Of a stretch of 64,000 nucleotides of DNA, positions 1-64,000 are shown piece after piece. A model generated the notes under the pieces. That model ran no database searches. It was not told the DNA's origin and worked only from the letters and a program-made list of their open reading frames with translations. Each line of letters starts with the position of its first letter. Position 1 is the first letter of the stretch. This stretch comes from an uncultured Verrucomicrobiae bacterium (GTDB lineage: Bacteria; Verrucomicrobiota; Verrucomicrobiia; Chthoniobacterales; Chthoniobacteraceae), in contig CAVYKI010000006.1 of NCBI GenBank assembly GCA_963769025.1, forward strand, positions 416,001 to 480,000, read 5' to 3'. The position numbers were made by a program, and so were the translations under genes.

Positions 1-249
1 GATGTGCACAACACGAGCGATGTGATCTTCCGCCTCTGCGCCAATACCGACCCGCAGCGCGACAGCATCTTCACCAAAGGCCCGTCCGACGTGCTCGACC
101 ACGCAACGAGTGAAATCGCCAGCGGCAGCAAACTCGGCATCGATGCGACGAAGAAATTGCCGGGCGAGGGCTTCAAGCGCGCGTGGCCGCCGCTCATCAA
201 GATGGATGCTGCGGTGAAGGCGAAGGTGGAAAAGCTTTTCGGTACGTAA
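1..249 (+). CDS. UbiD-family (menaquinone biosynthesis) decarboxylase, C-terminal fragment
   Basis: DPQRD..KGPSDVLDHA..GSKLGIDATKK..WP matches the UbiD C-terminus; ORF is open at the window edge. Confidence 0.85.
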   Translation, partial: DVHNTSDVIFRLCANTDPQRDSIFTKGPSDVLDHATSEIASGSKLGIDATKKLPGEGFKRAWPPLIKMDAAVKAKVEKLFGT

Positions 250-455
250 CCGCCGAGGTGGTGGAGGCTCAGGCCGAGTGAGCTTTCAACCCTTTTCACG
301 GCAGCCGGCCGCAATGCGGTCGCGGGCCTTGGCAGATGGGCACAATCGCGATCCCTCTGCCGCGCATTTTTTGTCCGCCGATCCTGCGTCCTTACGGGAA
401 CTGGTTCGTCTCAATGGGTGAACGGGCGAATCACAGACTGCCCGGCAACCAATAA

Positions 456-983
456 ATGCATATGGAAACACACATCATCGAATGGAAACGGCTCATCCGG
501 CACAGCCGCACCTGCGACCGCTGCGGCGACACGGGAAAGACCTTGCGCAAGGTCATCCGCGAATCGAATGCCGGGTGCGGCGCAAGGGGGGCGCGGTTTC
601 GCCTGAAAACCACCCGCCTGCCGGTGTCGCGAGTGGCGGAGTCGAACAGCATCCTCATCGACGGCCAACCGCTGGAGCAGATCGTGCCGGGTGTCGTGGT
701 GGCGGAAACGGAGTGCAACTCCTGCGGCGAATTGGCCGGCCGGCCCGCGCAATGTCGTGCGGTCACCGTGGACGGACGCACGCACGACGCCGTGCCCGCC
801 GAACTCATCCGCTCGGCGATCTGCCGGGTGGCAAATTGTTGCGGGGCGGATTGCGACTGCGGCTGCGGTTGCGGGGAATCGGGAGCGAAATCCCGTATGG
901 GGAAGGAGCGGGCGGACATCCCGCTGGGCCGCGACTTGAATCGGGCGCGCTCCGGGCGACCTTTGAAGCGGCAACGCTCATGA
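456..983 (+). CDS. DUF2703 domain protein with Cys-rich tail
   Basis: IEWKRL..TCDRCGDTG..ESNSILIDGQPLE..CNSC..CRAV..THDAVPAELIRSAI; tail CCGADCDCGCGC. Confidence 0.75.
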   Translation: MHMETHIIEWKRLIRHSRTCDRCGDTGKTLRKVIRESNAGCGARGARFRLKTTRLPVSRVAESNSILIDGQPLEQIVPGVVVAETECNSCGELAGRPAQCRAVTVDGRTHDAVPAELIRSAICRVANCCGADCDCGCGCGESGAKSRMGKERADIPLGRDLNRARSGRPLKRQRS

Positions 984-1573
984 AGCACGTGCTTGAACAA
1001 ATCTGGATCGAACTCGCGGACAAACTCCGCGGGTTCATCCGGCGTCGCATCTCGAACGACGCCGAGGCGGAGGACATCCTTCAGGACGTGTTCCTCAAAA
1101 TCGTGCGCCGTGCGGAGGATTTGCCCGCGCCGACGAAATTGCAGGGCTGGATTTTTCTCATCGCGCGCAACGCGATCATCGACCACTACCGCACGCGCAA
1201 GGAAACCGTCGCCGTGCCGGAAACGCTCGCCGCCGAGGCGGCCACCGCGCCGGAAGAGGCGGAAGGATTGAACGCGTCGCTGCGGCGGATGATCGGCAGC
1301 CTGCCCGAGCCTTATCGTGAGGCGATCCTGTTGACGGAGATCGAAGGCGTGCCGCAGGTGGCATTGGCGAGGCGGCTGGGCATCTCGGTGTCCGGTGCGA
1401 AATCCCGCGTGCAGCGTGGCCGGCGGATGCTCAAGAAGATGCTGCTCGACTGCTGCCAGTTCGAGTTCGATCGGCGTGGTGGAATCAACGAATGCGCGCC
1501 GCGCGGAATCGATTGCCCGGAATGCGGACCGGTGAAGCCCCGTGTTTCGGCATCGCACGTGGACGCGGCGTAA
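980..1573 (+). CDS. sigZ: ECF RNA polymerase sigma factor, SigZ-like
   Basis: KLRGFIRRRI..AEDILQDVFLK, WIFLIARNAIIDHYR, GISVSGAKSRVQRGR, LLDCCQFEFDRRG; ATGA overlap with the upstream gene. Confidence 0.85.
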   Translation: MKHVLEQIWIELADKLRGFIRRRISNDAEAEDILQDVFLKIVRRAEDLPAPTKLQGWIFLIARNAIIDHYRTRKETVAVPETLAAEAATAPEEAEGLNASLRRMIGSLPEPYREAILLTEIEGVPQVALARRLGISVSGAKSRVQRGRRMLKKMLLDCCQFEFDRRGGINECAPRGIDCPECGPVKPRVSASHVDAA

Positions 1574-1585
1574 GCGGCGCGCCCG

Positions 1586-2077
1586 TCAAGCGTTCGCCTT
1601 TTGCAGACGCGCCGCATCCGATCCGGGATGGGCGACGGACGCCTCCTTCGTGAGGTAGAATTCCTTCCCGCTAATCCACGCTTCGGCCGCATTTCCGTGG
1701 TCGTCGGTTGCAATGACCTTGATGTCATGCGGATTGCCCTCACCGGTGTAGACCGCCAGCGCTATCGGCGGATCGAATGCCACGTCATCAAACGAAGAGC
1801 TCCGGTAGCTGTAGGGGCGCGCGCTCTCGACCGGGCCATGATGATAGGATCCATGCCCGTCCGGCAAATGCCAGGCCACGAATCGCAACTGGCTATCCGG
1901 CTCAAAGTCCGCACCCTCGAGAAGCAAATCCATCCGGGGGCGGGCTTCAGTCACGTTTTTGCGGGCCCTCAAGCTCAGGCGGGGATGCTTTCCCTTGGAA
2001 AGTTCGTGGCCAGCAACGCCGGAAAACATTGCGAACATGATTCCGAACAACACCGCGATGCCAATGAAGATGCTCAT
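1586..2077 (-). CDS. hypothetical protein with N-terminal membrane anchor
   Basis: Hydrophobic N-terminus MSIFIGIAVLFGIMFAMFSG followed by a soluble domain; no family recognised. Confidence 0.5.
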   Translation of the reverse strand: MSIFIGIAVLFGIMFAMFSGVAGHELSKGKHPRLSLRARKNVTEARPRMDLLLEGADFEPDSQLRFVAWHLPDGHGSYHHGPVESARPYSYRSSSFDDVAFDPPIALAVYTGEGNPHDIKVIATDDHGNAAEAWISGKEFYLTKEASVAHPGSDAARLQKANA

Positions 2078-2369
2078 AACGGGAGGGTTTCCAAAGGGAG
2101 CTGACAAATCAACAAAACGCCCGCCTTTTCCCAATTGCAAGTCCGTTCCTTCCCAGAAACCGCGCCATCATCGACAGTCGCGCAGAACGCGATTGTGTCG
2201 AATCGGCGAGATCCGAAGACTTCATTGGGAACACCATGTTTCCGCGAACGAGGCGCACATCACTGCACGCTGAAGCACCGGCGGGCTTTGGCGAACGAAA
2301 TCGGGATGCTACAAATCTGGAAAAAGCGCCTGCGTGCCTGCCTGCCCATTTACCCCGTAAGATATGAAA

Positions 2370-2444
2370 TGGTGCGCGCTGCAGGGTTCGAACCTGCGAC
2401 TTCTTGCGTGTGAAGCAAGCGCTCTACCACTGAGCTAAGCGCGC
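2370..2444 (-). tRNA. tRNA-Val(CAC)
   Basis: Reverse complement GCGCGCTTAGCTCAGTGGTAGAGCG CTTGC-TTCACAC-GCAAG ..GGTTCGAACCC..AGCGCGCACCA; full cloverleaf with CCA. Confidence 0.97.
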
Positions 2445-2555
2445 GTTTCCCGGTTGCCGGAAAGAGTGTTTTCCGTCGCGGGAGGCGGAATAGAAGCGGT
2501 TTTTGCGGGGGAGGCCAGCGAATTTTCCACGCGCTCGGGCGTGGTGCGGCGGTGG

Positions 2556-2897
2556 CTACCAGATCACCGGTTTCACGATGCCGAGGTAGGCGTTGAGGCC
2601 GACGAGAATAAGGACGATGAGAATTTCGGCGACGAGCGGAGTCTTGAGTTTGCGAAAGAGGATCGGGAGCATCGCGATCAAGACCCAGATGACGGTTTTC
2701 ACGATGGCGAACTGCGGAAAACCGAGCCCAAGCTTCGCGAGCGAACCAAAACCGGAGACGATCATCACGAGGAGCCCGATGCCCTGTGCGATGGCAAAGG
2801 CTTTCCGCCTTTCGCCACCGGCCAATCTGCCCCCGGTGCCGAGGGCGAGCAGCGCGATTCCGGTGATGTGGATGATTTTGTAAGTGAGGGGGTCCAT
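2556..2897 (-). CDS. small four-TM membrane protein (SirB2-like)
   Basis: YKIIHITGIALL..GIGLLVMIVSGFG..KTVIWVLI..YLGIVKP pattern. Confidence 0.65.
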   Translation of the reverse strand: MDPLTYKIIHITGIALLALGTGGRLAGGERRKAFAIAQGIGLLVMIVSGFGSLAKLGLGFPQFAIVKTVIWVLIAMLPILFRKLKTPLVAEILIVLILVGLNAYLGIVKPVIW

Positions 2898-2963
2898 GGG
2901 AATGAATGGTGTGAGCCCAGAAACCACCGCGACGCGCGGGATGCAAGAGCGCAGCGGGTGCGC

Positions 2964-4148
2964 TCAGCGCTTCGGCGCGAATTCGGCTGCGGCTTTCTGG
3001 AATGCGGGCTGGATCTTTTTTCCCTCGTCGCCGTTCGGGTAGCCGGCGTGCTGGACGAGGAAGAGAGTGATGATGCCCGTGCCCGGATACACCTGCATGC
3101 TGGTGGAATACGCGCCGCCGTGGCCGAAGGGGCCGCCGGGGCTTTTGTCCGTCGCCCAGCCGAGGCCGTAGCTGTTGGCCAGATTGCCGGTTTGCCGGGA
3201 GGACATCGCGCGCAGGGACTTTTCGGAGAGGTATCGTTTGCCGTCGAGTTCGCCCCCGCGGAGGATCATCTGGCAAAAGCGGGTGAGGTCTGCAGCGGTG
3301 GAAAAGAGGCCGCCGCCGGGCATCGGCTCGCGGCTGGGATCGTCGAGCGGGTACTTGAGCTGCGTGATCGGCGTCTCCTCGAGGCCGGTTTTTGCGGCGT
3401 CGGGTCTGTAGGATTTTGCGATGCGCGCGATTTGCGCAGCGTTCGGCGTGAAGGTGGTGTCCTTCATCCCCAGCGGCGTGAAGAGCCGCTCCTGCAGGAA
3501 GCGCTCGTAGCTGATGCCGCTGATCACTTCGATGATGCGCCCGGCGGTGTTGATGCCGGCGTTGGAATACTGGTACTTGCTGTCGGGCTCGAATTGCAGA
3601 GGGAGCATCGCGTAGCTCTGCACGCGTGTGGCGAGCGGCAGCAAATCGAGCGTGGGTGTCTCGATCGGCGATTTGAAAGGCATCCCGCTCGTGTGGCTGA
3701 GGATGTTGCGGATCGTGATGGGATGGACGGGCGCCTTCAGCACCACGTGTTGAGCGTCCTGCTCGGCTTGGATTCGCTGGCCCTTGAATTCCGGCAGATA
3801 TTTTTCCACCGGGTCGTCGATGGACACCTTGCCTTCGTCCACGAGCATCATGACCGCGGTGGCGGTGATCGGCTTCGACATCGAGGCGATCCAGAAAATC
3901 GCGTCTTTCGTCATGGGTTTTTTTGCGGCGATGTCTGCAAAGCCGACGGTGTCCAGCGCCAGAATCCTGTCCTTATCCGCGACGAGCGTGACCGCACCGG
4001 CGAGGGTGTGGCTGTCCACGAATGGCTGCAGCACCGCCGCGATGGAAGGCGGCTCCTCGGCGGAGATCCGGACGGGGAACGTGACGCCGAGGAGTGTTGC
4101 GGCGATGGCGGCTGCGAGGAGCGTGCGGCGGGGAAAGGGCATTTGCAT
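2964..4148 (-). CDS. secreted serine hydrolase, beta-lactamase class C/AmpC-like
   Basis: SxxK (IASMSK), YSN and HGG motifs, LSHTSG; N-terminal signal peptide. Confidence 0.9.
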   Translation of the reverse strand: MQMPFPRRTLLAAAIAATLLGVTFPVRISAEEPPSIAAVLQPFVDSHTLAGAVTLVADKDRILALDTVGFADIAAKKPMTKDAIFWIASMSKPITATAVMMLVDEGKVSIDDPVEKYLPEFKGQRIQAEQDAQHVVLKAPVHPITIRNILSHTSGMPFKSPIETPTLDLLPLATRVQSYAMLPLQFEPDSKYQYSNAGINTAGRIIEVISGISYERFLQERLFTPLGMKDTTFTPNAAQIARIAKSYRPDAAKTGLEETPITQLKYPLDDPSREPMPGGGLFSTAADLTRFCQMILRGGELDGKRYLSEKSLRAMSSRQTGNLANSYGLGWATDKSPGGPFGHGGAYSTSMQVYPGTGIITLFLVQHAGYPNGDEGKKIQPAFQKAAAEFAPKR

Positions 4149-4245
4149 GAGAGGCGTATTCGCAGGAGCATTTCGCCGGGTCAATGCGCGCGCCTGCGGT
4201 GCGCGGGCTTGCCGCGGCCATGCGGGTGCGCTTCCCTCCCAGGAA

Positions 4246-5094
4246 GTGTACCCGGCTTTGCATGTTGATCTGGACGGTGCGTGGTCGCGAGATGCCGCGA
4301 CCGGGGCGGAGTATCTCGATGCGCGGAAGTGGGGGCCGCGGCTCCGCTATTCGGCGCCGCGCGCGGAAATGGAGCGCTTTTACGAGGAGCTGAAGCCGCG
4401 CCTCGCGCCGTTCACGCTGTACGGCTCGGGAGAGTTTCACCATTTGAGCGGGCTGTGGCTCCGGCAGTTTTCCGATCCGGTCGTCCTCGTTTCATTCGAC
4501 AATCATCCGGATTGGGACGTGCGTCCGCCGCACTGGGGCTGCGGCGGCTGGGTCAACCGTGCCTTGGAACTCCCTCACGTGCGGTCGGCATCGGTGTGGG
4601 GATGCGGGAATTTCGAGCTGAACCCGCCGCATCGCTGGTTTGCGAATCACCGCGCGGTCCGCGATGGGAAGCTGGTGGTCCGCGCGTGGAAGGAGCGGAT
4701 GAGCGAGAGCGTGCGCAAAAAGTGGCCGGTGATTTCGAGGGACGGCTGGCGGGAGCAGTTCACGGCCTTCGCCGCGAAGCTCGGTGGCAGAAAGGTGTAC
4801 GTGACGATCGACACCGACTGCCTGCAAAACGAGGAAGCGGTGACAAATTGGGAGCAGGGCCTTTTCACCGCGGCGGACATCGCATCCGCGCTGGCGATCC
4901 TGCGCACGAGCGGGGCGCGCATCGTCGGCGGCGATGTCTGCGGAGCATGGTCGCAGCCCGAGTACGCGAGGTGGAAGCAGAAGTTCGCCGCGAACTTTGA
5001 CCGCCCGAAGCTCCCTCCGGTCGAACCTTCGCGCGCGCGCGAAGTGAATGCCCGCTCGCTCGCGATCCTCTGGCCTGCGCTGACCGGACAGTAG
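4246..5094 (+). CDS. arginase/ureohydrolase-fold protein
   Basis: GSGEFHH, FDNHPDW, YVTIDTDCL, TNWEQG, GGDVCG; GTG start inferred. Confidence 0.75.
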   Translation: MYPALHVDLDGAWSRDAATGAEYLDARKWGPRLRYSAPRAEMERFYEELKPRLAPFTLYGSGEFHHLSGLWLRQFSDPVVLVSFDNHPDWDVRPPHWGCGGWVNRALELPHVRSASVWGCGNFELNPPHRWFANHRAVRDGKLVVRAWKERMSESVRKKWPVISRDGWREQFTAFAAKLGGRKVYVTIDTDCLQNEEAVTNWEQGLFTAADIASALAILRTSGARIVGGDVCGAWSQPEYARWKQKFAANFDRPKLPPVEPSRAREVNARSLAILWPALTGQ

Positions 5095-5108
5095 GCGCGT
5101 CGGGGCTG

Positions 5109-5441
5109 TCAGGAGGAGGCGAGCATGATGCCGGCGCAGATGAGCGCGACACCGCACACGAGCCGGACCGTGACCCGCTCCTTCAGGAAAATCGCGGCCG
5201 CTCCGACGAGGAACACCCGCTCCAGCCCCTCGAACGGATACAGCGTGCTGAGCGGAAAGCGCGACAGCATCGCAAGCCACAGGAAAAAGCTCAGCGCCAT
5301 GGCGCCCACGCCGATGGCGAGCATGGGGAAGCGGCCGCGGCGCGTGTGGCCGGTCTCGTCCATCGCGAGCTTGAAAAAAACCTGGCCGCCCACCTGCAGG
5401 GCGACGGAGAGGATGATGAGCGCGACGGCGGCAGCCTTCAT
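5109..5441 (-). CDS. SMR/EamA-type small transporter (ArnE/ArnF-like)
   Basis: ~110 aa, four TM helices, GQVFFKLAM..LSRFPLSTLYP..FLKERVT. Confidence 0.8.
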   Translation of the reverse strand: MKAAAVALIILSVALQVGGQVFFKLAMDETGHTRRGRFPMLAIGVGAMALSFFLWLAMLSRFPLSTLYPFEGLERVFLVGAAAIFLKERVTVRLVCGVALICAGIMLASS

Positions 5442-5827
5442 CGATGCTCCTCGGATTCCACGTGCGCGCACGTCTGAGCAGTGAGCATCACGCCGATGAA
5501 CACGAGCGAGATTCCCAGCCACTGGCGTCCGCTGATGTCTTCGCTGAGCACCAGCCACGAGCCGACCGGCACGAGCACGTGGAGCAGGCCGGAGAGATTG
5601 TAGGCGACATTCAGCTCGATGTGGCGCAACGCGTTCAGCCAGTACACGAGGCTGGCGATGGTGGCGATGATGCCGAGCCAGACCCATCCGGAGGCGAGCT
5701 GCGTGACATCCACCCAGGACTCCGCGACGTGCGAGTTCGCGCCGAGTTTCAGCATGACCTGCGAGACCGCGGCGAGGATCACGCTGATGAACACCTGCGC
5801 CGTCGGGCTCGACAGGCGCGCCCTCAG
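5438..5827 (-). CDS. SMR/EamA-type small transporter, partner subunit (start uncertain)
   Basis: SQVMLKLG..WLNALRHIELNVAY..LSEDISGRQWLGI; overlaps both neighbours. Confidence 0.75.
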   Translation of the reverse strand: MRARLSSPTAQVFISVILAAVSQVMLKLGANSHVAESWVDVTQLASGWVWLGIIATIASLVYWLNALRHIELNVAYNLSGLLHVLVPVGSWLVLSEDISGRQWLGISLVFIGVMLTAQTCAHVESEEHR

Positions 5828-7032
5828 AGTTCGTGGGCGTTGGGGAATTTTTGGATCCCCTTGTCGTGCCGCGCCGGCTGGAGGTAGCGGAGTGCGATCC
5901 GGAAGATTGGGTTGATCAGGCGGGACGTGTGCCATGCGTAGAGGTCGAGCGGAGCGAGCTCCATCCGCAGATGGAACTTCGGGTCATAATTGAGCGGTGC
6001 CGTGTAGTAGTGTTTCAGCCCATTGTCCAACGCCCACTGCACCACGTCTCGCCAGGTGACGAAGTACAGGTGCAGGTCGAGCGCGACCGAGTAGTCGAGC
6101 CCGACGTTCATGTCGTGGATCGTGTCGCCGTGGACGATGCACAGCGCAAAGGCGATGATCTTCCCGTTTTGCCGCCACAGAAAATAACGCGCACACTCCG
6201 GCATCTCACGGCCGATGCGGACGAGGAAGTCCTTCGTCAGTTCCTCGAAGCGGAACTCCGAGCGCTGGAACGTCTGCGCGTAGAGCGGATGAATCTCGTC
6301 GGCCACGTGCGACACATCGGTGACCACCTCCATCGAGATCGGCGGCTGCGCTGCGAGCTTCTTGAATTTCCGCCGGAGGTTCTTGCGAAAGGAGTAACTC
6401 ACCCGCTCCTGCAAAAATTCCTCGAAGCTCGCGAAGTCCAGCTTCATGCCGCACGCCGGCATGCTCGGCGCCCGGCTGTAGCCCCGCGAGAGAAGCGGCT
6501 TCAGCGCCTCGCGGTAGCGGGAAGGGTAATCCTTCAGCAGGACGATGGAGACCTTCGAGCTGCGCGCAAATGCCGCGAGCGCCTCGCCCAGCGCATCCAC
6601 CGCCCACGGCTGCGTGCTGTCGAGCGAGCCTTCGCTGGCCGAGCAGCCGAGCATCAGCATGCGGAGCTGCAGCCAGCCAGGAAACATCTTCCGCGGCCAG
6701 TTGAGCATCGCGCGGAGCTTGCCGGGCATGCCAGCGGTGAGATCCTGCCGGACGAAGAAAAGCTGCTGCATCGCGACTTCGCCGGTCGCGGCATTTTCGA
6801 GGAAGAGATAGCGGTGATCGAACTGCGTCGCGAGTGTCTCCGCGGCGATGCGGTGGTAACGGTGATCCTTCGCATGCCCATTGAACGCGCGCTCCCAGCG
6901 CGCGAGGTCGTCGCCGTTGAGCGCGGACACGATGCGCGCCTTTCCCGACGACGTGGCGAACTCGAACGGCGTCGCAGCCGCAGTGCTGCGGGTGGAAATG
7001 CCGGCGCTCGCCGCCGGTGCGGAGCTTTCCAT
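5824..7032 (-). CDS. GNAT/FemAB-like acyltransferase
   Basis: VLLKDYP, FASFEEFL..RKNLRRK, GKIIAFALC..VGLDY..HLYFVTWRDVVQWAL..YDPKFHL. Confidence 0.8.
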   Translation of the reverse strand: MESSAPAASAGISTRSTAAATPFEFATSSGKARIVSALNGDDLARWERAFNGHAKDHRYHRIAAETLATQFDHRYLFLENAATGEVAMQQLFFVRQDLTAGMPGKLRAMLNWPRKMFPGWLQLRMLMLGCSASEGSLDSTQPWAVDALGEALAAFARSSKVSIVLLKDYPSRYREALKPLLSRGYSRAPSMPACGMKLDFASFEEFLQERVSYSFRKNLRRKFKKLAAQPPISMEVVTDVSHVADEIHPLYAQTFQRSEFRFEELTKDFLVRIGREMPECARYFLWRQNGKIIAFALCIVHGDTIHDMNVGLDYSVALDLHLYFVTWRDVVQWALDNGLKHYYTAPLNYDPKFHLRMELAPLDLYAWHTSRLINPIFRIALRYLQPARHDKGIQKFPNAHEL

Positions 7033-7180
7033 TACCTGCGCTTCCCCCGTCGTTCGTCCGCAGCGCGATGCCGGTCCGCGCAATGCGGTGCGGAGTTCCG
7101 CTGGAATGATGGTTCAAAAAGCACGCGCGGAGTTTTCGGAAAGTCCGCCGCACTTCGAGCTTTTTGTCGCGACGGGCGCT

Positions 7181-8158
7181 TCACGCCATCGGTGGTGGAT
7201 CTCCGTGGGCGGGTTGATCCGGACGGGCGATGAGCAGCAGGTTCGCGACGAGGATCAGCCCGCCGCCTGCGAAGAGTTGCCATGACAGACGTTCATTTGC
7301 GTAAGCGATCCCGGCGAAGCCGGAAAACCAGCCGGGGAGGAAGAGCGCCCACGCGGAGGCGAACACCGGTTCCGTCGCGTAGATGAGCCCGGCCTGCGTG
7401 GCGGTCACGCGCGGCTGCCAGTGCGTCATCGTGTAATACGAATACACCGTGCAGACGACTGCGAGCAGCGTGGTCAGCGCGAGCACGCCTGTGGACATGT
7501 AGATTTGCGCCGCGCCTGCCGTCCCACCGGCCATGACGAATGCGGCGAGCAGCGCGCCTTTCACCGCAAACATCACGGTGGTCGTGCGGCCGGAGTCGTT
7601 CACGTGGAAGCGCGAGCGCTCGAGGCAAAGGATTTGCCCGGTGAAAAGCGCGGCGCTCAGGATGGTTTCCCATTCGCCGCGGCCGAGGTGGATGGAGCCG
7701 AATTCCACGCCGCTCAGCACGGCGCATCCAGCCATCACAAGCATGCACGCGGTGATGACGAGCACCGACGGCATCCGGCGCGAACGCAGCGCCACGGTGA
7801 GAGGCACGAAGATGCACGTGAACTGCGTGAAGAACGCCGACGTGCTGGCAGCGATGTAGTTTTGCGCGTCGGTCTGCAGCAGCATGCCGAGTCCGCCGAA
7901 GAGGCCGAGCTCGAGGCCCTGGCGCAGTTCCAGCCGCGTGAACCCGCGCCGCCGCGCGCCGATCAGCGCGAGCATGATCAGCGTCGCGAGCGCCATGCGG
8001 TTGAAAAGGATGAGAGCGGCGTTAAACCACTCCGCATGTCCCGGCGCTGCCGAAGCCTGCGCCTGCATCACGGCCTTCGCCGTCGGGAAGCTCAGTCCCC
8101 ACGCTGCGGTCGAGAGCGTCAGCCGCCAGATGGCTGCCCGCGTCACGGCGCGGCTCAT
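7181..8158 (-). CDS. DMT (EamA) family transporter
   Basis: [32 protein letters not shown]; about ten TM helices. Confidence 0.85.
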
Positions 8159-9033
8159 CGGCCGATCCTTTGCGCGGCGAGGACGGTGTTGTGCATGAGC
8201 ATCGCGATCGTCATCGGGCCGACGCCACCGGGCACGGGCGTGATGGCGCTGCACTTTGGCGCGACCTCGGCGAAGGCGACGTCGCCCACGAGCCGCGAGC
8301 CTTTCGGGGCGGCGGGATCGCTGATGCGGTTGATGCCGACATCGATCACCACCGCGCCTTCGCGGACAAAGTTCGCCTTCACGAATTCCGGCTGACCGAT
8401 GGCCGCGATGAGGATGTCCGCGCTGCTGCACACCTCGGCGAGATTGCGAGTCCGCGAATGGGCGACGGTCACGGTGGCGTCGCCGCCGCGGCCCTTGTTC
8501 ATGAGCAGCAGCGCCAGCGGTTTCCCGACGATCATGCTGCGGCCGAGGACGACGACATTCGCGCCCGCGGTCTCGATCCCGCTCTCGATGAGCAGCCGCT
8601 GGCAGCCGAGCGGCGTGCAGGGGACAAAGGCGTCCGCATCGCCGAGCGCGAGCTTCGCGACGTTGATGGGATGGAAGCCGTCCACGTCCTTTCGCGGGTC
8701 GAGCGCCTCGACGATGGCGCGCTCGTCGATGTGCTTCGGCGGCGGCGACTGGACGAGGATGCCGTGGATGGCCGGGTCGGCGTTCAGCGCGCGCACGATT
8801 TCGAGGAGCTGCGCCTGCGTCGTCTCGCGCGGAAGATCGTGCTTCACGCTGTGCATGCCGAGTTCGCGCGAGGTCCTTTCCTTGCTGCGGACGTAGGCGT
8901 GCGAAGCGGGATCATCGCCGACGACCACGACCGCGAGCCCCGGCTGGATGCCGCGCGCAGCGAGTTCCGCGACTGCGGTGCGCGTCTGTTCGTTGATGCG
9001 TTGTGCGATTGCCTTGCCGTCGATCAAAGTCAT
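8155..9033 (-). CDS. folD: methylenetetrahydrofolate dehydrogenase/cyclohydrolase
   Basis: [43 protein letters not shown]. Confidence 0.97.
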
Positions 9034-9090
9034 GCGTTCACGAGTGGCGGGGGGCGCGGCGCGAGGCAAGCGCGAAGGGGCGCGACGCGC

Positions 9091-9739
9091 TCAATCCCTG
9101 CCCATCACCGCAGCGAGGCGCGCGGTTTCCGCCTCGAGTGAGGCTGCGCCGTCCGCGATTTCGAGCGGCGGGAGGAAGGTGAGCCTCACTCTTGCGAATG
9201 GCTTCGGAATCCACAGCGCGTCCCACTTTTTCCCGATCCGCCAGAAGCGATCCATTTCCACCGCCACCGGCACGATGCGAACGTCCGCGTGGCCGGCGAG
9301 ATGGATGATGCCGGGTGCGATGTGGTAGTTCGGACCTCGCGGACCGTCGGGCGTGATCACGATGTCGTTGCCTTCGCTGACGGCGCGGGAGAGTTCCAGC
9401 AGGGCTGCCGCGCCGCGCCGCGAACTCGATCCCCGCACATTGCCCAGCGTGAAGCGCCGTGCCATCGCCGCGAGCCAGCCGCCGTCCTTGCTCGCGCTCG
9501 TGAGCACTTTCACAGGGTGGCAACGCTGCATCGCGCGCCAGTCGGCGAGGATGGAGCCGAGCAGGCGGTTGTGCCAGATGCAGAGGATGACCGGCTTGCG
9601 CGTCCGGTCGTAGAAAGTGCCGTTGTCCTCCCATTTCACGCGCAGCGTCCAGCGCGAGCAGCTTCAGCAGCGACCCGGCGACGAAGGACGCGAGCGTCTG
9701 CAGGAACGTGATTTTGTGGGCGTGGACGGGCTTGGACAC
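9091..9739 (-). CDS. DUF374 lysophospholipid acyltransferase family protein (one apparent frameshift near 9650)
   Basis: WHNRLL, SASKDG, VRGSSSRRG, TPDGPRGP, WD..IPKPF; the N-terminus lies in another frame. Confidence 0.8.
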
Positions 9740-9845
9740 GGATGGAAATTTCTGACGCCAGCCGCCGGCATTTCTCGCGCTGCGACTGATGACTGGCCAC
9801 TGCTTATCGAATGCTGTTCACTCCCCGCCACTCCAAAAGCCGCGC

Positions 9846-10826
9846 ATGAACCTGACCCGCCGTCCCCGCCGCCTCCGCGCCACTCCGCAGATCCGCGCGC
9901 TCGTCCGCGAAGGATCGCTCTCGGCGGACGATTTCATCCTGCCGCTTTTTGTCTCGGAAAAAGTGAAGGGCCGCCAGCCCGTGGCCTCGATGCCCGGCGT
10001 GGCGCAGCTCGACGAGGACACGCTCATCGCCGAGGCGCGCGCGGCCCACTCGGCGGGAGTGCGCGCGGTGCTGCTCTTTGGGATTCCCGCGGTGCGGGAT
10101 GAAAAGGCTACGCAGGCATACGCCGAGGATGGCGTGGTGCAGCGTGCGGTCCGCAGGCTGAAACGCGAGATGCCGGAACTGGTCGTGATGACAGACGTGT
10201 GCCTCTGCGAATACATGAGCCACGGACATTGCGGAGTGACGGAATTCCACGGGGACGCGGCGCACGTCCACAACGACGCGAGTGTGGAGCTGCTCGTGAA
10301 GACCGCGCTTTCCCACGCCAAGGCCGGGGCTGATGTGGTCGCGCCGAGCGACATGATGGACGGGCGCATCGGCGCCATCCGCACCGCGCTCGATGCCGCG
10401 GGCCACGAGCAGACGATCCTCATGAGTTACGCCGCGAAGTTTGCGTCCGCTTTTTACGGCCCCTTCCGCGACGCCGCGGAGAGCGCGCCGCAGTCGGGCG
10501 ACCGCCGGTCGTACCAGATGGACGCGGCCAATGCGCGCGAGGCGCTGCGCGAGGTGGAGATGGATATCGCCGAGGGCGCGGACATCGTGATGGTGAAGCC
10601 CGGCATGCCGTATCTCGACCTCGTCTGGCGCATCAAGGACCGCTTCGGACTGCCGACCGCCGTTTACAACGTCAGCGGCGAATACGCGATGCTGAAGGCC
10701 GCCGCGGCGAACGGCTGGCTCGATGAAAAGGCGTGCGTGCTCGAGCAGATGACCGCCTTCAAGCGCGCCGGCGCGGACCTCATCATCACCTACTGGGCGC
10801 GCGAGTGCGCCGGGTGGCTGAAGTAG
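9846..10826 (+). CDS. hemB: porphobilinogen synthase
   Basis: RPRRLR, DVCLCEYMSHGHCG, PSDMMDGR, SAFYGPFRDA, MVKPG, YNVSGEY. Confidence 0.97.
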   Translation: MNLTRRPRRLRATPQIRALVREGSLSADDFILPLFVSEKVKGRQPVASMPGVAQLDEDTLIAEARAAHSAGVRAVLLFGIPAVRDEKATQAYAEDGVVQRAVRRLKREMPELVVMTDVCLCEYMSHGHCGVTEFHGDAAHVHNDASVELLVKTALSHAKAGADVVAPSDMMDGRIGAIRTALDAAGHEQTILMSYAAKFASAFYGPFRDAAESAPQSGDRRSYQMDAANAREALREVEMDIAEGADIVMVKPGMPYLDLVWRIKDRFGLPTAVYNVSGEYAMLKAAAANGWLDEKACVLEQMTAFKRAGADLIITYWARECAGWLK

Positions 10827-10881
10827 TGCGGGCGGGGAAACCGGTGGACTCGACCGGGACGTTGTGAAAGTTTGCGCCCGA

Positions 10882-12054
10882 ATGGCCACGATTGCCGAAA
10901 AACTGATCCCGGAGCCGCTGCGGCCCATTTTTGGAAAAGTGCGGGACGGACAGCGAATCACCGACGCCGAGTGCCTCGAACTCTATCGCTCGAACGACGT
11001 CAATGCGCTCGGCATGATCGCGAACATCATCCGCGAGCGGAAGAACGGGAACGTCGGCACCTACATTCACAATCTCTACGTCAACTATTCGAACCACTGC
11101 ATCCTGCGCTGCCAGTTCTGCGCGTTCGGCGCGCGGAAGAACGAGGCGCATGCGTTTGAGCTGAGCAGTGACGAAATCGAGCAGCGCGTCCGGCACGGGC
11201 TCGAGATGGGCATCACGGAAATCCACATGGTCGGCGGACTGCACCCGTCGCTGAAGCCCGAGTGGTATCTGGAATTGATCACCCGGCTCCGCGCCTTGGA
11301 TCCAAATCTGTTCATCAAGGCATTCACCGCAGTGGAAATCCGCCACCTCGCGGATCGCGTTTTCAAAACCGGCGTGCGCGATGTCCTCGGGCGCCTTCGG
11401 GATGCGGGATTGAATGCCATCACTGGCGGTGGCGCGGAGATTTTCGACCCGGCGATTCGCGACCAGATCTGCCGTGGAAAGGAAACCGCTGAGGAGTGGG
11501 CGGAGGTGCACCGGACGTGGCACGAGATGGGCATGCGCAGCACGGCGACGATGCTTTTCGGCCACGTCGAGAGGCCCGAGCATCGGGTGGATCACCTCCG
11601 GCGGCTGCGCGAACTCCAGGACATCACTGGCGGCTTCACGGGGTTCATCCCGTTTGCATTCGAGAGCGAGGGCGCGCGTCCGGAGCTGCGCCACATCCCG
11701 CGCGCGACGGCGTTCGAGGAACTGCGGAACCTCGCGATCAGCCGCATCTACCTGGACAACTTTGATCACATCACCGCGTACTGGGTGAGCCTCGGCCTGC
11801 CGATGGCGTCGCTCGCGCTGAACTACGGCGTGGACGATCTGCACGGCACGATCAAGGAGGAGAAAATCTTCCACATGGCGGGCGCGACCACACCGGTGCA
11901 GCAGACGATCCTCGCGATGGAGAAGGCGATCACCGAGGCGGGCCGCATCCCGATGCAACGCGACACGTGGTACCGCCGCATCGAAAGCACAAGGCCGAAG
12001 CCTTTGCCGATGCGGGGCGGCGCGGAAACGCAGGCGGAACCGGTGGGCGCGTGA
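10882..12054 (+). CDS. mqnE: aminofutalosine synthase (radical SAM)
   Basis: CILRCQFC, EIHMVGGLHP, KAFTAVEI, GGGAEIF, LDNFDHITAYW, EEKIFHMAGA; adjacent to mqnA. Confidence 0.88.
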   Translation: MATIAEKLIPEPLRPIFGKVRDGQRITDAECLELYRSNDVNALGMIANIIRERKNGNVGTYIHNLYVNYSNHCILRCQFCAFGARKNEAHAFELSSDEIEQRVRHGLEMGITEIHMVGGLHPSLKPEWYLELITRLRALDPNLFIKAFTAVEIRHLADRVFKTGVRDVLGRLRDAGLNAITGGGAEIFDPAIRDQICRGKETAEEWAEVHRTWHEMGMRSTATMLFGHVERPEHRVDHLRRLRELQDITGGFTGFIPFAFESEGARPELRHIPRATAFEELRNLAISRIYLDNFDHITAYWVSLGLPMASLALNYGVDDLHGTIKEEKIFHMAGATTPVQQTILAMEKAITEAGRIPMQRDTWYRRIESTRPKPLPMRGGAETQAEPVGA

Positions 12055-12830
12055 GCATGGGCGATCCGTGGGGTGCATTGCGCGGCCTCCGCATCGGCTG
12101 CGTGCGATATCTGAATTCCCGTCCGCTCATCTGCGCGTACGACGGCACCGTGGTGTTCGATCATCCCGCCGTGCTGGCGCAAATGCTCCGCGCGGATGAA
12201 CTCGACGCCGCGCTCGTGCCCGTCTTCGAGGCGCTGCGCGATCCGCGCTACCTGCTCGTGGATGATGTCGCGGTGGGCTGCGACGGCCCGGTGTTCAGCG
12301 TCTTCCTCGCGCACCGCGGCGAGCTGCGCGGCATCCGCTCGGTCGCGCTCGATCCCGCGTCGCTGAGTTCCGCGAATCTCCTGCGCGTCCTGCTCGCCGA
12401 GTATCACGGGCTGCGTCCCGAGTTTGGCGAGACCGGCGAGGCGCGGCTGCTCATCGGCAACCAGGCCATCGAGTTTCGGCAGGCAGAGGAGGGGGATTCC
12501 GACTGGCATTTTCTCGACCTCGGCGAGGAGTGGAAACGCTGCACCGGCCTGCCATTCGTCTTCGCAGTCTGGGCCGTGCGCGCGGGGATCGCGGACACGG
12601 CTGCGGTCGGCGACGCGTTCCGCCGGCTCAGGGATGCGGGCATCGCGCAAATCCCGGAGCTGGTCGTGCACGAGGATTTCGGCGATGCGGAAATGCGCCG
12701 CCGCTACCTCACCGAATTTCTCCGCTTCGGGATCGGCCCGCGCGGCAAGGAAGCGCTCGCCCTTTACCGCGCGCTGCTCACGAAGCACCGGCTCATCGGC
12801 AGCCACGCCGCGCCGCTGGAATTCATCTAG
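12051..12830 (+). CDS. mqnA: chorismate dehydratase
   Basis: IGCVRYLNSRPL, GPVFSV, LLIGNQA, DLGEEW..TGLPFVFAVW. Confidence 0.9.
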   Translation: MSMGDPWGALRGLRIGCVRYLNSRPLICAYDGTVVFDHPAVLAQMLRADELDAALVPVFEALRDPRYLLVDDVAVGCDGPVFSVFLAHRGELRGIRSVALDPASLSSANLLRVLLAEYHGLRPEFGETGEARLLIGNQAIEFRQAEEGDSDWHFLDLGEEWKRCTGLPFVFAVWAVRAGIADTAAVGDAFRRLRDAGIAQIPELVVHEDFGDAEMRRRYLTEFLRFGIGPRGKEALALYRALLTKHRLIGSHAAPLEFI

Positions 12831-12917
12831 CGGGATTGCCGCCAGTGCCGTGGGAGGGAGTGGGCGGCTCGCTTCGTTTGCGCTTCATTTTTCGCCGCGG
12901 CGTTTCCATGGTGGCGA

Positions 12918-13940
12918 ATGGCTGAAATTGTCTGCTTCGGCGAAGTCATGCTTCGCCTGACCACCCCCGGGTTCACCACGCTCGCCGATGCGACATCGCT
13001 CGACGTGACCTTCGGCGGGGCCGAGGCGAATGTCGCCGTGCAGCTCGCGGAGTTTGGCCGGAGCGCGGCCTTTGTCTCGCGGCTGCCGGAGAATGGGCTC
13101 GGGGACCGCTGCATCGCCGAGCTGCGCGGGCGCGGAGTGGATACCGCTTCCGTCCTGCGCGGCGGCTCGCGGATGGGCATCTACTTTCTCGAGCAGGGCG
13201 TCGGGCAGCGGCCGGGGAAAGTCACCTACGACCGCCAGCATGCCGCGATGAGCGAAATGCAGCCGGGCATGGTGGACTGGGACGCCGTCCTCGCCGGCGC
13301 GAAGTGGTTTCACTGGAGCGGCATCACCCCGGCGCTCGGCGCGGGATGCGCCGCGCTTTGCGAGGAGGCGTGCATCGCGGCGAAGAAGCGCGGCATCACC
13401 GTGAGCTTCGACGTGAACTACCGCGCGAAGCTCTGGAGCCGCGAGGCCGCCGCCGCCACGCTGCGCCCGCTCATGCGCCACGTGGATGTCTGCATCGCCG
13501 GGGAATCCGACGCCGTGGACATCCTCGGCGTCCCGCCGCATCGCGGCGAAGCAGGGCAGCCGGGCGGTGAGGAAACGCGACTGCCTGCGATGGCCCGGGC
13601 GCTTGCGGAGCTGCACGGGTGCAAGACCGTCGCGATGACCTGCCGCGCTGGTGACAGCGCCACGCACACGACCTTCCGCGCCATGCTCCATCGCGCCGGG
13701 GCGGACGCCTTTTCGCGGCGGCATGAAATCACCGTCGTGGATCGCGTCGGGACAGGCGACAGCTTCACCGGCGGCCTCATCCATGCCCTCCTGCGCGGCG
13801 ACGAGCCCGCGCGCGCCATCGAATTCGCCGCCGCCACCGCCGCGTGGAAGCACACCATCGCCGGCGACTGGAACCGCTGCACCGTCGCGGAAGTCGAGTC
13901 GCTCGCCGGCGGAACCGGGGGAGGCCGCATCGGGCGCTAG
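12918..13940 (+). CDS. kdgK: 2-keto-3-deoxygluconate kinase (PfkB family)
   Basis: FGEVMLRL, GGAEANVA, SGITPAL, DVNYRAKLW, DRVGTGDSF. Confidence 0.88.
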   Translation: MAEIVCFGEVMLRLTTPGFTTLADATSLDVTFGGAEANVAVQLAEFGRSAAFVSRLPENGLGDRCIAELRGRGVDTASVLRGGSRMGIYFLEQGVGQRPGKVTYDRQHAAMSEMQPGMVDWDAVLAGAKWFHWSGITPALGAGCAALCEEACIAAKKRGITVSFDVNYRAKLWSREAAAATLRPLMRHVDVCIAGESDAVDILGVPPHRGEAGQPGGEETRLPAMARALAELHGCKTVAMTCRAGDSATHTTFRAMLHRAGADAFSRRHEITVVDRVGTGDSFTGGLIHALLRGDEPARAIEFAAATAAWKHTIAGDWNRCTVAEVESLAGGTGGGRIGR

Positions 13941-13960
13941 GAAAGACCCGGAAACATCCG

Positions 13961-13989
13961 TTGACAAAATGCCGGGCCGCCTCCAGTCT
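13961..13989 (+). promoter_or_regulatory. putative sigma70 promoter for rpoZ-smpB
   Basis: TTGACA at 13961, 17-bp spacer, CAGTCT as -10. Confidence 0.5.
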
Positions 13990-14034
13990 CCGCTCCCTTT
14001 TTTCCACAGGGGCAACCGCCTTTAACCACAAATT

Positions 14035-14250
14035 ATGATGAGCCATCTAGTCGATGAAGCCGCGAAGAAGATTCAGAATGTTCCCTTCCTGGTGAACATG
14101 GTCTCGAAGCGGGTCCGCCAGCTGACCGCCGGGCACCGCCCGATGATCGATCCCACTCCGAAGATGGGCCTCGCGGACATCGCGCTGCAAGAGATCATCG
14201 AAGGCAAACTCAGCTACGAGCTGAAGGAAATCGAAGAGGAAAAGGAATAG
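14035..14250 (+). CDS. rpoZ: RNA polymerase omega subunit
   Basis: LVNMVSKRVRQL..IALQEIIEGKL. Confidence 0.85.
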   Translation: MMSHLVDEAAKKIQNVPFLVNMVSKRVRQLTAGHRPMIDPTPKMGLADIALQEIIEGKLSYELKEIEEEKE

Positions 14251-14284
14251 CGCCGGCCCGCTCGACGGGCGGGCATGATTGACG

Positions 14285-14752
14285 ATGGGCACGGGCGGCG
14301 ACATTTCGGTCAACCGCAAGGCGCTGCGCGACTTTCACATCCTCGACCGGTTCGAGGCGGGGATCGAGCTGAAGGGCACGGAGGTGAAGGCCATCCGCGC
14401 CGGGCTGGCGAATGTGAGCAACGCGTTTGCGCGCATCGAGGGCGGCGAGGCGTGGCTGTTCGACCTGGACATCCAGGGCTACGACAAGGCGAGCTTTGAG
14501 CAGCACGTGCCGAAGCGGAGGCGCAAGCTGCTGCTGCACCGGCAGGAGATCGACAAGCTGTTCGGCAAGGTGCAGGTGGCCGGGCATTCGCTCATCGCGC
14601 TGCGGCTCTACTGGAAGGAGTCGCGGGTGAAGGTGGAACTCGGCGTGGGCAAGGGGAAGCTCGCGCACGACAAGCGCGAGGACATGAAGGAGAAGGTGGA
14701 GACGCGCGAGGCGGCGCGGGCGATGTCGGAATTCAACAAGAAGCGGAAGTAA
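14285..14752 (+). CDS. smpB: SsrA-binding protein
   Basis: NRKA..EAGIELKGTEVKAIR, RKLLLHRQEI, GKGKLAHDKRE. Confidence 0.96.
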   Translation: MGTGGDISVNRKALRDFHILDRFEAGIELKGTEVKAIRAGLANVSNAFARIEGGEAWLFDLDIQGYDKASFEQHVPKRRRKLLLHRQEIDKLFGKVQVAGHSLIALRLYWKESRVKVELGVGKGKLAHDKREDMKEKVETREAARAMSEFNKKRK

Positions 14753-14830
14753 GGGCAGTGTTGCGAGGTGAGAACTGAGAGGTGAGGCGCAAGTGGACTT
14801 GCGGATACCACCCCGCCTGCGGTGCCACCT

Positions 14831-16108
14831 TCAGCTTTCGACGCCCGACCCTGCCCCGAGCGGTTCGCCGTAGGTGAGTTCGTCGGGGAGCGGGACGAAT
14901 TCGCGGATCCAGTCCCAGAGCTGGGAGAAGTCCTTGTTCACGTCGCCCGAGAGGCAGTCGGTGATCTGGTCCGCGGCTTCGGGGTGGCGCTGGGTGACTT
15001 CGCGGAATGAGAATTTCGGATCGTAGAACGCATAGACCAGCTTGCGCATGTTCTCGACGCCTTCGCGGATGGCGGCGCCGTATGGCGCGAAGTGTGCGGG
15101 CGAGAGATCGCCGCTGACGAGCCCCTCGTGCACCGCTTCGCCCGCGAGGTGCCCGCATCTTCAGCGCGAGCATGACGCCGCTGCTGAAGACCGGATCGAG
15201 AAACGCGAACGCATCGCCGAGCAGCAGCAAGCCCCGGCGCGGCGCAGTAGCGCGAGTAGCGGCTGTATTCGCTGGTGACGAAATACTCGCCCGTGGATGT
15301 CGCCGACGCTGAGGTGGTCCTTGATCCACAGGTTCTCCTCCACCTCGCGGTGGAAAATCTCGCGCGGGTCCTTCACTCCGCCGCGCGTGAGGTATTTGCC
15401 CTCGGCGACGACGCCGACGCTCACCATGTCGTTGTGCTGCGGGATGTGCCAGAACCAGCCCTTGTCCGGCACGAACGCGACGGTCGTCTCGCCTTCGTCG
15501 ATGCCCGGCTCGCGCTTCGAGCCCTTGTAGTAGGTCCACACGGCGATCTTGTTGAGGTACGGATCGGCATGCGCCAGCCGCGGCGGTTCGAGGTGAACGC
15601 CTCCTTGCCCGAGCAGTCGAGCGTGATGGGCGCGCGCACCTCGTAGGTGCGGCCGGTCGTGCGGTCCGTGGCCTCGACGCCGATGACGCGGTCGCCGTCC
15701 ATGAGCAGGCGGTTCACGATCGTCTCCTCGCGGACCTCCGCGCCCTTCTCGCGGGCGTTGTCGAGCGAGCATCTGGTCGAATTCCGAGCGCAGCACCTGC
15801 CACGTCTGCGCGACGGTTTCCTTGTCGTAGCGGTTGAAGAAATAGAACGGCTGCGAGCGTTTCCCGTCCGGCTGCACGAAGGTCACGCTGTATTTCTTCA
15901 CGAAGTGCGACGCCTTCATCTTCGGGATCATCCCGATGCGCTTCAGCGGCTCGAAGGTGAAAGGAATCAGCGATTCGCCGATGTGGTAGCGCGGGAATTT
16001 GTCGCGTTCGAGGACGAGGACGCGATGGCCGTATTCCGCAAGAATCGCCGCGGCGCTCGAGCCGGCGGGGCCGCCGCCGATGAGGATGGCATCGTAGTCG
16101 TGGTTCAT
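14831..16108 (-). CDS. FAD-dependent oxidoreductase, halogenase/geranylgeranyl-reductase-like (several apparent frameshifts)
   Basis: GGGPAGS, FPRYHIGESL, GWFWHIP, GDAFAFLDPVFSSGV spread over several frames. Confidence 0.8.
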
Positions 16109-16271
16109 GGGTCAGTGAGTATGCCCCCGTGTGGCTTAGAGCGGAAGTAGGCGTTTGGCATCGCTCTGATGCCGGGGCGGGATAAGCGACGCATCGACAT
16201 GGCCAACCCGGGGGCAGTTCGCGCCAATATTCGCGTGGACGCCAGGGCGGGCGGTTTGGATTCTTCCGCCG

Positions 16272-16823
16272 ATGAAAAAGCTCCTCCTTCCTCTCGTTGC
16301 GTTCGGACTCTGCATTCCCGCCGCCCGCGCGGAAACTCCCAAGCCCGCTGCTGCCAGCCAGGCATCACAACCGGCCTCGAAATTCAGCACCGAGTACGAA
16401 GGACGCGCTTACAGCTTTCCAGACGAGGCATCGCTCGCGAGATGGAAGGCGGATCGCGAGGCGAGCATCTACCAGCAAATCGGCGGCAAGCCCTCGATGG
16501 ATGCCGCCATCGAGATTTTCTACAAAAAGGTGCTCGCAGACAGCCGCATCAAGCACTTCTTCGAGGACGTGGACATGGTGCGCCAGCGGACGAAGCAGAA
16601 CCAGTTTCTCTCGGCGGCGTTTGGCAGCCCTGTGCCGTACGAAGGCAAGGATCTGCGCAAGGCGCACGCGAAGCTGCCCGGCCTGAACGACAGCCATTTC
16701 GACGCTGTCGCCGAGCATCTCCAGGCGACGCTCACCGAGCTGAAGGTGAAGAAGGAACTCATCGACAGAATCATGGCCATCGCCGGGAGCACCCGCGCGG
16801 ACGTGCTGAACCGGACGAAGTAG
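16272..16823 (+). CDS. group I truncated haemoglobin with signal peptide and YHS-like N-terminal segment
   Basis: IYQQIGG..FYKKVLADSRIKHFF..FLSAAFG..YEGKDLRKAH..HFDAVAEHL; signal MKKLLLPLVAFGLCIPAARA. Confidence 0.88.
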   Translation: MKKLLLPLVAFGLCIPAARAETPKPAAASQASQPASKFSTEYEGRAYSFPDEASLARWKADREASIYQQIGGKPSMDAAIEIFYKKVLADSRIKHFFEDVDMVRQRTKQNQFLSAAFGSPVPYEGKDLRKAHAKLPGLNDSHFDAVAEHLQATLTELKVKKELIDRIMAIAGSTRADVLNRTK

Positions 16824-16894
16824 TCCGGCGCATCGTCTTCGGGCGTCGCGCCCCGGCCTTGCACGCGGGGCGTTTCCCCGTGAAAGTCCGCGCC

Positions 16895-19800
16895 ATGAAG
16901 CTGCGCTTTTTCCTCCCGTTGCTCGCTGCATGCCTTCCGCTCCATGCCGAGGAGCCGGATTATTTTCCTGGGGTCGCGAAACTGATCGAGGACCGCTGCC
17001 TCGATTGCCACACTGCGGATGACCCGGATGGGAAGCTGGTGATGGAGCGGCATGAGGACATCCTGAAAGGCGGGGAAAGCGGGGCGGTGGTAACGGCGGG
17101 GAAGGGCGGCGAGAGCCTGCTGGTGAAGTATCTGCGCGGCGAGGTGGAGAAGGACGGAAAGAAGAGATTCATGCCGCCGGGCAAGCGCGAAAAGCTGACG
17201 GCCGACGAGATCGAGATGTTCGTGAAGTGGATCGATGCGGGCGCGAAGCCGCCACAGCGCGCGATGGAAAAAAAGATCGTGGAGGTGCCGAAGGTGCAGC
17301 CCAAGGGGACGCCGCGCGTGCCGGTGAATGCGCTCGCCTTTTCGCCGCAGGCGAAGCTCGTGGCGGCGGCGCACGGCACGGTGGTGGAACTCGTGGATCC
17401 GGCTTCGCAGGCGGTGGTGAAGCGGCTCGAAGGGCACCGGGGTGCGGTGAATGCAGTCGTTTGGTCGGCGGATGGCACGATGCTGTTCGCGGCGTCGGGC
17501 GAGCAAGCGATTGAGGGCGAGGTGCGGCAGTGGAACGTCTCGGAGGCGAAGTTGGCGCGCATATTCACGGGACACCGCGACATGATTTTCGCGGTCGCGC
17601 TTTCCCCGGACGGGAAGACGCTCGCGACCGGGAGCTACGACCAGAAGATCAAGCTGTGGAATGTCGCGGAGGGGACGGAGCGGAAGACTTTGGGCGGGCA
17701 TAACGGCGCGGTGTTCGGGCTGGCGTTCCGGCCCGACGGGAAGCTGCTCGCGAGCGCGAGCGCGGACCGCACGGTGAAGCTCTGGGACGTGGCCAGCGGC
17801 GAGCGGCGCGACACGCTGAGCCAGCCGACCAAGGAGCAATTCGCCGTGGCGTGGAGCGCCGACGGGAAGCGGCTGGCGGCGGTGGGAGCGGACAACCGCA
17901 TCCGCGTGTGGCAGGTGTCGGCCGACGCGAAGGAGACGACGAATCCGCTCGTGGTCGCGCGGTTCGCGCACGAGCAGCCGATCCTGCGGCTCGTGTGGAG
18001 CGCGGATGGCGCGACGATGCTGAGTTCCGCGCAGGACGGCACGGTGCGCGTGTGGGATGCGGCGGAGGTGAAGGAGCGCATGCTGCTGGAGAAGCAGCCG
18101 GATTGGCCGACGGCGCTGGCGTTTTCCGGCGATACCGTGGTGACCGGGCGCGCGGATGGGACGGTGGCATTTTACGATGCGAAGACGGGGAAGGTGATCG
18201 TGGCGCCGAAGAGCGGCGCGGTGGAGAAATGCGGACATGAGATGCGATCGAGGAAGATTTTCTGCCAGGCGAAGACGGCGATGGCGAAGCCGGCTTCAGC
18301 GCCGAAGGGGCCGTCCGTGTCGGGCATTTCGCCGCGTGGCATCGAGCGCGGGCCGATGTTGGAACTGAAACTGACGGGAGCAAATCTGCCGGCGATCCTG
18401 TCGGTGAAATGTGAAGATGCGCGGGTGCGGGTGTTCACGGGCTCGCCGGAAAAGGACGCGGTGCCGGTTGTCATCTCCACGCCGGGGAATCTTCCGCGCG
18501 GCGGGTATGCGATCGTCGTGAGCGGTGCGGATGGGAAGGAAATCGGGCGCGCCACGCTGCGCATCGAGGACATCACGGTGATCGACATTCCTGCCGCGTC
18601 GGCGATGCAGAAGCTCACCGCGCTGCCGGTGAATGTGTGGGGGACGATTGCCAAGGCGGGGGAGAGCGACCGGCATGAGTTCGAGGCGAAGGTGGGCACG
18701 ACGCTGATTTTTGACTGTCAGGCGAAGGCGCTCGGCTCGAAGGCGAATGCGGTGCTCACGCTCGTGGACGCCGCGGGGCGCGTGCTGGCGACGGACAATA
18801 ATTTCGATGCGAGCGGCGATCCGTTCATCGCGCACAAGTTCGCCGCGGATGGCCGCTATGCGATCGTGGTGGGCGATGCGATGATGACCGGGAGCGCTGA
18901 GCACTTCTACAACCTGACCGTCGGTGCGCTTCCGTTTGTGACCGCGCTTTTTCCGCTGAGCGTGCCCGCGAATTCGGAGACGAAAGTGGAACTGGTCGGC
19001 TACAATCTTCCCGCCGATCCGGCCTCGCGGACGGTCGCGGTGAAGGCCGGTGCGAGCGGAACGGCACCGGTCAAACTGGATGGGCAGAAATTCCGCAGCC
19101 GCGCCCCGGCGGCACTGGCTGTGAGCGAGGAGCCGAATTTTGTGGCTGCCGCGGGATGCGACACGGTGAGGGGCGCGCAGAAGCTTGACGTTCCATTTTC
19201 CGTGAACGGCCGTTTTCTCAAGGCGGGAACGGCGGAGCATTTCCGTTTCACGGCGAAGAAGGGCATGAGCTACGCGATCGAGACGGAGGCATCGCGCCGC
19301 GGTTCGCCGGTGGACACGAAGATCTCGGTGCTTTGGCCGGATGGGCGGCCGGTCGAGCGATTGCTGCTGCAGGCGGTGCGCGACAGCGCGATCACATTTC
19401 GGGCGATTGATTCCGCGGTGCCGGACGTGCGCGTTGAAAACTGGCGCGAGATGGAACTGAACGAGCTGATGTGGATGCAGGGCGAGGTGGCGAAGATTTT
19501 CCGGATGCCGGAGGGGCCGGACAGCGGTTTTGCGTTTTACGCGAACGCCGGGAAGCGCATCACGCACTTCGACACAAGCGCGACAGCGCACTCGGTCGAT
19601 GAGCCGTGCTACATCGTGGAACCGCATCCGCCGGGTGCGAAGCTGGTGGCAAACGGGCTGCCGGTCTTCACACTGAATTTCGAGAACGACGACGACGGCT
19701 CGCGCAACGCGGGCAGCGACTCGCGCCTGCTCTTCACCGCCCCGGCGGATGGCGACTACGTCGTGCGCGTTCAGAACAGCCGCGGTGACGCGGGCGAGCG

Positions 19801-20551
19801 GTTCATCTACCGGCTCATCGTGCGCGAGGCGCGGCCGGATTTCGCGGTGAAATTCACGGAGTCCGCGAGTGTGGTGAATGTGGGAAGCGGCGCGGCGTTC
19901 ACGCTGACGGCGGAACGGAAGGATGGATTTGACGGTGACATCGTTTGCGAAATCACGGGCGTCCCGGCGGGTTGGCATGTGACGAGTCCGCTGGTGATCC
20001 AGGCGGGGCATCTGCAGGCGAAGGGAAGCATCTCGGCGCTGCCGGGCGCGGGGAAGTGGACGGCCGCGAAGATTTCCGCGACGGCGGACATTGACGGGAA
20101 GCGGGTCTCGCATCCTGCCGGCGAAATCGCGGGCGTGAAGGCGGAGGGCGAGCCGCCGATCGTGGTGTCGTTACAGCCGGCGGGTGCGGATCACAGTGCG
20201 CCTGCATTTCAGCGCGACGCAGCGGCGGTGCCGCGCGAAATCACGATCTCGCCGGGTGAGACGGTTTCCGCGTGGGTCGTGCTGAAGCGCGGGAGCGCGA
20301 AGGGCGCGCTGCGCTTCGATGTGGAGAATCTCCCGCACGGAGTCGTGGTGGACAATCTCGGGCTGAACGGCATCACGCTGCTGGAAGGGCAGGACTCCGG
20401 TGAGATTTTCCTGAAGGCTGCACCGTGGGTGCCGGAGACGGATCGGCTCGCGTATGTCGTGTGCCGCGAGGCGGGCAAGCAGGCGTCGCTGCCGGCGCTG
20501 CTGCACGTGCGGCGGAAGGGTCTGGCGGCGGACGCAAATGCGAAGCCCTGA
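16895..20551 (+). CDS. planctomycete-type cytochrome c + WD40 repeats + PPC domain periplasmic protein
   Basis: Signal peptide, CLDCH, several GH..WD repeats, C-terminal PPC-like domains (DNNFD..DP, ENDDD..DSRLLFTAPADGDY). Confidence 0.88.
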   Translation: MKLRFFLPLLAACLPLHAEEPDYFPGVAKLIEDRCLDCHTADDPDGKLVMERHEDILKGGESGAVVTAGKGGESLLVKYLRGEVEKDGKKRFMPPGKREKLTADEIEMFVKWIDAGAKPPQRAMEKKIVEVPKVQPKGTPRVPVNALAFSPQAKLVAAAHGTVVELVDPASQAVVKRLEGHRGAVNAVVWSADGTMLFAASGEQAIEGEVRQWNVSEAKLARIFTGHRDMIFAVALSPDGKTLATGSYDQKIKLWNVAEGTERKTLGGHNGAVFGLAFRPDGKLLASASADRTVKLWDVASGERRDTLSQPTKEQFAVAWSADGKRLAAVGADNRIRVWQVSADAKETTNPLVVARFAHEQPILRLVWSADGATMLSSAQDGTVRVWDAAEVKERMLLEKQPDWPTALAFSGDTVVTGRADGTVAFYDAKTGKVIVAPKSGAVEKCGHEMRSRKIFCQAKTAMAKPASAPKGPSVSGISPRGIERGPMLELKLTGANLPAILSVKCEDARVRVFTGSPEKDAVPVVISTPGNLPRGGYAIVVSGADGKEIGRATLRIEDITVIDIPAASAMQKLTALPVNVWGTIAKAGESDRHEFEAKVGTTLIFDCQAKALGSKANAVLTLVDAAGRVLATDNNFDASGDPFIAHKFAADGRYAIVVGDAMMTGSAEHFYNLTVGALPFVTALFPLSVPANSETKVELVGYNLPADPASRTVAVKAGASGTAPVKLDGQKFRSRAPAALAVSEEPNFVAAAGCDTVRGAQKLDVPFSVNGRFLKAGTAEHFRFTAKKGMSYAIETEASRRGSPVDTKISVLWPDGRPVERLLLQAVRDSAITFRAIDSAVPDVRVENWREMELNELMWMQGEVAKIFRMPEGPDSGFAFYANAGKRITHFDTSATAHSVDEPCYIVEPHPPGAKLVANGLPVFTLNFENDDDGSRNAGSDSRLLFTAPADGDYVVRVQNSRGDAGERFIYRLIVREARPDFAVKFTESASVVNVGSGAAFTLTAERKDGFDGDIVCEITGVPAGWHVTSPLVIQAGHLQAKGSISALPGAGKWTAAKISATADIDGKRVSHPAGEIAGVKAEGEPPIVVSLQPAGADHSAPAFQRDAAAVPREITISPGETVSAWVVLKRGSAKGALRFDVENLPHGVVVDNLGLNGITLLEGQDSGEIFLKAAPWVPETDRLAYVVCREAGKQASLPALLHVRRKGLAADANAKP

Positions 20552-20642
20552 GAATGCCCTGAGAAAGTGGTTGCCGAGAGGGCGGGGGATTGCTTTCCTC
20601 CGCACCCTCTTAAAACCAATCTCCTAAACAGCAAATCACAGC

Positions 20643-20747
20643 ATGGGTTCCATCAAGAAGCGCCGTAAGTCCAAAATCAACCGTCACAAACGCAAGAAGC
20701 GGATGAAGCTTAACCGCCACAAGAAGCGTTTGCGGTACAAGAGCTAG
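20643..20747 (+). CDS. small basic protein, bS22/AURKAIP1-COX24 family (absent from the ORF track)
   Basis: MGSIKKRRKSKINRHKRKKRMKLNRHKKRLRYKS*, A/C-rich leader. Confidence 0.85.
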   Translation: MGSIKKRRKSKINRHKRKKRMKLNRHKKRLRYKS

Positions 20748-20764
20748 GCGCTACGGTTTGCGTC

Positions 20765-22681
20765 ATGAGCTGGAGCCGGATTTCCGCAAGTCGCCGTTGG
20801 CGGCGCGGGATTTCCGGGCTGCTGGCGGTTTTGTTCGCCGCGGCGACCGGAGCGGCATTTGCCGCGCCGAAACCGGTTAAGAAACCTACGCCGGTACCCG
20901 TGCCTGCGGGTCAGCGCCCGCCTGCGAAGGACGACCTGTATGAAGGTCCGTCCGCGGCTGCGGCTGCGAAACGTGGGGCACCAAAGCCCGGTGCGGAGAA
21001 TCATCTCAGCGCGCCACTTTCGCCGGGGCCGAAGTACGCGGACGCGTGGCCTTCCGAGAAGCGGAAGCCGGAGCAGGATCTGCAACTCACGCACGAAGGC
21101 GAGAACCGTGCGCAGGCGATCGCGGCGTTTGCCGAAGGCCAGATGGCGGACGAGAAGGGCGACCCCGACAGGGCGCTCGAAGCGTGGAAGCGCGCAACGG
21201 ATCTCGACCCGGCGAATGCCGGACTCGCGGTGAAGGTGGCGACTGAGTTGGCAAAACGGAACGAGCCTGCCGAGGCGATCCGCGTGCTGAAGGATTCCAT
21301 CGCGGCGGCGCCGAAGGAGCCGGCAACCTACATTTACCTCGCGCAGGTGTACGCGAAGCACCTGAACAAGCAGGAACTCGCGATCCAGATGGCGCAGAAA
21401 GCGCTGGAAGTGGCGCCGGATTATTTTGGGGCGTGGGCCGCGCTTTATGAACTGCATGCCCAGTCGGGTGAGAAGGAGAAGGCCTCGGGATTGATCGAGA
21501 AAGGGCTGAAGAGCACGTCGAAGAACCCGGCTTTCTGGCTGATGTTCGGGAGCTACCTGCAGAAGGTTTTCCTGAAGGAGGACGGGACGGCGACGCCGGA
21601 GGAATTGCGGCAGATGGAGGTGGCATTCCGCAAGGCCGCCGAGCTGAAGCCGGGCGATGCGTCGGTGCTCGCGCAGACCGGCGATTTTTTTGTCCTGGCC
21701 AGGAGGAGCAAGGAAGCGCTCGAATTTTACGAGCGCGCGGTGAAGCTGAACCAGCCGGCACGTGACGAAGCCACGAAAAATCTTCGCGAAAAATACATCC
21801 GTGCGCTGGCTGCGAATGACCGCAAGGCCGAGGCGATCCCGCTCCTCGAACAGTTCGCGCGCGACCCGAACGAGGCGCTGCGGCAGGACTTGTTCGAACT
21901 GCTGGGCGAGCTTTACGAGCAGAACGGCGAGACGGACAAGGCGATCGAGCAATACAAGCGCTCGCTCGTGCTGGACGCGGGGGAGCCGCGGAATCACTTC
22001 AATCTCGCCAACATGCAGCTCCGCGCGAAGCGGGGCGGTGACGCGGTGGAGACGATGGAGAAGGCGCGGCGGAAATTTCCGGACCGCCCCGACGTGACGC
22101 TCGGGCTCGCGCTCGCATTGAGCGCGGCGAAGCGGCACGCCGATGCGATGAGGATGTTCGCGAATGTGGTCGAGGAGGCGAAGGGCCGGAACGAGGGGCT
22201 GATCGACGGCGAGTTTTATTTCAAGTGGGGCGCTGCTGCCGAGCAGGCGGGGCAGGTGGACAAGGCCGCCGAGCTTTTGCGGAAAAGCATTTCGCTGAAT
22301 CCCGAGGCGCCCGAGGCCTACAATTACCTCGGTTACATGTGGGTGGACCGCGGCCAGAACGTCGAGGAGGCGGGACAACTCATCCGCAAGGCGCTGGAGA
22401 TCAGCCCGGACAACGGCGCATATCTGGACTCGCTCGGCTGGTATTATTTCAAGGCGGGAAAATTCGAACAGGCGAAGAAGGAACTGCTCACCGCGCTTGA
22501 GAAGCTGACCGAGGAGGATGCAGTGGTGTTTGATCATCTGGCCGACGCCTGCGAGCAACTGGGTCACCACGCGGAGGCGATCAAGTACTGGGAGCGCGCG
22601 CTGAAGCTCAAGCCCGACGAACCGGAGAAGATCGAGCGGAAGTTGGAAGCTGCGAAGCAGAAGCAGGCCCCGGGCAAGTAG
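20765..22681 (+). CDS. secreted tetratricopeptide repeat protein
   Basis: Many TPRs; AYNYLGYMW..ALEISPDNGAYLDSLGWYYFK. Confidence 0.9.
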   Translation: MSWSRISASRRWRRGISGLLAVLFAAATGAAFAAPKPVKKPTPVPVPAGQRPPAKDDLYEGPSAAAAAKRGAPKPGAENHLSAPLSPGPKYADAWPSEKRKPEQDLQLTHEGENRAQAIAAFAEGQMADEKGDPDRALEAWKRATDLDPANAGLAVKVATELAKRNEPAEAIRVLKDSIAAAPKEPATYIYLAQVYAKHLNKQELAIQMAQKALEVAPDYFGAWAALYELHAQSGEKEKASGLIEKGLKSTSKNPAFWLMFGSYLQKVFLKEDGTATPEELRQMEVAFRKAAELKPGDASVLAQTGDFFVLARRSKEALEFYERAVKLNQPARDEATKNLREKYIRALAANDRKAEAIPLLEQFARDPNEALRQDLFELLGELYEQNGETDKAIEQYKRSLVLDAGEPRNHFNLANMQLRAKRGGDAVETMEKARRKFPDRPDVTLGLALALSAAKRHADAMRMFANVVEEAKGRNEGLIDGEFYFKWGAAAEQAGQVDKAAELLRKSISLNPEAPEAYNYLGYMWVDRGQNVEEAGQLIRKALEISPDNGAYLDSLGWYYFKAGKFEQAKKELLTALEKLTEEDAVVFDHLADACEQLGHHAEAIKYWERALKLKPDEPEKIERKLEAAKQKQAPGK

Positions 22682-22903
22682 GCGCTTTCGCGAGGTGGAA
22701 CGTCTCGGCAGCGTGCAGCGGGCTTTTTTTAGACGCGCTGGAACGCGTGGCAGAGCACCGGCGGGGCGTGCTAGCGTACTGCTCCTGGCGCTGGATGCGC
22801 CGGAGCAGCCGAAGCAACGGAAGTGAAACGGACCGCCGCGCTGTGATTCGCACCAATCGCGCTGAGTTCTGCGCTCGCGATGGAAAAATCACTCAATTTG
22901 GTT

Positions 22904-22938
22904 TTGACAGGTGGAGGTGGGTTGCTAGGTTGCGCGCC
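22904..22938 (+). promoter_or_regulatory. putative sigma70 promoter of the tRNA-Thr-tuf operon
   Basis: TTGACA at 22904, extended -10 TGcTAGGTT, GC-rich discriminator. Confidence 0.55.
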
Positions 22939-23068
22939 CGCTTTTTGGAAAAGAAGCAGCAGAAAATTCCCAACTCGGTCCGGCGGTCACCCGTCAGTTC
23001 GGGGCGGGGGTTTTCGCTTTTTTTTCCAATGCGGATCGGCCAAAAGCCGGAACCTGTTCTTTGCATTC

Positions 23069-23144
23069 GCCTCAGTAGCTCAGTTGGTAGAGCACGTCCT
23101 TGGTAAGGACGAGGTCATCGGTTCAATCCCGATCTGAGGCTCCA
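23069..23144 (+). tRNA. tRNA-Thr(GGT)
   Basis: GCCTCAGTAGCTCAGTTGGTAGAG..CGTCC-TTGGTAA-GGACG..GGTTCAATCC..CTGAGGCTCCA. Confidence 0.97.
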
Positions 23145-23209
23145 TGCCTCCGGCAGGCACCCATTCATAAAAATCCACAACAACAAACAACCACACACAC
23201 CTAACCACC

Positions 23210-24409
23210 ATGGCAAAGGAATCATTCAAGCGCGAAAAACCGCACATGAACGTCGGCACGATCGGCCACGTCGATCACGGCAAGTCCACGCTCGACCGCT
23301 GCGATCGTCCACGTCCAGTCGCTCAAGGGTCTCGCGACCCCGATCAGCTACGCCGACATCACCAAGGGCGGCACCGTCCGTGACGACACCAAGACCGTCA
23401 CCATCGCCGTCTCGCACGTCGAGTACAGCAGCGAAGCCCGCCATTACGCGCACGTCGACTGCCCCGGGCACGCCGACTACGTGAAGAACATGATCACCGG
23501 CGCCGCGCAGATGGACGGTGCGATCCTCGTCGTGTCCGCCGCGGACGGCCCGATGCCGCAGACCCGCGAGCACATCCTCCTCGCCCGCCAGGTCGGCGTG
23601 CCTGCGATCGTCGTCTTCCTGAACAAGGTGGACCTCGTCGAGGACACGGACCTTCTCGAACTCGTCGAGATGGAAATCCGCGACCTGCTCACGAAGTACG
23701 AATTCCCCGGCGACAAGACGCCGATCGTCAAGGGTTCGGCCTCCAAGGCCCTCGCCTGCGGCGATGCGAAGCACGCGGACGCGAACTGCATCGGCGAACT
23801 GCTCGAGGCCGTGGACGCGTTCATCCCGCTCCCCGAGCGCCCGATCGATCAGCCGTTCCTGATGCCCGTCGAGGACGTGTTCAACATTGAAGGTCGTGGC
23901 ACCGTCGTCACCGGCCGTGTCGAGCGCGGCATCCTCAAGAAGATGGAGGAAGTCGAAATCATCGGCATCCGCGACACGCAGAAGACCACCGTCACCGACA
24001 TCGAAATGTTCCGCAAGCTCCTCGACGAGGCGCGCGCAGGTGACAACGTCGGCGTGCTGCTCCGCGGCATCAAGAAGACCGACGTCGAGCGCGGCCAGGT
24101 CTCGCCAAGCCCGGTTCGGTGAAGCCGCACAAGAAGTTCAAGGCCGAGATCTACGTCCTCTCCAAGGACGAGGGTGGCCGTCACACGCCGTTCTTCTCGA
24201 ACTACCGCCCGCAATTCTATTTCCGCACGACGGACGTGACCGGCTCGGTCACGCTCCCGACCGGCGTCGAAATGGTCATGCCCGGCGACAACGTGAGCAT
24301 CGAGGTCGAACTCATCTGCCCCGTGGCGATGGAAAAGACGATGCGCTTCGCCATCCGCGAGGGCGGCAAGACCGTCGGCGCAGGCCGCGTCACCGACATC
24401 ATCGCCTAA
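23210..24409 (+). CDS. tuf: elongation factor Tu (apparent indels near 23294 and 24101)
   Basis: [65 protein letters not shown]. Confidence 0.97.
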
Positions 24410-24430
24410 CGAAACCATTTGCCGATTCAC

Positions 24431-24464
24431 GCGCGGGGTGGAGAGTCCCTCCACCTCGCGCTTT
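24431..24464 (+). terminator. GC-rich hairpin after tuf (terminator or processing stem)
   Basis: GCGCGGGGTGGAG-loop-CTCCACCTCGCGC followed by TTT. Confidence 0.5.
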
Positions 24465-24476
24465 CGGCTCAGAGAT

Positions 24477-24553
24477 ACGGCGAGTAACTCAATTGGTAGA
24501 GTAGCGGTCTCCAAAACCGCCTGTTGGGGGTTCGAGTCCCTCCTCCCGTGCCA
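24477..24553 (+). tRNA. tRNA-Trp(CCA)
   Basis: GCGGT-CTCCAAA-ACCGC anticodon arm, GGTTCGAGTCC, 3' CCA; usual position before secE; one extra C in the acceptor stem. Confidence 0.93.
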
Positions 24554-24571
24554 CCCTGACAGCCAAAGCCC

Positions 24572-24784
24572 ATGTTCGCAAAGACCACCAATTTCATCCG
24601 CGAGGTTAAGACCGAGCTCCAAAAGGCGACGTGGCCTTGGGACCCGAAGGAAAAAGCCTTCGGGGCCAAGTACAAGGAACTCATCGATTCCACCATCGTG
24701 GTCATCATCGCGATGCTTATGCTCGCAGCCATCGTGACGGTTTTTGACTTTGCGCTGATGCAGATCAGCCGCCTCCTTTTCTAA
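24572..24784 (+). CDS. secE: preprotein translocase subunit SecE
   Basis: [15 protein letters not shown], one TM helix, synteny. Confidence 0.92.
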
Positions 24785-24794
24785 ATTTATACCC

Positions 24795-25364
24795 ATGACC
24801 GAAGAGCAAAAACGCAAGCAGTGGTATGTCGTCCACGTCCTCTCCGGACAGGAGAAGAAGGTGCACGACAACCTCGTGAAGCGCATCAAAACGGAGGAAA
24901 TGGGCGACTACGTCTACGAGGTCCTGCTGCCCACCGAGCGCGTCTCCGAGGTGAAGCGCGGCAAGAAGACCGAGACCACGCGCAAATTCTTCCCCGGCTA
25001 CATCGTCATGAACATGTGGCTCATCGACGAGAACAAGCAGCTCGTGGACAAGACGTGGTATTTCATCAAGGACACCGCCGGCGTCCTCGGTTTTGCCGGC
25101 ACGAAGGATCGTCCGATCCCGATGCTGCAGAAGGAAGTGGACGCCATGCTCGCGCAGGTCCGCGCCAGCGAGGAAAAGGCCCGCCCGAAGGTCGAATTCA
25201 CGGTCGGCGAGATCGTGAAGGTCGCCGACGGCCCATTCCAGAACCAGACCGGCGTCGTCGAAGAAATCGACCCCGAGCGCGGCAAGCTGCGCGTCAGCGT
25301 CAGCATCTTCGGCCGCGAGACCCCCGTGGACCTCGAATACTGGCAGGTCGAACGCAACGCATAA
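24795..25364 (+). CDS. nusG: transcription factor NusG
   Basis: [23 protein letters not shown] motif [16 protein letters not shown]. Confidence 0.97.
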
Positions 25365-25431
25365 CTTTACGCACTGATCCCAAAACCCGGGCGCTGAAGC
25401 CTCTCTTCGCCCACCAAAAAACACACTCACC

Positions 25432-25858
25432 ATGGCAAAAGAAATCGTCGGTTCAAATCAAACTCCAGATCCCAGCAGGCGCCGCCAACCCCGCACCGCC
25501 GATCGGCCCCGCGCTCGGTCAGCAGGGCGTGAACATCATGGCCTTCTGCAAGGAGTTCAACGCACGCACGGCCAAGCAATCCGGGGACATCCTCCCGGTC
25601 GTCATCACCGTCTTCAAGGACAAGAGCTTCACCTTCATCACCAAGCAGCCCCCGGCGAGCTCGCTGATCAAGAAAGCGCTCAACCTCGCCAGCGGCTCGA
25701 AGGAGCCGAACAAGGTGAAGGTCGGCAAGCTGACCAAGAAGCAGGTCGAGGAAATCGCCAAACGCAAGATGCCCGACCTCAACGCCCGCACCACGGCAGC
25801 CGCGATGAAGATCATCGCCGGCACCGCGCGCCAGATGGGCGTGGAGGTCGAAGCCTAA
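25432..25858 (+). CDS. rplK: 50S ribosomal protein L11 (apparent indel near 25452)
   Basis: [42 protein letters not shown]. Confidence 0.96.
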
Positions 25859-25881
25859 GCGCGAGCGGCCAGACAATCTCG

Positions 25882-25915
25882 AAGGGGGCGGACGAAAGTC
25901 CGCCCCTTTTCGTTT
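25882..25915 (+). terminator. rho-independent terminator after rplK
   Basis: GGGGCGGAC-GAAA-GTCCGCCCC followed by TTTTCGTTT. Confidence 0.85.
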
Positions 25916-26088
25916 ATCAGGTGGGTAGAAGGAACAGCGGGCGCAACTATCAATCCGAGGCTGCTTCCCGTCTGCGGTGGGTGAAATACTATGCAGTGCT
26001 GGCTTGTCTTTTCGGGTTGCGAGTTGCATTTTCGCGATGCCGTATCCGGTGCGTCGGCATCGTGCTGTTTCCATATTCGCCATCTCCC

Positions 26089-29000
26089 ATGCCGAACGAC
26101 CATTCACCCGTGCCCAAGGACTTCAAAGGGGTCATGGTCTCGAGCACGTTCACGGATGTGGAGGATCACCGTGCGGCGCTGATCAAGATCATCAAGGCCC
26201 ATGGGTTGACCGAATTGGCGATGGAGAATGATTCGGCGAAGCCCGATGTCGATGTCATCGAGTCCTCGCTTGGCATGGTCCGGGATGGCGCTGCCTACAT
26301 CGGGATAATCGCAAAGAAATACGGCCAAACGCCCAAGTGCCCGAAGCGCAACTCGGGAAAGGTTTCGATCACCGAATTGGAGTTCGACGAAGCCCAACGG
26401 CTCGATCGGCCCATTCTGCTCTTCATCATGGGAGAAAAGCACCTCGTGCTCGAATCCCAGATCGAGACCAAGGCGGCGAACAAGAGGAAGCTGAACGCCT
26501 TCCGTGAGCGCGCGAAGCAGATGGGGCCGGATTCGGAGGTCCACCGGGTTTACGCCACTTTCAATAGCCTGGAGGAGTTCAAGGAGAAGGCTGCGCAGTC
26601 CGTCGCCGAGTTGCGTCGCTACCTCGACGAGCAGGACGACGCTGAGTCCAAAGCCGACGACATCCCCGACGAGGAGAAGAAAGCCGAGAAACGCGATCCC
26701 GACCCGATCCCGAAGCCGCCCGCATTCTACGCTGAGCCGGCATACCTCGGTTCACACGAGTTCGTCGGGCGGAGGGATCAGTTGGAGACTTTGAATGAAT
26801 GGGCGCTGCCGGCGGACTCGCATCCGGTGCTGCTCTTTGAAGCCATCGGCGGCACGGGCAAGAGCATGCTCACGTGGGAGTGGGTGCGGAAACACGCTCC
26901 CGCGGTGCAGCCGTGGGCGGGGCGCTTCTGGTATTCCTTTTACGAGCGCGGGGCCATCATGGCCGACTTCTGCCAGCGGGCGCTCGCCTACATGACCGGC
27001 CAGCCGCTGGAGGAGTTGCGGAAAAAGAAGACCACCGAACTCGCCCCGCAGCTCCTGCATCAGCTCCAGGCCCGGCCGTGGCTGCTCGTCCTCGATGGCC
27101 TCGAACGCGTGCTCGTGGCCTACCACCGCATCGATGCCGCGCAACTCCGCGACGAGGAAGCGGGCCAGACCGACGAGATCGCCCAGCGCGATGTCTGCGC
27201 CGCCATCCGCCCGGAGGACGACGAACTCCTGCGGCAGCTCGCCGCCGCCGCGCCGTCGAAGCTCCTGCTCACCTCCCGGCTCATTCCCCGCGTGCTGTTG
27301 AATAAAGCCAGCCAGCCCATCCCCGGCGTGCAACGCGTGCCGCTGCCCGGCCTGCGCCCCACCGACGCCGAGGCGCTCTTCGGCGCCTGCGGAGTCACCG
27401 GCGACTCGACCGCCATCCAAGCCTACCTCAAAACGCACTGCGATTGCCACCCGCTCACGATCGGCGTGCTGGCGGGGCTGGTGAAAGACTACCTGCCCGA
27501 CCGCGGAAACTTCGACCGCTGGTCCGCCGACCCCGACGGCGGCGGCCGGCTCAACCTCGCCGAGCTCGATCTCGTCCAAAAGCGCAACCACATCCTGCTC
27601 GCCGCCATCGCCGCGCTGAGCCCGGAAAGCCGCCAGCTCCTGTCAATGGTCGCGCTGCTCTCGGAGGCCGTGGATTACGAAACGCTCAAAGCTCTCAACC
27701 CGCACCTGCCGCCGGAGATCAAGAGGGTATCGGTACCGAAGAAGCCGGAAGACCACTGGCGCTGGAGAATCATGTCCGAAGAGGAAAAAGAGGAGACGAA
27801 GAAGCCATTTGAAACCTCCCTCCAGCGTCGGGCGAAGTATGAGCAGGCGATGGAGGCGCGGCTTCGATCGCCGAAGTTCCTTGCCGCGACGAAGCATCTG
27901 GCGGCGACGATCAAGGACCTCGAAAGCCGCGGCCTGCTGCAATACGACCCGCAGGCAAAGCACTACGACCTCCATCCCGTGGTACGTGGCGTCGCCACGG
28001 GGCAACTCGCGCAGACTGAAAAACAAACCTATGGCCAACGAGTCGTGGATTACTTCTCCTCGAGGCCGCACATTCCGTACGAGAAGACCGAGACGCTTCG
28101 GGATTTGAGCGACGCCCTGCACGTCGTACGCACCCTCGTTCAAATGGGACACTTTCAGGAGGCGTGTGACGCCTATCGAGGTGGCCTTGCGCGTGCGCTC
28201 CTTTTTAATTTGGAAGCGAATGTCGAGGTTGTGGCGTTACTCCGTCCTTTCTTTCCGGCCGGGTGGAACAATCTGCCGCAGCAGATGACTGAGGACGACG
28301 CTGCGTATCTGACGAACGACGCCGCAATCGCGTTGGGCAGACTTGATCAACAATCTGCAGAACTTCTTTGCTATGAAACTGCCATCCGATCGGCTCTGAA
28401 GCGCAAAGATTGGCAACCAGTCTCGGTATACCTGCGGAATTTTTCGGTGACTTACTTTCAGAAAGGCGAACTCGCGAAGGCCGATCGTTACGTGCGATTC
28501 GGGTTGGATCTCGCGCGCCTAACTGATGATGAGGATGAGGTTTTCATGACTCGCTTGCATCTCTTCGAGCAGCTTTCCCATCGGGGTCGTCTGGAAGATG
28601 CCGAGGACGTGTGGCGGTCTCTCGAAAGAATGGGCCTTGATCGCCCCCGTGCGACCTACCGTCGCGACTATGCTGAATTTCACCACGCCTACTCTCGATT
28701 TGAACAAGGTACCTTACGGGAAGACGATCTCGCCGAGACCGAGGGATTGGCTGCCAAGGGCCGGACCCGGCAACTCATCCGGTGGTTGCGGCGGCTCCGA
28801 GGCGAATGGCTAATTCAACGAGGATCATGGGAGCCGGCGGTCGAGAGTCTGCGTGAATCCGTCCAGATGGCCCGCGAAGTCGGGCAGGAAGATCCCCTTG
28901 CTGAGACGCTGCTCGCACTTGCGAAGCTCCAGTTCGGTCAGCTTGCTGAACCACGCCAAGACGCGGAGCAGCTCGGAAACGCATCCTGGATCGCGCGACT

Positions 29001-29331
29001 CGCACTCGCTGAGCTTTGGCTCGCCATCGGAGACCGAGATCAGGCGAAGAAGTATGCGCTCGCTGCTTACCAGCGGGCATGGCACGAAGGAGAGCCGTTC
29101 GTAGATCGCAACCGATTGAACAAATCCCGCGCGCTGCTGGAGCAACTCGGGGCGGAGATTCCGAAGCTGCCGCCTTACGACCCGGCCAAAGATGAAAAGC
29201 TGCCGTGGGAGGATGCTGTGGTGGTCGCCATCGAAGTACTCCGTGCCAAGAAAGCCGCCGAAGCCGCGAAGGAAGCCGCCAAGCCAAAACCAGCAGCCGC
29301 ACCCGAAAAGCCAACCGGCACCGCCCGATGA
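26089..29331 (+). CDS. DUF4062 + STAND P-loop NTPase + helical-repeat (TPR-like) protein, NLR-like
   Basis: VMVSSTFTD..HR..YIGII..YG..SITELEFDEA (DUF4062); FVGR, AIGGTGKS (Walker A), LLVLDGLE (Walker B), LTSR, CHPL, YDLHPVVR; helical C-terminus. Confidence 0.85.
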   Translation: MPNDHSPVPKDFKGVMVSSTFTDVEDHRAALIKIIKAHGLTELAMENDSAKPDVDVIESSLGMVRDGAAYIGIIAKKYGQTPKCPKRNSGKVSITELEFDEAQRLDRPILLFIMGEKHLVLESQIETKAANKRKLNAFRERAKQMGPDSEVHRVYATFNSLEEFKEKAAQSVAELRRYLDEQDDAESKADDIPDEEKKAEKRDPDPIPKPPAFYAEPAYLGSHEFVGRRDQLETLNEWALPADSHPVLLFEAIGGTGKSMLTWEWVRKHAPAVQPWAGRFWYSFYERGAIMADFCQRALAYMTGQPLEELRKKKTTELAPQLLHQLQARPWLLVLDGLERVLVAYHRIDAAQLRDEEAGQTDEIAQRDVCAAIRPEDDELLRQLAAAAPSKLLLTSRLIPRVLLNKASQPIPGVQRVPLPGLRPTDAEALFGACGVTGDSTAIQAYLKTHCDCHPLTIGVLAGLVKDYLPDRGNFDRWSADPDGGGRLNLAELDLVQKRNHILLAAIAALSPESRQLLSMVALLSEAVDYETLKALNPHLPPEIKRVSVPKKPEDHWRWRIMSEEEKEETKKPFETSLQRRAKYEQAMEARLRSPKFLAATKHLAATIKDLESRGLLQYDPQAKHYDLHPVVRGVATGQLAQTEKQTYGQRVVDYFSSRPHIPYEKTETLRDLSDALHVVRTLVQMGHFQEACDAYRGGLARALLFNLEANVEVVALLRPFFPAGWNNLPQQMTEDDAAYLTNDAAIALGRLDQQSAELLCYETAIRSALKRKDWQPVSVYLRNFSVTYFQKGELAKADRYVRFGLDLARLTDDEDEVFMTRLHLFEQLSHRGRLEDAEDVWRSLERMGLDRPRATYRRDYAEFHHAYSRFEQGTLREDDLAETEGLAAKGRTRQLIRWLRRLRGEWLIQRGSWEPAVESLRESVQMAREVGQEDPLAETLLALAKLQFGQLAEPRQDAEQLGNASWIARLALAELWLAIGDRDQAKKYALAAYQRAWHEGEPFVDRNRLNKSRALLEQLGAEIPKLPPYDPAKDEKLPWEDAVVVAIEVLRAKKAAEAAKEAAKPKPAAAPEKPTGTAR

Positions 29332-29381
29332 CGCAGCAAGAAATGCGGCTCGACTGCGAGAAGCGATTCTACGTTACACCC

Positions 29382-30683
29382 ATGCGCGCCGCATTTCTCC
29401 TCCCGCTCCTGCTCGTGATGGCTTGCGATGGGATGTGCGCGGAGGAGGGGAGGGTGCGTCCGCTGATGAAGGATTTCATCGGGCTCAATGTCCACACGGT
29501 GCAGTTCAAGCCGGAGCTGTATGCGCCGGTCACGCGGGTGCTGCGGAATTATCATCCGATCAAATGGGACTTCGGCGAGGACACTTCCGCGGCGTCGACT
29601 TTCCCGTTCGCCAGAAACCGCGTGAACTGGGCGCAGCTCTACGGAAGCTGGAAGAAGGCGGGATACCGCACGCACGCTTCGCTGATGTTCGACGACATCG
29701 CGCCCGGTGCGTGGAAGGACATCGCGCGCGATGCGAAGGCGTACGGGCTCGCGTTTGCAAAGGCGTTCGGCCCGTCCGCGAAGGAGCCGCTGCTCGAAGC
29801 GGTGGAGATCGGGAATGAGCCGGGGAAGTATGACGACGCGACTTACCGGCGGCTGTTCGAGGCGATGGCGCGCGGAATCCGCGCGGGCGATCCCGCGCTG
29901 CGCATCGCGACGTGCGCGGCGAATCTCGGGCCGAGCGGACGCTACTCGAAGAGCGTGGACGTTCTCAGCGGACTCGAAAGCCTGTGGGACATCCTCAACG
30001 TCCACTTTTACGCCGAGACCGAGCCTTGGCCGACATGGCGGCGCAGCTATCCGGAGGATCCGGCGACGAAGTTTGCGGAGAACGTGGGCCACGTGCTGAA
30101 ATGGCGCGGGGAGCACGCGCCGACGAAGGAGGTGTGGGTGACGGAATTCGGCTACGATGCTTCGACGAAGCCGGCGCCGGCGACGGGGGATTTTGCAAAA
30201 TGGGAGGGGAGCACCGAGGAGCAGCAGGCGGTGTGGACCGTGCGATCCTTCCTGCTGCTCGCGCGGCTCGGCGTGGATCGCGCGTACCTCTATTTTTTCA
30301 ACGACAGCGATGTGCCGCACCTCCACGGCAGCAGCGGCATCACGCGGAATTTTGTGCCGAAGCCCGCGTTCCACGCGCTCGCGTGGCTGCAGCGCTCGCT
30401 CGGCGAATACCGTTTCGCGCGGGTGGATCGCGAGGAGGGCGATTGTTACGCGTACGAGTTTGTCCACGGCGCGCAGCCTGGGAAGCGGGCGTGGGTCGTG
30501 TGGCGTCCCGTCGGCGAGCCGCATGTGGTGCGGCTTTTCAACGATCCGCTGCGTGTGGTCCGCGCCGAGCGCATGCCGCTGGTCGCCGGGGAAGCGGAGA
30601 AGGTGGACGTGCGCCAGGAAATCGAGGGCTACATGGCGGTGGAGGCCGCGGAACGCCCGGTGATCATCTGGCTGGAAAGGTAG
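29382..30683 (+). CDS. secreted clan GH-A glycoside hydrolase-like protein
   Basis: EIGNEP (acid/base), NVHFY, WVTEFGY (nucleophile), PKPAF; signal peptide. Confidence 0.75.
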   Translation: MRAAFLLPLLLVMACDGMCAEEGRVRPLMKDFIGLNVHTVQFKPELYAPVTRVLRNYHPIKWDFGEDTSAASTFPFARNRVNWAQLYGSWKKAGYRTHASLMFDDIAPGAWKDIARDAKAYGLAFAKAFGPSAKEPLLEAVEIGNEPGKYDDATYRRLFEAMARGIRAGDPALRIATCAANLGPSGRYSKSVDVLSGLESLWDILNVHFYAETEPWPTWRRSYPEDPATKFAENVGHVLKWRGEHAPTKEVWVTEFGYDASTKPAPATGDFAKWEGSTEEQQAVWTVRSFLLLARLGVDRAYLYFFNDSDVPHLHGSSGITRNFVPKPAFHALAWLQRSLGEYRFARVDREEGDCYAYEFVHGAQPGKRAWVVWRPVGEPHVVRLFNDPLRVVRAERMPLVAGEAEKVDVRQEIEGYMAVEAAERPVIIWLER

Positions 30684-30740
30684 GGCGCGTTCGCCGAACG
30701 CGGCCCAATTCGCGGGACGGCTCGGCGAGCCGTCCCTACC
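30679..30740. repeat. GTAG-type REP doublet (REPIN-like), copy 1
   Basis: GGTAGGGCGCGTTCGCCGAACGCG..GGGACGGCTCGGCGAGCCGTCCCTACC; near-identical copy at 53082. Confidence 0.8.
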
Positions 30741-30746
30741 GGGCGG

Positions 30747-31377
30747 TCACGGCGAGTCGGGTTCGGCGGCGACGGCGGTGCGGGCGACCTTCGCGACGTA
30801 GCGGAGCGCGACCACGGCGGCGATGATTCCGACGGCGAGGAAGACGTATTCGAGCGGGTGATGCGGCCTGCCTTTGCCGACGAGCGAGGAGAGGCTGCCG
30901 TGGAAGGTCGAGCCCATCCAGACGAAGAGGCTGTTGGCCGGAATGATCGCGAGACACGTCGCGCCGAGATACGGCCAGAAGCGCACGGGCGTGAGGCCGT
31001 AGCAGTAGTTGGCGATGCCGAACGGGATCGGCACGAAGCGCAGCAGCGCGACAATCTCTCCAGCCTTCGCGGGCGACGGCCTTGTCGATGAGGCGGAATT
31101 TTTCATTGTTGCCCAGCCAGCGGGTCACGGCGGCACGCGCGAGGTGCCGCGCGATCAGGAAGTTGATGCTCGCACCGACTGCGCAGCCCAGCATCAGGCC
31201 GACCCAGCCGCGCGTGAATCCGAAGAAGAGGCCGAATGCCATGCCCAGCGGCGCGACGGGCACCATGACGAGTTGCGCGGCGACAAAGATGCCGGCGAAC
31301 GCGAGAAGCCCGAGGGCGTTCATGTCCTGGATGCTTTGCTGGAGGCGTTCGAGGGATTGGACGAGTTGTTCGAGCAT
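30747..31377 (-). CDS. TVP38/TMEM64 (DedA/VTT) membrane protein (apparent indel near 31055)
   Basis: GLFFGF..GASINFLIARHLAR, LLRFVPIPFGIANY.YGLT. Confidence 0.85.
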
Positions 31378-31436
31378 GTGTGGAGCGCCTTTAGAGCGGG
31401 CATCGCGCCGCGCCGCGAGCGGGAAAAACGGCGGGC

Positions 31437-32789
31437 CTACGTTCCGGGCAGCGCGATTCCCTTCACCCGGCGGTAAAGCGCGACGGCGTAACTGTCCGTC
31501 ATCCCGCTCACGAAATCGAGCATGCGCATGAGCCGCAGATACGGCCCCTCCTCGTGCGCGGCGCGGACGCATTCGGCGGGGAGCTGGCTCGCGAGCTTTT
31601 TGCTGCGCTTCGAAGCACCGTCGCCTTGCGCCGCGATGTCGTTCACGGCGCTCATGAAGACATCGAGCAAACCGCCGAGGACTTCGTAGCCGGCGATCTC
31701 GATCTGCACGCCGCGCGGGGTTGTGTAGATGGTCTCGCGGCTGTGTTTCTGGATCGCGGCGAGCGCGGCGGCGGCGGGGATGACGTCGGTGAGCGGCGTG
31801 TCGAACTTTCCGTCGAGCAGATCCTTTTCGTGATCGAGGAAAAGCGCGGTGCATTGCGAAAGGCATTCGCCGATCGCCATCGCGCGGAGCATCTCGATGG
31901 CGGCCTTGGTCGATGTCATCCCGGTCAGATCCCGCGGGTGTCTCGCCGCAGGGAGGATGGTGAGAAATGCGTCGCGCACGGTCTCGTAGCTGAGGTGTCC
32001 GAGCCGCGCGCCGTCCTCGTAATCGACGAGTCGGTAGCAGATGTCATCCGCGGCCTCGACGAGGAATGCGAGCGGATGGCGCGCCCAGCATTCGGTTGCG
32101 CGCGTGAGCAGCCCGCAATGCCCCGCAACGTCAGCAAAGTGCCCGCGCTCGCTCTGGAAGTAGCCGAATTTTTTCAGGCTCGCGCCCTCATGCGCGACAG
32201 GGCCGGTGAGCGATGCATGCGGGTATTTCGTGAACGCGCCGAGCATCGCGCAGGTGAGCTGGAGGCCGCCGTTGTTGTCCGGCATCTGCAGGCGCGTGAG
32301 AATGCGGAAGCCCTGCGCGTTGCCCTCGTATCGTCCGATGTCGGCGGACTCCGTCTCGCTGAGTCCTTCGCGCGCATCGCGTGCATGCGGACTACCGCTC
32401 TTGAACCAATGCTGGATGGCGTCCTCGCCGCTGTGGCCGAAGGGCGGATTCCCGAGGTCGTGCCCGAGCGCCGCAGCGTGGACGATCGCGCCGAAGTCGG
32501 ACGCGTGCAGTCCTTCGTCGCCGAGGCAATGGCGGGCGCAAACTTCCGCGCCGACGCGCGTGCCGAGCGAGCGGCCGACGCTGGCGACTTCGAGCGAATG
32601 CGTGAGCCGCGTGCGGGCGAAGTCATTTTCCGCGAGGGGAAAGACCTGCGTCTTGTCCTGCAGCCGCCGGAACGCAGAGGAGAAAATGATGCGGTCGCTG
32701 TCGCGCTGGAAGTCGGAGCGCGCGGCCTCGCGGCGGCCGGGTTTCGCGCGGCCGAGCCGGTCTGCTGAGAGGAGTTGGAGCCAGTTCAC
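31437..32789 (-). CDS. dgt: dGTP triphosphohydrolase
   Basis: RDSDRIIFSSAFRRLQDKTQVF, TRLTHSLEV, HDLGNPPFGHSGE, EAADDICY, DFVSGMTDSYA. Confidence 0.93.
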   Translation of the reverse strand: MNWLQLLSADRLGRAKPGRREAARSDFQRDSDRIIFSSAFRRLQDKTQVFPLAENDFARTRLTHSLEVASVGRSLGTRVGAEVCARHCLGDEGLHASDFGAIVHAAALGHDLGNPPFGHSGEDAIQHWFKSGSPHARDAREGLSETESADIGRYEGNAQGFRILTRLQMPDNNGGLQLTCAMLGAFTKYPHASLTGPVAHEGASLKKFGYFQSERGHFADVAGHCGLLTRATECWARHPLAFLVEAADDICYRLVDYEDGARLGHLSYETVRDAFLTILPAARHPRDLTGMTSTKAAIEMLRAMAIGECLSQCTALFLDHEKDLLDGKFDTPLTDVIPAAAALAAIQKHSRETIYTTPRGVQIEIAGYEVLGGLLDVFMSAVNDIAAQGDGASKRSKKLASQLPAECVRAAHEEGPYLRLMRMLDFVSGMTDSYAVALYRRVKGIALPGT

Positions 32790-32808
32790 TGGGAGGCCGG
32801 TTCGCCCG

Positions 32809-32973
32809 CTATTTTGCCGCAGGATTCGGCGGTGGCTCGTAAGGCAGAACCACGGGCGGCGGTGGCGGCGGCGCGCTGCGCCATTCGATGAGCCAGCAGA
32901 CGCCGACAGCCAATGCGATCACGAAGATCGCGGAAATCGTTTTCCAGGCGCGGTCCGGCGCGGGACTAGGCAT
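32809..32973 (-). CDS. small single-TM protein with Pro-rich tail
   Basis: MPSPAPDRAWKTISAIFVIALAVGVCWLIEWRSAPPPPPP; overlaps the upstream stop and fills the gap to dgt. Confidence 0.5.
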   Translation of the reverse strand: MPSPAPDRAWKTISAIFVIALAVGVCWLIEWRSAPPPPPPVVLPYEPPPNPAAK

Positions 32974-33253
32974 CCACCAGGTTGCCGATCCGCTCGGCCA
33001 TCTCGAAGTCCATTTCGGTGAGGCCGCCCTTGCTGTGGGTCGAGAGGATGATGCGCACCTTCGCGTAGCGGATGTCGATGTCCGGGTGATGATCCATCTC
33101 CTCCGAGAGTTCCGCGACGCCATTGACGAAATCCACCGAGCCCGCGAAGTCGTCGAATTCGAACGTGCGCTCGAGGGCATTTTTTTCGAGATCCCACTCT
33201 GGGAGGTCCTTAAGGGCGGCTTTGATTTGCTTGGAATCGAGAAGTTGTGACAT
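32966..33253 (-). CDS. phhB: pterin-4-alpha-carbinolamine dehydratase
   Basis: LPEW..ERTFEFDDF..DHHPDIDIRY..STHSKGGLTEMDF. Confidence 0.9.
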   Translation of the reverse strand: MSQLLDSKQIKAALKDLPEWDLEKNALERTFEFDDFAGSVDFVNGVAELSEEMDHHPDIDIRYAKVRIILSTHSKGGLTEMDFEMAERIGNLVDA

Positions 33254-33367
33254 GGCGGTGTAATTTGGTGCGGGGGAATACCACGGCACGCAGGGTTGGC
33301 AACGGGTTTTTGCGCCGCGCGCTCCGGCGGTTTGACAATTCACACCACGGCGGGAGACAACCGCGCC

Positions 33368-34417
33368 ATGCAAACCTCCCGCCGCTCCTTCCTCACGACC
33401 CTCGGAACCCTCGCCGCCGCGCCGCTTCTCGCCCGGGACTTCGGAAAGAACGGGGCGCCGGTGCGCTACCCGGAGCCCGACGTCATCGCGCTGGAGGACT
33501 CGTTTAGGAAAATCAAAATCGGCAATGCATCCATCGAGCGGCTTCACACCGGCATGCGCTGGGCCGAGGGACCGGCGTGGAGCGGGCAGGGGCAGTATCT
33601 CATGTGGAGCGACATCCCGAATGACGTGCAGATGCGCTATCTGCCGGACGACGGCCACGTGAGCGTCATCCACAAGCCTGCGGGATTCAGCAACGGCAAC
33701 ACCTTCGACCGCGAGGGCCGACAGCTCTCGTGCGAGCACGGCACGCGGCGCGTGGTGCGCTACGAGGCAAATGGCCAGGTGACGGTGCTCGCCGAGAAGT
33801 TTGGCGGGAAGCCGTTCAACGCACCGAACGACATTGTGGTAACGCCCGACGGCGCGATTTGGTTCACCGACCCCGGCTACGGCGCGCTCTTTGAATACGA
33901 GGGGAAAAAGCTGCCGCTGGAGATCAAGGAAGCCGTCTATCGCATCGATCCCGCGACGGCGAAGACCGAGAAAGTGACCGACGAGATTTTCAAGCCGAAC
34001 GGGCTCTGCTTTTCGCCGGACTACAAGAAGCTCTACGTCGCCGACACGGGAGCTTCGCACTACAAGGAGGCGCCGAAGAACATCAAGGTCTGGGACGTGG
34101 ACGGCGCGAAGCTGAAGAACGGCCGCCAGTACGTCTCAATGGAGATGGAACTGAAGGGCGAGAAGGTCGCCGGCATGGCCGACGGCATCCGCTGCGACAC
34201 GGAGGGCAATGTGTGGGTCGGCGCCGGATGGGTCGGCGCGGGCTACGACGGCGTCCACATTTTCTCGCCCGAAGGCCAGCGCATCGGCCAGATCCTGCTG
34301 CCGGAGATTTGCGCGAACGTCTGCTTCGGCGGACCGCGCCGGAACCGACTCTTCATGGCCGCGAGCCAGTCGCTCTACGCGGTGTACGTGGAGGCAAAGG
34401 GCGCTCATTTTTGCTGA
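33368..34417 (+). CDS. SMP-30/gluconolactonase family protein, Tat-exported
   Basis: SRRSFL Tat motif, WAEGPAW, SNGN, NAPND, WFTDP, PNGLCFSPD, ADGIRCD. Confidence 0.92.
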   Translation: MQTSRRSFLTTLGTLAAAPLLARDFGKNGAPVRYPEPDVIALEDSFRKIKIGNASIERLHTGMRWAEGPAWSGQGQYLMWSDIPNDVQMRYLPDDGHVSVIHKPAGFSNGNTFDREGRQLSCEHGTRRVVRYEANGQVTVLAEKFGGKPFNAPNDIVVTPDGAIWFTDPGYGALFEYEGKKLPLEIKEAVYRIDPATAKTEKVTDEIFKPNGLCFSPDYKKLYVADTGASHYKEAPKNIKVWDVDGAKLKNGRQYVSMEMELKGEKVAGMADGIRCDTEGNVWVGAGWVGAGYDGVHIFSPEGQRIGQILLPEICANVCFGGPRRNRLFMAASQSLYAVYVEAKGAHFC

Positions 34418-34478
34418 GGAAAAAGCGACGCTGAGAGTTGCAGTCGCCAAATCACGCGGCGCGTGTTTTCTTTCGCGG

Positions 34479-35201
34479 ATGAAGCGACTCCTTTTCCTCC
34501 CCGCGCTCTTCATCCTCGCGACTGCGCTCGCCGATGAGGCCCCGAAGCTGCCGTCGCCGCTCTACGAAACGCGTGCGGAGCATGACAGGAATGGCATCGG
34601 GAAGTTTTTCATGGGGCGTGAGATCGCGCACATCATGGGACATCAGGCCGCGGGCTGGCTGGAGCGACCGGAGCGCGAGGAAGAGGAGCGGACGGACAAG
34701 CTGGTCGAGATGCTCGGCTTGAAGCCCGGCATGAGCGTCGCCGACATCGGCTGCGGCACGGGCTACCTTTCGCAGCGCATCGCGCCGCGCATCCTGCCTG
34801 GAGGCATTGTGTATGGCGTGGATATCCAAAAGGAGATGCTCGACCTGCTCGTGCCGAAGATGAAGGCGAAGGGCATCGAAAACGTGAAGCCCATCCTCGG
34901 TGGCGATGCGGACCCGAAGCTCGATCCCGAGAGCTGCGACATGATGGTGATGGTGGACGTGTATCACGAGTTCGAGTTCCCGTACGAGATGATCCGCAAG
35001 ATGATCGCCGGGCTGAAAAAGGGCGGGCAGATCGTGTTCATCGAGTATCGCGGCGAGGACCCGTCGGTGCCCATCAAACTCGTCCACAAGATGACCGAGG
35101 CGCAGGTGAAAAAGGAACTCGCGCTCCACCCGGAGATGGAGTGGGTGCGGACGAAGGGCGACCTCCCTCAGCAGCACATGCTGTTTTTCCGGAGAAAGTA
35201 G
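34479..35201 (+). CDS. class I SAM-dependent methyltransferase with signal peptide
   Basis: VADIGCGTGY, GVDIQ, DVYHEF, IEYRGED. Confidence 0.85.
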   Translation: MKRLLFLPALFILATALADEAPKLPSPLYETRAEHDRNGIGKFFMGREIAHIMGHQAAGWLERPEREEEERTDKLVEMLGLKPGMSVADIGCGTGYLSQRIAPRILPGGIVYGVDIQKEMLDLLVPKMKAKGIENVKPILGGDADPKLDPESCDMMVMVDVYHEFEFPYEMIRKMIAGLKKGGQIVFIEYRGEDPSVPIKLVHKMTEAQVKKELALHPEMEWVRTKGDLPQQHMLFFRRK

Positions 35202-36104
35202 ATGGCACCCCGAAGCGCCGCGACCGCGCGGAAAATCCGCCTCCCGCGAAGCCGCGTCGGCTACGTGTGGCGAAAGCTGACGACCGTAAAGTGGGAGGAC
35301 GTGTGGCTGGAACGCCTCGGCTGGCTCGGCCAGCGGCTGGTGATGGTCACGCTCGCAGGCTCGCGCACGTTGCGGATCGAGGCTTACCATGTCACCGGAG
35401 AAGAGGCTGAGATGCTCGTGCGGGAATTCGGGGGTACCGTCCGCGTCGCCCGACCGCTCACCCAAAAGGAACTCGAGCCGAAGCCACGCCCGCCGCTGCG
35501 CGTTCGCGGGAAGCTGCTCGTGGTTTCCAGCGAAAAGGAGCTCTCGCTCGCGGCGAAGCGGAGCCCGCACATTCCTGCGCTTCTCATCCCGGCGACCGTC
35601 GCCTTTGGCACCGGCGAACATGCGACGACGGCGACGTGCCTGCGCGTGCTCGCGGATGTCGCGGCGGGGCTCCGCGCCGGAGAATGGGAGGCGCTCGACA
35701 TCGGCACCGGCAGCGGCATCCTCGCTCTGGCGGCGCGGATTTTCGGAGCGCGGAAAGTCGAGGCCGGTGATTTCGATCCCGTCGCCGTGCGCGTCGCGAA
35801 GGAGAACGCCACTGCGAATGACATCCGCGGCGTCCACTTTGCCCGCATGGATGTGGTGAAGTGGAGCGTCCCGCGCCGCTGGCCGGTCGTGCTGGCGAAT
35901 GTCTTCAGCACCACGCTCATCGCCGCCGCGCCGCGGATCGTGCGCGCGGTGGGGCAGGGCGGGCACCTGATCCTCAGCGGCATCCTGCGCACGCAGGAAG
36001 GTGAAGTGCTCGCCGCATTCCGCAAACAGCGCTGCCGTCTCGAGCGCGCGGTGCGGAAGGGCAAGTGGGTGACGCTGCTCTGCCGCCGGGCAAAGTCGAG
36101 CTAG
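35202..36104 (+). CDS. prmA: ribosomal protein L11 methyltransferase
   Basis: AFGTGEHATT..CL, LDIGTGSGILA, LAN, LILSGIL. Confidence 0.88.
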   Translation: MAPRSAATARKIRLPRSRVGYVWRKLTTVKWEDVWLERLGWLGQRLVMVTLAGSRTLRIEAYHVTGEEAEMLVREFGGTVRVARPLTQKELEPKPRPPLRVRGKLLVVSSEKELSLAAKRSPHIPALLIPATVAFGTGEHATTATCLRVLADVAAGLRAGEWEALDIGTGSGILALAARIFGARKVEAGDFDPVAVRVAKENATANDIRGVHFARMDVVKWSVPRRWPVVLANVFSTTLIAAAPRIVRAVGQGGHLILSGILRTQEGEVLAAFRKQRCRLERAVRKGKWVTLLCRRAKSS

Positions 36105-38260
36105 GGCTCGAAGTCCGCCCAGCGCACGAGCGGCGCCAGCACTTGCTGGCCATCGTGGTGCCAGTCGAGCGGAGGGGCCTGCATTTTGCCAATGGCGCAG
36201 ATGCGCGAAAATCCGAGTGCTGCGGCGAAATCGCGGTTCGCTGGATTGGCGGGCCAGATGCCGCAGGTGCTCAGGTGCGCGCGATGCGGCGCGAGCAGCG
36301 GGGCCAATTTGGCAGGCAGCGGTTTGACGAAAATCACCCGGTTAAGCGGCGAACGCGGGAGCGTGGCGCTGCGATCCACGACGACCGTCCATGCGGTGTC
36401 GGCGCTCGCAAAAACCTCGAGAGGTTCGCCGTTCGCAGCGCGGAATGCCGTTTCCTCGCGCAGTGTCCGAATGCTGTTCGCCTCGCTGACCGGGAGTGCG
36501 CCGCGTGGCGTGTGCCTTTCAAAACGGGCCATCGCCGCAGCCAGTCGCCGTGCATAGGCGCTCGTTGCGGCTTTTCCTTTTTCCCGGATGAAAATGACCT
36601 GCGGCGAGAGGCAGCCTTGCTGATCAAAAATCGAGGCATCATGCGCGGCTCCGCCGACACTGCGGAAGGTAGAGTCGTCGGAAACAATCGCGATGCTGAG
36701 CCGGTGGCCGTGGGCGAGAAATGGAATGCCCGGCGGGAGCGCCGCACGCACAGCGGCAACGGTCTCATCGCGACCGAAGACGACGGCCGCATCCGCGTGC
36801 TCCAGCCATGATTTTGGGAGATCCTCCGAAAGGTTCAGGCGTTCCGCGAGGGGTTTGGGAAGCCGTGCCCGAAAATCGCGCACTTCGCGGATTCCGCCTG
36901 CGGGCAGCTTGCAGAGGTTGTCCGAACCGAGGAGCAAGCCCCGAAGGATCGTCTGCAATGCCGCTGCGGGGGTGTTGCCGCTGAGAACATGGAGGATGCG
37001 CTGCGGCGCGAGCGCGCGGACGGACTTGCGGCCTTTGCGGACGAATTGATCGAGGATTTTTGCGTCGCCCAATTCTGCCCTGACGAGATTGAGAAGATCG
37101 CGTGCGCTGCATTTTCCGAGATAGGCGAACGCGGAGGCGGCCTTCGCGAGAGACTTCGCGCGGGATGCGGTGTCCGGGAGCCGGCTGCGCGGAGGCGGCG
37201 GAAGCACACGTGATGAAACGCGGACGGGAGCCGGTGACGCGGAAGCACCTTGGAGAATTTCATCGGCACGCCGCGAGCACCCGCGCGGGATCGCCGCCGG
37301 ATCGCGGCCGATGAGCGCGAAGCCATTCGCGCGCCGGATGGCGAGGTCGGCGGTCTGGATCGCGAGCACGCTGCCGACATTTGCGAGATCGAAGAGGCGC
37401 AGCACGCCGGCGTCGTTGATGGGCACTTCCTTGCCCGAGTCGGGATTCACGACGATTGCACGCAGCCACGATGGCGGCGCGTGCGGCCGACCGATGCCAT
37501 GTGTGTAGGCCTGCGAGGAAAGCTCGGTCATCCCGTATTCGTTCCACACGGCGTCGGCAGGCAGGCCGAGGGATTCGCGAAACATCGCGTAGAGCTGCTG
37601 CTTTGGAATGTCGCGCCCCGTGCCTTTGTAGCCGCCGGTTTCGAGGGCAAAGCTGCCTTTTGGCAGGCGGATCCGCCGGTCGCCGAGGCGCTCGAAGAGC
37701 GACAGGAACGCGAGCGCCGTGCCGAACACCGCGCATGGGCCGGAGTCCGCGAGGCGTTCCAGCTTTTCCGCGGAGGCGTGAATGTCGAAGACCGCACGCG
37801 AGGTCGTCTGCTTTGCAAAAACTCCGAACATGTGCGCGAGCGACGATTCGGGAGCATCGGCAGGAGACTGCGCGAGGAAAAGCGCGGGGAGCTTTGAAAG
37901 CTGCAACCCACGCCAACCCGCGAGGAGGCTTGCCTCGTAAAGTGCGGTGTCGAGGAAGTGATGCTCGCCGCGGGCCTCGCCGGTGGTGCCGCTGGTGAGA
38001 AATGTTGTCCGGGTGAGTCTGGCCGGAAAGCACGAGAGCCGGAATTGCTTGAACATTGCCTGGGGCACCGCGGGGATTTCGCGCCAGGTTGCGGGTGCTG
38101 GGAGGGTTGCACACCACTTTGCATAGGGCCTGTTCCAACGCCGCTGGAACGTGTGGATTTCGAGTGCGAGCGAGTTGAAGTCCGCGTCGGGCAGATTCTC
38201 GCCGAGAGAGCGAATCGTGCGCTTCTCGAGCGTGGCATATTCGTTGCAGGGCGATTTCAC
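36101..38260 (-). CDS. fused acyl-protein synthetase (LuxE-like) and acyl-CoA reductase (LuxC-like)
   Basis: N half: FLTSGTT, ETGGYKG, NEYGMTELSSQ, IQTADL, RGCS; C half: HVLSGNTP, FGRDET, GHRLS, DQQGCLSPQ, GKMQ.PP..HDG; start uncertain. Confidence 0.8.
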   Translation of the reverse strand: MKSPCNEYATLEKRTIRSLGENLPDADFNSLALEIHTFQRRWNRPYAKWCATLPAPATWREIPAVPQAMFKQFRLSCFPARLTRTTFLTSGTTGEARGEHHFLDTALYEASLLAGWRGLQLSKLPALFLAQSPADAPESSLAHMFGVFAKQTTSRAVFDIHASAEKLERLADSGPCAVFGTALAFLSLFERLGDRRIRLPKGSFALETGGYKGTGRDIPKQQLYAMFRESLGLPADAVWNEYGMTELSSQAYTHGIGRPHAPPSWLRAIVVNPDSGKEVPINDAGVLRLFDLANVGSVLAIQTADLAIRRANGFALIGRDPAAIPRGCSRRADEILQGASASPAPVRVSSRVLPPPPRSRLPDTASRAKSLAKAASAFAYLGKCSARDLLNLVRAELGDAKILDQFVRKGRKSVRALAPQRILHVLSGNTPAAALQTILRGLLLGSDNLCKLPAGGIREVRDFRARLPKPLAERLNLSEDLPKSWLEHADAAVVFGRDETVAAVRAALPPGIPFLAHGHRLSIAIVSDDSTFRSVGGAAHDASIFDQQGCLSPQVIFIREKGKAATSAYARRLAAAMARFERHTPRGALPVSEANSIRTLREETAFRAANGEPLEVFASADTAWTVVVDRSATLPRSPLNRVIFVKPLPAKLAPLLAPHRAHLSTCGIWPANPANRDFAAALGFSRICAIGKMQAPPLDWHHDGQQVLAPLVRWADFEP

Positions 38261-38372
38261 CGGTGCACGGTGTGGCGTTTTGCAATCGTAACGCAAGCTG
38301 ACCGTGGCGGCTGGACACGCACTGCACGCCTTGCCAGCGCACGGAGGCTGGGTACTCTGGCCGCGTCGCACA

Positions 38373-40559
38373 ATGTTCCGCTCCCTCATCCTCCTCGCTT
38401 TGGTCGCCCTGCCGCTGAACGCCGCGGAGGTTTCGTTCCGCAATCACGTCCAGCCGATTCTCGCGAAGACCGGCTGCTCGTCGGGTGCGTGCCACGGGGC
38501 GGCGGCGGGGCAGGGGGGCTTCAGGCTTTCGTTGCGCGGGTATGACACAGAAGGCGATTGGCTCATGCTGACGCGCGGTGCGTTTGGGCGGCGCATCGAC
38601 ACCACCGATCCGGCGCGTTCGCTGTTCTTACTGAAGACGACTTCCGCGGTGCCACACAAGGGAGGCGAGCGGTTCAAGGTGCATTCGCCGGAGTGGCAGA
38701 CGCTCGTGGACTGGGTCGCGGCCGGCGCACCGGGGCCGAAGGAGGACGACGTGCGCATCGAGCGCATCGAGGTCGTGCCGCCGCGCGCGCGGGTGAAGGT
38801 CGGACAGGAGCAGCAGTTTCAGGTGCGCGCGCATTTCTCCGACGGACACAGCGAGGACGTGACGCGCTACGCGAAGTTCACGGCGACGAACCAGACGGTG
38901 GCGAATGTGGACGACCTCGGAAAAGTCACGGTGCTCGGCAATGGCGAGAGCGCGGTGACCGCTTGGTATCTCCAGAAGATCACGTTCGCGACAGTCGAGG
39001 CGCCCTTTGAAAACGAAATCCCGCCGCAGGCATTTGTGGATGCGCCGAGGCGGAACTGGATCGACGGCCTCGTGCTCGAAAAGCTCCGCGATCTGAACAT
39101 CCCGCCGTCGCCGCGCTGCACGGATGAGGAATTCCTCCGCCGCGCGTACCTCGACACGATCGGGGTGCTGCCGACTGCGCAGGAGGTGCGCGCATTCCTG
39201 GCCGACGCGAGCACGGGCAAGCGCGACGCGGTGATCGAGCGGTTGCTGAAGCGTCCGGAGTTCACGGACTACTGGGCCTACAAATGGAGCGACCTTTTGC
39301 TCGTGACGAAGCGCAAGCTGCCGCTGCCTGCGGTGTGGGCGTATTACAAATGGATCCGCGACGAGGTGGCGACGAACACGCCGTGGGACGAATTTGCGCG
39401 ACGTCTGCTGACGGCGCACGGCAGCACGTTGGAGAACGGGGCGGCGAACTATTTCGTGATGACGCCCGACGCTCGCGACCTGTCGGAGAAGACGGCGGTG
39501 ACGTTTCTCGGCATCTCGACGAACTGCGCGCGGTGCCACAATCACCCGATGGAGAAGTGGACGAACAACGACTACTTCGGCTACGCCAACCTGTTCGCGC
39601 GGGTGCGGTTCAAGAATGGCGCCAGCGGGGAAGGCGACCGGATCGTCTTTGCGGCGGATGATGGCGACCTCGTGCAGCCGCTCACGGGCAAGCCGCAGTT
39701 GCCGCGTCCGCTCGGCGGCAAGGCGCTCACGCAGGACGCTCCCGGCGACCGTCGCGAGGCGCTCGTGGAATGGCTCACCGCGCCGGAGAATCCGTATTTC
39801 TCGCGGGCGATCGTGAACCGTGTGTGGGCGAATTTCTTCGGCGTCGGGCTGGTCGAGGCCGTGGACGACATCCGCGAGACGAATCCTGCAAGCAACGAGG
39901 CGCTTTTCTCCGCCGCGGCGAAATGGCTGCGCGACAACCGCTACGATCTGCGGGCGCTGATGCGGGAGATTTTGCAGAGCGAAACCTACCAGCGCAGCAG
40001 CGTGCCGCTGCCGGGGAACAAGGACGACACGCGCTTTTACTCGCGCTACTACCCGCGCCGGCTGATGGCAGAGGTGTTGCACGACGCCGTGGCGCAGGTC
40101 ACGGAGGTGCCGACGATGTTCAAGACGAGGAATCCGTATGACCAGGGCGACAAGGGCGACGCATTCCCCGCCGGCTGGCGCGCGGTGCAGTTGCCGGACG
40201 TGAATACGGACAGCTACTTCACGAAGGTGTTCGGGCGCCCATTGCGCGAGCAGACTTGTGAATGCGAACGCACGGAGGAGCCGAACGTGACCCAGGCGCT
40301 GCACATGGCGAATGGCGAAACGGTCAACGCGAAGCTGCGGGAAGCATCAAGCGTGGTGGGCAAGGCGTTCGCCGCGAAGAAGCCGGTCGAGGTGTGGCTG
40401 GAGGACGCGTATCTCTCGGCGCTCGGCCGTCTGCCGACGGCGGCGGAAAAAGACTCGGTCGTGCGCGCCATGGCGGATGCGAAGGACGGGCAGCGGCTGG
40501 TGATGGAGGACGTTTACTGGGCGCTGATGAGCAACCGGGAATTCATCTTCAATCACTGA
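38373..40559 (+). CDS. DUF1549/DUF1553 (PSCyt2/PSD1) protein with Ig-like domain
   Basis: GCSSGACHG, FLRRAYLDTIGVLPT, CARCHNHP, NPYFSRAIVNRVWA, YQRSS, CECER, EFIFNH. Confidence 0.9.
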   Translation: MFRSLILLALVALPLNAAEVSFRNHVQPILAKTGCSSGACHGAAAGQGGFRLSLRGYDTEGDWLMLTRGAFGRRIDTTDPARSLFLLKTTSAVPHKGGERFKVHSPEWQTLVDWVAAGAPGPKEDDVRIERIEVVPPRARVKVGQEQQFQVRAHFSDGHSEDVTRYAKFTATNQTVANVDDLGKVTVLGNGESAVTAWYLQKITFATVEAPFENEIPPQAFVDAPRRNWIDGLVLEKLRDLNIPPSPRCTDEEFLRRAYLDTIGVLPTAQEVRAFLADASTGKRDAVIERLLKRPEFTDYWAYKWSDLLLVTKRKLPLPAVWAYYKWIRDEVATNTPWDEFARRLLTAHGSTLENGAANYFVMTPDARDLSEKTAVTFLGISTNCARCHNHPMEKWTNNDYFGYANLFARVRFKNGASGEGDRIVFAADDGDLVQPLTGKPQLPRPLGGKALTQDAPGDRREALVEWLTAPENPYFSRAIVNRVWANFFGVGLVEAVDDIRETNPASNEALFSAAAKWLRDNRYDLRALMREILQSETYQRSSVPLPGNKDDTRFYSRYYPRRLMAEVLHDAVAQVTEVPTMFKTRNPYDQGDKGDAFPAGWRAVQLPDVNTDSYFTKVFGRPLREQTCECERTEEPNVTQALHMANGETVNAKLREASSVVGKAFAAKKPVEVWLEDAYLSALGRLPTAAEKDSVVRAMADAKDGQRLVMEDVYWALMSNREFIFNH

Positions 40560-40595
40560 GGCCGGCGGGAACGGAGTGCCGGCACCACGCGGCAG

Positions 40596-42212
40596 CTATT
40601 TTCCTTCACGGGCGAGCGCCTCGGCGCGGCTGTAGTTCGCGCGGAAATGGTCGGCGAGTTCCTTGGCGAGCCGGACCTGGGTGATTTTGTCGGAGCCGCT
40701 GCCGACGGCTTTGGCGATGCGCGTGGAGACGGCCGTGTAATCGACAGCGCGCACATCCTCGAATGCGGTGAGGGCCTCGGGCGGGAATTTTCCTGTGCGC
40801 TGGCGGGCCTCGCACAGCGCCTGCCACGCGGCGGTGAGTTCGCGGTGCGCGTCGATGCACATCACGCGGAAGACGAAGGCGATCGTGCTGAAGTAGGGAG
40901 CGGTGCGGCGGCCTTCGTAGATGAAATGCTTGGCAGCCTCGTAGGGCAGCACGTCTGGGTCGCTGCGCAGCGCGCGGAATTCCGGGGCGTAAAGTTCCGG
41001 CAGCATCGGGAGGCGTCGCAGTGAATGCTGGCGCGGACCGCCGGGCGTGCCGGCTTTCCAGCCCCAGAGCTTCTGGCCGTCGGTCATCACGAACTCGATG
41101 AACTTTTTCCCCAGCTCCGGATGCCGCGCGCCGCGCAGCAGGCCGATGGGGTCGGTGCCGTAGGAGGTGCCGCCTTTCGCGTCAGTGTAGCCGATGCGCG
41201 ATGAGCCGTCGGCGCGGCGGACGGATTCGCTTTGGAAGCGTCCGTAGAAATCGATGGTCATGCCTGCGGCTGCTTCTCCGGCCTCGATATCGAGCGCGAT
41301 TTTCGAGGAGGAGTCGCTGAAGTAGCGCGCATTGGCGCCGATGCGCTGGAGCAGTCGCATGGCGCGGGTCCAGCCCTCGCCCGTGATGCGCTGCTCGTCG
41401 GTGCCGGGTTCGTCGGCGACGAGGTTCATCTGCTGCTGCACGAGCATTTCGAGGGCTTTGTTTGCCGAGCCGCTCTGGACCGGATTCGCGACAGCCAGTG
41501 TGCGGAAGTAGCGCGGGTCGGCGAGGTCGCTCCATTGCGTCGGGTTGGGAAGGCCGAGGCGTGCGAGCTGGTCGCGGTTGTACGCGATTCCGAATGCGCC
41601 GACGGTGGTTCCGATCCAGCGGCCTTTCTCATCGTAGTAGGGCTCGCCGCCGAGCATCGGCGGAATCGGTTTCCCGACGCCGAAGATTTCCGGATGCGCC
41701 GCGACGTAACCGCAGTCCACCAGCACTCCGAGGTCGGCCATTTTCCTGAAATCATACGAACCGCCGCCGAAGAACACGTCGAACCGGCCGCCCACGTTGG
41801 ACTCGAGAAAGGCGCGACGCGCGGCCTGGCGTGGCGTGTCTTCGGCGGGGGACTTCGCGGGAATCGTCCTCGGGTCGAGGAATCCGGACTCGACATCGTT
41901 GCCCCATTTTCTGTGGAGCGTGTGCTTCCAGTAGTTTTCGAATGCTGCGGTGTAGGCGCCGTTGACGTAGAGCGTGCTTTCGCTCGTGCCGCCGGGCGTG
42001 AGCCATTCGAGGACGACTGTGCGTCCGGTTTTTGCGCGATACCACTCGCGGAATGCCTCGCTGAATTCCGAGCGGATGGCCTCGTTGTGCGGCGTGATGA
42101 CGACGAGCGTGTCCTGGCCGCGGAGCCGCGCCTCGTCGCCGCGCGGGCGCATGAGGATCGGGCCGATGACGACCACGAGCACCGCGATGAGCAGGGCGAT
42201 GTTCTTGCCCAT
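40596..42212 (-). CDS. ABC transporter substrate-binding protein (Fe3+/polyamine class)
   Basis: LVVITPHNE, DVFFGGG, GIAYN, WSDLADP, TIDFYG, DPIGLLRGA. Confidence 0.85.
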   Translation of the reverse strand: MGKNIALLIAVLVVVIGPILMRPRGDEARLRGQDTLVVITPHNEAIRSEFSEAFREWYRAKTGRTVVLEWLTPGGTSESTLYVNGAYTAAFENYWKHTLHRKWGNDVESGFLDPRTIPAKSPAEDTPRQAARRAFLESNVGGRFDVFFGGGSYDFRKMADLGVLVDCGYVAAHPEIFGVGKPIPPMLGGEPYYDEKGRWIGTTVGAFGIAYNRDQLARLGLPNPTQWSDLADPRYFRTLAVANPVQSGSANKALEMLVQQQMNLVADEPGTDEQRITGEGWTRAMRLLQRIGANARYFSDSSSKIALDIEAGEAAAGMTIDFYGRFQSESVRRADGSSRIGYTDAKGGTSYGTDPIGLLRGARHPELGKKFIEFVMTDGQKLWGWKAGTPGGPRQHSLRRLPMLPELYAPEFRALRSDPDVLPYEAAKHFIYEGRRTAPYFSTIAFVFRVMCIDAHRELTAAWQALCEARQRTGKFPPEALTAFEDVRAVDYTAVSTRIAKAVGSGSDKITQVRLAKELADHFRANYSRAEALAREGK

Positions 42213-42215
42213 GGG

Positions 42216-43280
42216 CTACTCCGGCAGCACGACGACATCCGCGGGGTCCGCGCTGGCGAACAGCTGCCCGTGGTCGTTCCCGAATGCGAACTTCGGATTC
42301 AGCTCGAAAATCTTGAGCGTCTGTCCGCTCGCCGCGAACCGATATTGCGCCATCTCGCCGAGATAGACGCGCTCCTGGATCTTTCCCGAGATCGAGTTCA
42401 GCGGTGCGGCGGTGGTGGAAAGGCGCAGCGTCTCCGGGCGCACGCTGAGCAGGACTTTCTGCCCCGCCTGCGGCTGCCAGCCGTGTGCGACTGCGGAAAA
42501 TTCGCCCAGCGGCGTGCGGACCGAGACGGAGTCCGAGGCCGTGCTGCTGACGGTGCCGGTGATGAAATTCGTCTCGCCCATGAAATCCGCGACGAAGCGC
42601 GAGGCTGGCCGGCGATAGACTTCGGCGGGCGCGCCGGCCTGTCGGATGTGCCCGGCCTCCATGACGGCGATCCGGTCGCCGACGCTGAGCGCCTCCTTTT
42701 GATCGTGCGTCACGTAGATGGCGGTGAGCCCGGCTTCCTTGCAGATGCGACGGATTTCGCCGCGCATTTCGATGCGGAGTTTTGTGTCGAGATTGGAGAG
42801 CGGTTCGTCGAGCAGCAGGCAGCGCGGGCGGATGACCATCGCGCGGGCGAGTGCGACGCGCTGCTGCTGGCCGCCGGAGAGTTGGTTGATTTTGCGCGAG
42901 GCGTATTGGCCCATCTTCACGGAATCGAGCGCCGCGGCGACGCGCTTTTCGGTTTCGGCGCGTGCGACCCGCCGCTCCTCGAGACCGAAGGCGACATTTT
43001 GCGCGACCGTCATGTGCGGCCAGAGCGCGTAGCTCTGGAACATCATGCCCGTGTTCCGCCGGTGCGGGGGCAGGCCGGTCACATCTTCGTCGCCGAAAAA
43101 AATCCGTCCCCCGTCTGGCGGGTAAAATCCGGCGATGCTGCGGAGGAGGGTCGTTTTGCCGCATCCGCTCGGGCCGAGGAGGAAAAAAATTTCGCCCGGA
43201 CCGATTGTGAGGTTCAGCGAATGGAGGGCGATCGTGTCGCCGAAGCGCTTGGTGAGGTTGTCGATGCGAATGGAAATCAC
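42216..43280 (-). CDS. ABC transporter ATP-binding protein (FbpC/PotA-like)
   Basis: GPSGCGKTT, LSGGQQQRVALARA, LLDEPLSNLD, VTHDQ, TOBE tail. Confidence 0.93.
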   Translation of the reverse strand: MISIRIDNLTKRFGDTIALHSLNLTIGPGEIFFLLGPSGCGKTTLLRSIAGFYPPDGGRIFFGDEDVTGLPPHRRNTGMMFQSYALWPHMTVAQNVAFGLEERRVARAETEKRVAAALDSVKMGQYASRKINQLSGGQQQRVALARAMVIRPRCLLLDEPLSNLDTKLRIEMRGEIRRICKEAGLTAIYVTHDQKEALSVGDRIAVMEAGHIRQAGAPAEVYRRPASRFVADFMGETNFITGTVSSTASDSVSVRTPLGEFSAVAHGWQPQAGQKVLLSVRPETLRLSTTAAPLNSISGKIQERVYLGEMAQYRFAASGQTLKIFELNPKFAFGNDHGQLFASADPADVVVLPE

Positions 43281-43472
43281 GACCGTGGCGGCGTTTGTAC
43301 CGGGGTGGAACGCAATTGGCAAACGCCCATCCCGTCCGGTTCGCGAAGGCGCTCGCTGGATCGCGATGCGGCCCCGTTTTGCGCCGAACGAGCCGGAAAA
43401 GCGGAAAAATTTCGCACGCCTGTCTTTTTCCTCGCAAAAAGCATTGTGGGCTCGGTATTTACTCCCCTTGAG

Positions 43473-44651
43473 ATGATTCGCCGGGACTATTTGATCGTTG
43501 GTGCTGGTGCCGCTGGGGTAGCGGCCTGCGAGGCTATCCGCGCGATCGACAAGCGGAGGAGCATCATGATGATCACCGCCGAGCCGCATCCAGGCGTGAC
43601 TCGTCCGGACCTTCTGCCGGGAATTCTCGGCCAAAAGGGTGCGCCGATCGAAAAACTTCTCGAAAGGGATTCCGCGTGGTTTTCGCGGATGAAAGTGGAT
43701 CTGCGTCTGAACACGCTCGTCACGCAATTCAGCATCGAGCAGCGGGCCGCGGTGCTCGTGACCGGGCAGGCGGTGAAATTTGAAAAGGCGCTGCTGGCCA
43801 CCGGCAGCCGCGCGCGGCGTCCCGCGGTCGCCGGTGCCAATCTCGGCAACGTCTTCTACATTCGCACCGCGCGCGACCTTTCCGCGCTGCGCGAGGTGGT
43901 GGACTCGGAAAAGAACGTCGTCATCGTCGGTGGTGGATTCGTCGCCGTGGAAACTGCGGCGCTGCTGCGCAAGCTGAAGCTGAACGTGACGGTGATCACG
44001 CGCGCGCCGGCCGTGTGGACGCGGTTTTTGGATCTCGAAACCGCCACGTGGCTCACGAACTACCTCGCCGCAAATGGCGTGAAGTTCATGCTCGGCGAGC
44101 ACCTGAATGGCTTCGAGGGTCGCACGGTGCTCCAGCGCGTGCAGACCAAGAGCGGGCAGCGCCTGGATACGACCGTCGCGATCGTCGCGATGGGCTCGGA
44201 GCCGAATCTGCAGCTCGTTTCCGCCTCACCGCTTTGGTCGCAAAATGGCTGCCCGGTGACTGAGCGCCTGGAAAGCGACGAACTGGGCATTTTCGCCGCT
44301 GGCGACATCGCGCTGTATCCGAACCCCGTCCTCGGCGGGATGCGCCGCGAGGAACATTGGGACGCCGCGCTCGCGATGGGCCGTGTCGCCGGCCACAACA
44401 TGGCCGCGAAGAAGATGGTGAATTTCACCTACATCCCGTGGCATCAGAGCCGGATTTTCGACCTCGATTTCGACTTCGTCGGCGACTTCACCCGTCCGCC
44501 GACGCGCGTGGAACTGGAAGGTGACCGCAACAAGAAGCGGAAGTTCACGCTAAAGTGCTACCAGCTCAACAAGCTCACCGGCGTCGTCTTCTGCAATGAG
44601 GACGAGAAGAAGGTGAAGTCCGTGCGCGCCGACTTCGCGAAGCTGAAGTAG
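43473..44651 (+). CDS. FAD/NAD(P)H pyridine nucleotide oxidoreductase (ferredoxin-reductase-like)
   Basis: IVGAGAAG, LLATGS, IVGGGF, IFAAGDIA, EHW..A..G..AG.NM. Confidence 0.88.
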   Translation: MIRRDYLIVGAGAAGVAACEAIRAIDKRRSIMMITAEPHPGVTRPDLLPGILGQKGAPIEKLLERDSAWFSRMKVDLRLNTLVTQFSIEQRAAVLVTGQAVKFEKALLATGSRARRPAVAGANLGNVFYIRTARDLSALREVVDSEKNVVIVGGGFVAVETAALLRKLKLNVTVITRAPAVWTRFLDLETATWLTNYLAANGVKFMLGEHLNGFEGRTVLQRVQTKSGQRLDTTVAIVAMGSEPNLQLVSASPLWSQNGCPVTERLESDELGIFAAGDIALYPNPVLGGMRREEHWDAALAMGRVAGHNMAAKKMVNFTYIPWHQSRIFDLDFDFVGDFTRPPTRVELEGDRNKKRKFTLKCYQLNKLTGVVFCNEDEKKVKSVRADFAKLK

Positions 44652-44810
44652 CGGCGCTGGCGGTCGCGCTTGGGAAGGCGCGGGGTTTCGACACGCAGTC
44701 GTGGGGGTGGATTGAGGTTCCGAAGCGAGGTGCGGAAAAGAACGTCCTCCGCGTTCCTCAACGATCGCTCCGCGCCTCTGCGCTGAAAACGGCCTTTCTC
44801 CCTCGCCGAA

Positions 44811-46527
44811 TCACGGGAGCGCTTCGATCTTCAGCCCCTTCACGCGGAGTTCCGCGCCTGTGCCGAGAAGATGGAATGACGGCGAGACGCGGCGGCGGTG
44901 GCGCGGGTCTTCGACATCGAACTCCACATTCCCATCCACGCTCACGGTCAGTTTCCCGCTTTTCCGGAGCACCTCGATGGCATGCCACTTGTCGTCGCCG
45001 AGAGCGCGGGTGCCGGCCTTCACGAGGGCGTCCGTGGCAGCGCGATAGTCCACGAGCGCGATCGCGGACGGTCCGCCGAGGCTGAGCGTGATGCCGTGAA
45101 AGCCCGAGGAATCGCGTTCGCCGCAGAGCACGAGTTCCGCGGCGGCCTTTTCACCGCGGATGCGCACCTGTGCGGAGAGCCTGTAGTCGCCGGAGACCAT
45201 CTCGCTGGTGAGCGAGACCGGCTTGTCCGCGCGTCCGGTGCCGATGAGTTCGCCGTTCTCGACACGCCATCCGTCCCCGCCGGGAATCCAATTGTGCAGA
45301 TCGTTGCCGTTGAAGAAATCGTTCGCGTTCAACTCGGTGACGAGCATCGGCACCTGCTGTTTCTGGCGCAGGTAGAGGAAAAGGTCGCGCACGTCGGGCT
45401 CATGGAGCGGCGTGAGCAGGCCCTCGGGCATCATGCTCAGCGGGCTGACCTCGGTCGATGCGACATCCGCGCGTTGCACCGTGACGACCCCGCCGCCGAG
45501 CGTCTTCAGCGAGATCGCCCGGTCCGTGTCCTCGGTGACGATGCCTGCCACGATCTGTCCGTCCTTCGTCTTCACAAAGGTCTGCTGGTAGTCCTTCCCG
45601 ATGATCGCGTTTGGGTCGAGGATGTTGCTCAGCAGGTATTCGAGATCCTCGAATGCGCCCGGAAGCTCTGGACCGATTTTCCCGCCGGTGCCGAAGAGCG
45701 TGTGGCACGCCGCGCATGCCTGCGCGTAAAGCGCGCGCCCATGCTGCGCATCCGCGCGGAGCACGAGATCGGTGGTGACAAATTCGCGGTACTTCGCGAT
45801 GAGCTTCTGCTTGTCCTCATTGGGTGCCGAGACCGCGCCAAAGTTCTTCGCGAGCCATGCGTCGAGCGCCGCGTCCTTCAATCCCTGGAGCTGCCGTGCG
45901 ATCGGCGCCGTGAGTTCCGCCTTCGGGATCTTCCTGGCCTCGATGGCGGCTATGAAAACCTTCGCGCCAGCGGGTCGCGCGAGCATCGCCTGCATCGCCG
46001 CGCGCCTCTCCGCGCTGTCGAGCTTGGCAAACGCATCCGCGGCAGCCTGCGCGACGCGCGGATCGTCGTAGCCGGTGAGCCCGCGCAACGCGGGTTCCCG
46101 CAGCGGGCCGGGCTGGGTGACGAGTTGCAGCAGCGTGTCCAGCGATGCCGCATCGCGCTGTGCGACGAGCGCATCGAGCGCCTGCTTGCGGGCCGCGATC
46201 GGCGCACTTCGCATCCGTGAGCAGCTTGCGCATCTCGTCGAGCGCGCTGTCGCCGCCGAAAATCGCGGCGAGCGCCTGCGCGTGCGTGCGGACCTGCTCA
46301 TCTGGGCTGTCCTTGAGCTTCGCGTACACCTCGGGCCAGCCCTTCGGCTCCGCGATGCCGCGCTGGCCTTGCAGCGAATCGCGCATGCCCTTGAGGATGC
46401 TCGACTGCGCTGCCGGGACGGCGATTTTCCCGAGCGTGGAGACGAGCAGATCGAGCTTCGAGTTGTCCTGCGCGCCCGCCCCTGCTGCGAGCGCGAGCGC
46501 GATGACGAGAGCGAGCGTGCGCTTCAT
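44811..46527 (-). CDS. HEAT + PVC-type cytochrome c (CxxCH) + DUF1080-like secreted protein (indel near 46210)
   Basis: Signal MKRTLALVIALALAAGAGA, CAACHTLFG.GG.IGPEL, ILDPNA.I, SMMPEGL, FFNGNDL..W.VENGEL. Confidence 0.8.
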
Positions 46528-48335
46528 TTTCCGGCGGCGATGCGGCGCGTGATGAACTCCTGCACCTTCGGAATCTGGCAGCTCGCGAGCAGTTCCGCAG
46601 CCTTTGCGGTGTCGGCGGCGACGGCTGGCTCGGCGGCATACCAGAGCATGAGCGGGAGGTTCTGGTCGGTCGCATCCTCGGCATGCGAGGCGAGTGCGGT
46701 GAGGATGGGCCAGCGGTCGGCGATGGCGATGCGCTGCGCGGCGCTCGCGATGCGGAGGCGCACGAGCGGGCTCTTGTCGTCCTTCGCCAGTCGCGCGAAC
46801 TCGGCGAGCGCCGTCGCGCCGGGCTTGTTGTTTTCGCAAAGCGAGCGTGCATCGCCCAGCCGCGCACGTATTCGCTCTTGGCCGTCAGCGCCTTTAACGC
46901 CGTTGCCTCCGCCAAAGTGCCGCCGCAGTGCAGCGCCCAGAGCGCGCGGAGCTGGCGCGTGTCGTCGGCGTTCTCAAAAAGGATCTTCTCCAGCGCGGCG
47001 GTGCCCTCGGGTTTCAGTCCGCGCTCCTGCAGGATGCGCCGCGCGTGGCGCACGTACCAGTCGTTGGCGTGGAGCTGATACTGCACGAGTTCGGCCTCGC
47101 TCGCCTTCGAAAGGTCCACCTGCACGGGCTTCACGCCGTTCGTCGTGACCTTGTAGATGCGCCCGTTCGTGCGGTCGGTGAACTCGCGCTGCTGATGGCA
47201 CGGCACCTTGTCGTACCAGTCGTTGATGAAGACCGATCCGTCCGGCCCGTACTGCGGTGAGAGCCCGCGGAACCACTTGTCGCCGCTGTCCATGAAATCG
47301 CCATTGCGCTCGCTCTTGTAACCCGAGCCGCTGCGCACGACGCGCTCGTTGCGCTGCTTGTTCATGTGGATGTCGTGGAAGAAAAGCGTGTCGCGCCATT
47401 CCTTCGGGAAGAGGTCGCCGAGATAGACCATCATCCCGCAGTACGCCGCCTTCTCGTAGCGGCCCCAGGCGATCGTCTTGATGTCGTCGTAGGTGTTCGC
47501 ATTCGAAGTGCGGCCCGGCCTGGCGCTGATAGCGCGCGCCCTGGATGCACGTGCCACATGTGCGGGATCACGCACGCGGCGAAGAACGCCTCGCCGTGAT
47601 CGTTCCAGTCGACCCCCCACTGGTTGCTCGCGCCCTCGGCCCATACGCTCGAAGATTCTTCTTCGTCGGATGAAAGCGCCACACGCCGGCATTGATCGCG
47701 CATGCGCTCGGCCTTCGGCGTGCCGGGCTTGCCGACATTCGACAAAGTGAACACGCCGTGCGTGCCGTAGAGCCAGCCGTCGGGCCCCCAGATGAAATCG
47801 TTCAGCGTCTCGTGCGTGTCCTCGTACCCCCAGCCGTCGAGCACCACCTCGGGCTCGCCCGTCGAGCTTGTCCTCGCCATTCTTTCACCGGGAAAAAGAG
47901 GAGGTTCGGCGGAGCGCCCACCCACACGCCGCCGTGGCCGACCGCGATGCCGCTGGCGAAGGTGAGCTTGTCGTAAAAGACCGTGCGCTTGTCCGCGCGC
48001 CCGTCGCCGTTGGTGTCCTCGAAGATGAGGATGCTGTCCTTCGGCTCGCCGGGGCAACGGGGTAGTTCGTGTTCGTCACCACCCACAGCCGCCCGCGGTC
48101 GTCCTGCGTGATAGGCGATCGGCTGCACCACATCCGGCTCGCCGGCGACGACCTGCACTTTGAAACCCGGCGGCAGCTTGAATGCCTTTGCCGTGTCCTC
48201 CGGCGTCATCGACGGCGCGGTTGCCACGGGGCGGCCTTTGTCCTCGAGCGGACTCTTGGGCGGGGCCTTGCCGCCGGGAGGGATTTGGGCGAACGCGGCG
48301 GTGGCGGTGGCGAGGGTGAGGAGGAATGTGCGCAT
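46524..48335 (-). CDS. PVC-type membrane-bound dehydrogenase (beta-propeller + HEAT) protein, paralog A (multiple apparent indels)
   Basis: LPPGFKVQVVAGEPD, EDTNGDGRADKRTVF, DTHETLN..WGPDGWLYG, GPDGSVFINDWYD, DQNLPLMLWYAAE. Confidence 0.8.
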
Positions 48336-48495
48336 TGGGAGTGAAGCAGGATGGCCCGCGGTTTGCGCGGGCCTTAGCCGTGCGATTCATCGGAAACTGC
48401 CAGTGCGAAGTCCAGCCTCCGTCTCATCCGGTGATGTAGCCCGGCTCTTATCGGCTTGCTGGACACCCGCCGCGATCCCCGCCAATGCTCCGCGC

Positions 48496-50983
48496 ATGAA
48501 ACGTCTCCCCGCGCTTTTCTCCGCCGCGCTGCTGCTCGCAGGATCGGTCATTTCCTCGGCCGTGGATTCCATTCCGCCGAAGGCGGAGGACGGGCGGGTG
48601 CTGAACCTCGGCTTCGAGGACGGCACGCTGCGCGACTGGACGGCGTCGGGCGAGGCGTTTGAGAAGCAGCCGGTGAAGGGCGAGATCGATCAGGCGCGGC
48701 CGTTTGGAAAAGGGCGCACGGCGAATCGCAAGGGCGAGTTCTGGATCGGCGGCTACGAGATTTTGCGCGATGACCCGAAGGGCACGCTCACTTCGGCGGC
48801 GTTCAAGGCGGCGCAGCCGTGGGCGAGCTTTCTCATCGGCGGCGGGTCGCTGCCGGGGACGCGCGTGGAGATCGTGACGAAGGACGACGGCAAGGTGTTC
48901 CACACGGCGCGCGGCGTGAACAACGAGACGATGGCGCGCTCGGTCGTGGATTTGCGCAAGCTGCAAGGGCGCGAGATTTTCATCCGCATCGTGGACGAGG
49001 AGACGGTGGGGTGGGGGCATGTGAATTTCGACGACTTCATCTTCCACGCAGAGGAGCCGAAGTTTCCCGCCGAGCAGCTCGCGCAGAAGCCGGGGCCGAA
49101 GATCGATCCGAACTTGAAACCGGACGCGATCGAGTACGCCGGGCTGCCTGCGGAAAAGGCGGCGCAGGTCGCGACGGTGCCGGCGGGATATGAGCTGAAG
49201 GTTTTCGCGGCGGAGCCGGACATCATCAATCCCATCGCGTTCTGCATGGACGACCGCGCGCGCGTGTGGGTCGTCGAGGGCATGACGTATCCGCAGCGCG
49301 CGAAGACGGAGCCGGGCGCGCCGGAGTGGCTGGGTGGGAAGGATCGCATCCTCGTCTTCGAGGACACGGACGGCGACGGGAAGGCGGACAAGCGCACCGT
49401 CTTCATGGAGGGGCTGAATCTCGTGAGCGGGATCGAGGTCGGCTTCGGCGGAGTGTTCGTCGGCGCGGCGCCGAATCTCATTTTCATCCCGGTGGAAAAT
49501 TGGGACGAGCCAAAGCCGGGCAAGGCCGAGGTGCTGCTGAACGGCTGGGGCGGGCAGGACACGCACGAGACGCTGAACACTTTCAAGTGGGGGCCGGACG
49601 GCTGGCTCTACGGCTGCCACGGCGTCTTCACGCACAGCGTCGTGGGCAAGCCGGGCGCGGAGGAAAAGGATCGCGTGAAGCTGAACGCGGGCATCTGGCG
49701 CTGGCAGCCGCAGCGGAAGGAATTCGAGGTGTTCGCGCACGGGACGAGCAATCCGTGGGGGATGGATTGGAATGCGGACGGCGATCTCTTTGCCGAGGCG
49801 TGCGTGATTCCGCACCTCTTCCACATCATCCAGGGCGGGCGCTATCACCGGCAGGCGGGGCAGCATTTCGACCCGCACACTTACGACGACATCAAGACCA
49901 TCGCCGACCACCGGCATTTCCTCGGCGGCGACGCCGCACGCCGGCAACAACCGCAGCGACGCGGCGGGCGGCGGCCACGCGCACGCGGGCCTGTGCATCC
50001 CGCAGCACCCGAGCTGGCCCGACGGCATCCGCGGCAATGTGCTCATGAACAACATCCACGGCGCGCGCATCAACATGGACGTGCTGGAGCGCAAGGGCAG
50101 CGGCTACGTCGCGCACCACGGCGCGGACTTCATCAATTTCCACGACAAGGCGAGCCAGATCGTGGACATCCGCGAAGGCCCCGACGGGACGCTGTGGATG
50201 ATTGACTGGTATGACGTGAACCAATGCCACAACAACCGGCGCGAGGCGCATGATTACACGACGGGGAGGATTTTCCGGCTGGGGAAGAAGGGGCAGAGGT
50301 CGTCAAGGCAGCAGATTGGCAAAATGAATGTTGAGCGAATTGGCGAAGCCGGCATGTGGCGACGCATGACGACGTCTGGGTATCAAAGCGCGCAGTTCGC
50401 ATTCTTCAGGAACGCGCAGTGTCGGTGTCCGAAGTGAAAACTTGTCGGAAATCACTCGCGATACCTACGGAGGATGCCCTAAAGAAAATCAATCCTCGTC
50501 CCGCATACCCCGACGAAACTTCAGATCTGCGTGCGTCTGGCTGCTCTCATTCACAGCCTCGACGAGGCTGATCGGGGAGTTCTTGAAAAGGTCTGCGAAA
50601 GGACCACGCCAAGTTGCTTGATATATTGGCATTCGATTCGGTTTCGCTAGGTGAGTTCATTCGGAATGCCTGCGCAGCAGGCAAAGCCAGCGACGATCTC
50701 CGGGAGCTGCTTCTCTGTTCTTGGAAAGAAGGCGCATTCCCCCATCGTCCGCCTCGCGCTCGCGAGCGCGTGCCAGCGGCTCACGGTCGAGCAGCGCAAG
50801 CCCATCGTCCTCGCGCTGCTCGCGCACGAGGAGGACAAGGACGACCAGAATCTCCCGCTGATGTACTGGTATGCCGCCGAGCCCATCGTCGCCGCCGACC
50901 CCGCCTGGGCCGCCGAGGCGCTCGCCGCGTGCAAGATTCCGAAGCTCACCGAGTTCATCGCACGGCGGATGTCGGAGAAGTAG
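48496..50983 (+). CDS. PVC-type membrane-bound dehydrogenase protein, paralog B, with extra N-terminal beta-sandwich domain (indels near 49935 and in 50295-50720)
   Basis: Signal peptide, NLGFEDGTL..WGHVNFDDF domain, then the same motifs as paralog A; ends DQNLPLMYWYAAE..IARRMSEK*. Confidence 0.8.
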
Positions 50984-51119
50984 CCTCGCCGCCCGGCTTT
51001 CGGCCTGTCCACACGGCAAGTCCATCCTTCCGCTGCACTACCTGAAAAAGGCCCGATTGCGGCATACCGTGGCCAAGCTGGTCTTGCAGAGGTCTTCCCG
51101 CTCGGCCGGGATAGGGATT

Positions 51120-51680
51120 TTCGGACCTGTACGGGGCCACCCGTCTGCCGGATCAGGCGTCTTCCGTCCTGCACAGGGCAGTCCTGCTTGCCGAATCAGT
51201 GTCTTCGGACCTGTACAGGGCCATCCGTTTGCCGGATCTGGCGTCTTCGGACCTGTACGGGGCCACCCGTGCCGGACCAGGGAGTCATTTCGGGCCTGTA
51301 CGGGGCCACCCGTTGCCGGATCAGGTGGGTCTTCGGTCCTGTACGGGGCCATCCGTTTGCCGGATCAGGGGTCTTCGGACCTGTACGGGGCCACCCGGCC
51401 GGGCGGGTAGGCATTTTCCGTCCTGCAAATGGCAGTTCCGCCGACCGGATGGGGGCTTTCCGACCTGTAAGCGGCCATCCTGTCGAGCGGGCGGGCCTTT
51501 CCGTCCTGTAAGAGGCCACCTGGTCAGCCGGGACGCCATTTTCCGACCTGTAAGAGACCGTCCTGCCCAGCGGGCAGGGCTTTCCGTTCTGCAAGGGGCC
51601 ATCCGCTTGCCGGGACAGGGTCTTTCCGACCTGCAAGGGCGCATCCGCCTGCCGGAACAGGGGGTTTCTGGTCTGGACCG
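51120..51680. repeat. degenerate 42-bp tandem repeat array, 13 units plus a partial unit
   Basis: Units start at 51120, 51162, 51204, 51246, 51289, 51332, 51374, 51416, 51458, 51499, 51541, 51582, 51624, 51666; consensus ~TTC(G/C)GACCTGTA(C/A)GGGGCCAYCCGTYTGCCGGATCAGGSGTC. Confidence 0.9.
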
Positions 51681-51886
51681 CACGGGTTGTTCAGGGGCTG
51701 TGAGTGGTGACTGGTGGGAAGTGACTGGTGGATGTGCGGCGACGACGGCCACCATTCACAAGTCGCCAGTCGCGGTCATTGCACGACCGACATTCGTGGC
51801 GCACGCCGAATCTCCGACGCACAGCGTTGACCTTGGCTCGCGTGCTGCTTTTGCTCCGCCCGCGTCGTTTTCGATGCAGCCCAAAC

Positions 51887-53086
51887 ATGCCAGCCCCATA
51901 CTACGATGTGCTTTTCGCCGCGTTCGCCTTCATCCTCGGCGCGAGCATCGGGTCGTTTTTGAATGTGTGCATTTACCGGATGCCGCTGAGGCTCTCGGTG
52001 AACAAGCCGAAGCGGTCGTTTTGCCCGCACTGCAAATATCAAATCCCGTGGCATGCGAATCTGCCGCTGGTGACGTGGATCGTGCAGCGGGGAAAGTGCG
52101 GGAACTGCGGGGCGCCGATCGCCGTGCGTTACGTGCTGGTGGAGCTGCTCACGGGGCTGCTTTTCCTCGGCGCGTGGCAGCGGATCATGCAGCTCTCGGT
52201 GGGGCAGACGGCGGATGCGTGGGTGCTGGCGCTGCCGCTGTTCACGTTCATCGCGCTGCTGGTGGTGGCGACGTTCATCGACTTCGAGCACTACATCATC
52301 CCGGATGAAATCACGCTCGGCGGCGCGGTCGCGGGTGTGCTTTTCAGCGCGGCGCTGCCGCTGCTGCAGGACCGGATCGGCGACGCGGGAATCGGCGACG
52401 GGCTGCTCGCGGGGCTGCCTTTCCTGCACGACAAGGCGAGCCATGTGTGGGGGCTGGTGATGTCGCTCGCGGGCGCGGGCGCGGGCTTCGGGCTGCTGTG
52501 GCTGGTGAGTGTGCTGGGGAAGATGGCGTTTGGAAAAAAGACGCTGGAGTGGAAGGAGCCGCAGGCGTTCACGTGGCGGCTCGCGGACGAGCGCGCGAAG
52601 CTGACGGTGGGCACGGAGGAGATGTGGTGGGATGAGCTTTTCTCGACGGAGAAGGACTGGATGGTGATGGACTGCGCGCGGCTGGAATTCGACGGGAAGG
52701 CGCGGGAGAATTTCGAGCTGCGCTCGCAATACGAACGGCTGGAGATCGACGGTGCGTCGCACGATCTGAACAAGGTGACGGAGTTCACGGGCACGGTGAG
52801 GCGCATGACGTTCAAGCGCGATGCGATGGGATTTGGCGACGTGAAGTTCATGGCGTGCATCGGGGCGTTCCTCGGGTGGAAGGCGATCCTTTTCACGGTG
52901 ATGTCGGCGTCGGTGATCGGGGCGTTCGTGGGGATACTGACCATCGCGATCGGACGTCGCGAATGGTCGGCGAAGATTCCGTTCGGCCCATACCTTTCGC
53001 TCGGGGCGCTGCTGTGGCTTTTCGCGGGGCCGGAATTGCTGTCGCTGTGGGTGGCATTCGCCGGCGGGGAGACGGAATACCGGTAG
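51887..53086 (+). CDS. pilD: prepilin peptidase (A24)
   Basis: GSFLNVCIYRMP, SFCPHC..GKCGNC, FIDFEHYIIPD, MGFGDVKFMA, IPFGPYL. Confidence 0.92.
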   Translation: MPAPYYDVLFAAFAFILGASIGSFLNVCIYRMPLRLSVNKPKRSFCPHCKYQIPWHANLPLVTWIVQRGKCGNCGAPIAVRYVLVELLTGLLFLGAWQRIMQLSVGQTADAWVLALPLFTFIALLVVATFIDFEHYIIPDEITLGGAVAGVLFSAALPLLQDRIGDAGIGDGLLAGLPFLHDKASHVWGLVMSLAGAGAGFGLLWLVSVLGKMAFGKKTLEWKEPQAFTWRLADERAKLTVGTEEMWWDELFSTEKDWMVMDCARLEFDGKARENFELRSQYERLEIDGASHDLNKVTEFTGTVRRMTFKRDAMGFGDVKFMACIGAFLGWKAILFTVMSASVIGAFVGILTIAIGRREWSAKIPFGPYLSLGALLWLFAGPELLSLWVAFAGGETEYR

Positions 53087-53141
53087 CGCGCGTTCGCCGA
53101 ACGCGCCCTGATCTGGGACGGCTCGGCGAGCCGTCCCTACC
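53082..53141. repeat. GTAG-type REP doublet (REPIN-like), copy 2
   Basis: GGTAGCGCGCGTTCGCCGAACGCG..GGGACGGCTCGGCGAGCCGTCCCTACC. Confidence 0.8.
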
Positions 53142-53178
53142 CTTTTCAAGACGCAGGATTTCATGCATGCACGCTGCG

Positions 53179-53544
53179 ATGCGTCTCGATCAATGGCTCT
53201 GGGCTGTCCGTGTCTTCAAGACGCGCTCGCTTGCGGCTGAGGCGATCAAGGGCGGGCACGTGCGCATCAACGGCGAGCCGTGCAAGCCCGCGCGCGAGGT
53301 GCGCGCCGGCGACACGGTGGTCGCGAGGGTGGGAATCATGACGCGCACCGTGCGCTACGTCGCCGACCCGCCGTCGCGCGTGGGTGCGAAGCTCGTGCCG
53401 CAATTCGCCGAGGACCGCACGCCGCCCGAGGAATACGCCCGCCGGCCCGAGCCGAACCTGCTGCCGCCGATGTTCCGTCCGCAAGGAAGCGGCCGACCGA
53501 CGAAACGGGATCGCCGCAAGACGGACAGGCTGGGCGAGGGATGA
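53179..53544 (+). CDS. hslR: S4-domain ribosome-associated heat shock protein Hsp15
   Basis: MRLDQWLWAVRVFKTRSLA..GRPTKRDRR. Confidence 0.92.
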   Translation: MRLDQWLWAVRVFKTRSLAAEAIKGGHVRINGEPCKPAREVRAGDTVVARVGIMTRTVRYVADPPSRVGAKLVPQFAEDRTPPEEYARRPEPNLLPPMFRPQGSGRPTKRDRRKTDRLGEG

Positions 53545-53608
53545 CTTTGCCCACGCGGCAGCGCTGATGCGATTTTCCAAACAACCCGCATCCGTCGCCG
53601 ACGGCGGA

Positions 53609-54133
53609 CTACAGCGAGGCGAGGAGGCCTTCGCAGTCGTACTCGGCGTTCGTCGATCCAAATTTCGGATAGATGAACCGGCTCGCGGGAACGTTCTCCT
53701 TTGAGATGCCATGCGCCACGGGGAGGCCGGCGGTCTTCAGGTGCTCGAGGGATTCGTAGAGGAGCGTGGTGCCGATTCCGCGGCTGCGATATTCCGCGAG
53801 CACGCATGGGCCCGAGATGAGATGGCTGGGCGCGTCCTCGTTCACGTTCAGCGCGGACGCGGCGATGATGCGCGTGCCGTGCGTGAGCACAAGGCAGGGG
53901 ACGGCGCGTTGCGCAAAGCTGGCGGCGAGCTGCGCCTCGATGAATTCGCGGACGAAGCGGATGGAATCACCCCATGCGGAATCGAGGCCGAATGCGGTGA
54001 AGATGACCTGATGAATGGTCTTTTCCTCATCACGGGAGGCGGCACGGATATTAAAGGCGGAGGGAAGGCGCGATTCAAACGCAGGGAGTTTCGTAAGGTC
54101 CCAGGCGAATCGCTTCCAGCGAACGAGCTTCAT
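53609..54133 (-). CDS. GNAT family N-acetyltransferase
   Basis: VLAEYRSRGIGTTLL, ASRFIYPKFG. Confidence 0.8.
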   Translation of the reverse strand: MKLVRWKRFAWDLTKLPAFESRLPSAFNIRAASRDEEKTIHQVIFTAFGLDSAWGDSIRFVREFIEAQLAASFAQRAVPCLVLTHGTRIIAASALNVNEDAPSHLISGPCVLAEYRSRGIGTTLLYESLEHLKTAGLPVAHGISKENVPASRFIYPKFGSTNAEYDCEGLLASL

Positions 54134-54589
54134 GCGGGGAGAATACGGGGAGGCACCGGGGAATGCAATCGTCGTGTGCTGATTTTGCTCCTGTGCCACG
54201 CGCAATTCCGCCTGCGAAGCATGGCAAACGAGGAAGAACGGACGCGTTTCTCGCACACTGGCGGTCGTACTCTGCGAGCGGATGCGGCTTCTCGAAATGA
54301 GCGCACGATGTCTGAGTTTTTGCGGGAGTTTCCGCGCGGAAAAAAGATCATGCCGCTCATTTCTTTCACGTGTATCGGCGGCTCTTGCTCCCCATTCCCG
54401 ATCCCTGTGCACTTCGACGCCGAGGGGTCCCTGCACGAACGCTACGAGGAGGAAGGGCGGCTGTCCGTCTTCTCCCTGCGAGCGCGTCCATTGCATTTTT
54501 TTCGTCAAACTGGACGTGCCGGAAAGGTTGTCGAATGGCTTGACGGATGGGTAGTTTTGGTAATCTTTAGAAAAACAACAGAAACAACC

Positions 54590-55027
54590 ATGAAAAACAC
54601 ACTCTCCCTCATCGTCTCACTCGCGTTCGTTGGCAGTGCCTCCGCCGGCGAGACGGTCGTCACCTCAAGCAAGACATACCATCGTTCCGAATACGCCCGC
54701 TGCAGTGCCCATGCGTATGGTTTCTTTGGGTGGAAGGAAGCCGGGACACCTGGCACGTACTATCGGTCCAACTGCGGCCGCAATGCCATCCTCCTCGTCA
54801 ACAACACGCCGGAGTTTATGACATTTTTTGTCTATTCCGGCGATTTGTGTTCGCCGAACGATATCAATGCGATGATTTCGGACGGCGCGCATGTTTACGA
54901 AACCGTCGTGCCTCCATACACGCGGAGCTTCAGCAACCAGCGCGCGAAGCACTACTGGGTCGGAACGAAGCCGGGCAAATGGGGCATCGATCTCGCGAAG
55001 AATCGGGTGGCGCCGTTGCCTTTTTAG
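54590..55027 (+). CDS. secreted hypothetical protein
   Basis: A-rich leader, signal MKNTLSLIVSLAFVGSASA; no family recognised. Confidence 0.65.
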   Translation: MKNTLSLIVSLAFVGSASAGETVVTSSKTYHRSEYARCSAHAYGFFGWKEAGTPGTYYRSNCGRNAILLVNNTPEFMTFFVYSGDLCSPNDINAMISDGAHVYETVVPPYTRSFSNQRAKHYWVGTKPGKWGIDLAKNRVAPLPF

Positions 55028-55213
55028 GCAGCGACCGCGGTGGCGATGGACGCGGCCTGAAGCTGCAGTCCAGCGTCGAAATGATCGGACCGGCATCGGC
55101 CGTGCGCACGCGTTGCACAGTCGATGTTCGGACGTAAAATGCTCGATGCATCCCAAAGATTCAGTGTCATTTTGCCGCTGAAAAGGTATGCAGTTCCCGC
55201 ATCCATCGACGCC

Positions 55214-55666
55214 ATGAAAACCTCGCTCATCGCCCTGTTCGCTTTCACGGTTGCCGCCTTCGCTGAGCCTCCGCAGAAGGAGCGGACGCTGGTCGGCAAG
55301 GATGCCACTTTGCGGGATGGTTCCGGCCGGCTCACGGGAGCCGCAAGAGCTTCGGGCAACAACACCACTTTCCGCGACGGCAGCGGACGAATCACCGGGA
55401 CCGCTAACGGAACGCCCGGCGGCAACCAGACCTTTCGCGACGGCTCGGGACGTGTCACAGGGACGGCCTCGCCTTCCGGGAGCAAAACGACCTATCGCGA
55501 CGGGTCGGGGAGGGTTGCCGGGACTGCGTCCACCGCCACGACCGGAACGACCACGTACCGCGATGGCAGCGGACGGATGACCGGCACGAGCAGCATCTCC
55601 GGCGACACCATCACGTACCGTGACGCATCCGGCCGCGTCACCGGGACGGCGCGGGTGAAAAAATAG
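55214..55666 (+). CDS. secreted protein made of six ~20-aa T(Y/F)RDGSGRxTGT repeats
   Basis: Signal MKTSLIALFAFTVAAFA; six RD(G/A)SGR units. Confidence 0.8.
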   Translation: MKTSLIALFAFTVAAFAEPPQKERTLVGKDATLRDGSGRLTGAARASGNNTTFRDGSGRITGTANGTPGGNQTFRDGSGRVTGTASPSGSKTTYRDGSGRVAGTASTATTGTTTYRDGSGRMTGTSSISGDTITYRDASGRVTGTARVKK

Positions 55667-55685
55667 TCGCGCGCGGCGGGAACCG

Positions 55686-56066
55686 CTATGCCTTCCGGGG
55701 AATCTCGGCACCGAACGTGATCCGGTTGCCGTCCGGATCGCAGCAGGAAAAATCGCGCATCGCATAGAGGCGATCCGCGAGGGGATGGAGTTGCAGCGCG
55801 CCGCGCTTGGCGAAATCGGCATAGAGCGCGTCGATGTCGCCCTTGACCCACACGTAGCACTCGGCGTTTCCGACGGTATGCCCGCGCGCGTAGACAGGAG
55901 AATCGAGATGCAACTCCACGGTGTCGCGTTCCACGATGGCGTAGGCATTGTCCGGGCTCACGACTTTTACCGTGAACCCGAGGACGTCGCGGTAGTAGGT
56001 GACCGCGCGCGAAACGCTGGAGCAGGGAAGGACCGGATAGGCCGCGAAGAACGTGGGAGAACTCAT
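55686..56066 (-). CDS. VOC/glyoxalase/bleomycin-resistance family protein
   Basis: PVL..V..AVTYYRDVLGF, YAMRDFSCCDPDGNRITFG. Confidence 0.88.
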   Translation of the reverse strand: MSSPTFFAAYPVLPCSSVSRAVTYYRDVLGFTVKVVSPDNAYAIVERDTVELHLDSPVYARGHTVGNAECYVWVKGDIDALYADFAKRGALQLHPLADRLYAMRDFSCCDPDGNRITFGAEIPRKA

Positions 56067-56163
56067 GCATACATCCTACGGGGAGAGCCCGGTTTGGAGC
56101 AAGGTCGCCCTCGGCGGAAGTCGGACGGTTTTCCGGTGCCCGAGATGCCTGCCGGCGATGGCT

Positions 56164-56910
56164 TCAGCGCTTCTTCGCGCGCCCGGGGCCGATGATGCTG
56201 AAGAACACCAGCAACACCACCAGTCCGCCGCCTGCGTACCAATACATGCGAGCGCGCGAATTGCCGCTGTCGGACGATTCCTCGGCCACCTCCGCGGGCT
56301 TGTCGCCGGACTTGTCGTCCGTCGGCGACGCCGGAGCCGGAGCCGGCGGCATTCTCTTGCCCGCATCTTGCGCCCCCGCGGATGCCGGAGCCACCGCGAC
56401 GATTGGGGCGGGGATGACGCGGAAGCTTCGCGCCGCCTGCTGGAGTTCGAGATCCTGCGAAGCCTCCTGCCCGCCGCCACGCAGCATCGTGATTCCGAAA
56501 ACGTAACCGCCCGCTGACGTAAAACGGATGACGCCCTTCACCTGCTGCGCGCCCGTGCCGGCGATCACGGGGTATTGCAGCCAGTCGAGGCCGCCCTCCT
56601 TCACGGTCGAATGTCCGATGAACTGATAGCCAAACTGCCGCAGCATCGCCTCGAGTTCCTTCTGAATCGCCGGATCCGCCAGGTTCGCATCCCGGTATTT
56701 TTCGACGACGTTGATCCCGAAAACCGCCTGTTTGGCCGGGTGCTGCATCGCGAGCACGATCGCGAGCCCCGGAGGCGACGGCGCCTCGATGATCTGCCAG
56801 CCGGTGCTGTCCGGGATATTTGCTGAGCAATGGAAAAGCTCGGATTTCCACTCGCGCGCTGGGGCGGAGACGGCGAGGCAGAGGATCAGGAGGGCGATGG
56901 CGGTGCGCAT
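56164..56910 (-). CDS. hypothetical exported protein with C-terminal TM anchor (paralog 1)
   Basis: Signal peptide, EWKSELFHCSANIP..W, Pro/Ala linker, C-terminal TM with basic tail. Confidence 0.75.
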   Translation of the reverse strand: MRTAIALLILCLAVSAPAREWKSELFHCSANIPDSTGWQIIEAPSPPGLAIVLAMQHPAKQAVFGINVVEKYRDANLADPAIQKELEAMLRQFGYQFIGHSTVKEGGLDWLQYPVIAGTGAQQVKGVIRFTSAGGYVFGITMLRGGGQEASQDLELQQAARSFRVIPAPIVAVAPASAGAQDAGKRMPPAPAPASPTDDKSGDKPAEVAEESSDSGNSRARMYWYAGGGLVVLLVFFSIIGPGRAKKR

Positions 56911-56943
56911 GATTTTGGGAGTGAAGCGTCTGGCGGGCGTGGC

Positions 56944-57612
56944 TCAGGCCGGGGGTTCCGTGCCGTGGCGCGTGCGGAACATGGTCACGCCAAAGGCGCA
57001 GAGCAACAACGCCGCCGCACTCCCAGCGCTGAACATTGCGATCCGGTACGATGTCGCCGACGGGCCGGTCGGACGATCGATGATGGCTGCAGACTGTTCG
57101 ATGAAGCGGAACGTCTCCATCACCCGCATGAAGTCTGGATCCTCGGCGCGGTCCGCCTCACCCTTGCCGTAGGCGGTGATGAGATACAGGCTGCGTGCGC
57201 GCGGTGTGACGCGCGTGACGCCGATCAGCTTCCCGGCGACGACGTCGCGGCGCTGGGTGATGTATTGGAGGAAGGGCAGGTTCTTCCAGATCAGCTGCGA
57301 CGAGCTCTCGATGGTCCAACCTTGCATCTCGATCAGTTCCCGGATGCGTTTCACCACGGCGGGGTTCCGGATGTCGTTGGAGGGAAGGTCGGGCACGTGG
57401 GTGATCATGATGCCCTGGCTCGAGACCATCGAGGTCGCGTGAAAGATCACCTCGCCACTGGGCAGCGGCTGCCGCAGCGCCGCGGTCCACGACTCCTGGG
57501 TGGGGATGGTCAGCGCGCAGCGGAATTGCTCGGAAATCCATTCGTCCGCGGTGGCGCAGGGGAGGCCGGCGGCGAGGGACAGCAGGAGCGTGCAGAGGAG
57601 GCGGGGTTTCAA
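56944..57612 (-). CDS. hypothetical exported protein with C-terminal TM anchor (paralog 2)
   Basis: Signal peptide, EWISEQFRCALTIP..W, LQY, FRFI, C-terminal TM. Confidence 0.75.
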   Translation of the reverse strand: MKPRLLCTLLLSLAAGLPCATADEWISEQFRCALTIPTQESWTAALRQPLPSGEVIFHATSMVSSQGIMITHVPDLPSNDIRNPAVVKRIRELIEMQGWTIESSSQLIWKNLPFLQYITQRRDVVAGKLIGVTRVTPRARSLYLITAYGKGEADRAEDPDFMRVMETFRFIEQSAAIIDRPTGPSATSYRIAMFSAGSAAALLLCAFGVTMFRTRHGTEPPA

Positions 57613-57705
57613 ATCGGCGGCAGCAAATCACACCCGCGCGCGGTTGGCGAGGGCCGGGCGCAAAAGTCCTCGCGTCCCGTGTTGGATTCGCGGCAGTGTG
57701 GGCGG

Positions 57706-59010
57706 ATGCGAATTTCTGATGTCGCCGTTCATCGCATTGCCATCGCAGACCCGCCGCTCCGCAGCAGCTACGGGCTGCACCAGCCGTATGCCTTGCGCAC
57801 GATCCTCGAATTGAAAACCGAGGACGGTCTCACCGGCATCGCGGAGACGTATGGCGGCGAGGCCCCGGCGGATGCGCTCGAAAAACTCCGGCCCCGTCTC
57901 ATCGGCGCAAATCCCTTCCGTCTCACAGGTGCGCTCGTGGACATGGTCGAGGGTCAGGGCTCGGGCGACGCGCGTTCGCAGACGATGCTCGTGCCCGGCG
58001 AAAATCCGCTCGACGCGACGGCGCGCACGTATTCCGCCGTGGAGACGGCGTGCTTCGATCTCATCGGCAAGGCCGTCGGCGAACCGGTGTGCGACCTCAT
58101 CGGCGGGCGTGTGCGCGACGCGGTGCCCTTCAGCGCGTATCCATTTTACAAGCACGCGGGCGGCGGCGGGGAAGGGGACGATTTGCGCGAGGACGAATAC
58201 GGCGAGGCGCTCACGCCCGGCGGAATCGTCGCGCAGGTGCGCCAGATGATCGCGAAGTACGGATTCAAGGACATCAAGTTCAAGACCGGCGTGCTCGACC
58301 CGGACATCGAGATCGAGACGGTGCGGGAACTCCGGAAGGAATTCGGCCTGCCCGTGCGCATGGACCCGAATTGTGCGTGGAGTGTCGAGACGAGCATCCG
58401 CGTCGGGAAGGCGCTGCGCGAGGAATTGGGCGCGGCGACCGGCGGATATCTTGAGGATCCGACCGCGGGCATTGCCGGCATGGCCGCCGTGCGCCGCGCG
58501 CTGCTGGCCGCGGGCTGCGAAGTGCCGCTCGCGAGCAACGTCGCCGTGACGTGCTTCAACGATCTGCCGGAGTCGATCCGCGAGGACGCGGTGCAGATCG
58601 TACTTTGCGATCATCACTACTGGGGCGGAATGCGCCAGGTGCAGCATCTTGCGAAGATCTGTGCGACATGGGGCATGGGCCTCTCGATGCACTCGAACTC
58701 GCACCTCGGCATCTCGCTCATGGCGATGGCGCACGTCGCCGCTGCGACGCCGCACCTTTCGTACGCGTGCGACACGCATTACCCGTGGAGCCAGGCAAAG
58801 GACGAGGTGGTCGTCGGCGGGCGGATCCAATTCGTGAATGGCTCGGTGCCCATCCCGAACAAGCCCGGGCTCGGCGTCGAACTCGACTACGACCAGCTCG
58901 CCCGCGGACGTGAACGCTACGCGAAGTGCCCGTACCGCAAGCGGGACGACGAGGCGGAAATGCGCAAACACGTGGACCCGAATTGGCGCCGGCTCCTGCC
59001 GCGCTGGTGA
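57706..59010 (+). CDS. glucarate dehydratase-like enolase superfamily enzyme
   Basis: DLIGGRVRDAVPFSAY, IKFKTGV, RMDPNCAWS, YLEDP, SMHSNSHLGIS, ACDTHYPW. Confidence 0.88.
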   Translation: MRISDVAVHRIAIADPPLRSSYGLHQPYALRTILELKTEDGLTGIAETYGGEAPADALEKLRPRLIGANPFRLTGALVDMVEGQGSGDARSQTMLVPGENPLDATARTYSAVETACFDLIGKAVGEPVCDLIGGRVRDAVPFSAYPFYKHAGGGGEGDDLREDEYGEALTPGGIVAQVRQMIAKYGFKDIKFKTGVLDPDIEIETVRELRKEFGLPVRMDPNCAWSVETSIRVGKALREELGAATGGYLEDPTAGIAGMAAVRRALLAAGCEVPLASNVAVTCFNDLPESIREDAVQIVLCDHHYWGGMRQVQHLAKICATWGMGLSMHSNSHLGISLMAMAHVAAATPHLSYACDTHYPWSQAKDEVVVGGRIQFVNGSVPIPNKPGLGVELDYDQLARGRERYAKCPYRKRDDEAEMRKHVDPNWRRLLPRW

Positions 59011-60044
59011 TGCATTTTCCGGGAAAAAATCTGGCGGGACTTGCTGCCTCGGCGCTCCTGCTCGCCGTCGCCGGCTGCTCGGTGCACTCGATCCCGATCA
59101 CGAAGGATTCGGAGGCGCTGCTCAAGGAACGCGCGATCTCCGGCGAGAAGCTGGGCTTCCAAGTCATGCCCGACGGAACGCGTTATCGCCTCCAGCTTTT
59201 CCGCGCGAAGCTTCCGGAACATCCGATCGAAGTGCCGATGGACCGCGGCATCGCCGGTCTGCCGACCATCCGCGTGACCTTGAACCGCACGAAGACCGTC
59301 CGTTTCGTCGCGGACACGGGCGCGCAGCTCAGCGTCGTCGAGGCGGACCTCGCCATCGCGGTGAAGGCCGACGTGTATGCTCCGGTGGATGGCACCCTCC
59401 GTGTCGAGGGCATCGGCGGCGAGGAGCGCGCGTGGCTGGCCCGCTTCGACAGCGCGCAGCTCGGACCGATCGTGTTTTCCGATCTCGTCACCGTCCTCCG
59501 GCGCGAGCAATCGGCGCTGCGATTTGGCGGCATCCGGGTGGGTGGATTCGATGTCAACCTCCTCGGCGCGCCCGTGCTCTCGTCGTTTTCGTTTGTGACG
59601 TTCGACTACCGTGCGAACCGGATGATGTTGTCCGGCTCCACGGCTTTCGTGCCGTCGCGGGGCGCAGTGCGTGTCCCGATGCAAATGCGCGACTCGATGC
59701 CATACGTGCCCGTGCAAATCCGCGGGCGCACCTACCAGGCGCTCGTGGACACAGGCGCACGCGATCAGGTTTTCCTGAACGAGAAGGTCGTCCGCGAGCT
59801 CTCGCTCGAATCCCAGGCTGCCGCGGGAGGAACCTTCAAGGCCGCGGGGCTCGGCGGGATGATCCGCGGGCGGACGTTTCGCCTCCCGGTCATCTACCTC
59901 GGGCAGATGCCCGTCCCGGATGTCGTCGTGGACAGCAGCAATGGCCCGTGGAGCGTGCGCATCGGCTCCGAACTCCTCGAACGCTGGCGCACCACCTTCG
60001 ATTTTCGCAACCGCGCGCTCTGGCTGGAAATGCCGGCGCTTTGA
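59010..60044 (+). CDS. two-domain retropepsin-like aspartyl protease, probable lipoprotein
   Basis: Two DTGA motifs (FVADTGA, ALVDTGA), LLG and IG flaps; lipobox VAGC. Confidence 0.85.
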   Translation: MHFPGKNLAGLAASALLLAVAGCSVHSIPITKDSEALLKERAISGEKLGFQVMPDGTRYRLQLFRAKLPEHPIEVPMDRGIAGLPTIRVTLNRTKTVRFVADTGAQLSVVEADLAIAVKADVYAPVDGTLRVEGIGGEERAWLARFDSAQLGPIVFSDLVTVLRREQSALRFGGIRVGGFDVNLLGAPVLSSFSFVTFDYRANRMMLSGSTAFVPSRGAVRVPMQMRDSMPYVPVQIRGRTYQALVDTGARDQVFLNEKVVRELSLESQAAAGGTFKAAGLGGMIRGRTFRLPVIYLGQMPVPDVVVDSSNGPWSVRIGSELLERWRTTFDFRNRALWLEMPAL

Positions 60045-60063
60045 CTCCACCATCCGCACCCAA

Positions 60064-60984
60064 ATGCCACTCACACCCGCACAGCTCCGCGCCCGCCTCG
60101 GCGGCGTCATCGCGTTTCCCGTCACACCGTTCAAAAAGAACCTCGCGCTCGATCTCCCCGGCCTGCGCAAGAATCTCCGCAAGCTCGTCGGCCAGCAGGT
60201 CTGCGCGATCGTCGCCGGCGCCGGCACGGGCGAATTGCATTCCCTCTCACCCGCCGAACATCTCGCCGTGGTGAAGGCCACGTTGGAGGAGGTGAAGGGA
60301 CGCCATCCCGTGCTCGCGGGCGTCGGCTTCAGCCCGCAGACCGCCGTGGAGATGACGCGTGAATGCACCGCCGCAGGCGCGGACGGCATCCTCATTTTCC
60401 CGCCGTACTATCCCGGCGACGCGAACGACGAGGGCATGTTCGCCTACTACCGCAACGTCGCCGCTGCGACAAAGCGCGGCGTCCTCATCTACAGCCGCGA
60501 CCACGCGAACTTTTCACCCGCCGCCGTCGCGCGCCTCGCGACGATTCCGAATTTCATCGCGTTCAAGGACGGCCAGGGCGACATCCGGAAGTTCCAGCAA
60601 ATCATCGCGCGGGTCGGCTCGCGCCTGCACTGGATCGGTGGGGCCGGGGATGACTGCGTGCCTGCCTACTACAGCCTCGGCGTGCGCACCTACACGAGCA
60701 GCATTGCCAACGTTGCCCCGCGGCTGTCGCATCGTCTCCACGAGCTCGCCTCCACCCGCACCGACGCGGCCGACGCCGAACTCGCGAAGCTCATGCGCGA
60801 ACTTGTCACTCCGCTTTACGCCTTCCGCGGGCGGAAAAAAGGCTACGAGGTCAGCGTGATGAAAACGATGATGGACCTCACCGGCCAGGTCGGCGGCAGC
60901 GTCCGCCCGCCGCTCAACGATCTCCTTCCCGCCGAGGTGAAGGAATGGCGCTCGGTGATCAAGGCGTGGCGCAAGTGGCTGTAG
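60064..60984 (+). CDS. kdgD: 5-dehydro-4-deoxyglucarate dehydratase (DHDPS family)
   Basis: FPVTPF, GTGE..SL, PPY, FKDGQGD, YTSSIAN, RKKGYEVS. Confidence 0.8.
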   Translation: MPLTPAQLRARLGGVIAFPVTPFKKNLALDLPGLRKNLRKLVGQQVCAIVAGAGTGELHSLSPAEHLAVVKATLEEVKGRHPVLAGVGFSPQTAVEMTRECTAAGADGILIFPPYYPGDANDEGMFAYYRNVAAATKRGVLIYSRDHANFSPAAVARLATIPNFIAFKDGQGDIRKFQQIIARVGSRLHWIGGAGDDCVPAYYSLGVRTYTSSIANVAPRLSHRLHELASTRTDAADAELAKLMRELVTPLYAFRGRKKGYEVSVMKTMMDLTGQVGGSVRPPLNDLLPAEVKEWRSVIKAWRKWL

Positions 60985-60997
60985 CCTGCCTCCCCGC

Positions 60998-61996
60998 TTA
61001 CGCCGCCAGTTCCGCGAAGAAGAGGCGGCCCGCACTGGTCTGCCGCACGGTGCTGATCGCGACGCGCACGCTTTTCCCGACCTGTGCGCGGCTGTGGTTG
61101 ACGACAATCATCGTTCCATCCGGGAGATAGCCGACCGCCTGATGCGACTCTCGTCCTTCCTTGGAGAGGGTGAGCGTGATTTCATCGCCGGCTGCGACGA
61201 CGGGCCGGAGGGCCTTGTTGAGGTCGTTCAGATTCAGCGCGGCGATTCCCTGGAGGCGCGCGATGCTGCAAAGGTTGCCGTCGTTCGAGAGTACCCGCGC
61301 ATTCAGGATTTTCGCGAGCTGGATGAGCTTGGAATCCACCGCCGCAAACGGATCCACCGGCACCTCATGGATGGTCACGTTCAATGCCGGATCGCGCTGG
61401 AGATCCTGCAGCCGCGCGAGGGCGAGCCGGCCCTTTTCGCGCCGCGCAGGATCGTGCGAATCCGCAAGCGTCTGCAATTCCTCAAGGATGAAACGAGGGA
61501 TGACGAGCGACCTGGAAATGAAGCCCGTCGCGACCAGTTCCGCGAGCCGGCCGTCGATGATGATATTGGAATCCACGAGCACCGGCGCATCGCTGGCATT
61601 CTGTTCCCGGAACCGGATGTAGGGGATGATGAGCGCGAATTCGTCCCGGTTGCTCCGCATCGCGAGCATCATGCCCACATAGCCAAACGTCGCATAGACC
61701 GTGAGGCCGATGAGCCACTGCGCATCCGCTGGCGTCCGCAGGAGCAACCCGGACGCGAGCAGCAGCCGCGATGCGATGAAGCCGAGGAGCAGGCCAAAGG
61801 TGGCGGATGAAAACATCCGCAGCGAGAAGCCCTTGAGCAGGCGGTCGGAGAGGACCACTGCGAGGCCAAATGCCACGCCTGCGCAGACCCCGACGGTCGG
61901 AATCTCCCAAAAGCTGTAGCCGATTTCCGAGCCGATGAATCCGGTGAATGCGACAAAGAGCAGGCGCAGAAGCGCGATGGTGGGACCGGAATTCAT
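60998..61996 (-). CDS. PIN/TRAM domain membrane protein (YacL-like)
   Basis: N-terminal TMs, DSNIIIDGR, KEGRESHQAVGYLPDGTMIVV, QTSAGRLFF. Confidence 0.9.
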   Translation of the reverse strand: MNSGPTIALLRLLFVAFTGFIGSEIGYSFWEIPTVGVCAGVAFGLAVVLSDRLLKGFSLRMFSSATFGLLLGFIASRLLLASGLLLRTPADAQWLIGLTVYATFGYVGMMLAMRSNRDEFALIIPYIRFREQNASDAPVLVDSNIIIDGRLAELVATGFISRSLVIPRFILEELQTLADSHDPARREKGRLALARLQDLQRDPALNVTIHEVPVDPFAAVDSKLIQLAKILNARVLSNDGNLCSIARLQGIAALNLNDLNKALRPVVAAGDEITLTLSKEGRESHQAVGYLPDGTMIVVNHSRAQVGKSVRVAISTVRQTSAGRLFFAELAA

Positions 61997-62079
61997 GGGA
62001 CTCTGTCCCTCCTGCGATAGCAGACCTCGCGCCATCGGGGTGCTCGCATCCGGCCCGCCCGCCACGCTCGCCGTAACGG

Positions 62080-63021
62080 TTACTTGCTCAGGTTTTTGTA
62101 AAAGAGAATCCCGCGCTCCCGGAGATTGCGGATCAGCGCCTTCAGGTTGTCGGCTGTCTCCTTGTCGCCGAGCAGCATGCCGAGCGCGCCGCTGCCTTGA
62201 TTCGCCTTGTTCACGAGCAGTCGCGTCGCTTCAAACGTCTTGCCGACGGTGCTCGCTGCATTCCGAATTTCCGCGAGCGTGATTTTGAGATCGCCGGCAG
62301 CGGCGTCGATTTTCTTCACCACGCCGTCCAGCCTTTCGATGGGCGCCTTGGCGGCGGCCGCGTCTTGCTTAACGATTTCCACGGCTTCCTTTGCCTTCAC
62401 GATCACTTCATCGAGCCCTTTCATCGAGTTTTTGAAACTCGTCGTGATCTCGCTGAGCGATGCAAAAGTGTCGTCGATCGCCTTCAGGTTCTTGTCGGCG
62501 AGGACCCGCTCGCGGATGTCCTTGATTGGATCCTCCAGTTCCTTGAGGCGCTTCTTGAGTTCGTCCATCACATCGCCGCCTTTCTCGGTGAGTTCGCCGA
62601 GGCCCTGCAGCCGCGTTCCTTTGACGGAGTCACCGTGCTTGAGGATGTCGTTCATGTCCGGGTTCGCCGGCGGATTGATGCTCACAAATGCATCACCAAG
62701 GAATCCCGACGAACTGATGAGAAACGACGAACCGCGCGGAACCTTCACGCCGTCCTTGAGCTTGAGCATGACCTGCACGGCGTAGCGCCCCTCGATGAGT
62801 TCGGGGGCATCCGCGGTGAACCCGACGCGCGCGCCTGCGAGATAGACGTCCGCGCCCTTGAGCAGCCCGCTCGCGTTCGGAAACTCTGCCGCGATGGTGT
62901 AGTACTTCTTCAAGCCCTGGCTGAGCTTGCCGAATTTCACGGCCATGAACGAGATCACAGCCAGCCCGATGAGCATGAAAATGCCCACCTTCCATTCGAT
63001 GCCTCGTGAGTCGTTGGTCAT
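62080..63021 (-). CDS. mlaD: MCE/MlaD family protein
   Basis: EWKVGIF TM, ASGLLKGADVYLAG..G, GFLGDAFV, coiled-coil tail. Confidence 0.85.
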   Translation of the reverse strand: MTNDSRGIEWKVGIFMLIGLAVISFMAVKFGKLSQGLKKYYTIAAEFPNASGLLKGADVYLAGARVGFTADAPELIEGRYAVQVMLKLKDGVKVPRGSSFLISSSGFLGDAFVSINPPANPDMNDILKHGDSVKGTRLQGLGELTEKGGDVMDELKKRLKELEDPIKDIRERVLADKNLKAIDDTFASLSEITTSFKNSMKGLDEVIVKAKEAVEIVKQDAAAAKAPIERLDGVVKKIDAAAGDLKITLAEIRNAASTVGKTFEATRLLVNKANQGSGALGMLLGDKETADNLKALIRNLRERGILFYKNLSK

Positions 63022-63026
63022 TAAAT

Positions 63027-63765
63027 TCAGTCGGATTCACCGCTGCGGCCCACGATGAAATCGACGATCACCGGATCCGAGGATGCCTTGAGTTCCTCGA
63101 CCGAGCCGTCGAAGTGAACGCGGCCTTCGTGCAGGAGTGCGACGCGGTCTGCGCAGTGGAATGCCGTTTTCATGTCGTGAGTGACGACGATGGAAGTGAC
63201 GCCGAGTACTCGCTGCAAGCGCCGAATCATGTGGTTGATGCTGTCGCTGGTGATTGGATCCAGCCCGGTGGTCGGTTCGTCGTACAGGTACGCAGCGAGG
63301 GCGGCCGACGATCGTGCGCGCGAGGCCGACGCGCTTTCGCATGCCGCCGGAGAGATCCGCGGGCATCTTTCGCTGCTCGCCGCCGAGTTCCACCATGTCG
63401 AGCGCCTCCGCGATCCGGGCGTCAATTTCCTTCGGATCGCGCATCCCCAGTTCGCGCAGCGGAAATGCGAGGTTCCCCTCGACGCTCATCGAGTCGAATA
63501 GCGCGGCGCTTTGAAAGAGCATGCCGATTTTCCGCCGGACGGCGGTGAGCTTGCGTTCCGGCAGCCCGGTGATGTCTTCGCCATCGACGAGCACCTGGCC
63601 GGAGTCCGGCTTGAGCAGGCCGATGAGGTGCTTGAGCACGACGCTCTTTCCGCACCCGGAACGGCCGAGGACGACCAGCGTCTTTCCCTCCTCCATCGTG
63701 AGATCGACGTCATACAGCACGGCTTTCCCGTTGAAGCTCTTGCAGAGTTTTCGGACTTCGATCAT
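63027..63765 (-). CDS. mlaF: MlaF-like ABC ATP-binding protein (indel near 63293)
   Basis: GRSGCGKSV, ALFDSM, LSGGMRKRVGLAR, YDEPTTGLDPI, VTHD. Confidence 0.88.
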
Positions 63766-64000
63766 TAGCCGCCGGGGAAGATGATGTTGAGCGCGAAGGT
63801 GAGAATCAGGTTCATCCCGAGGATCGACAGCGAGGCGATGACGACGGCCCGCGTGGGGGCGCGCCCGACGCCCTCGGCGCCGTTCGACGTCTGAAGCCCC
63901 TCATGGCAGCTCACGCAGACGATGATGATGGCGAAGACGAACCCCTTGATGAGCGCGATCGCGATGTCGCTGCCGTGGGTGTAGAACGTCAGATTCCGCA
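63765..64000 (-). CDS. mlaE: MlaE-like ABC permease, C-terminal fragment
   Basis: Own translation: ALIKGFVFAIIIVCVSCHEGLQTSNGAEGVGRAPTRAVVIASLSILGMNLILTFALNIIFPGG*. Confidence 0.88.
   Translation of the reverse strand, partial: RNLTFYTHGSDIAIALIKGFVFAIIIVCVSCHEGLQTSNGAEGVGRAPTRAVVIASLSILGMNLILTFALNIIFPGG

Follow-up and report, generated by a model that had tools for sequence, protein, structure and literature searches.

Exchange of a variable module within an otherwise conserved gene is known from several bacterial systems. Type I restriction HsdS contains target-recognition modules of ~150 aa between conserved recombination sites, and swapping of these modules gives new specificities. Flagellin undergoes allele exchange and has a lower GC content in its central part. 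In the pilE/pilS, vlsE, and msp2 systems, silent copies supply replacements for the central cassette of the expressed gene, whose flanks are conserved, and in the Rhs/CdiA polymorphic toxins swapping is C-terminal, with displaced orphan modules. The segment analyzed here—that is, positions 50297–50737 (+ strand) of the window, the whole 64-kb stretch of DNA under study—is an example of the mosaic-gene type already known and involves no new mutation mechanism. With a probability of roughly 0.7, it is an allelic hypervariable cassette in a strongly conserved gene of Chthoniobacterales (Verrucomicrobiota), exchanged by homologous recombination. In the portions of the literature reached by full-text search, no account was found of a hypervariable segment in the DUF7133/TIGR02604 family.

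The host gene, gene B (48499–50983, + strand), was characterized from its translations, the Pfam PF23500 and TIGR02604 matches of intact relatives, an AF2 model, and PDB fold matches. Its product is, by translation and Pfam, a PVC-type DUF7133/TIGR02604 protein, in which a signal-like N-terminal peptide (MKRLPALFSAALLLAGSVISSA), suggestive of secretion, is followed by a beta-sandwich, a beta-propeller, and a C-terminal helical repeat. Frameshifts break the reading frame of the assembled gene, and PF23500 accordingly matches it in pieces (E 1e-48 and 1.6e-12), at residues 347–595 of ORF 48115–50202 and residues 23–161 of ORF 49808–50434. The part encoding the DUF7133 beta-propeller (49153–50290, + strand; PF23500 match) stops just 5′ of the cassette, and in the intact relative P0004 the domain ends at residue 629, directly adjoining the segment. 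The intact relatives P0004 and P0003 match TIGR02604 with E values of 1e-101 to 1e-106; P0004 reaches 356 bits with TIGR02604, for which the cut-off is 122, and 216 bits with PF23500. Matches to the family's beta-propeller model thus lie above its curated cut-off, and gene B belongs to DUF7133/TIGR02604 (Piru_Ver_Nterm). The PDB fold matches are to PQQ-type sugar dehydrogenase propellers. Pfam and NCBIfam searches of the gene B family gave DUF7133/TIGR02604 only, and Pfam HEAT matched neither P0004 nor P0003. The C-terminal CxxCH cytochrome c domain, to which the family owes its NCBI name, was not detected by domain searches of gene B, P0003, P0004, and P0100, and PF13442 is present in longer relatives. 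In addition, some orthologs have a coiled-coil insertion of 150–291 codons in a propeller loop; this insertion is absent from the window, where its site corresponds to 49659–49682 (+ strand).

The cassette, delimited by ortholog alignment, occupies 441 nt in the window, with a GC content of 0.535 and a third-position GC (GC3) of ~0.5, and its intact allele in L007 measures 432 nt (144 codons). It begins after ...GGGCAG (between 50296 and 50297) and ends before TCCCCCATCG (between 50737 and 50738), within 7 bases of the limits 50290 and 50737 claimed in the preliminary description. In 150-nt windows, GC is 0.52–0.56 over 50200–50749 and 0.61–0.74 on either side; across the 64-kb window (overall GC 0.642), 57 of 1277 windows have GC <0.56, and the low-GC stretch at the cassette is the longest of 20 merged low-GC stretches. 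A loss of GC3 bias had been claimed from a hand count, and a recount reproduced it exactly, with 29 of 58 codons ending in A/T at 50362–50535 versus 2 of 58 at 50738–50911. The flanks contain few such codons (4/81 at 50738–50980, 9/120 at 49937–50296, and 57/474 at 48499–49920), and GC3 in gene B drops from ~0.9 in the flanks to ~0.5 in the cassette.

The segment had also been described as still encoding the homologous HEAT region, and this holds: DDVWVSKRAVRILQER pairs with DWYVRHARRILQER of paralog A, and SPIVRLALASA pairs with SPLVRLRIASA. Its first helical hairpin (50297–50410, + strand; ~38 codons) contains the motif D-W-x-x-R-x-A-x-R-x-L-Q-E-R, weakly conserved between alleles, and fits the family consensus DEWxxRHARRLLQER. 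Over 199 pairs of unrelated alleles, identity is 35.0% in the first 38 aa and 19.0% in the remainder (shuffle baseline, 18.4 ± 2.6%). AF2 models of two unrelated alleles (P0004 and P0007) have helical hairpins across the whole segment, with a block-mean pLDDT of ~48–65 mid-segment in P0004 and one block of 53 in the P0007 segment; the cassette is predicted from these models to form helical hairpins continuing a HEAT-like solenoid.

Paralog A (46527–48335, − strand) is transcribed divergently from gene B and has a canonical HEAT region with normal GC3 and no variable hole, aligning contiguously to L005 and L020 (85%). GC3 of the canonical HEAT region is 0.90 in L015, 0.77 in L019, 0.80 in L029, 0.81 in L041, and 0.87 in L061, whereas L009, of a more distant hypervariable type, has 0.55; two canonical HEAT relatives, L021 and L022, show some reduction (0.72 and 0.63). 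The alignment of paralog A and the values of L015, L019, L029, L041, L061, and L009 are counted in favor of a low-GC3 hypervariable segment specific to this clade, and those of L021 and L022 against it. In L011–L014 and P0041–48, an Ala/Pro-rich linker of 30–32 residues replaces the region. Downstream of gene B lies a tandem array of 41–42-nt units (51109–51662, no strand assigned), at the place of which orthologs have unrelated arrays of 21/42-nt period; its folding z-score of −1.9 is not convincing, and Rfam gave no match over 48000–52000 at E ≤ 0.1. The gene downstream of gene B is a prepilin peptidase in the window, and a different ORF, hydrolase-like by eye, in L002 and L005.

Whole-gene orthologs from other Chthoniobacterales MAGs (L002 and L004–L007) all contain, in five of five cases, an in-frame, stop-free segment of 129–145 codons. 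Segment GC3 in these orthologs is 0.52–0.59, compared with 0.79–0.88 upstream and 0.89–0.95 downstream (Fisher p 4e-13 to 2e-20 for segment versus flanks), and their segment GC1 and GC2 resemble those of the flanks. Among the window and L001–L007, nucleotide identity is 91.5–98.2% over 600 nt upstream and 90–95% over 243 nt downstream, and 40–47% in the segment (shuffle mean 40%, maximum 43%), the sole related pair of segments being that of the window and L007 (82.9%). The downstream part is the conserved 3′ end of gene B (50738–50983, + strand; 81 codons plus stop, GC3 ~0.95), which would serve as the right-hand recombination flank. At the protein level, median segment identity is 24% in 66 pairs with 94–97% identical flanks; at ≥40% identity, 25 allele families are distinguished among 38 ortholog proteins, and 14 among the 22 orthologs with flanks at least 90% identical to P0004. 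The alleles range from 387 to 435 nt and differ at all bases. Divergence at 4-fold sites is 7–18% in the flanks and 14–29% in the N-terminal part, and at comparable flank divergence the segment is either ~83% identical or random. Overall, close relatives have near-identical flanks and an unalignable center; the segment is hypervariable and not specific to this assembly.

The distribution of alleles is incongruent with the phylogeny of the gene backbones. Over 333 N-terminal aa, P0007 and P0018 show 99.7% identity, and the two proteins remain nearly the same as far as GRIFRLG, differing by a few substitutions and a 7-aa insertion in a loop; after GRIFRLG, the segment is 25% and the last 81 aa are 89% identical. 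Identity between P0003 and P0005 is 95% in the N-terminus, 90% in the loop insert, and 24% in the segment. P0003 and P0004 are 86% identical in the N-terminus and 85% in the segment, with the loop insert present in the one and absent from the other. The backbone tree groups the window with L001 and contains a clade of L002, L005, and L006 (100/100 support) in which three unrelated alleles are present. A backbone clade of the window and L007, a group chosen by its allele sharing after the pairwise identities were known, was rejected by the AU test (p=0.0127). At least three backbones carry the allele of the window (those of the window itself, P0004, and L007/P0003), and the allele's last quarter is present in the fragment P0124. 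Segment identity is 100% among P0018/19/21/31 and between P0006 and P0020, the flanks of which are 95–100% identical. Furthermore, partial duplicates of the 3′ end lie downstream in L005 (9693–9806, 94%) and L007 (9112–9199, 78%); regarded as footprints of past 3′-end replacement, these are counted for exchange. The suggestion of cassette swapping in the preliminary description is borne out by allele sharing that contradicts the backbone tree, by near-identical genes with unrelated segments, and by identical segments in diverged backbones. Because identical alleles occur in diverged backbones and, within an allele, the segment shows no clear excess of synonymous divergence over the flanks, exchange of allelic cassettes by homologous recombination is supported and local hypermutation is not.

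The pace of change within an allele was gauged from the window and L007. Differences at the first, second, and third codon positions amount to 14.6/13.2/23.6% in the segment, 4.5/5.0/15.0% upstream, and 7.4/3.7/7.4% downstream. At 4-fold sites, 11 of 60 (18%) differ in the segment and 13 of 119 (11%; 9/77 and 4/42) in the flanks, in a DNA-level comparison that consists of one allele pair and in which the window copy carries sequencing errors. A segment divergence somewhat above that of the flanks leaves room for a modest rate increase. Within an allele lineage, the cassette is shown to evolve at close to the usual neutral rate, with purifying selection relaxed, and not to be hypermutated.

The dense indels noted in the preliminary description were found again. 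Compared with the intact L007 allele, the window segment has 6 insertions by MAFFT (five of 1 nt and one of 4 nt, net +9) or 8–11 gap events by BLAST alignment, and stops in all three frames. These 6 events in 441 nt compare with one in 1.7 kb of gene B upstream, a single-base insertion at 49927 (+ strand), seen as +1 at 49926–49928 against all seven aligned orthologs L001–L007; uniform assembly noise does not explain this excess. Paralog A is riddled with +1 insertions (~11), the inserted bases of which are not in homopolymers. Because EF-Tu in the window also contains two frameshifts, the window's indels are read as most likely assembly errors and not pseudogenization; L007 and P0004 carry this allele unbroken. 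A consensus of heterogeneous reads, suggested in the preliminary description, would be another source of such indels, and +1 insertion errors are demonstrable elsewhere in this assembly, in EF-Tu and paralog A. Several short contigs (L001, L003, P0049, P0050, and P0052) end inside or just after the segment.

Two rival explanations have the segment changing in place. Locally targeted hypermutation, in which a diversity-generating retroelement (DGR)-like or other mutator randomizes the segment while selection keeps frame and fold, would accommodate the sharp edges, the flanks up to 98.2% identical beside segments at shuffle level, the GC3 near that of non-coding DNA, and the differences within the shared allele, which exceed those of the flanks about 2–3-fold at each codon position. 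It is nevertheless very improbable: as stated previously for the window, a reverse transcriptase and template repeat are absent, with no reverse-transcriptase domain among 121 ORF translations of the window and no segment copy or template either there or in the 6 kb on each side of five orthologs. A sensitive BLASTN search with six segments against the window and 80 loci, which covered template repeats and second copies, returned only self-matches and the window–L007 pair. Moreover, the variation among alleles affects all bases and their length (387–435 nt) and not adenines alone, identical segments sit in differing backbones, and the window shares its allele with the backbone-distant L007 rather than with the closer L001–L004. 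The proposal of intense local mutagenesis is not supported, given the lack of a large excess at 4-fold sites (11/60 versus 13/119) and four cluster representatives with 100% identical segments. Equally improbable is pure relaxed constraint, in which a dispensable linker drifts neutrally in each lineage without exchange. The ratio of differences at positions 1+2 to those at position 3, ~0.6 in the shared allele versus ~0.3 upstream, speaks for it, as do the 30–32-residue Ala/Pro-rich linker in some relatives, which indicates that the sequence of the region is not essential, and a subfamily that lacks the cytochrome c domain of its relatives. However, a 4-fold divergence of 7–18% in the flanks cannot saturate the segment, and at equal flank divergence a few related segment pairs stand beside a shuffle-level majority. 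Nor would drift alone explain unrelated segments in P0007 and P0018 despite 99.7% identity over 333 N-terminal aa, allele sharing incongruent with the backbone tree, a frame open over 129–145 codons of ~53% GC in all five orthologs, or why a region that is translated should have lost its GC3 bias.

The other two rivals concern the source of the sequence. One invokes silent cassettes elsewhere in the genome as donors for programmed gene conversion, as in pilE/pilS or vlsE; it is improbable, if somewhat less so than change in place. Replacement of the whole cassette with breakpoints at conserved flanks fits it, as do the partial 3′-end duplicates downstream in L005 and L007, and the DNA inspected comprised the 64-kb window plus about 13 kb per ortholog. 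A search of that DNA for silent cassettes, in the window and ±6 kb around the five orthologs, gave none, and the downstream duplicates consist of conserved 3′-end sequence only, with no alternative cassettes. Protein searches of near-full-length and shorter proteins likewise found no stand-alone cassette ORFs, the sole short match being a 116-aa gene fragment, and a word-indexed protein search with the segment alone returned P0004, P0003, and the fragment P0124 only. The least probable explanation, an assembly artefact (a chimeric or noisy consensus in the window, or one recent import from a low-GC donor), draws on the many indel errors of the window assembly, dense in the segment, and on the short contigs ending in or just after it; against it, the low-GC3 in-frame segment recurs in five orthologous MAG records with different names and in 38 database proteins, and L007 and P0004 contain the allele of the window in intact form. 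The view that the segment is not a foreign insertion was upheld. A single low-GC foreign donor is not supported, with no relative among 1.84 billion representative proteins, phages, and plasmids, and with low GC3 common to every allele. In these searches, tblastn with the L007 segment gave no match in phage and plasmid collections, and phmmer with the same segment against the 1.84 billion representatives gave one match, P0123 (E 1e-6), a repetitive adhesin-like protein in which one 20-residue stretch was matched 11 times, and which was judged spurious.

Allelic exchange operates on a cassette of about 130–145 residues of alpha-helical hairpins, placed between the beta-propeller and the conserved C-terminal helices. 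The population and clade hold many old allele lineages, mutually unalignable, that move between gene backbones. The evidence points to homologous recombination as the means, and crossovers lying in the conserved flanks would explain the sharp edges of the cassette. The low GC3 may mean that the force pushing third positions to ~0.9 G+C elsewhere is inactive inside the cassette. The favored candidate for this force is GC-biased gene conversion, which would need heteroduplex between similar alleles, and the alternative is weak selection blunted by linkage; third positions in the cassette would then lie near the composition of non-coding DNA. Intergenic GC is 0.59 in twelve pooled, roughly hand-delimited stretches (range 0.50–0.65). 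Gene GC is reported to be positively related to recombination across bacteria (Lassalle et al., 2015, PMC4450053). The raised flank GC3 beside the cassette that a recombination hotspot would predict was found inconsistently, in a contrast confounded by the low-GC3 coiled-coil insert.

The diversity of alleles suggests maintenance by frequency-dependent or diversifying selection on a putative binding surface, and not neutrality alone; neutral import of diverged alleles fits the same data. A more far-reaching reading, tentative and rather unlikely, sees a dedicated diversity module, in which a structurally constant helical surface of three to four hairpins on a secreted, enzyme-like protein is filled by dozens of unalignable alleles across Chthoniobacterales under negative frequency-dependent selection, with the GC3 of ~0.9 elsewhere resulting from recombination-dependent biased gene conversion. 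Such a surface might be, for example, a phage, predator, or partner-recognition interface, and silent cassettes elsewhere in the genome might feed it. If this reading is true, the collapse of GC3 would be direct natural evidence for biased gene conversion over codon selection.

With allelic exchange as the preferred reading, five orthologous MAG records show, within one translated gene, a GC3 of ~0.9 where alleles can recombine versus ~0.55 where they cannot. The cassette offers a replicated natural contrast for what keeps GC3 high in high-GC bacteria. It also marks a DUF7133-type family of abundant soil and freshwater Verrucomicrobia as carrying population-level, recognition-type polymorphism, which points to an interaction partner. 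In addition, such cassettes break short-read assemblies and apparently go uncorrected by polishing, so a frameshift within one should not be taken as evidence of a pseudogene.

Among known systems, DGR targets resemble gene B in having a sharply bounded diversified stretch in a conserved protein scaffold. They differ from it in that, for gene B, no reverse transcriptase was found in the window and no template repeat in the inspected loci, the variation extends beyond adenine-templated sites, its length varies, the cassette is internal, and its fold is helical; assignment as a DGR target gene, characterized by a reverse transcriptase, a ~90% template repeat, and adenine-confined variation of fixed length, was rejected on each of these features. 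The Rhs/CdiA systems share with the cassette a sharp demarcation after a conserved motif and, in two orthologs, partial duplicated gene ends downstream, but the cassette is internal and followed by a conserved 81-residue C-terminus. A polymorphic toxin/immunity module was also rejected, given no toxin domain, no conserved immunity-like gene downstream, and downstream genes that differ between loci. HsdS, like gene B, has a discrete variable module bounded by conserved sequence; gene B has no sequence or domain relation to it (Pfam and NCBIfam) and possesses one module where HsdS has two, and domain searches of the window ORFs revealed no methylase or restriction partner genes near gene B. Unlike the silent-cassette systems, gene B has no donors in the inspected DNA, and its cassette alleles are shared across lineages, a pattern more in keeping with exchange between cells than with exchange inside a single genome. 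The host of the cassette is a secreted, enzyme-like beta-propeller/HEAT protein and not a filament subunit as in flagellin FliC, and its variable part is a helical repeat of ~140 aa. Nevertheless, FliC resembles it in having many unalignable alleles, apparent exchange via conserved flanks, and an atypical central composition. The conserved–hypervariable–conserved layout is also the same, with hypervariable domains D2/D3 between the conserved D0/D1 termini (bioRxiv 10.1101/2024.12.02.626473).

Gene B (48499-50983, + strand) encodes a putatively secreted PVC-type protein in which translations and a domain search revealed a signal-like peptide, then a beta-sandwich, followed by a DUF7133/TIGR02604 beta-propeller and helices at the C-terminus. 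Its intact relatives P0004 and P0003 match TIGR02604 (E 1e-106 and 1e-101, respectively), and the propeller in the AlphaFold model of P0004 (mean pLDDT 81) resembles that of PDB entries for PQQ-type soluble sugar dehydrogenases (target TM-scores 0.5-0.63). A cytochrome c domain is absent from the gene B subfamily but present in longer relatives. Related loci in other MAG records were gathered from 215 pattern matches, 166 of which encoded a relative, the best 80 of the 166 being kept; the closest of these, L001-L008 at 83-89% protein identity, place the organism in Chthoniobacterales. The divergent paralog A (46527-48335, - strand) gives contiguous alignments with L005 and L020, at about 85% identity. 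The gene directly after it (44814-46523, - strand) combines a 3-keto-disaccharide hydrolase (DUF1080-like) domain with a cytochrome c domain; the heme part in paralog A's lineage therefore seems to be encoded by an ORF of its own downstream, whereas gene B has none. Elsewhere in the window, a DUF4062 domain is encoded in an open frame of 1317 codons (25378-29328, + strand) that follows nusG and rplK, after which further ribosomal-protein genes are expected in the usual gene order; low-GC stretches lie at 25351-26500 and 28201-28600.

The sharply bounded low-GC3 stretch that a preliminary description had placed at 50290-50737 of gene B was borne out, with ortholog alignment setting its edges between 50296 and 50297 and between 50737 and 50738. 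The hand count reported there was exact (29 of 58 codons at 50362-50535 ending in A/T, versus 2 of 58 from 50738), and such codons number 9/120 just upstream and 57/474 in the N-terminal part. In 150-nt windows, GC drops from 0.61-0.74 on both sides to 0.52-0.56 at 50200-50749, making this region the longest among 20 merged low-GC stretches of the window. In all five orthologs with a whole gene (L002, L004, L005, L006, and L007), the equivalent stretch comprises 129-145 codons, in frame and stop-free, with a GC3 of 0.52-0.59, compared with 0.79-0.88 upstream and 0.89-0.95 downstream (Fisher p 4e-13 to 2e-20), and with GC1 and GC2 near the flank values. The low-GC3 segment is not peculiar to the window assembly. 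A more distant ortholog of the hypervariable type, L009, has a GC3 of 0.55 at this place; in canonical-HEAT relatives the value is normal (L015 0.90, L019 0.77, L029 0.80, L041 0.81, and L061 0.87), and it is intermediate in L021 (0.72) and L022 (0.63).

Among the window and L001-L007, nucleotide identity is 91.5-98.2% over the 600 nt upstream and 90-95% over the 243 nt downstream, but 40-47% in the segment—close to a shuffle control (mean 40%, maximum 43%)—with window versus L007 (82.9%) as the sole exception. At the protein level, 38 orthologs with both flanks (P0003-P0040), found among the best 120 of 5546 protein-search matches, fall into 25 allele families by single linkage at >=40% identity, and the 22 with flanks at least 90% identical to P0004 still represent 14; in 66 pairs with flanks 94-97% identical, the median segment identity is 24%. 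Across 199 pairs of unrelated alleles, the first 38 residues, which form the first hairpin and match the family motif DEWxxRHARRLLQER, are 35% identical, and the remaining ~100 residues are 19.0% identical, equal to the shuffle baseline (18.4 +/- 2.6%). For P0004 and P0007, which carry unrelated alleles, AlphaFold predicts the whole segment as helical hairpins, suggesting that fold class is kept across alleles and sequence is not; block-mean pLDDT dips mid-segment to 48-65 in P0004 and in a single block (53) in P0007. In a sister group (L011-L014, P0041-P0048), an Ala/Pro-rich linker of 30-32 residues replaces the whole cassette between the same conserved flanks.

The cassette swapping envisaged at the outset agrees with the discordance between backbone tree and allele sharing, and comparisons of the sequences indicate that alleles move between gene backbones. 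P0007 and P0018, neither with a loop insert, share 99.7% of the N-terminus (333 aa) and 89% of the last 81 aa, but only 25% of the segment; up to GRIFRLG they differ only in a few substituted residues and a single 7-aa insertion in a loop, which looks like a recent replacement with its left breakpoint at the cassette edge. Similarly, P0003 and P0005 are 95% identical in the N-terminus, 90% in the loop insert, and 98.8% in the last 81 aa, with segments at 24%, while P0003 and P0004, at 86% in the N-terminus and with the loop insert present and absent, respectively, have segments 85% and last 81 aa 93.8% identical. In a maximum-likelihood tree built from the backbone on the 5' side of the cassette (1686 columns), the window pairs with L001, and L002, L005, and L006—carrying three unrelated alleles—form a clade with 100/100 support. 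A window+L007 clade, defined by allele sharing but chosen after pairwise identities were known, was rejected by the AU test (p=0.0127). Three or more backbones carry the window's allele (that of the window itself, that of P0004, whose N-terminus is 89% identical to the window's, and that of L007/P0003), and the allele's last quarter is present in a 116-aa fragment, P0124. Furthermore, a few hundred bases past the intact gene, L005 (9693-9806, 94% to window 50870-50983) and L007 (9112-9199, 78% to window 50821-50908) contain partial duplicates of its conserved 3' end, without an alternative cassette, which we read as traces of earlier replacement at this end.

Drift in place cannot account for the divergence of the segment: at 4-fold-degenerate sites the flanks differ by just 7-18% and the N-terminal part by 14-29%, and where flanks are similarly diverged, segments are either some 83% identical (window-L007) or random, protein pairs of similar flank identity likewise splitting into a few with related segments and most at baseline. 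The local mutagenesis initially proposed is not supported either: P0018/19/21/31 share one segment at 100% identity, as do P0006/20, while their flanks are 95-100% identical, and 4-fold divergence is not clearly above flank level. Between the window and L007, codon positions 1/2/3 differ by 14.6/13.2/23.6% in the segment (4-fold sites 11/60), 4.5/5.0/15.0% upstream (9/77), and 7.4/3.7/7.4% downstream (4/42), counts inflated by the window's assembly errors; this pattern suggests relaxed purifying selection at a roughly neutral rate, with which a modest rate increase is compatible. As originally stated, the 64-kb window has neither a reverse-transcriptase domain (0/121 ORF translations) nor a template repeat. 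Conversion from silent cassettes is unsupported on the evidence of the window and related loci, in which six segments had no template or silent copy. Searches for segment relatives yielded one spurious repeat match among 1.84 billion representative proteins and none in phage and plasmid collections. A recent low-GC donor is unlikely, since low GC3 is common to all alleles across the lineages and none of the relatives observed shows such low values in its flanks.

With exchange of alleles as the preferred reading, the low GC3 itself, close to a rough non-coding GC of 0.59 (12 hand-delimited stretches pooled, range 0.50-0.65), needs an explanation other than translational selection alone, which is insufficient because codons of GC3 about 0.9 are translated along with the cassette. 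GC-biased gene conversion, needing heteroduplex between similar alleles, could not act where alleles are unalignable and would thereby leave cassette GC3 low; weak selection blunted by linkage is another candidate. Across bacteria, gene GC is reported to rise with recombination (Lassalle et al., 2015; PMC4450053). Next to the cassette boundaries, the flanks show no consistent rise in GC3, a comparison confounded by a coiled-coil insert.

This optional insert, 150-291 codons long and located in a loop of the propeller, present in L005 (7174-8046), L006 (7168-7617), L007 (7153-7614), and P0003, 5, 10, 11, 12, and 13 and lacking in the window (site 49659-49682), is a second variable, lower-GC3 module of gene B (GC3 0.66-0.73), with amino acid identities of 28-45% between some orthologs and 90% between P0003 and P0005. 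Directly downstream of gene B lie tandem repeat arrays (window 51109-51662, 41-42-nt units; L007 9192-9686 and L004 8539-8802, 21/42-nt units) that are unrelated in sequence between loci; the window's array has no Rfam match and a folding z-score of just -1.9. In L001 (2486-2906), P0049, and P0050, the frame ends at the same mid-cassette place, after ...RASS; past the stop, L001 continues for about 175 nt that bear no relation to the complete allele of P0006, up to the contig end. This place may be an insertion or rearrangement breakpoint, or a break in the assembly graph.

Compared with the intact allele of L007, the window's segment contains six insertion events, net +9 (MAFFT), or 8-11 gap events (BLAST), the inserted bases lying outside homopolymers. 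Since +1 insertions of the same kind also affect gene B (49927), paralog A (about eleven, 46843-48111), and the single EF-Tu gene (two; 23100-24410 region, context tRNA-Thr/tuf/tRNA-Trp), the indels are read as assembly errors, not decay. Their clustering (six in the 441-nt segment versus one in 1.7 kb upstream) could reflect unsuccessful polishing at a site with several coexisting alleles, although this is a guess. The assembly is indel-noisy in patches, and frameshifted genes here should therefore not be called pseudogenes.

The gene B segment lacks all the hallmarks of diversity-generating retroelements (DGRs) that were examined, and a polymorphic-toxin end is ruled out because the variable part is internal. 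In layout and behavior gene B resembles mosaic genes with allelic central regions, of which flagellin and the HsdS recognition domains are examples. Literature searches found no published description of such polymorphism in the DUF7133/TIGR02604 family, and gene B can be filed as a further mosaic gene with an exchanged allelic center.
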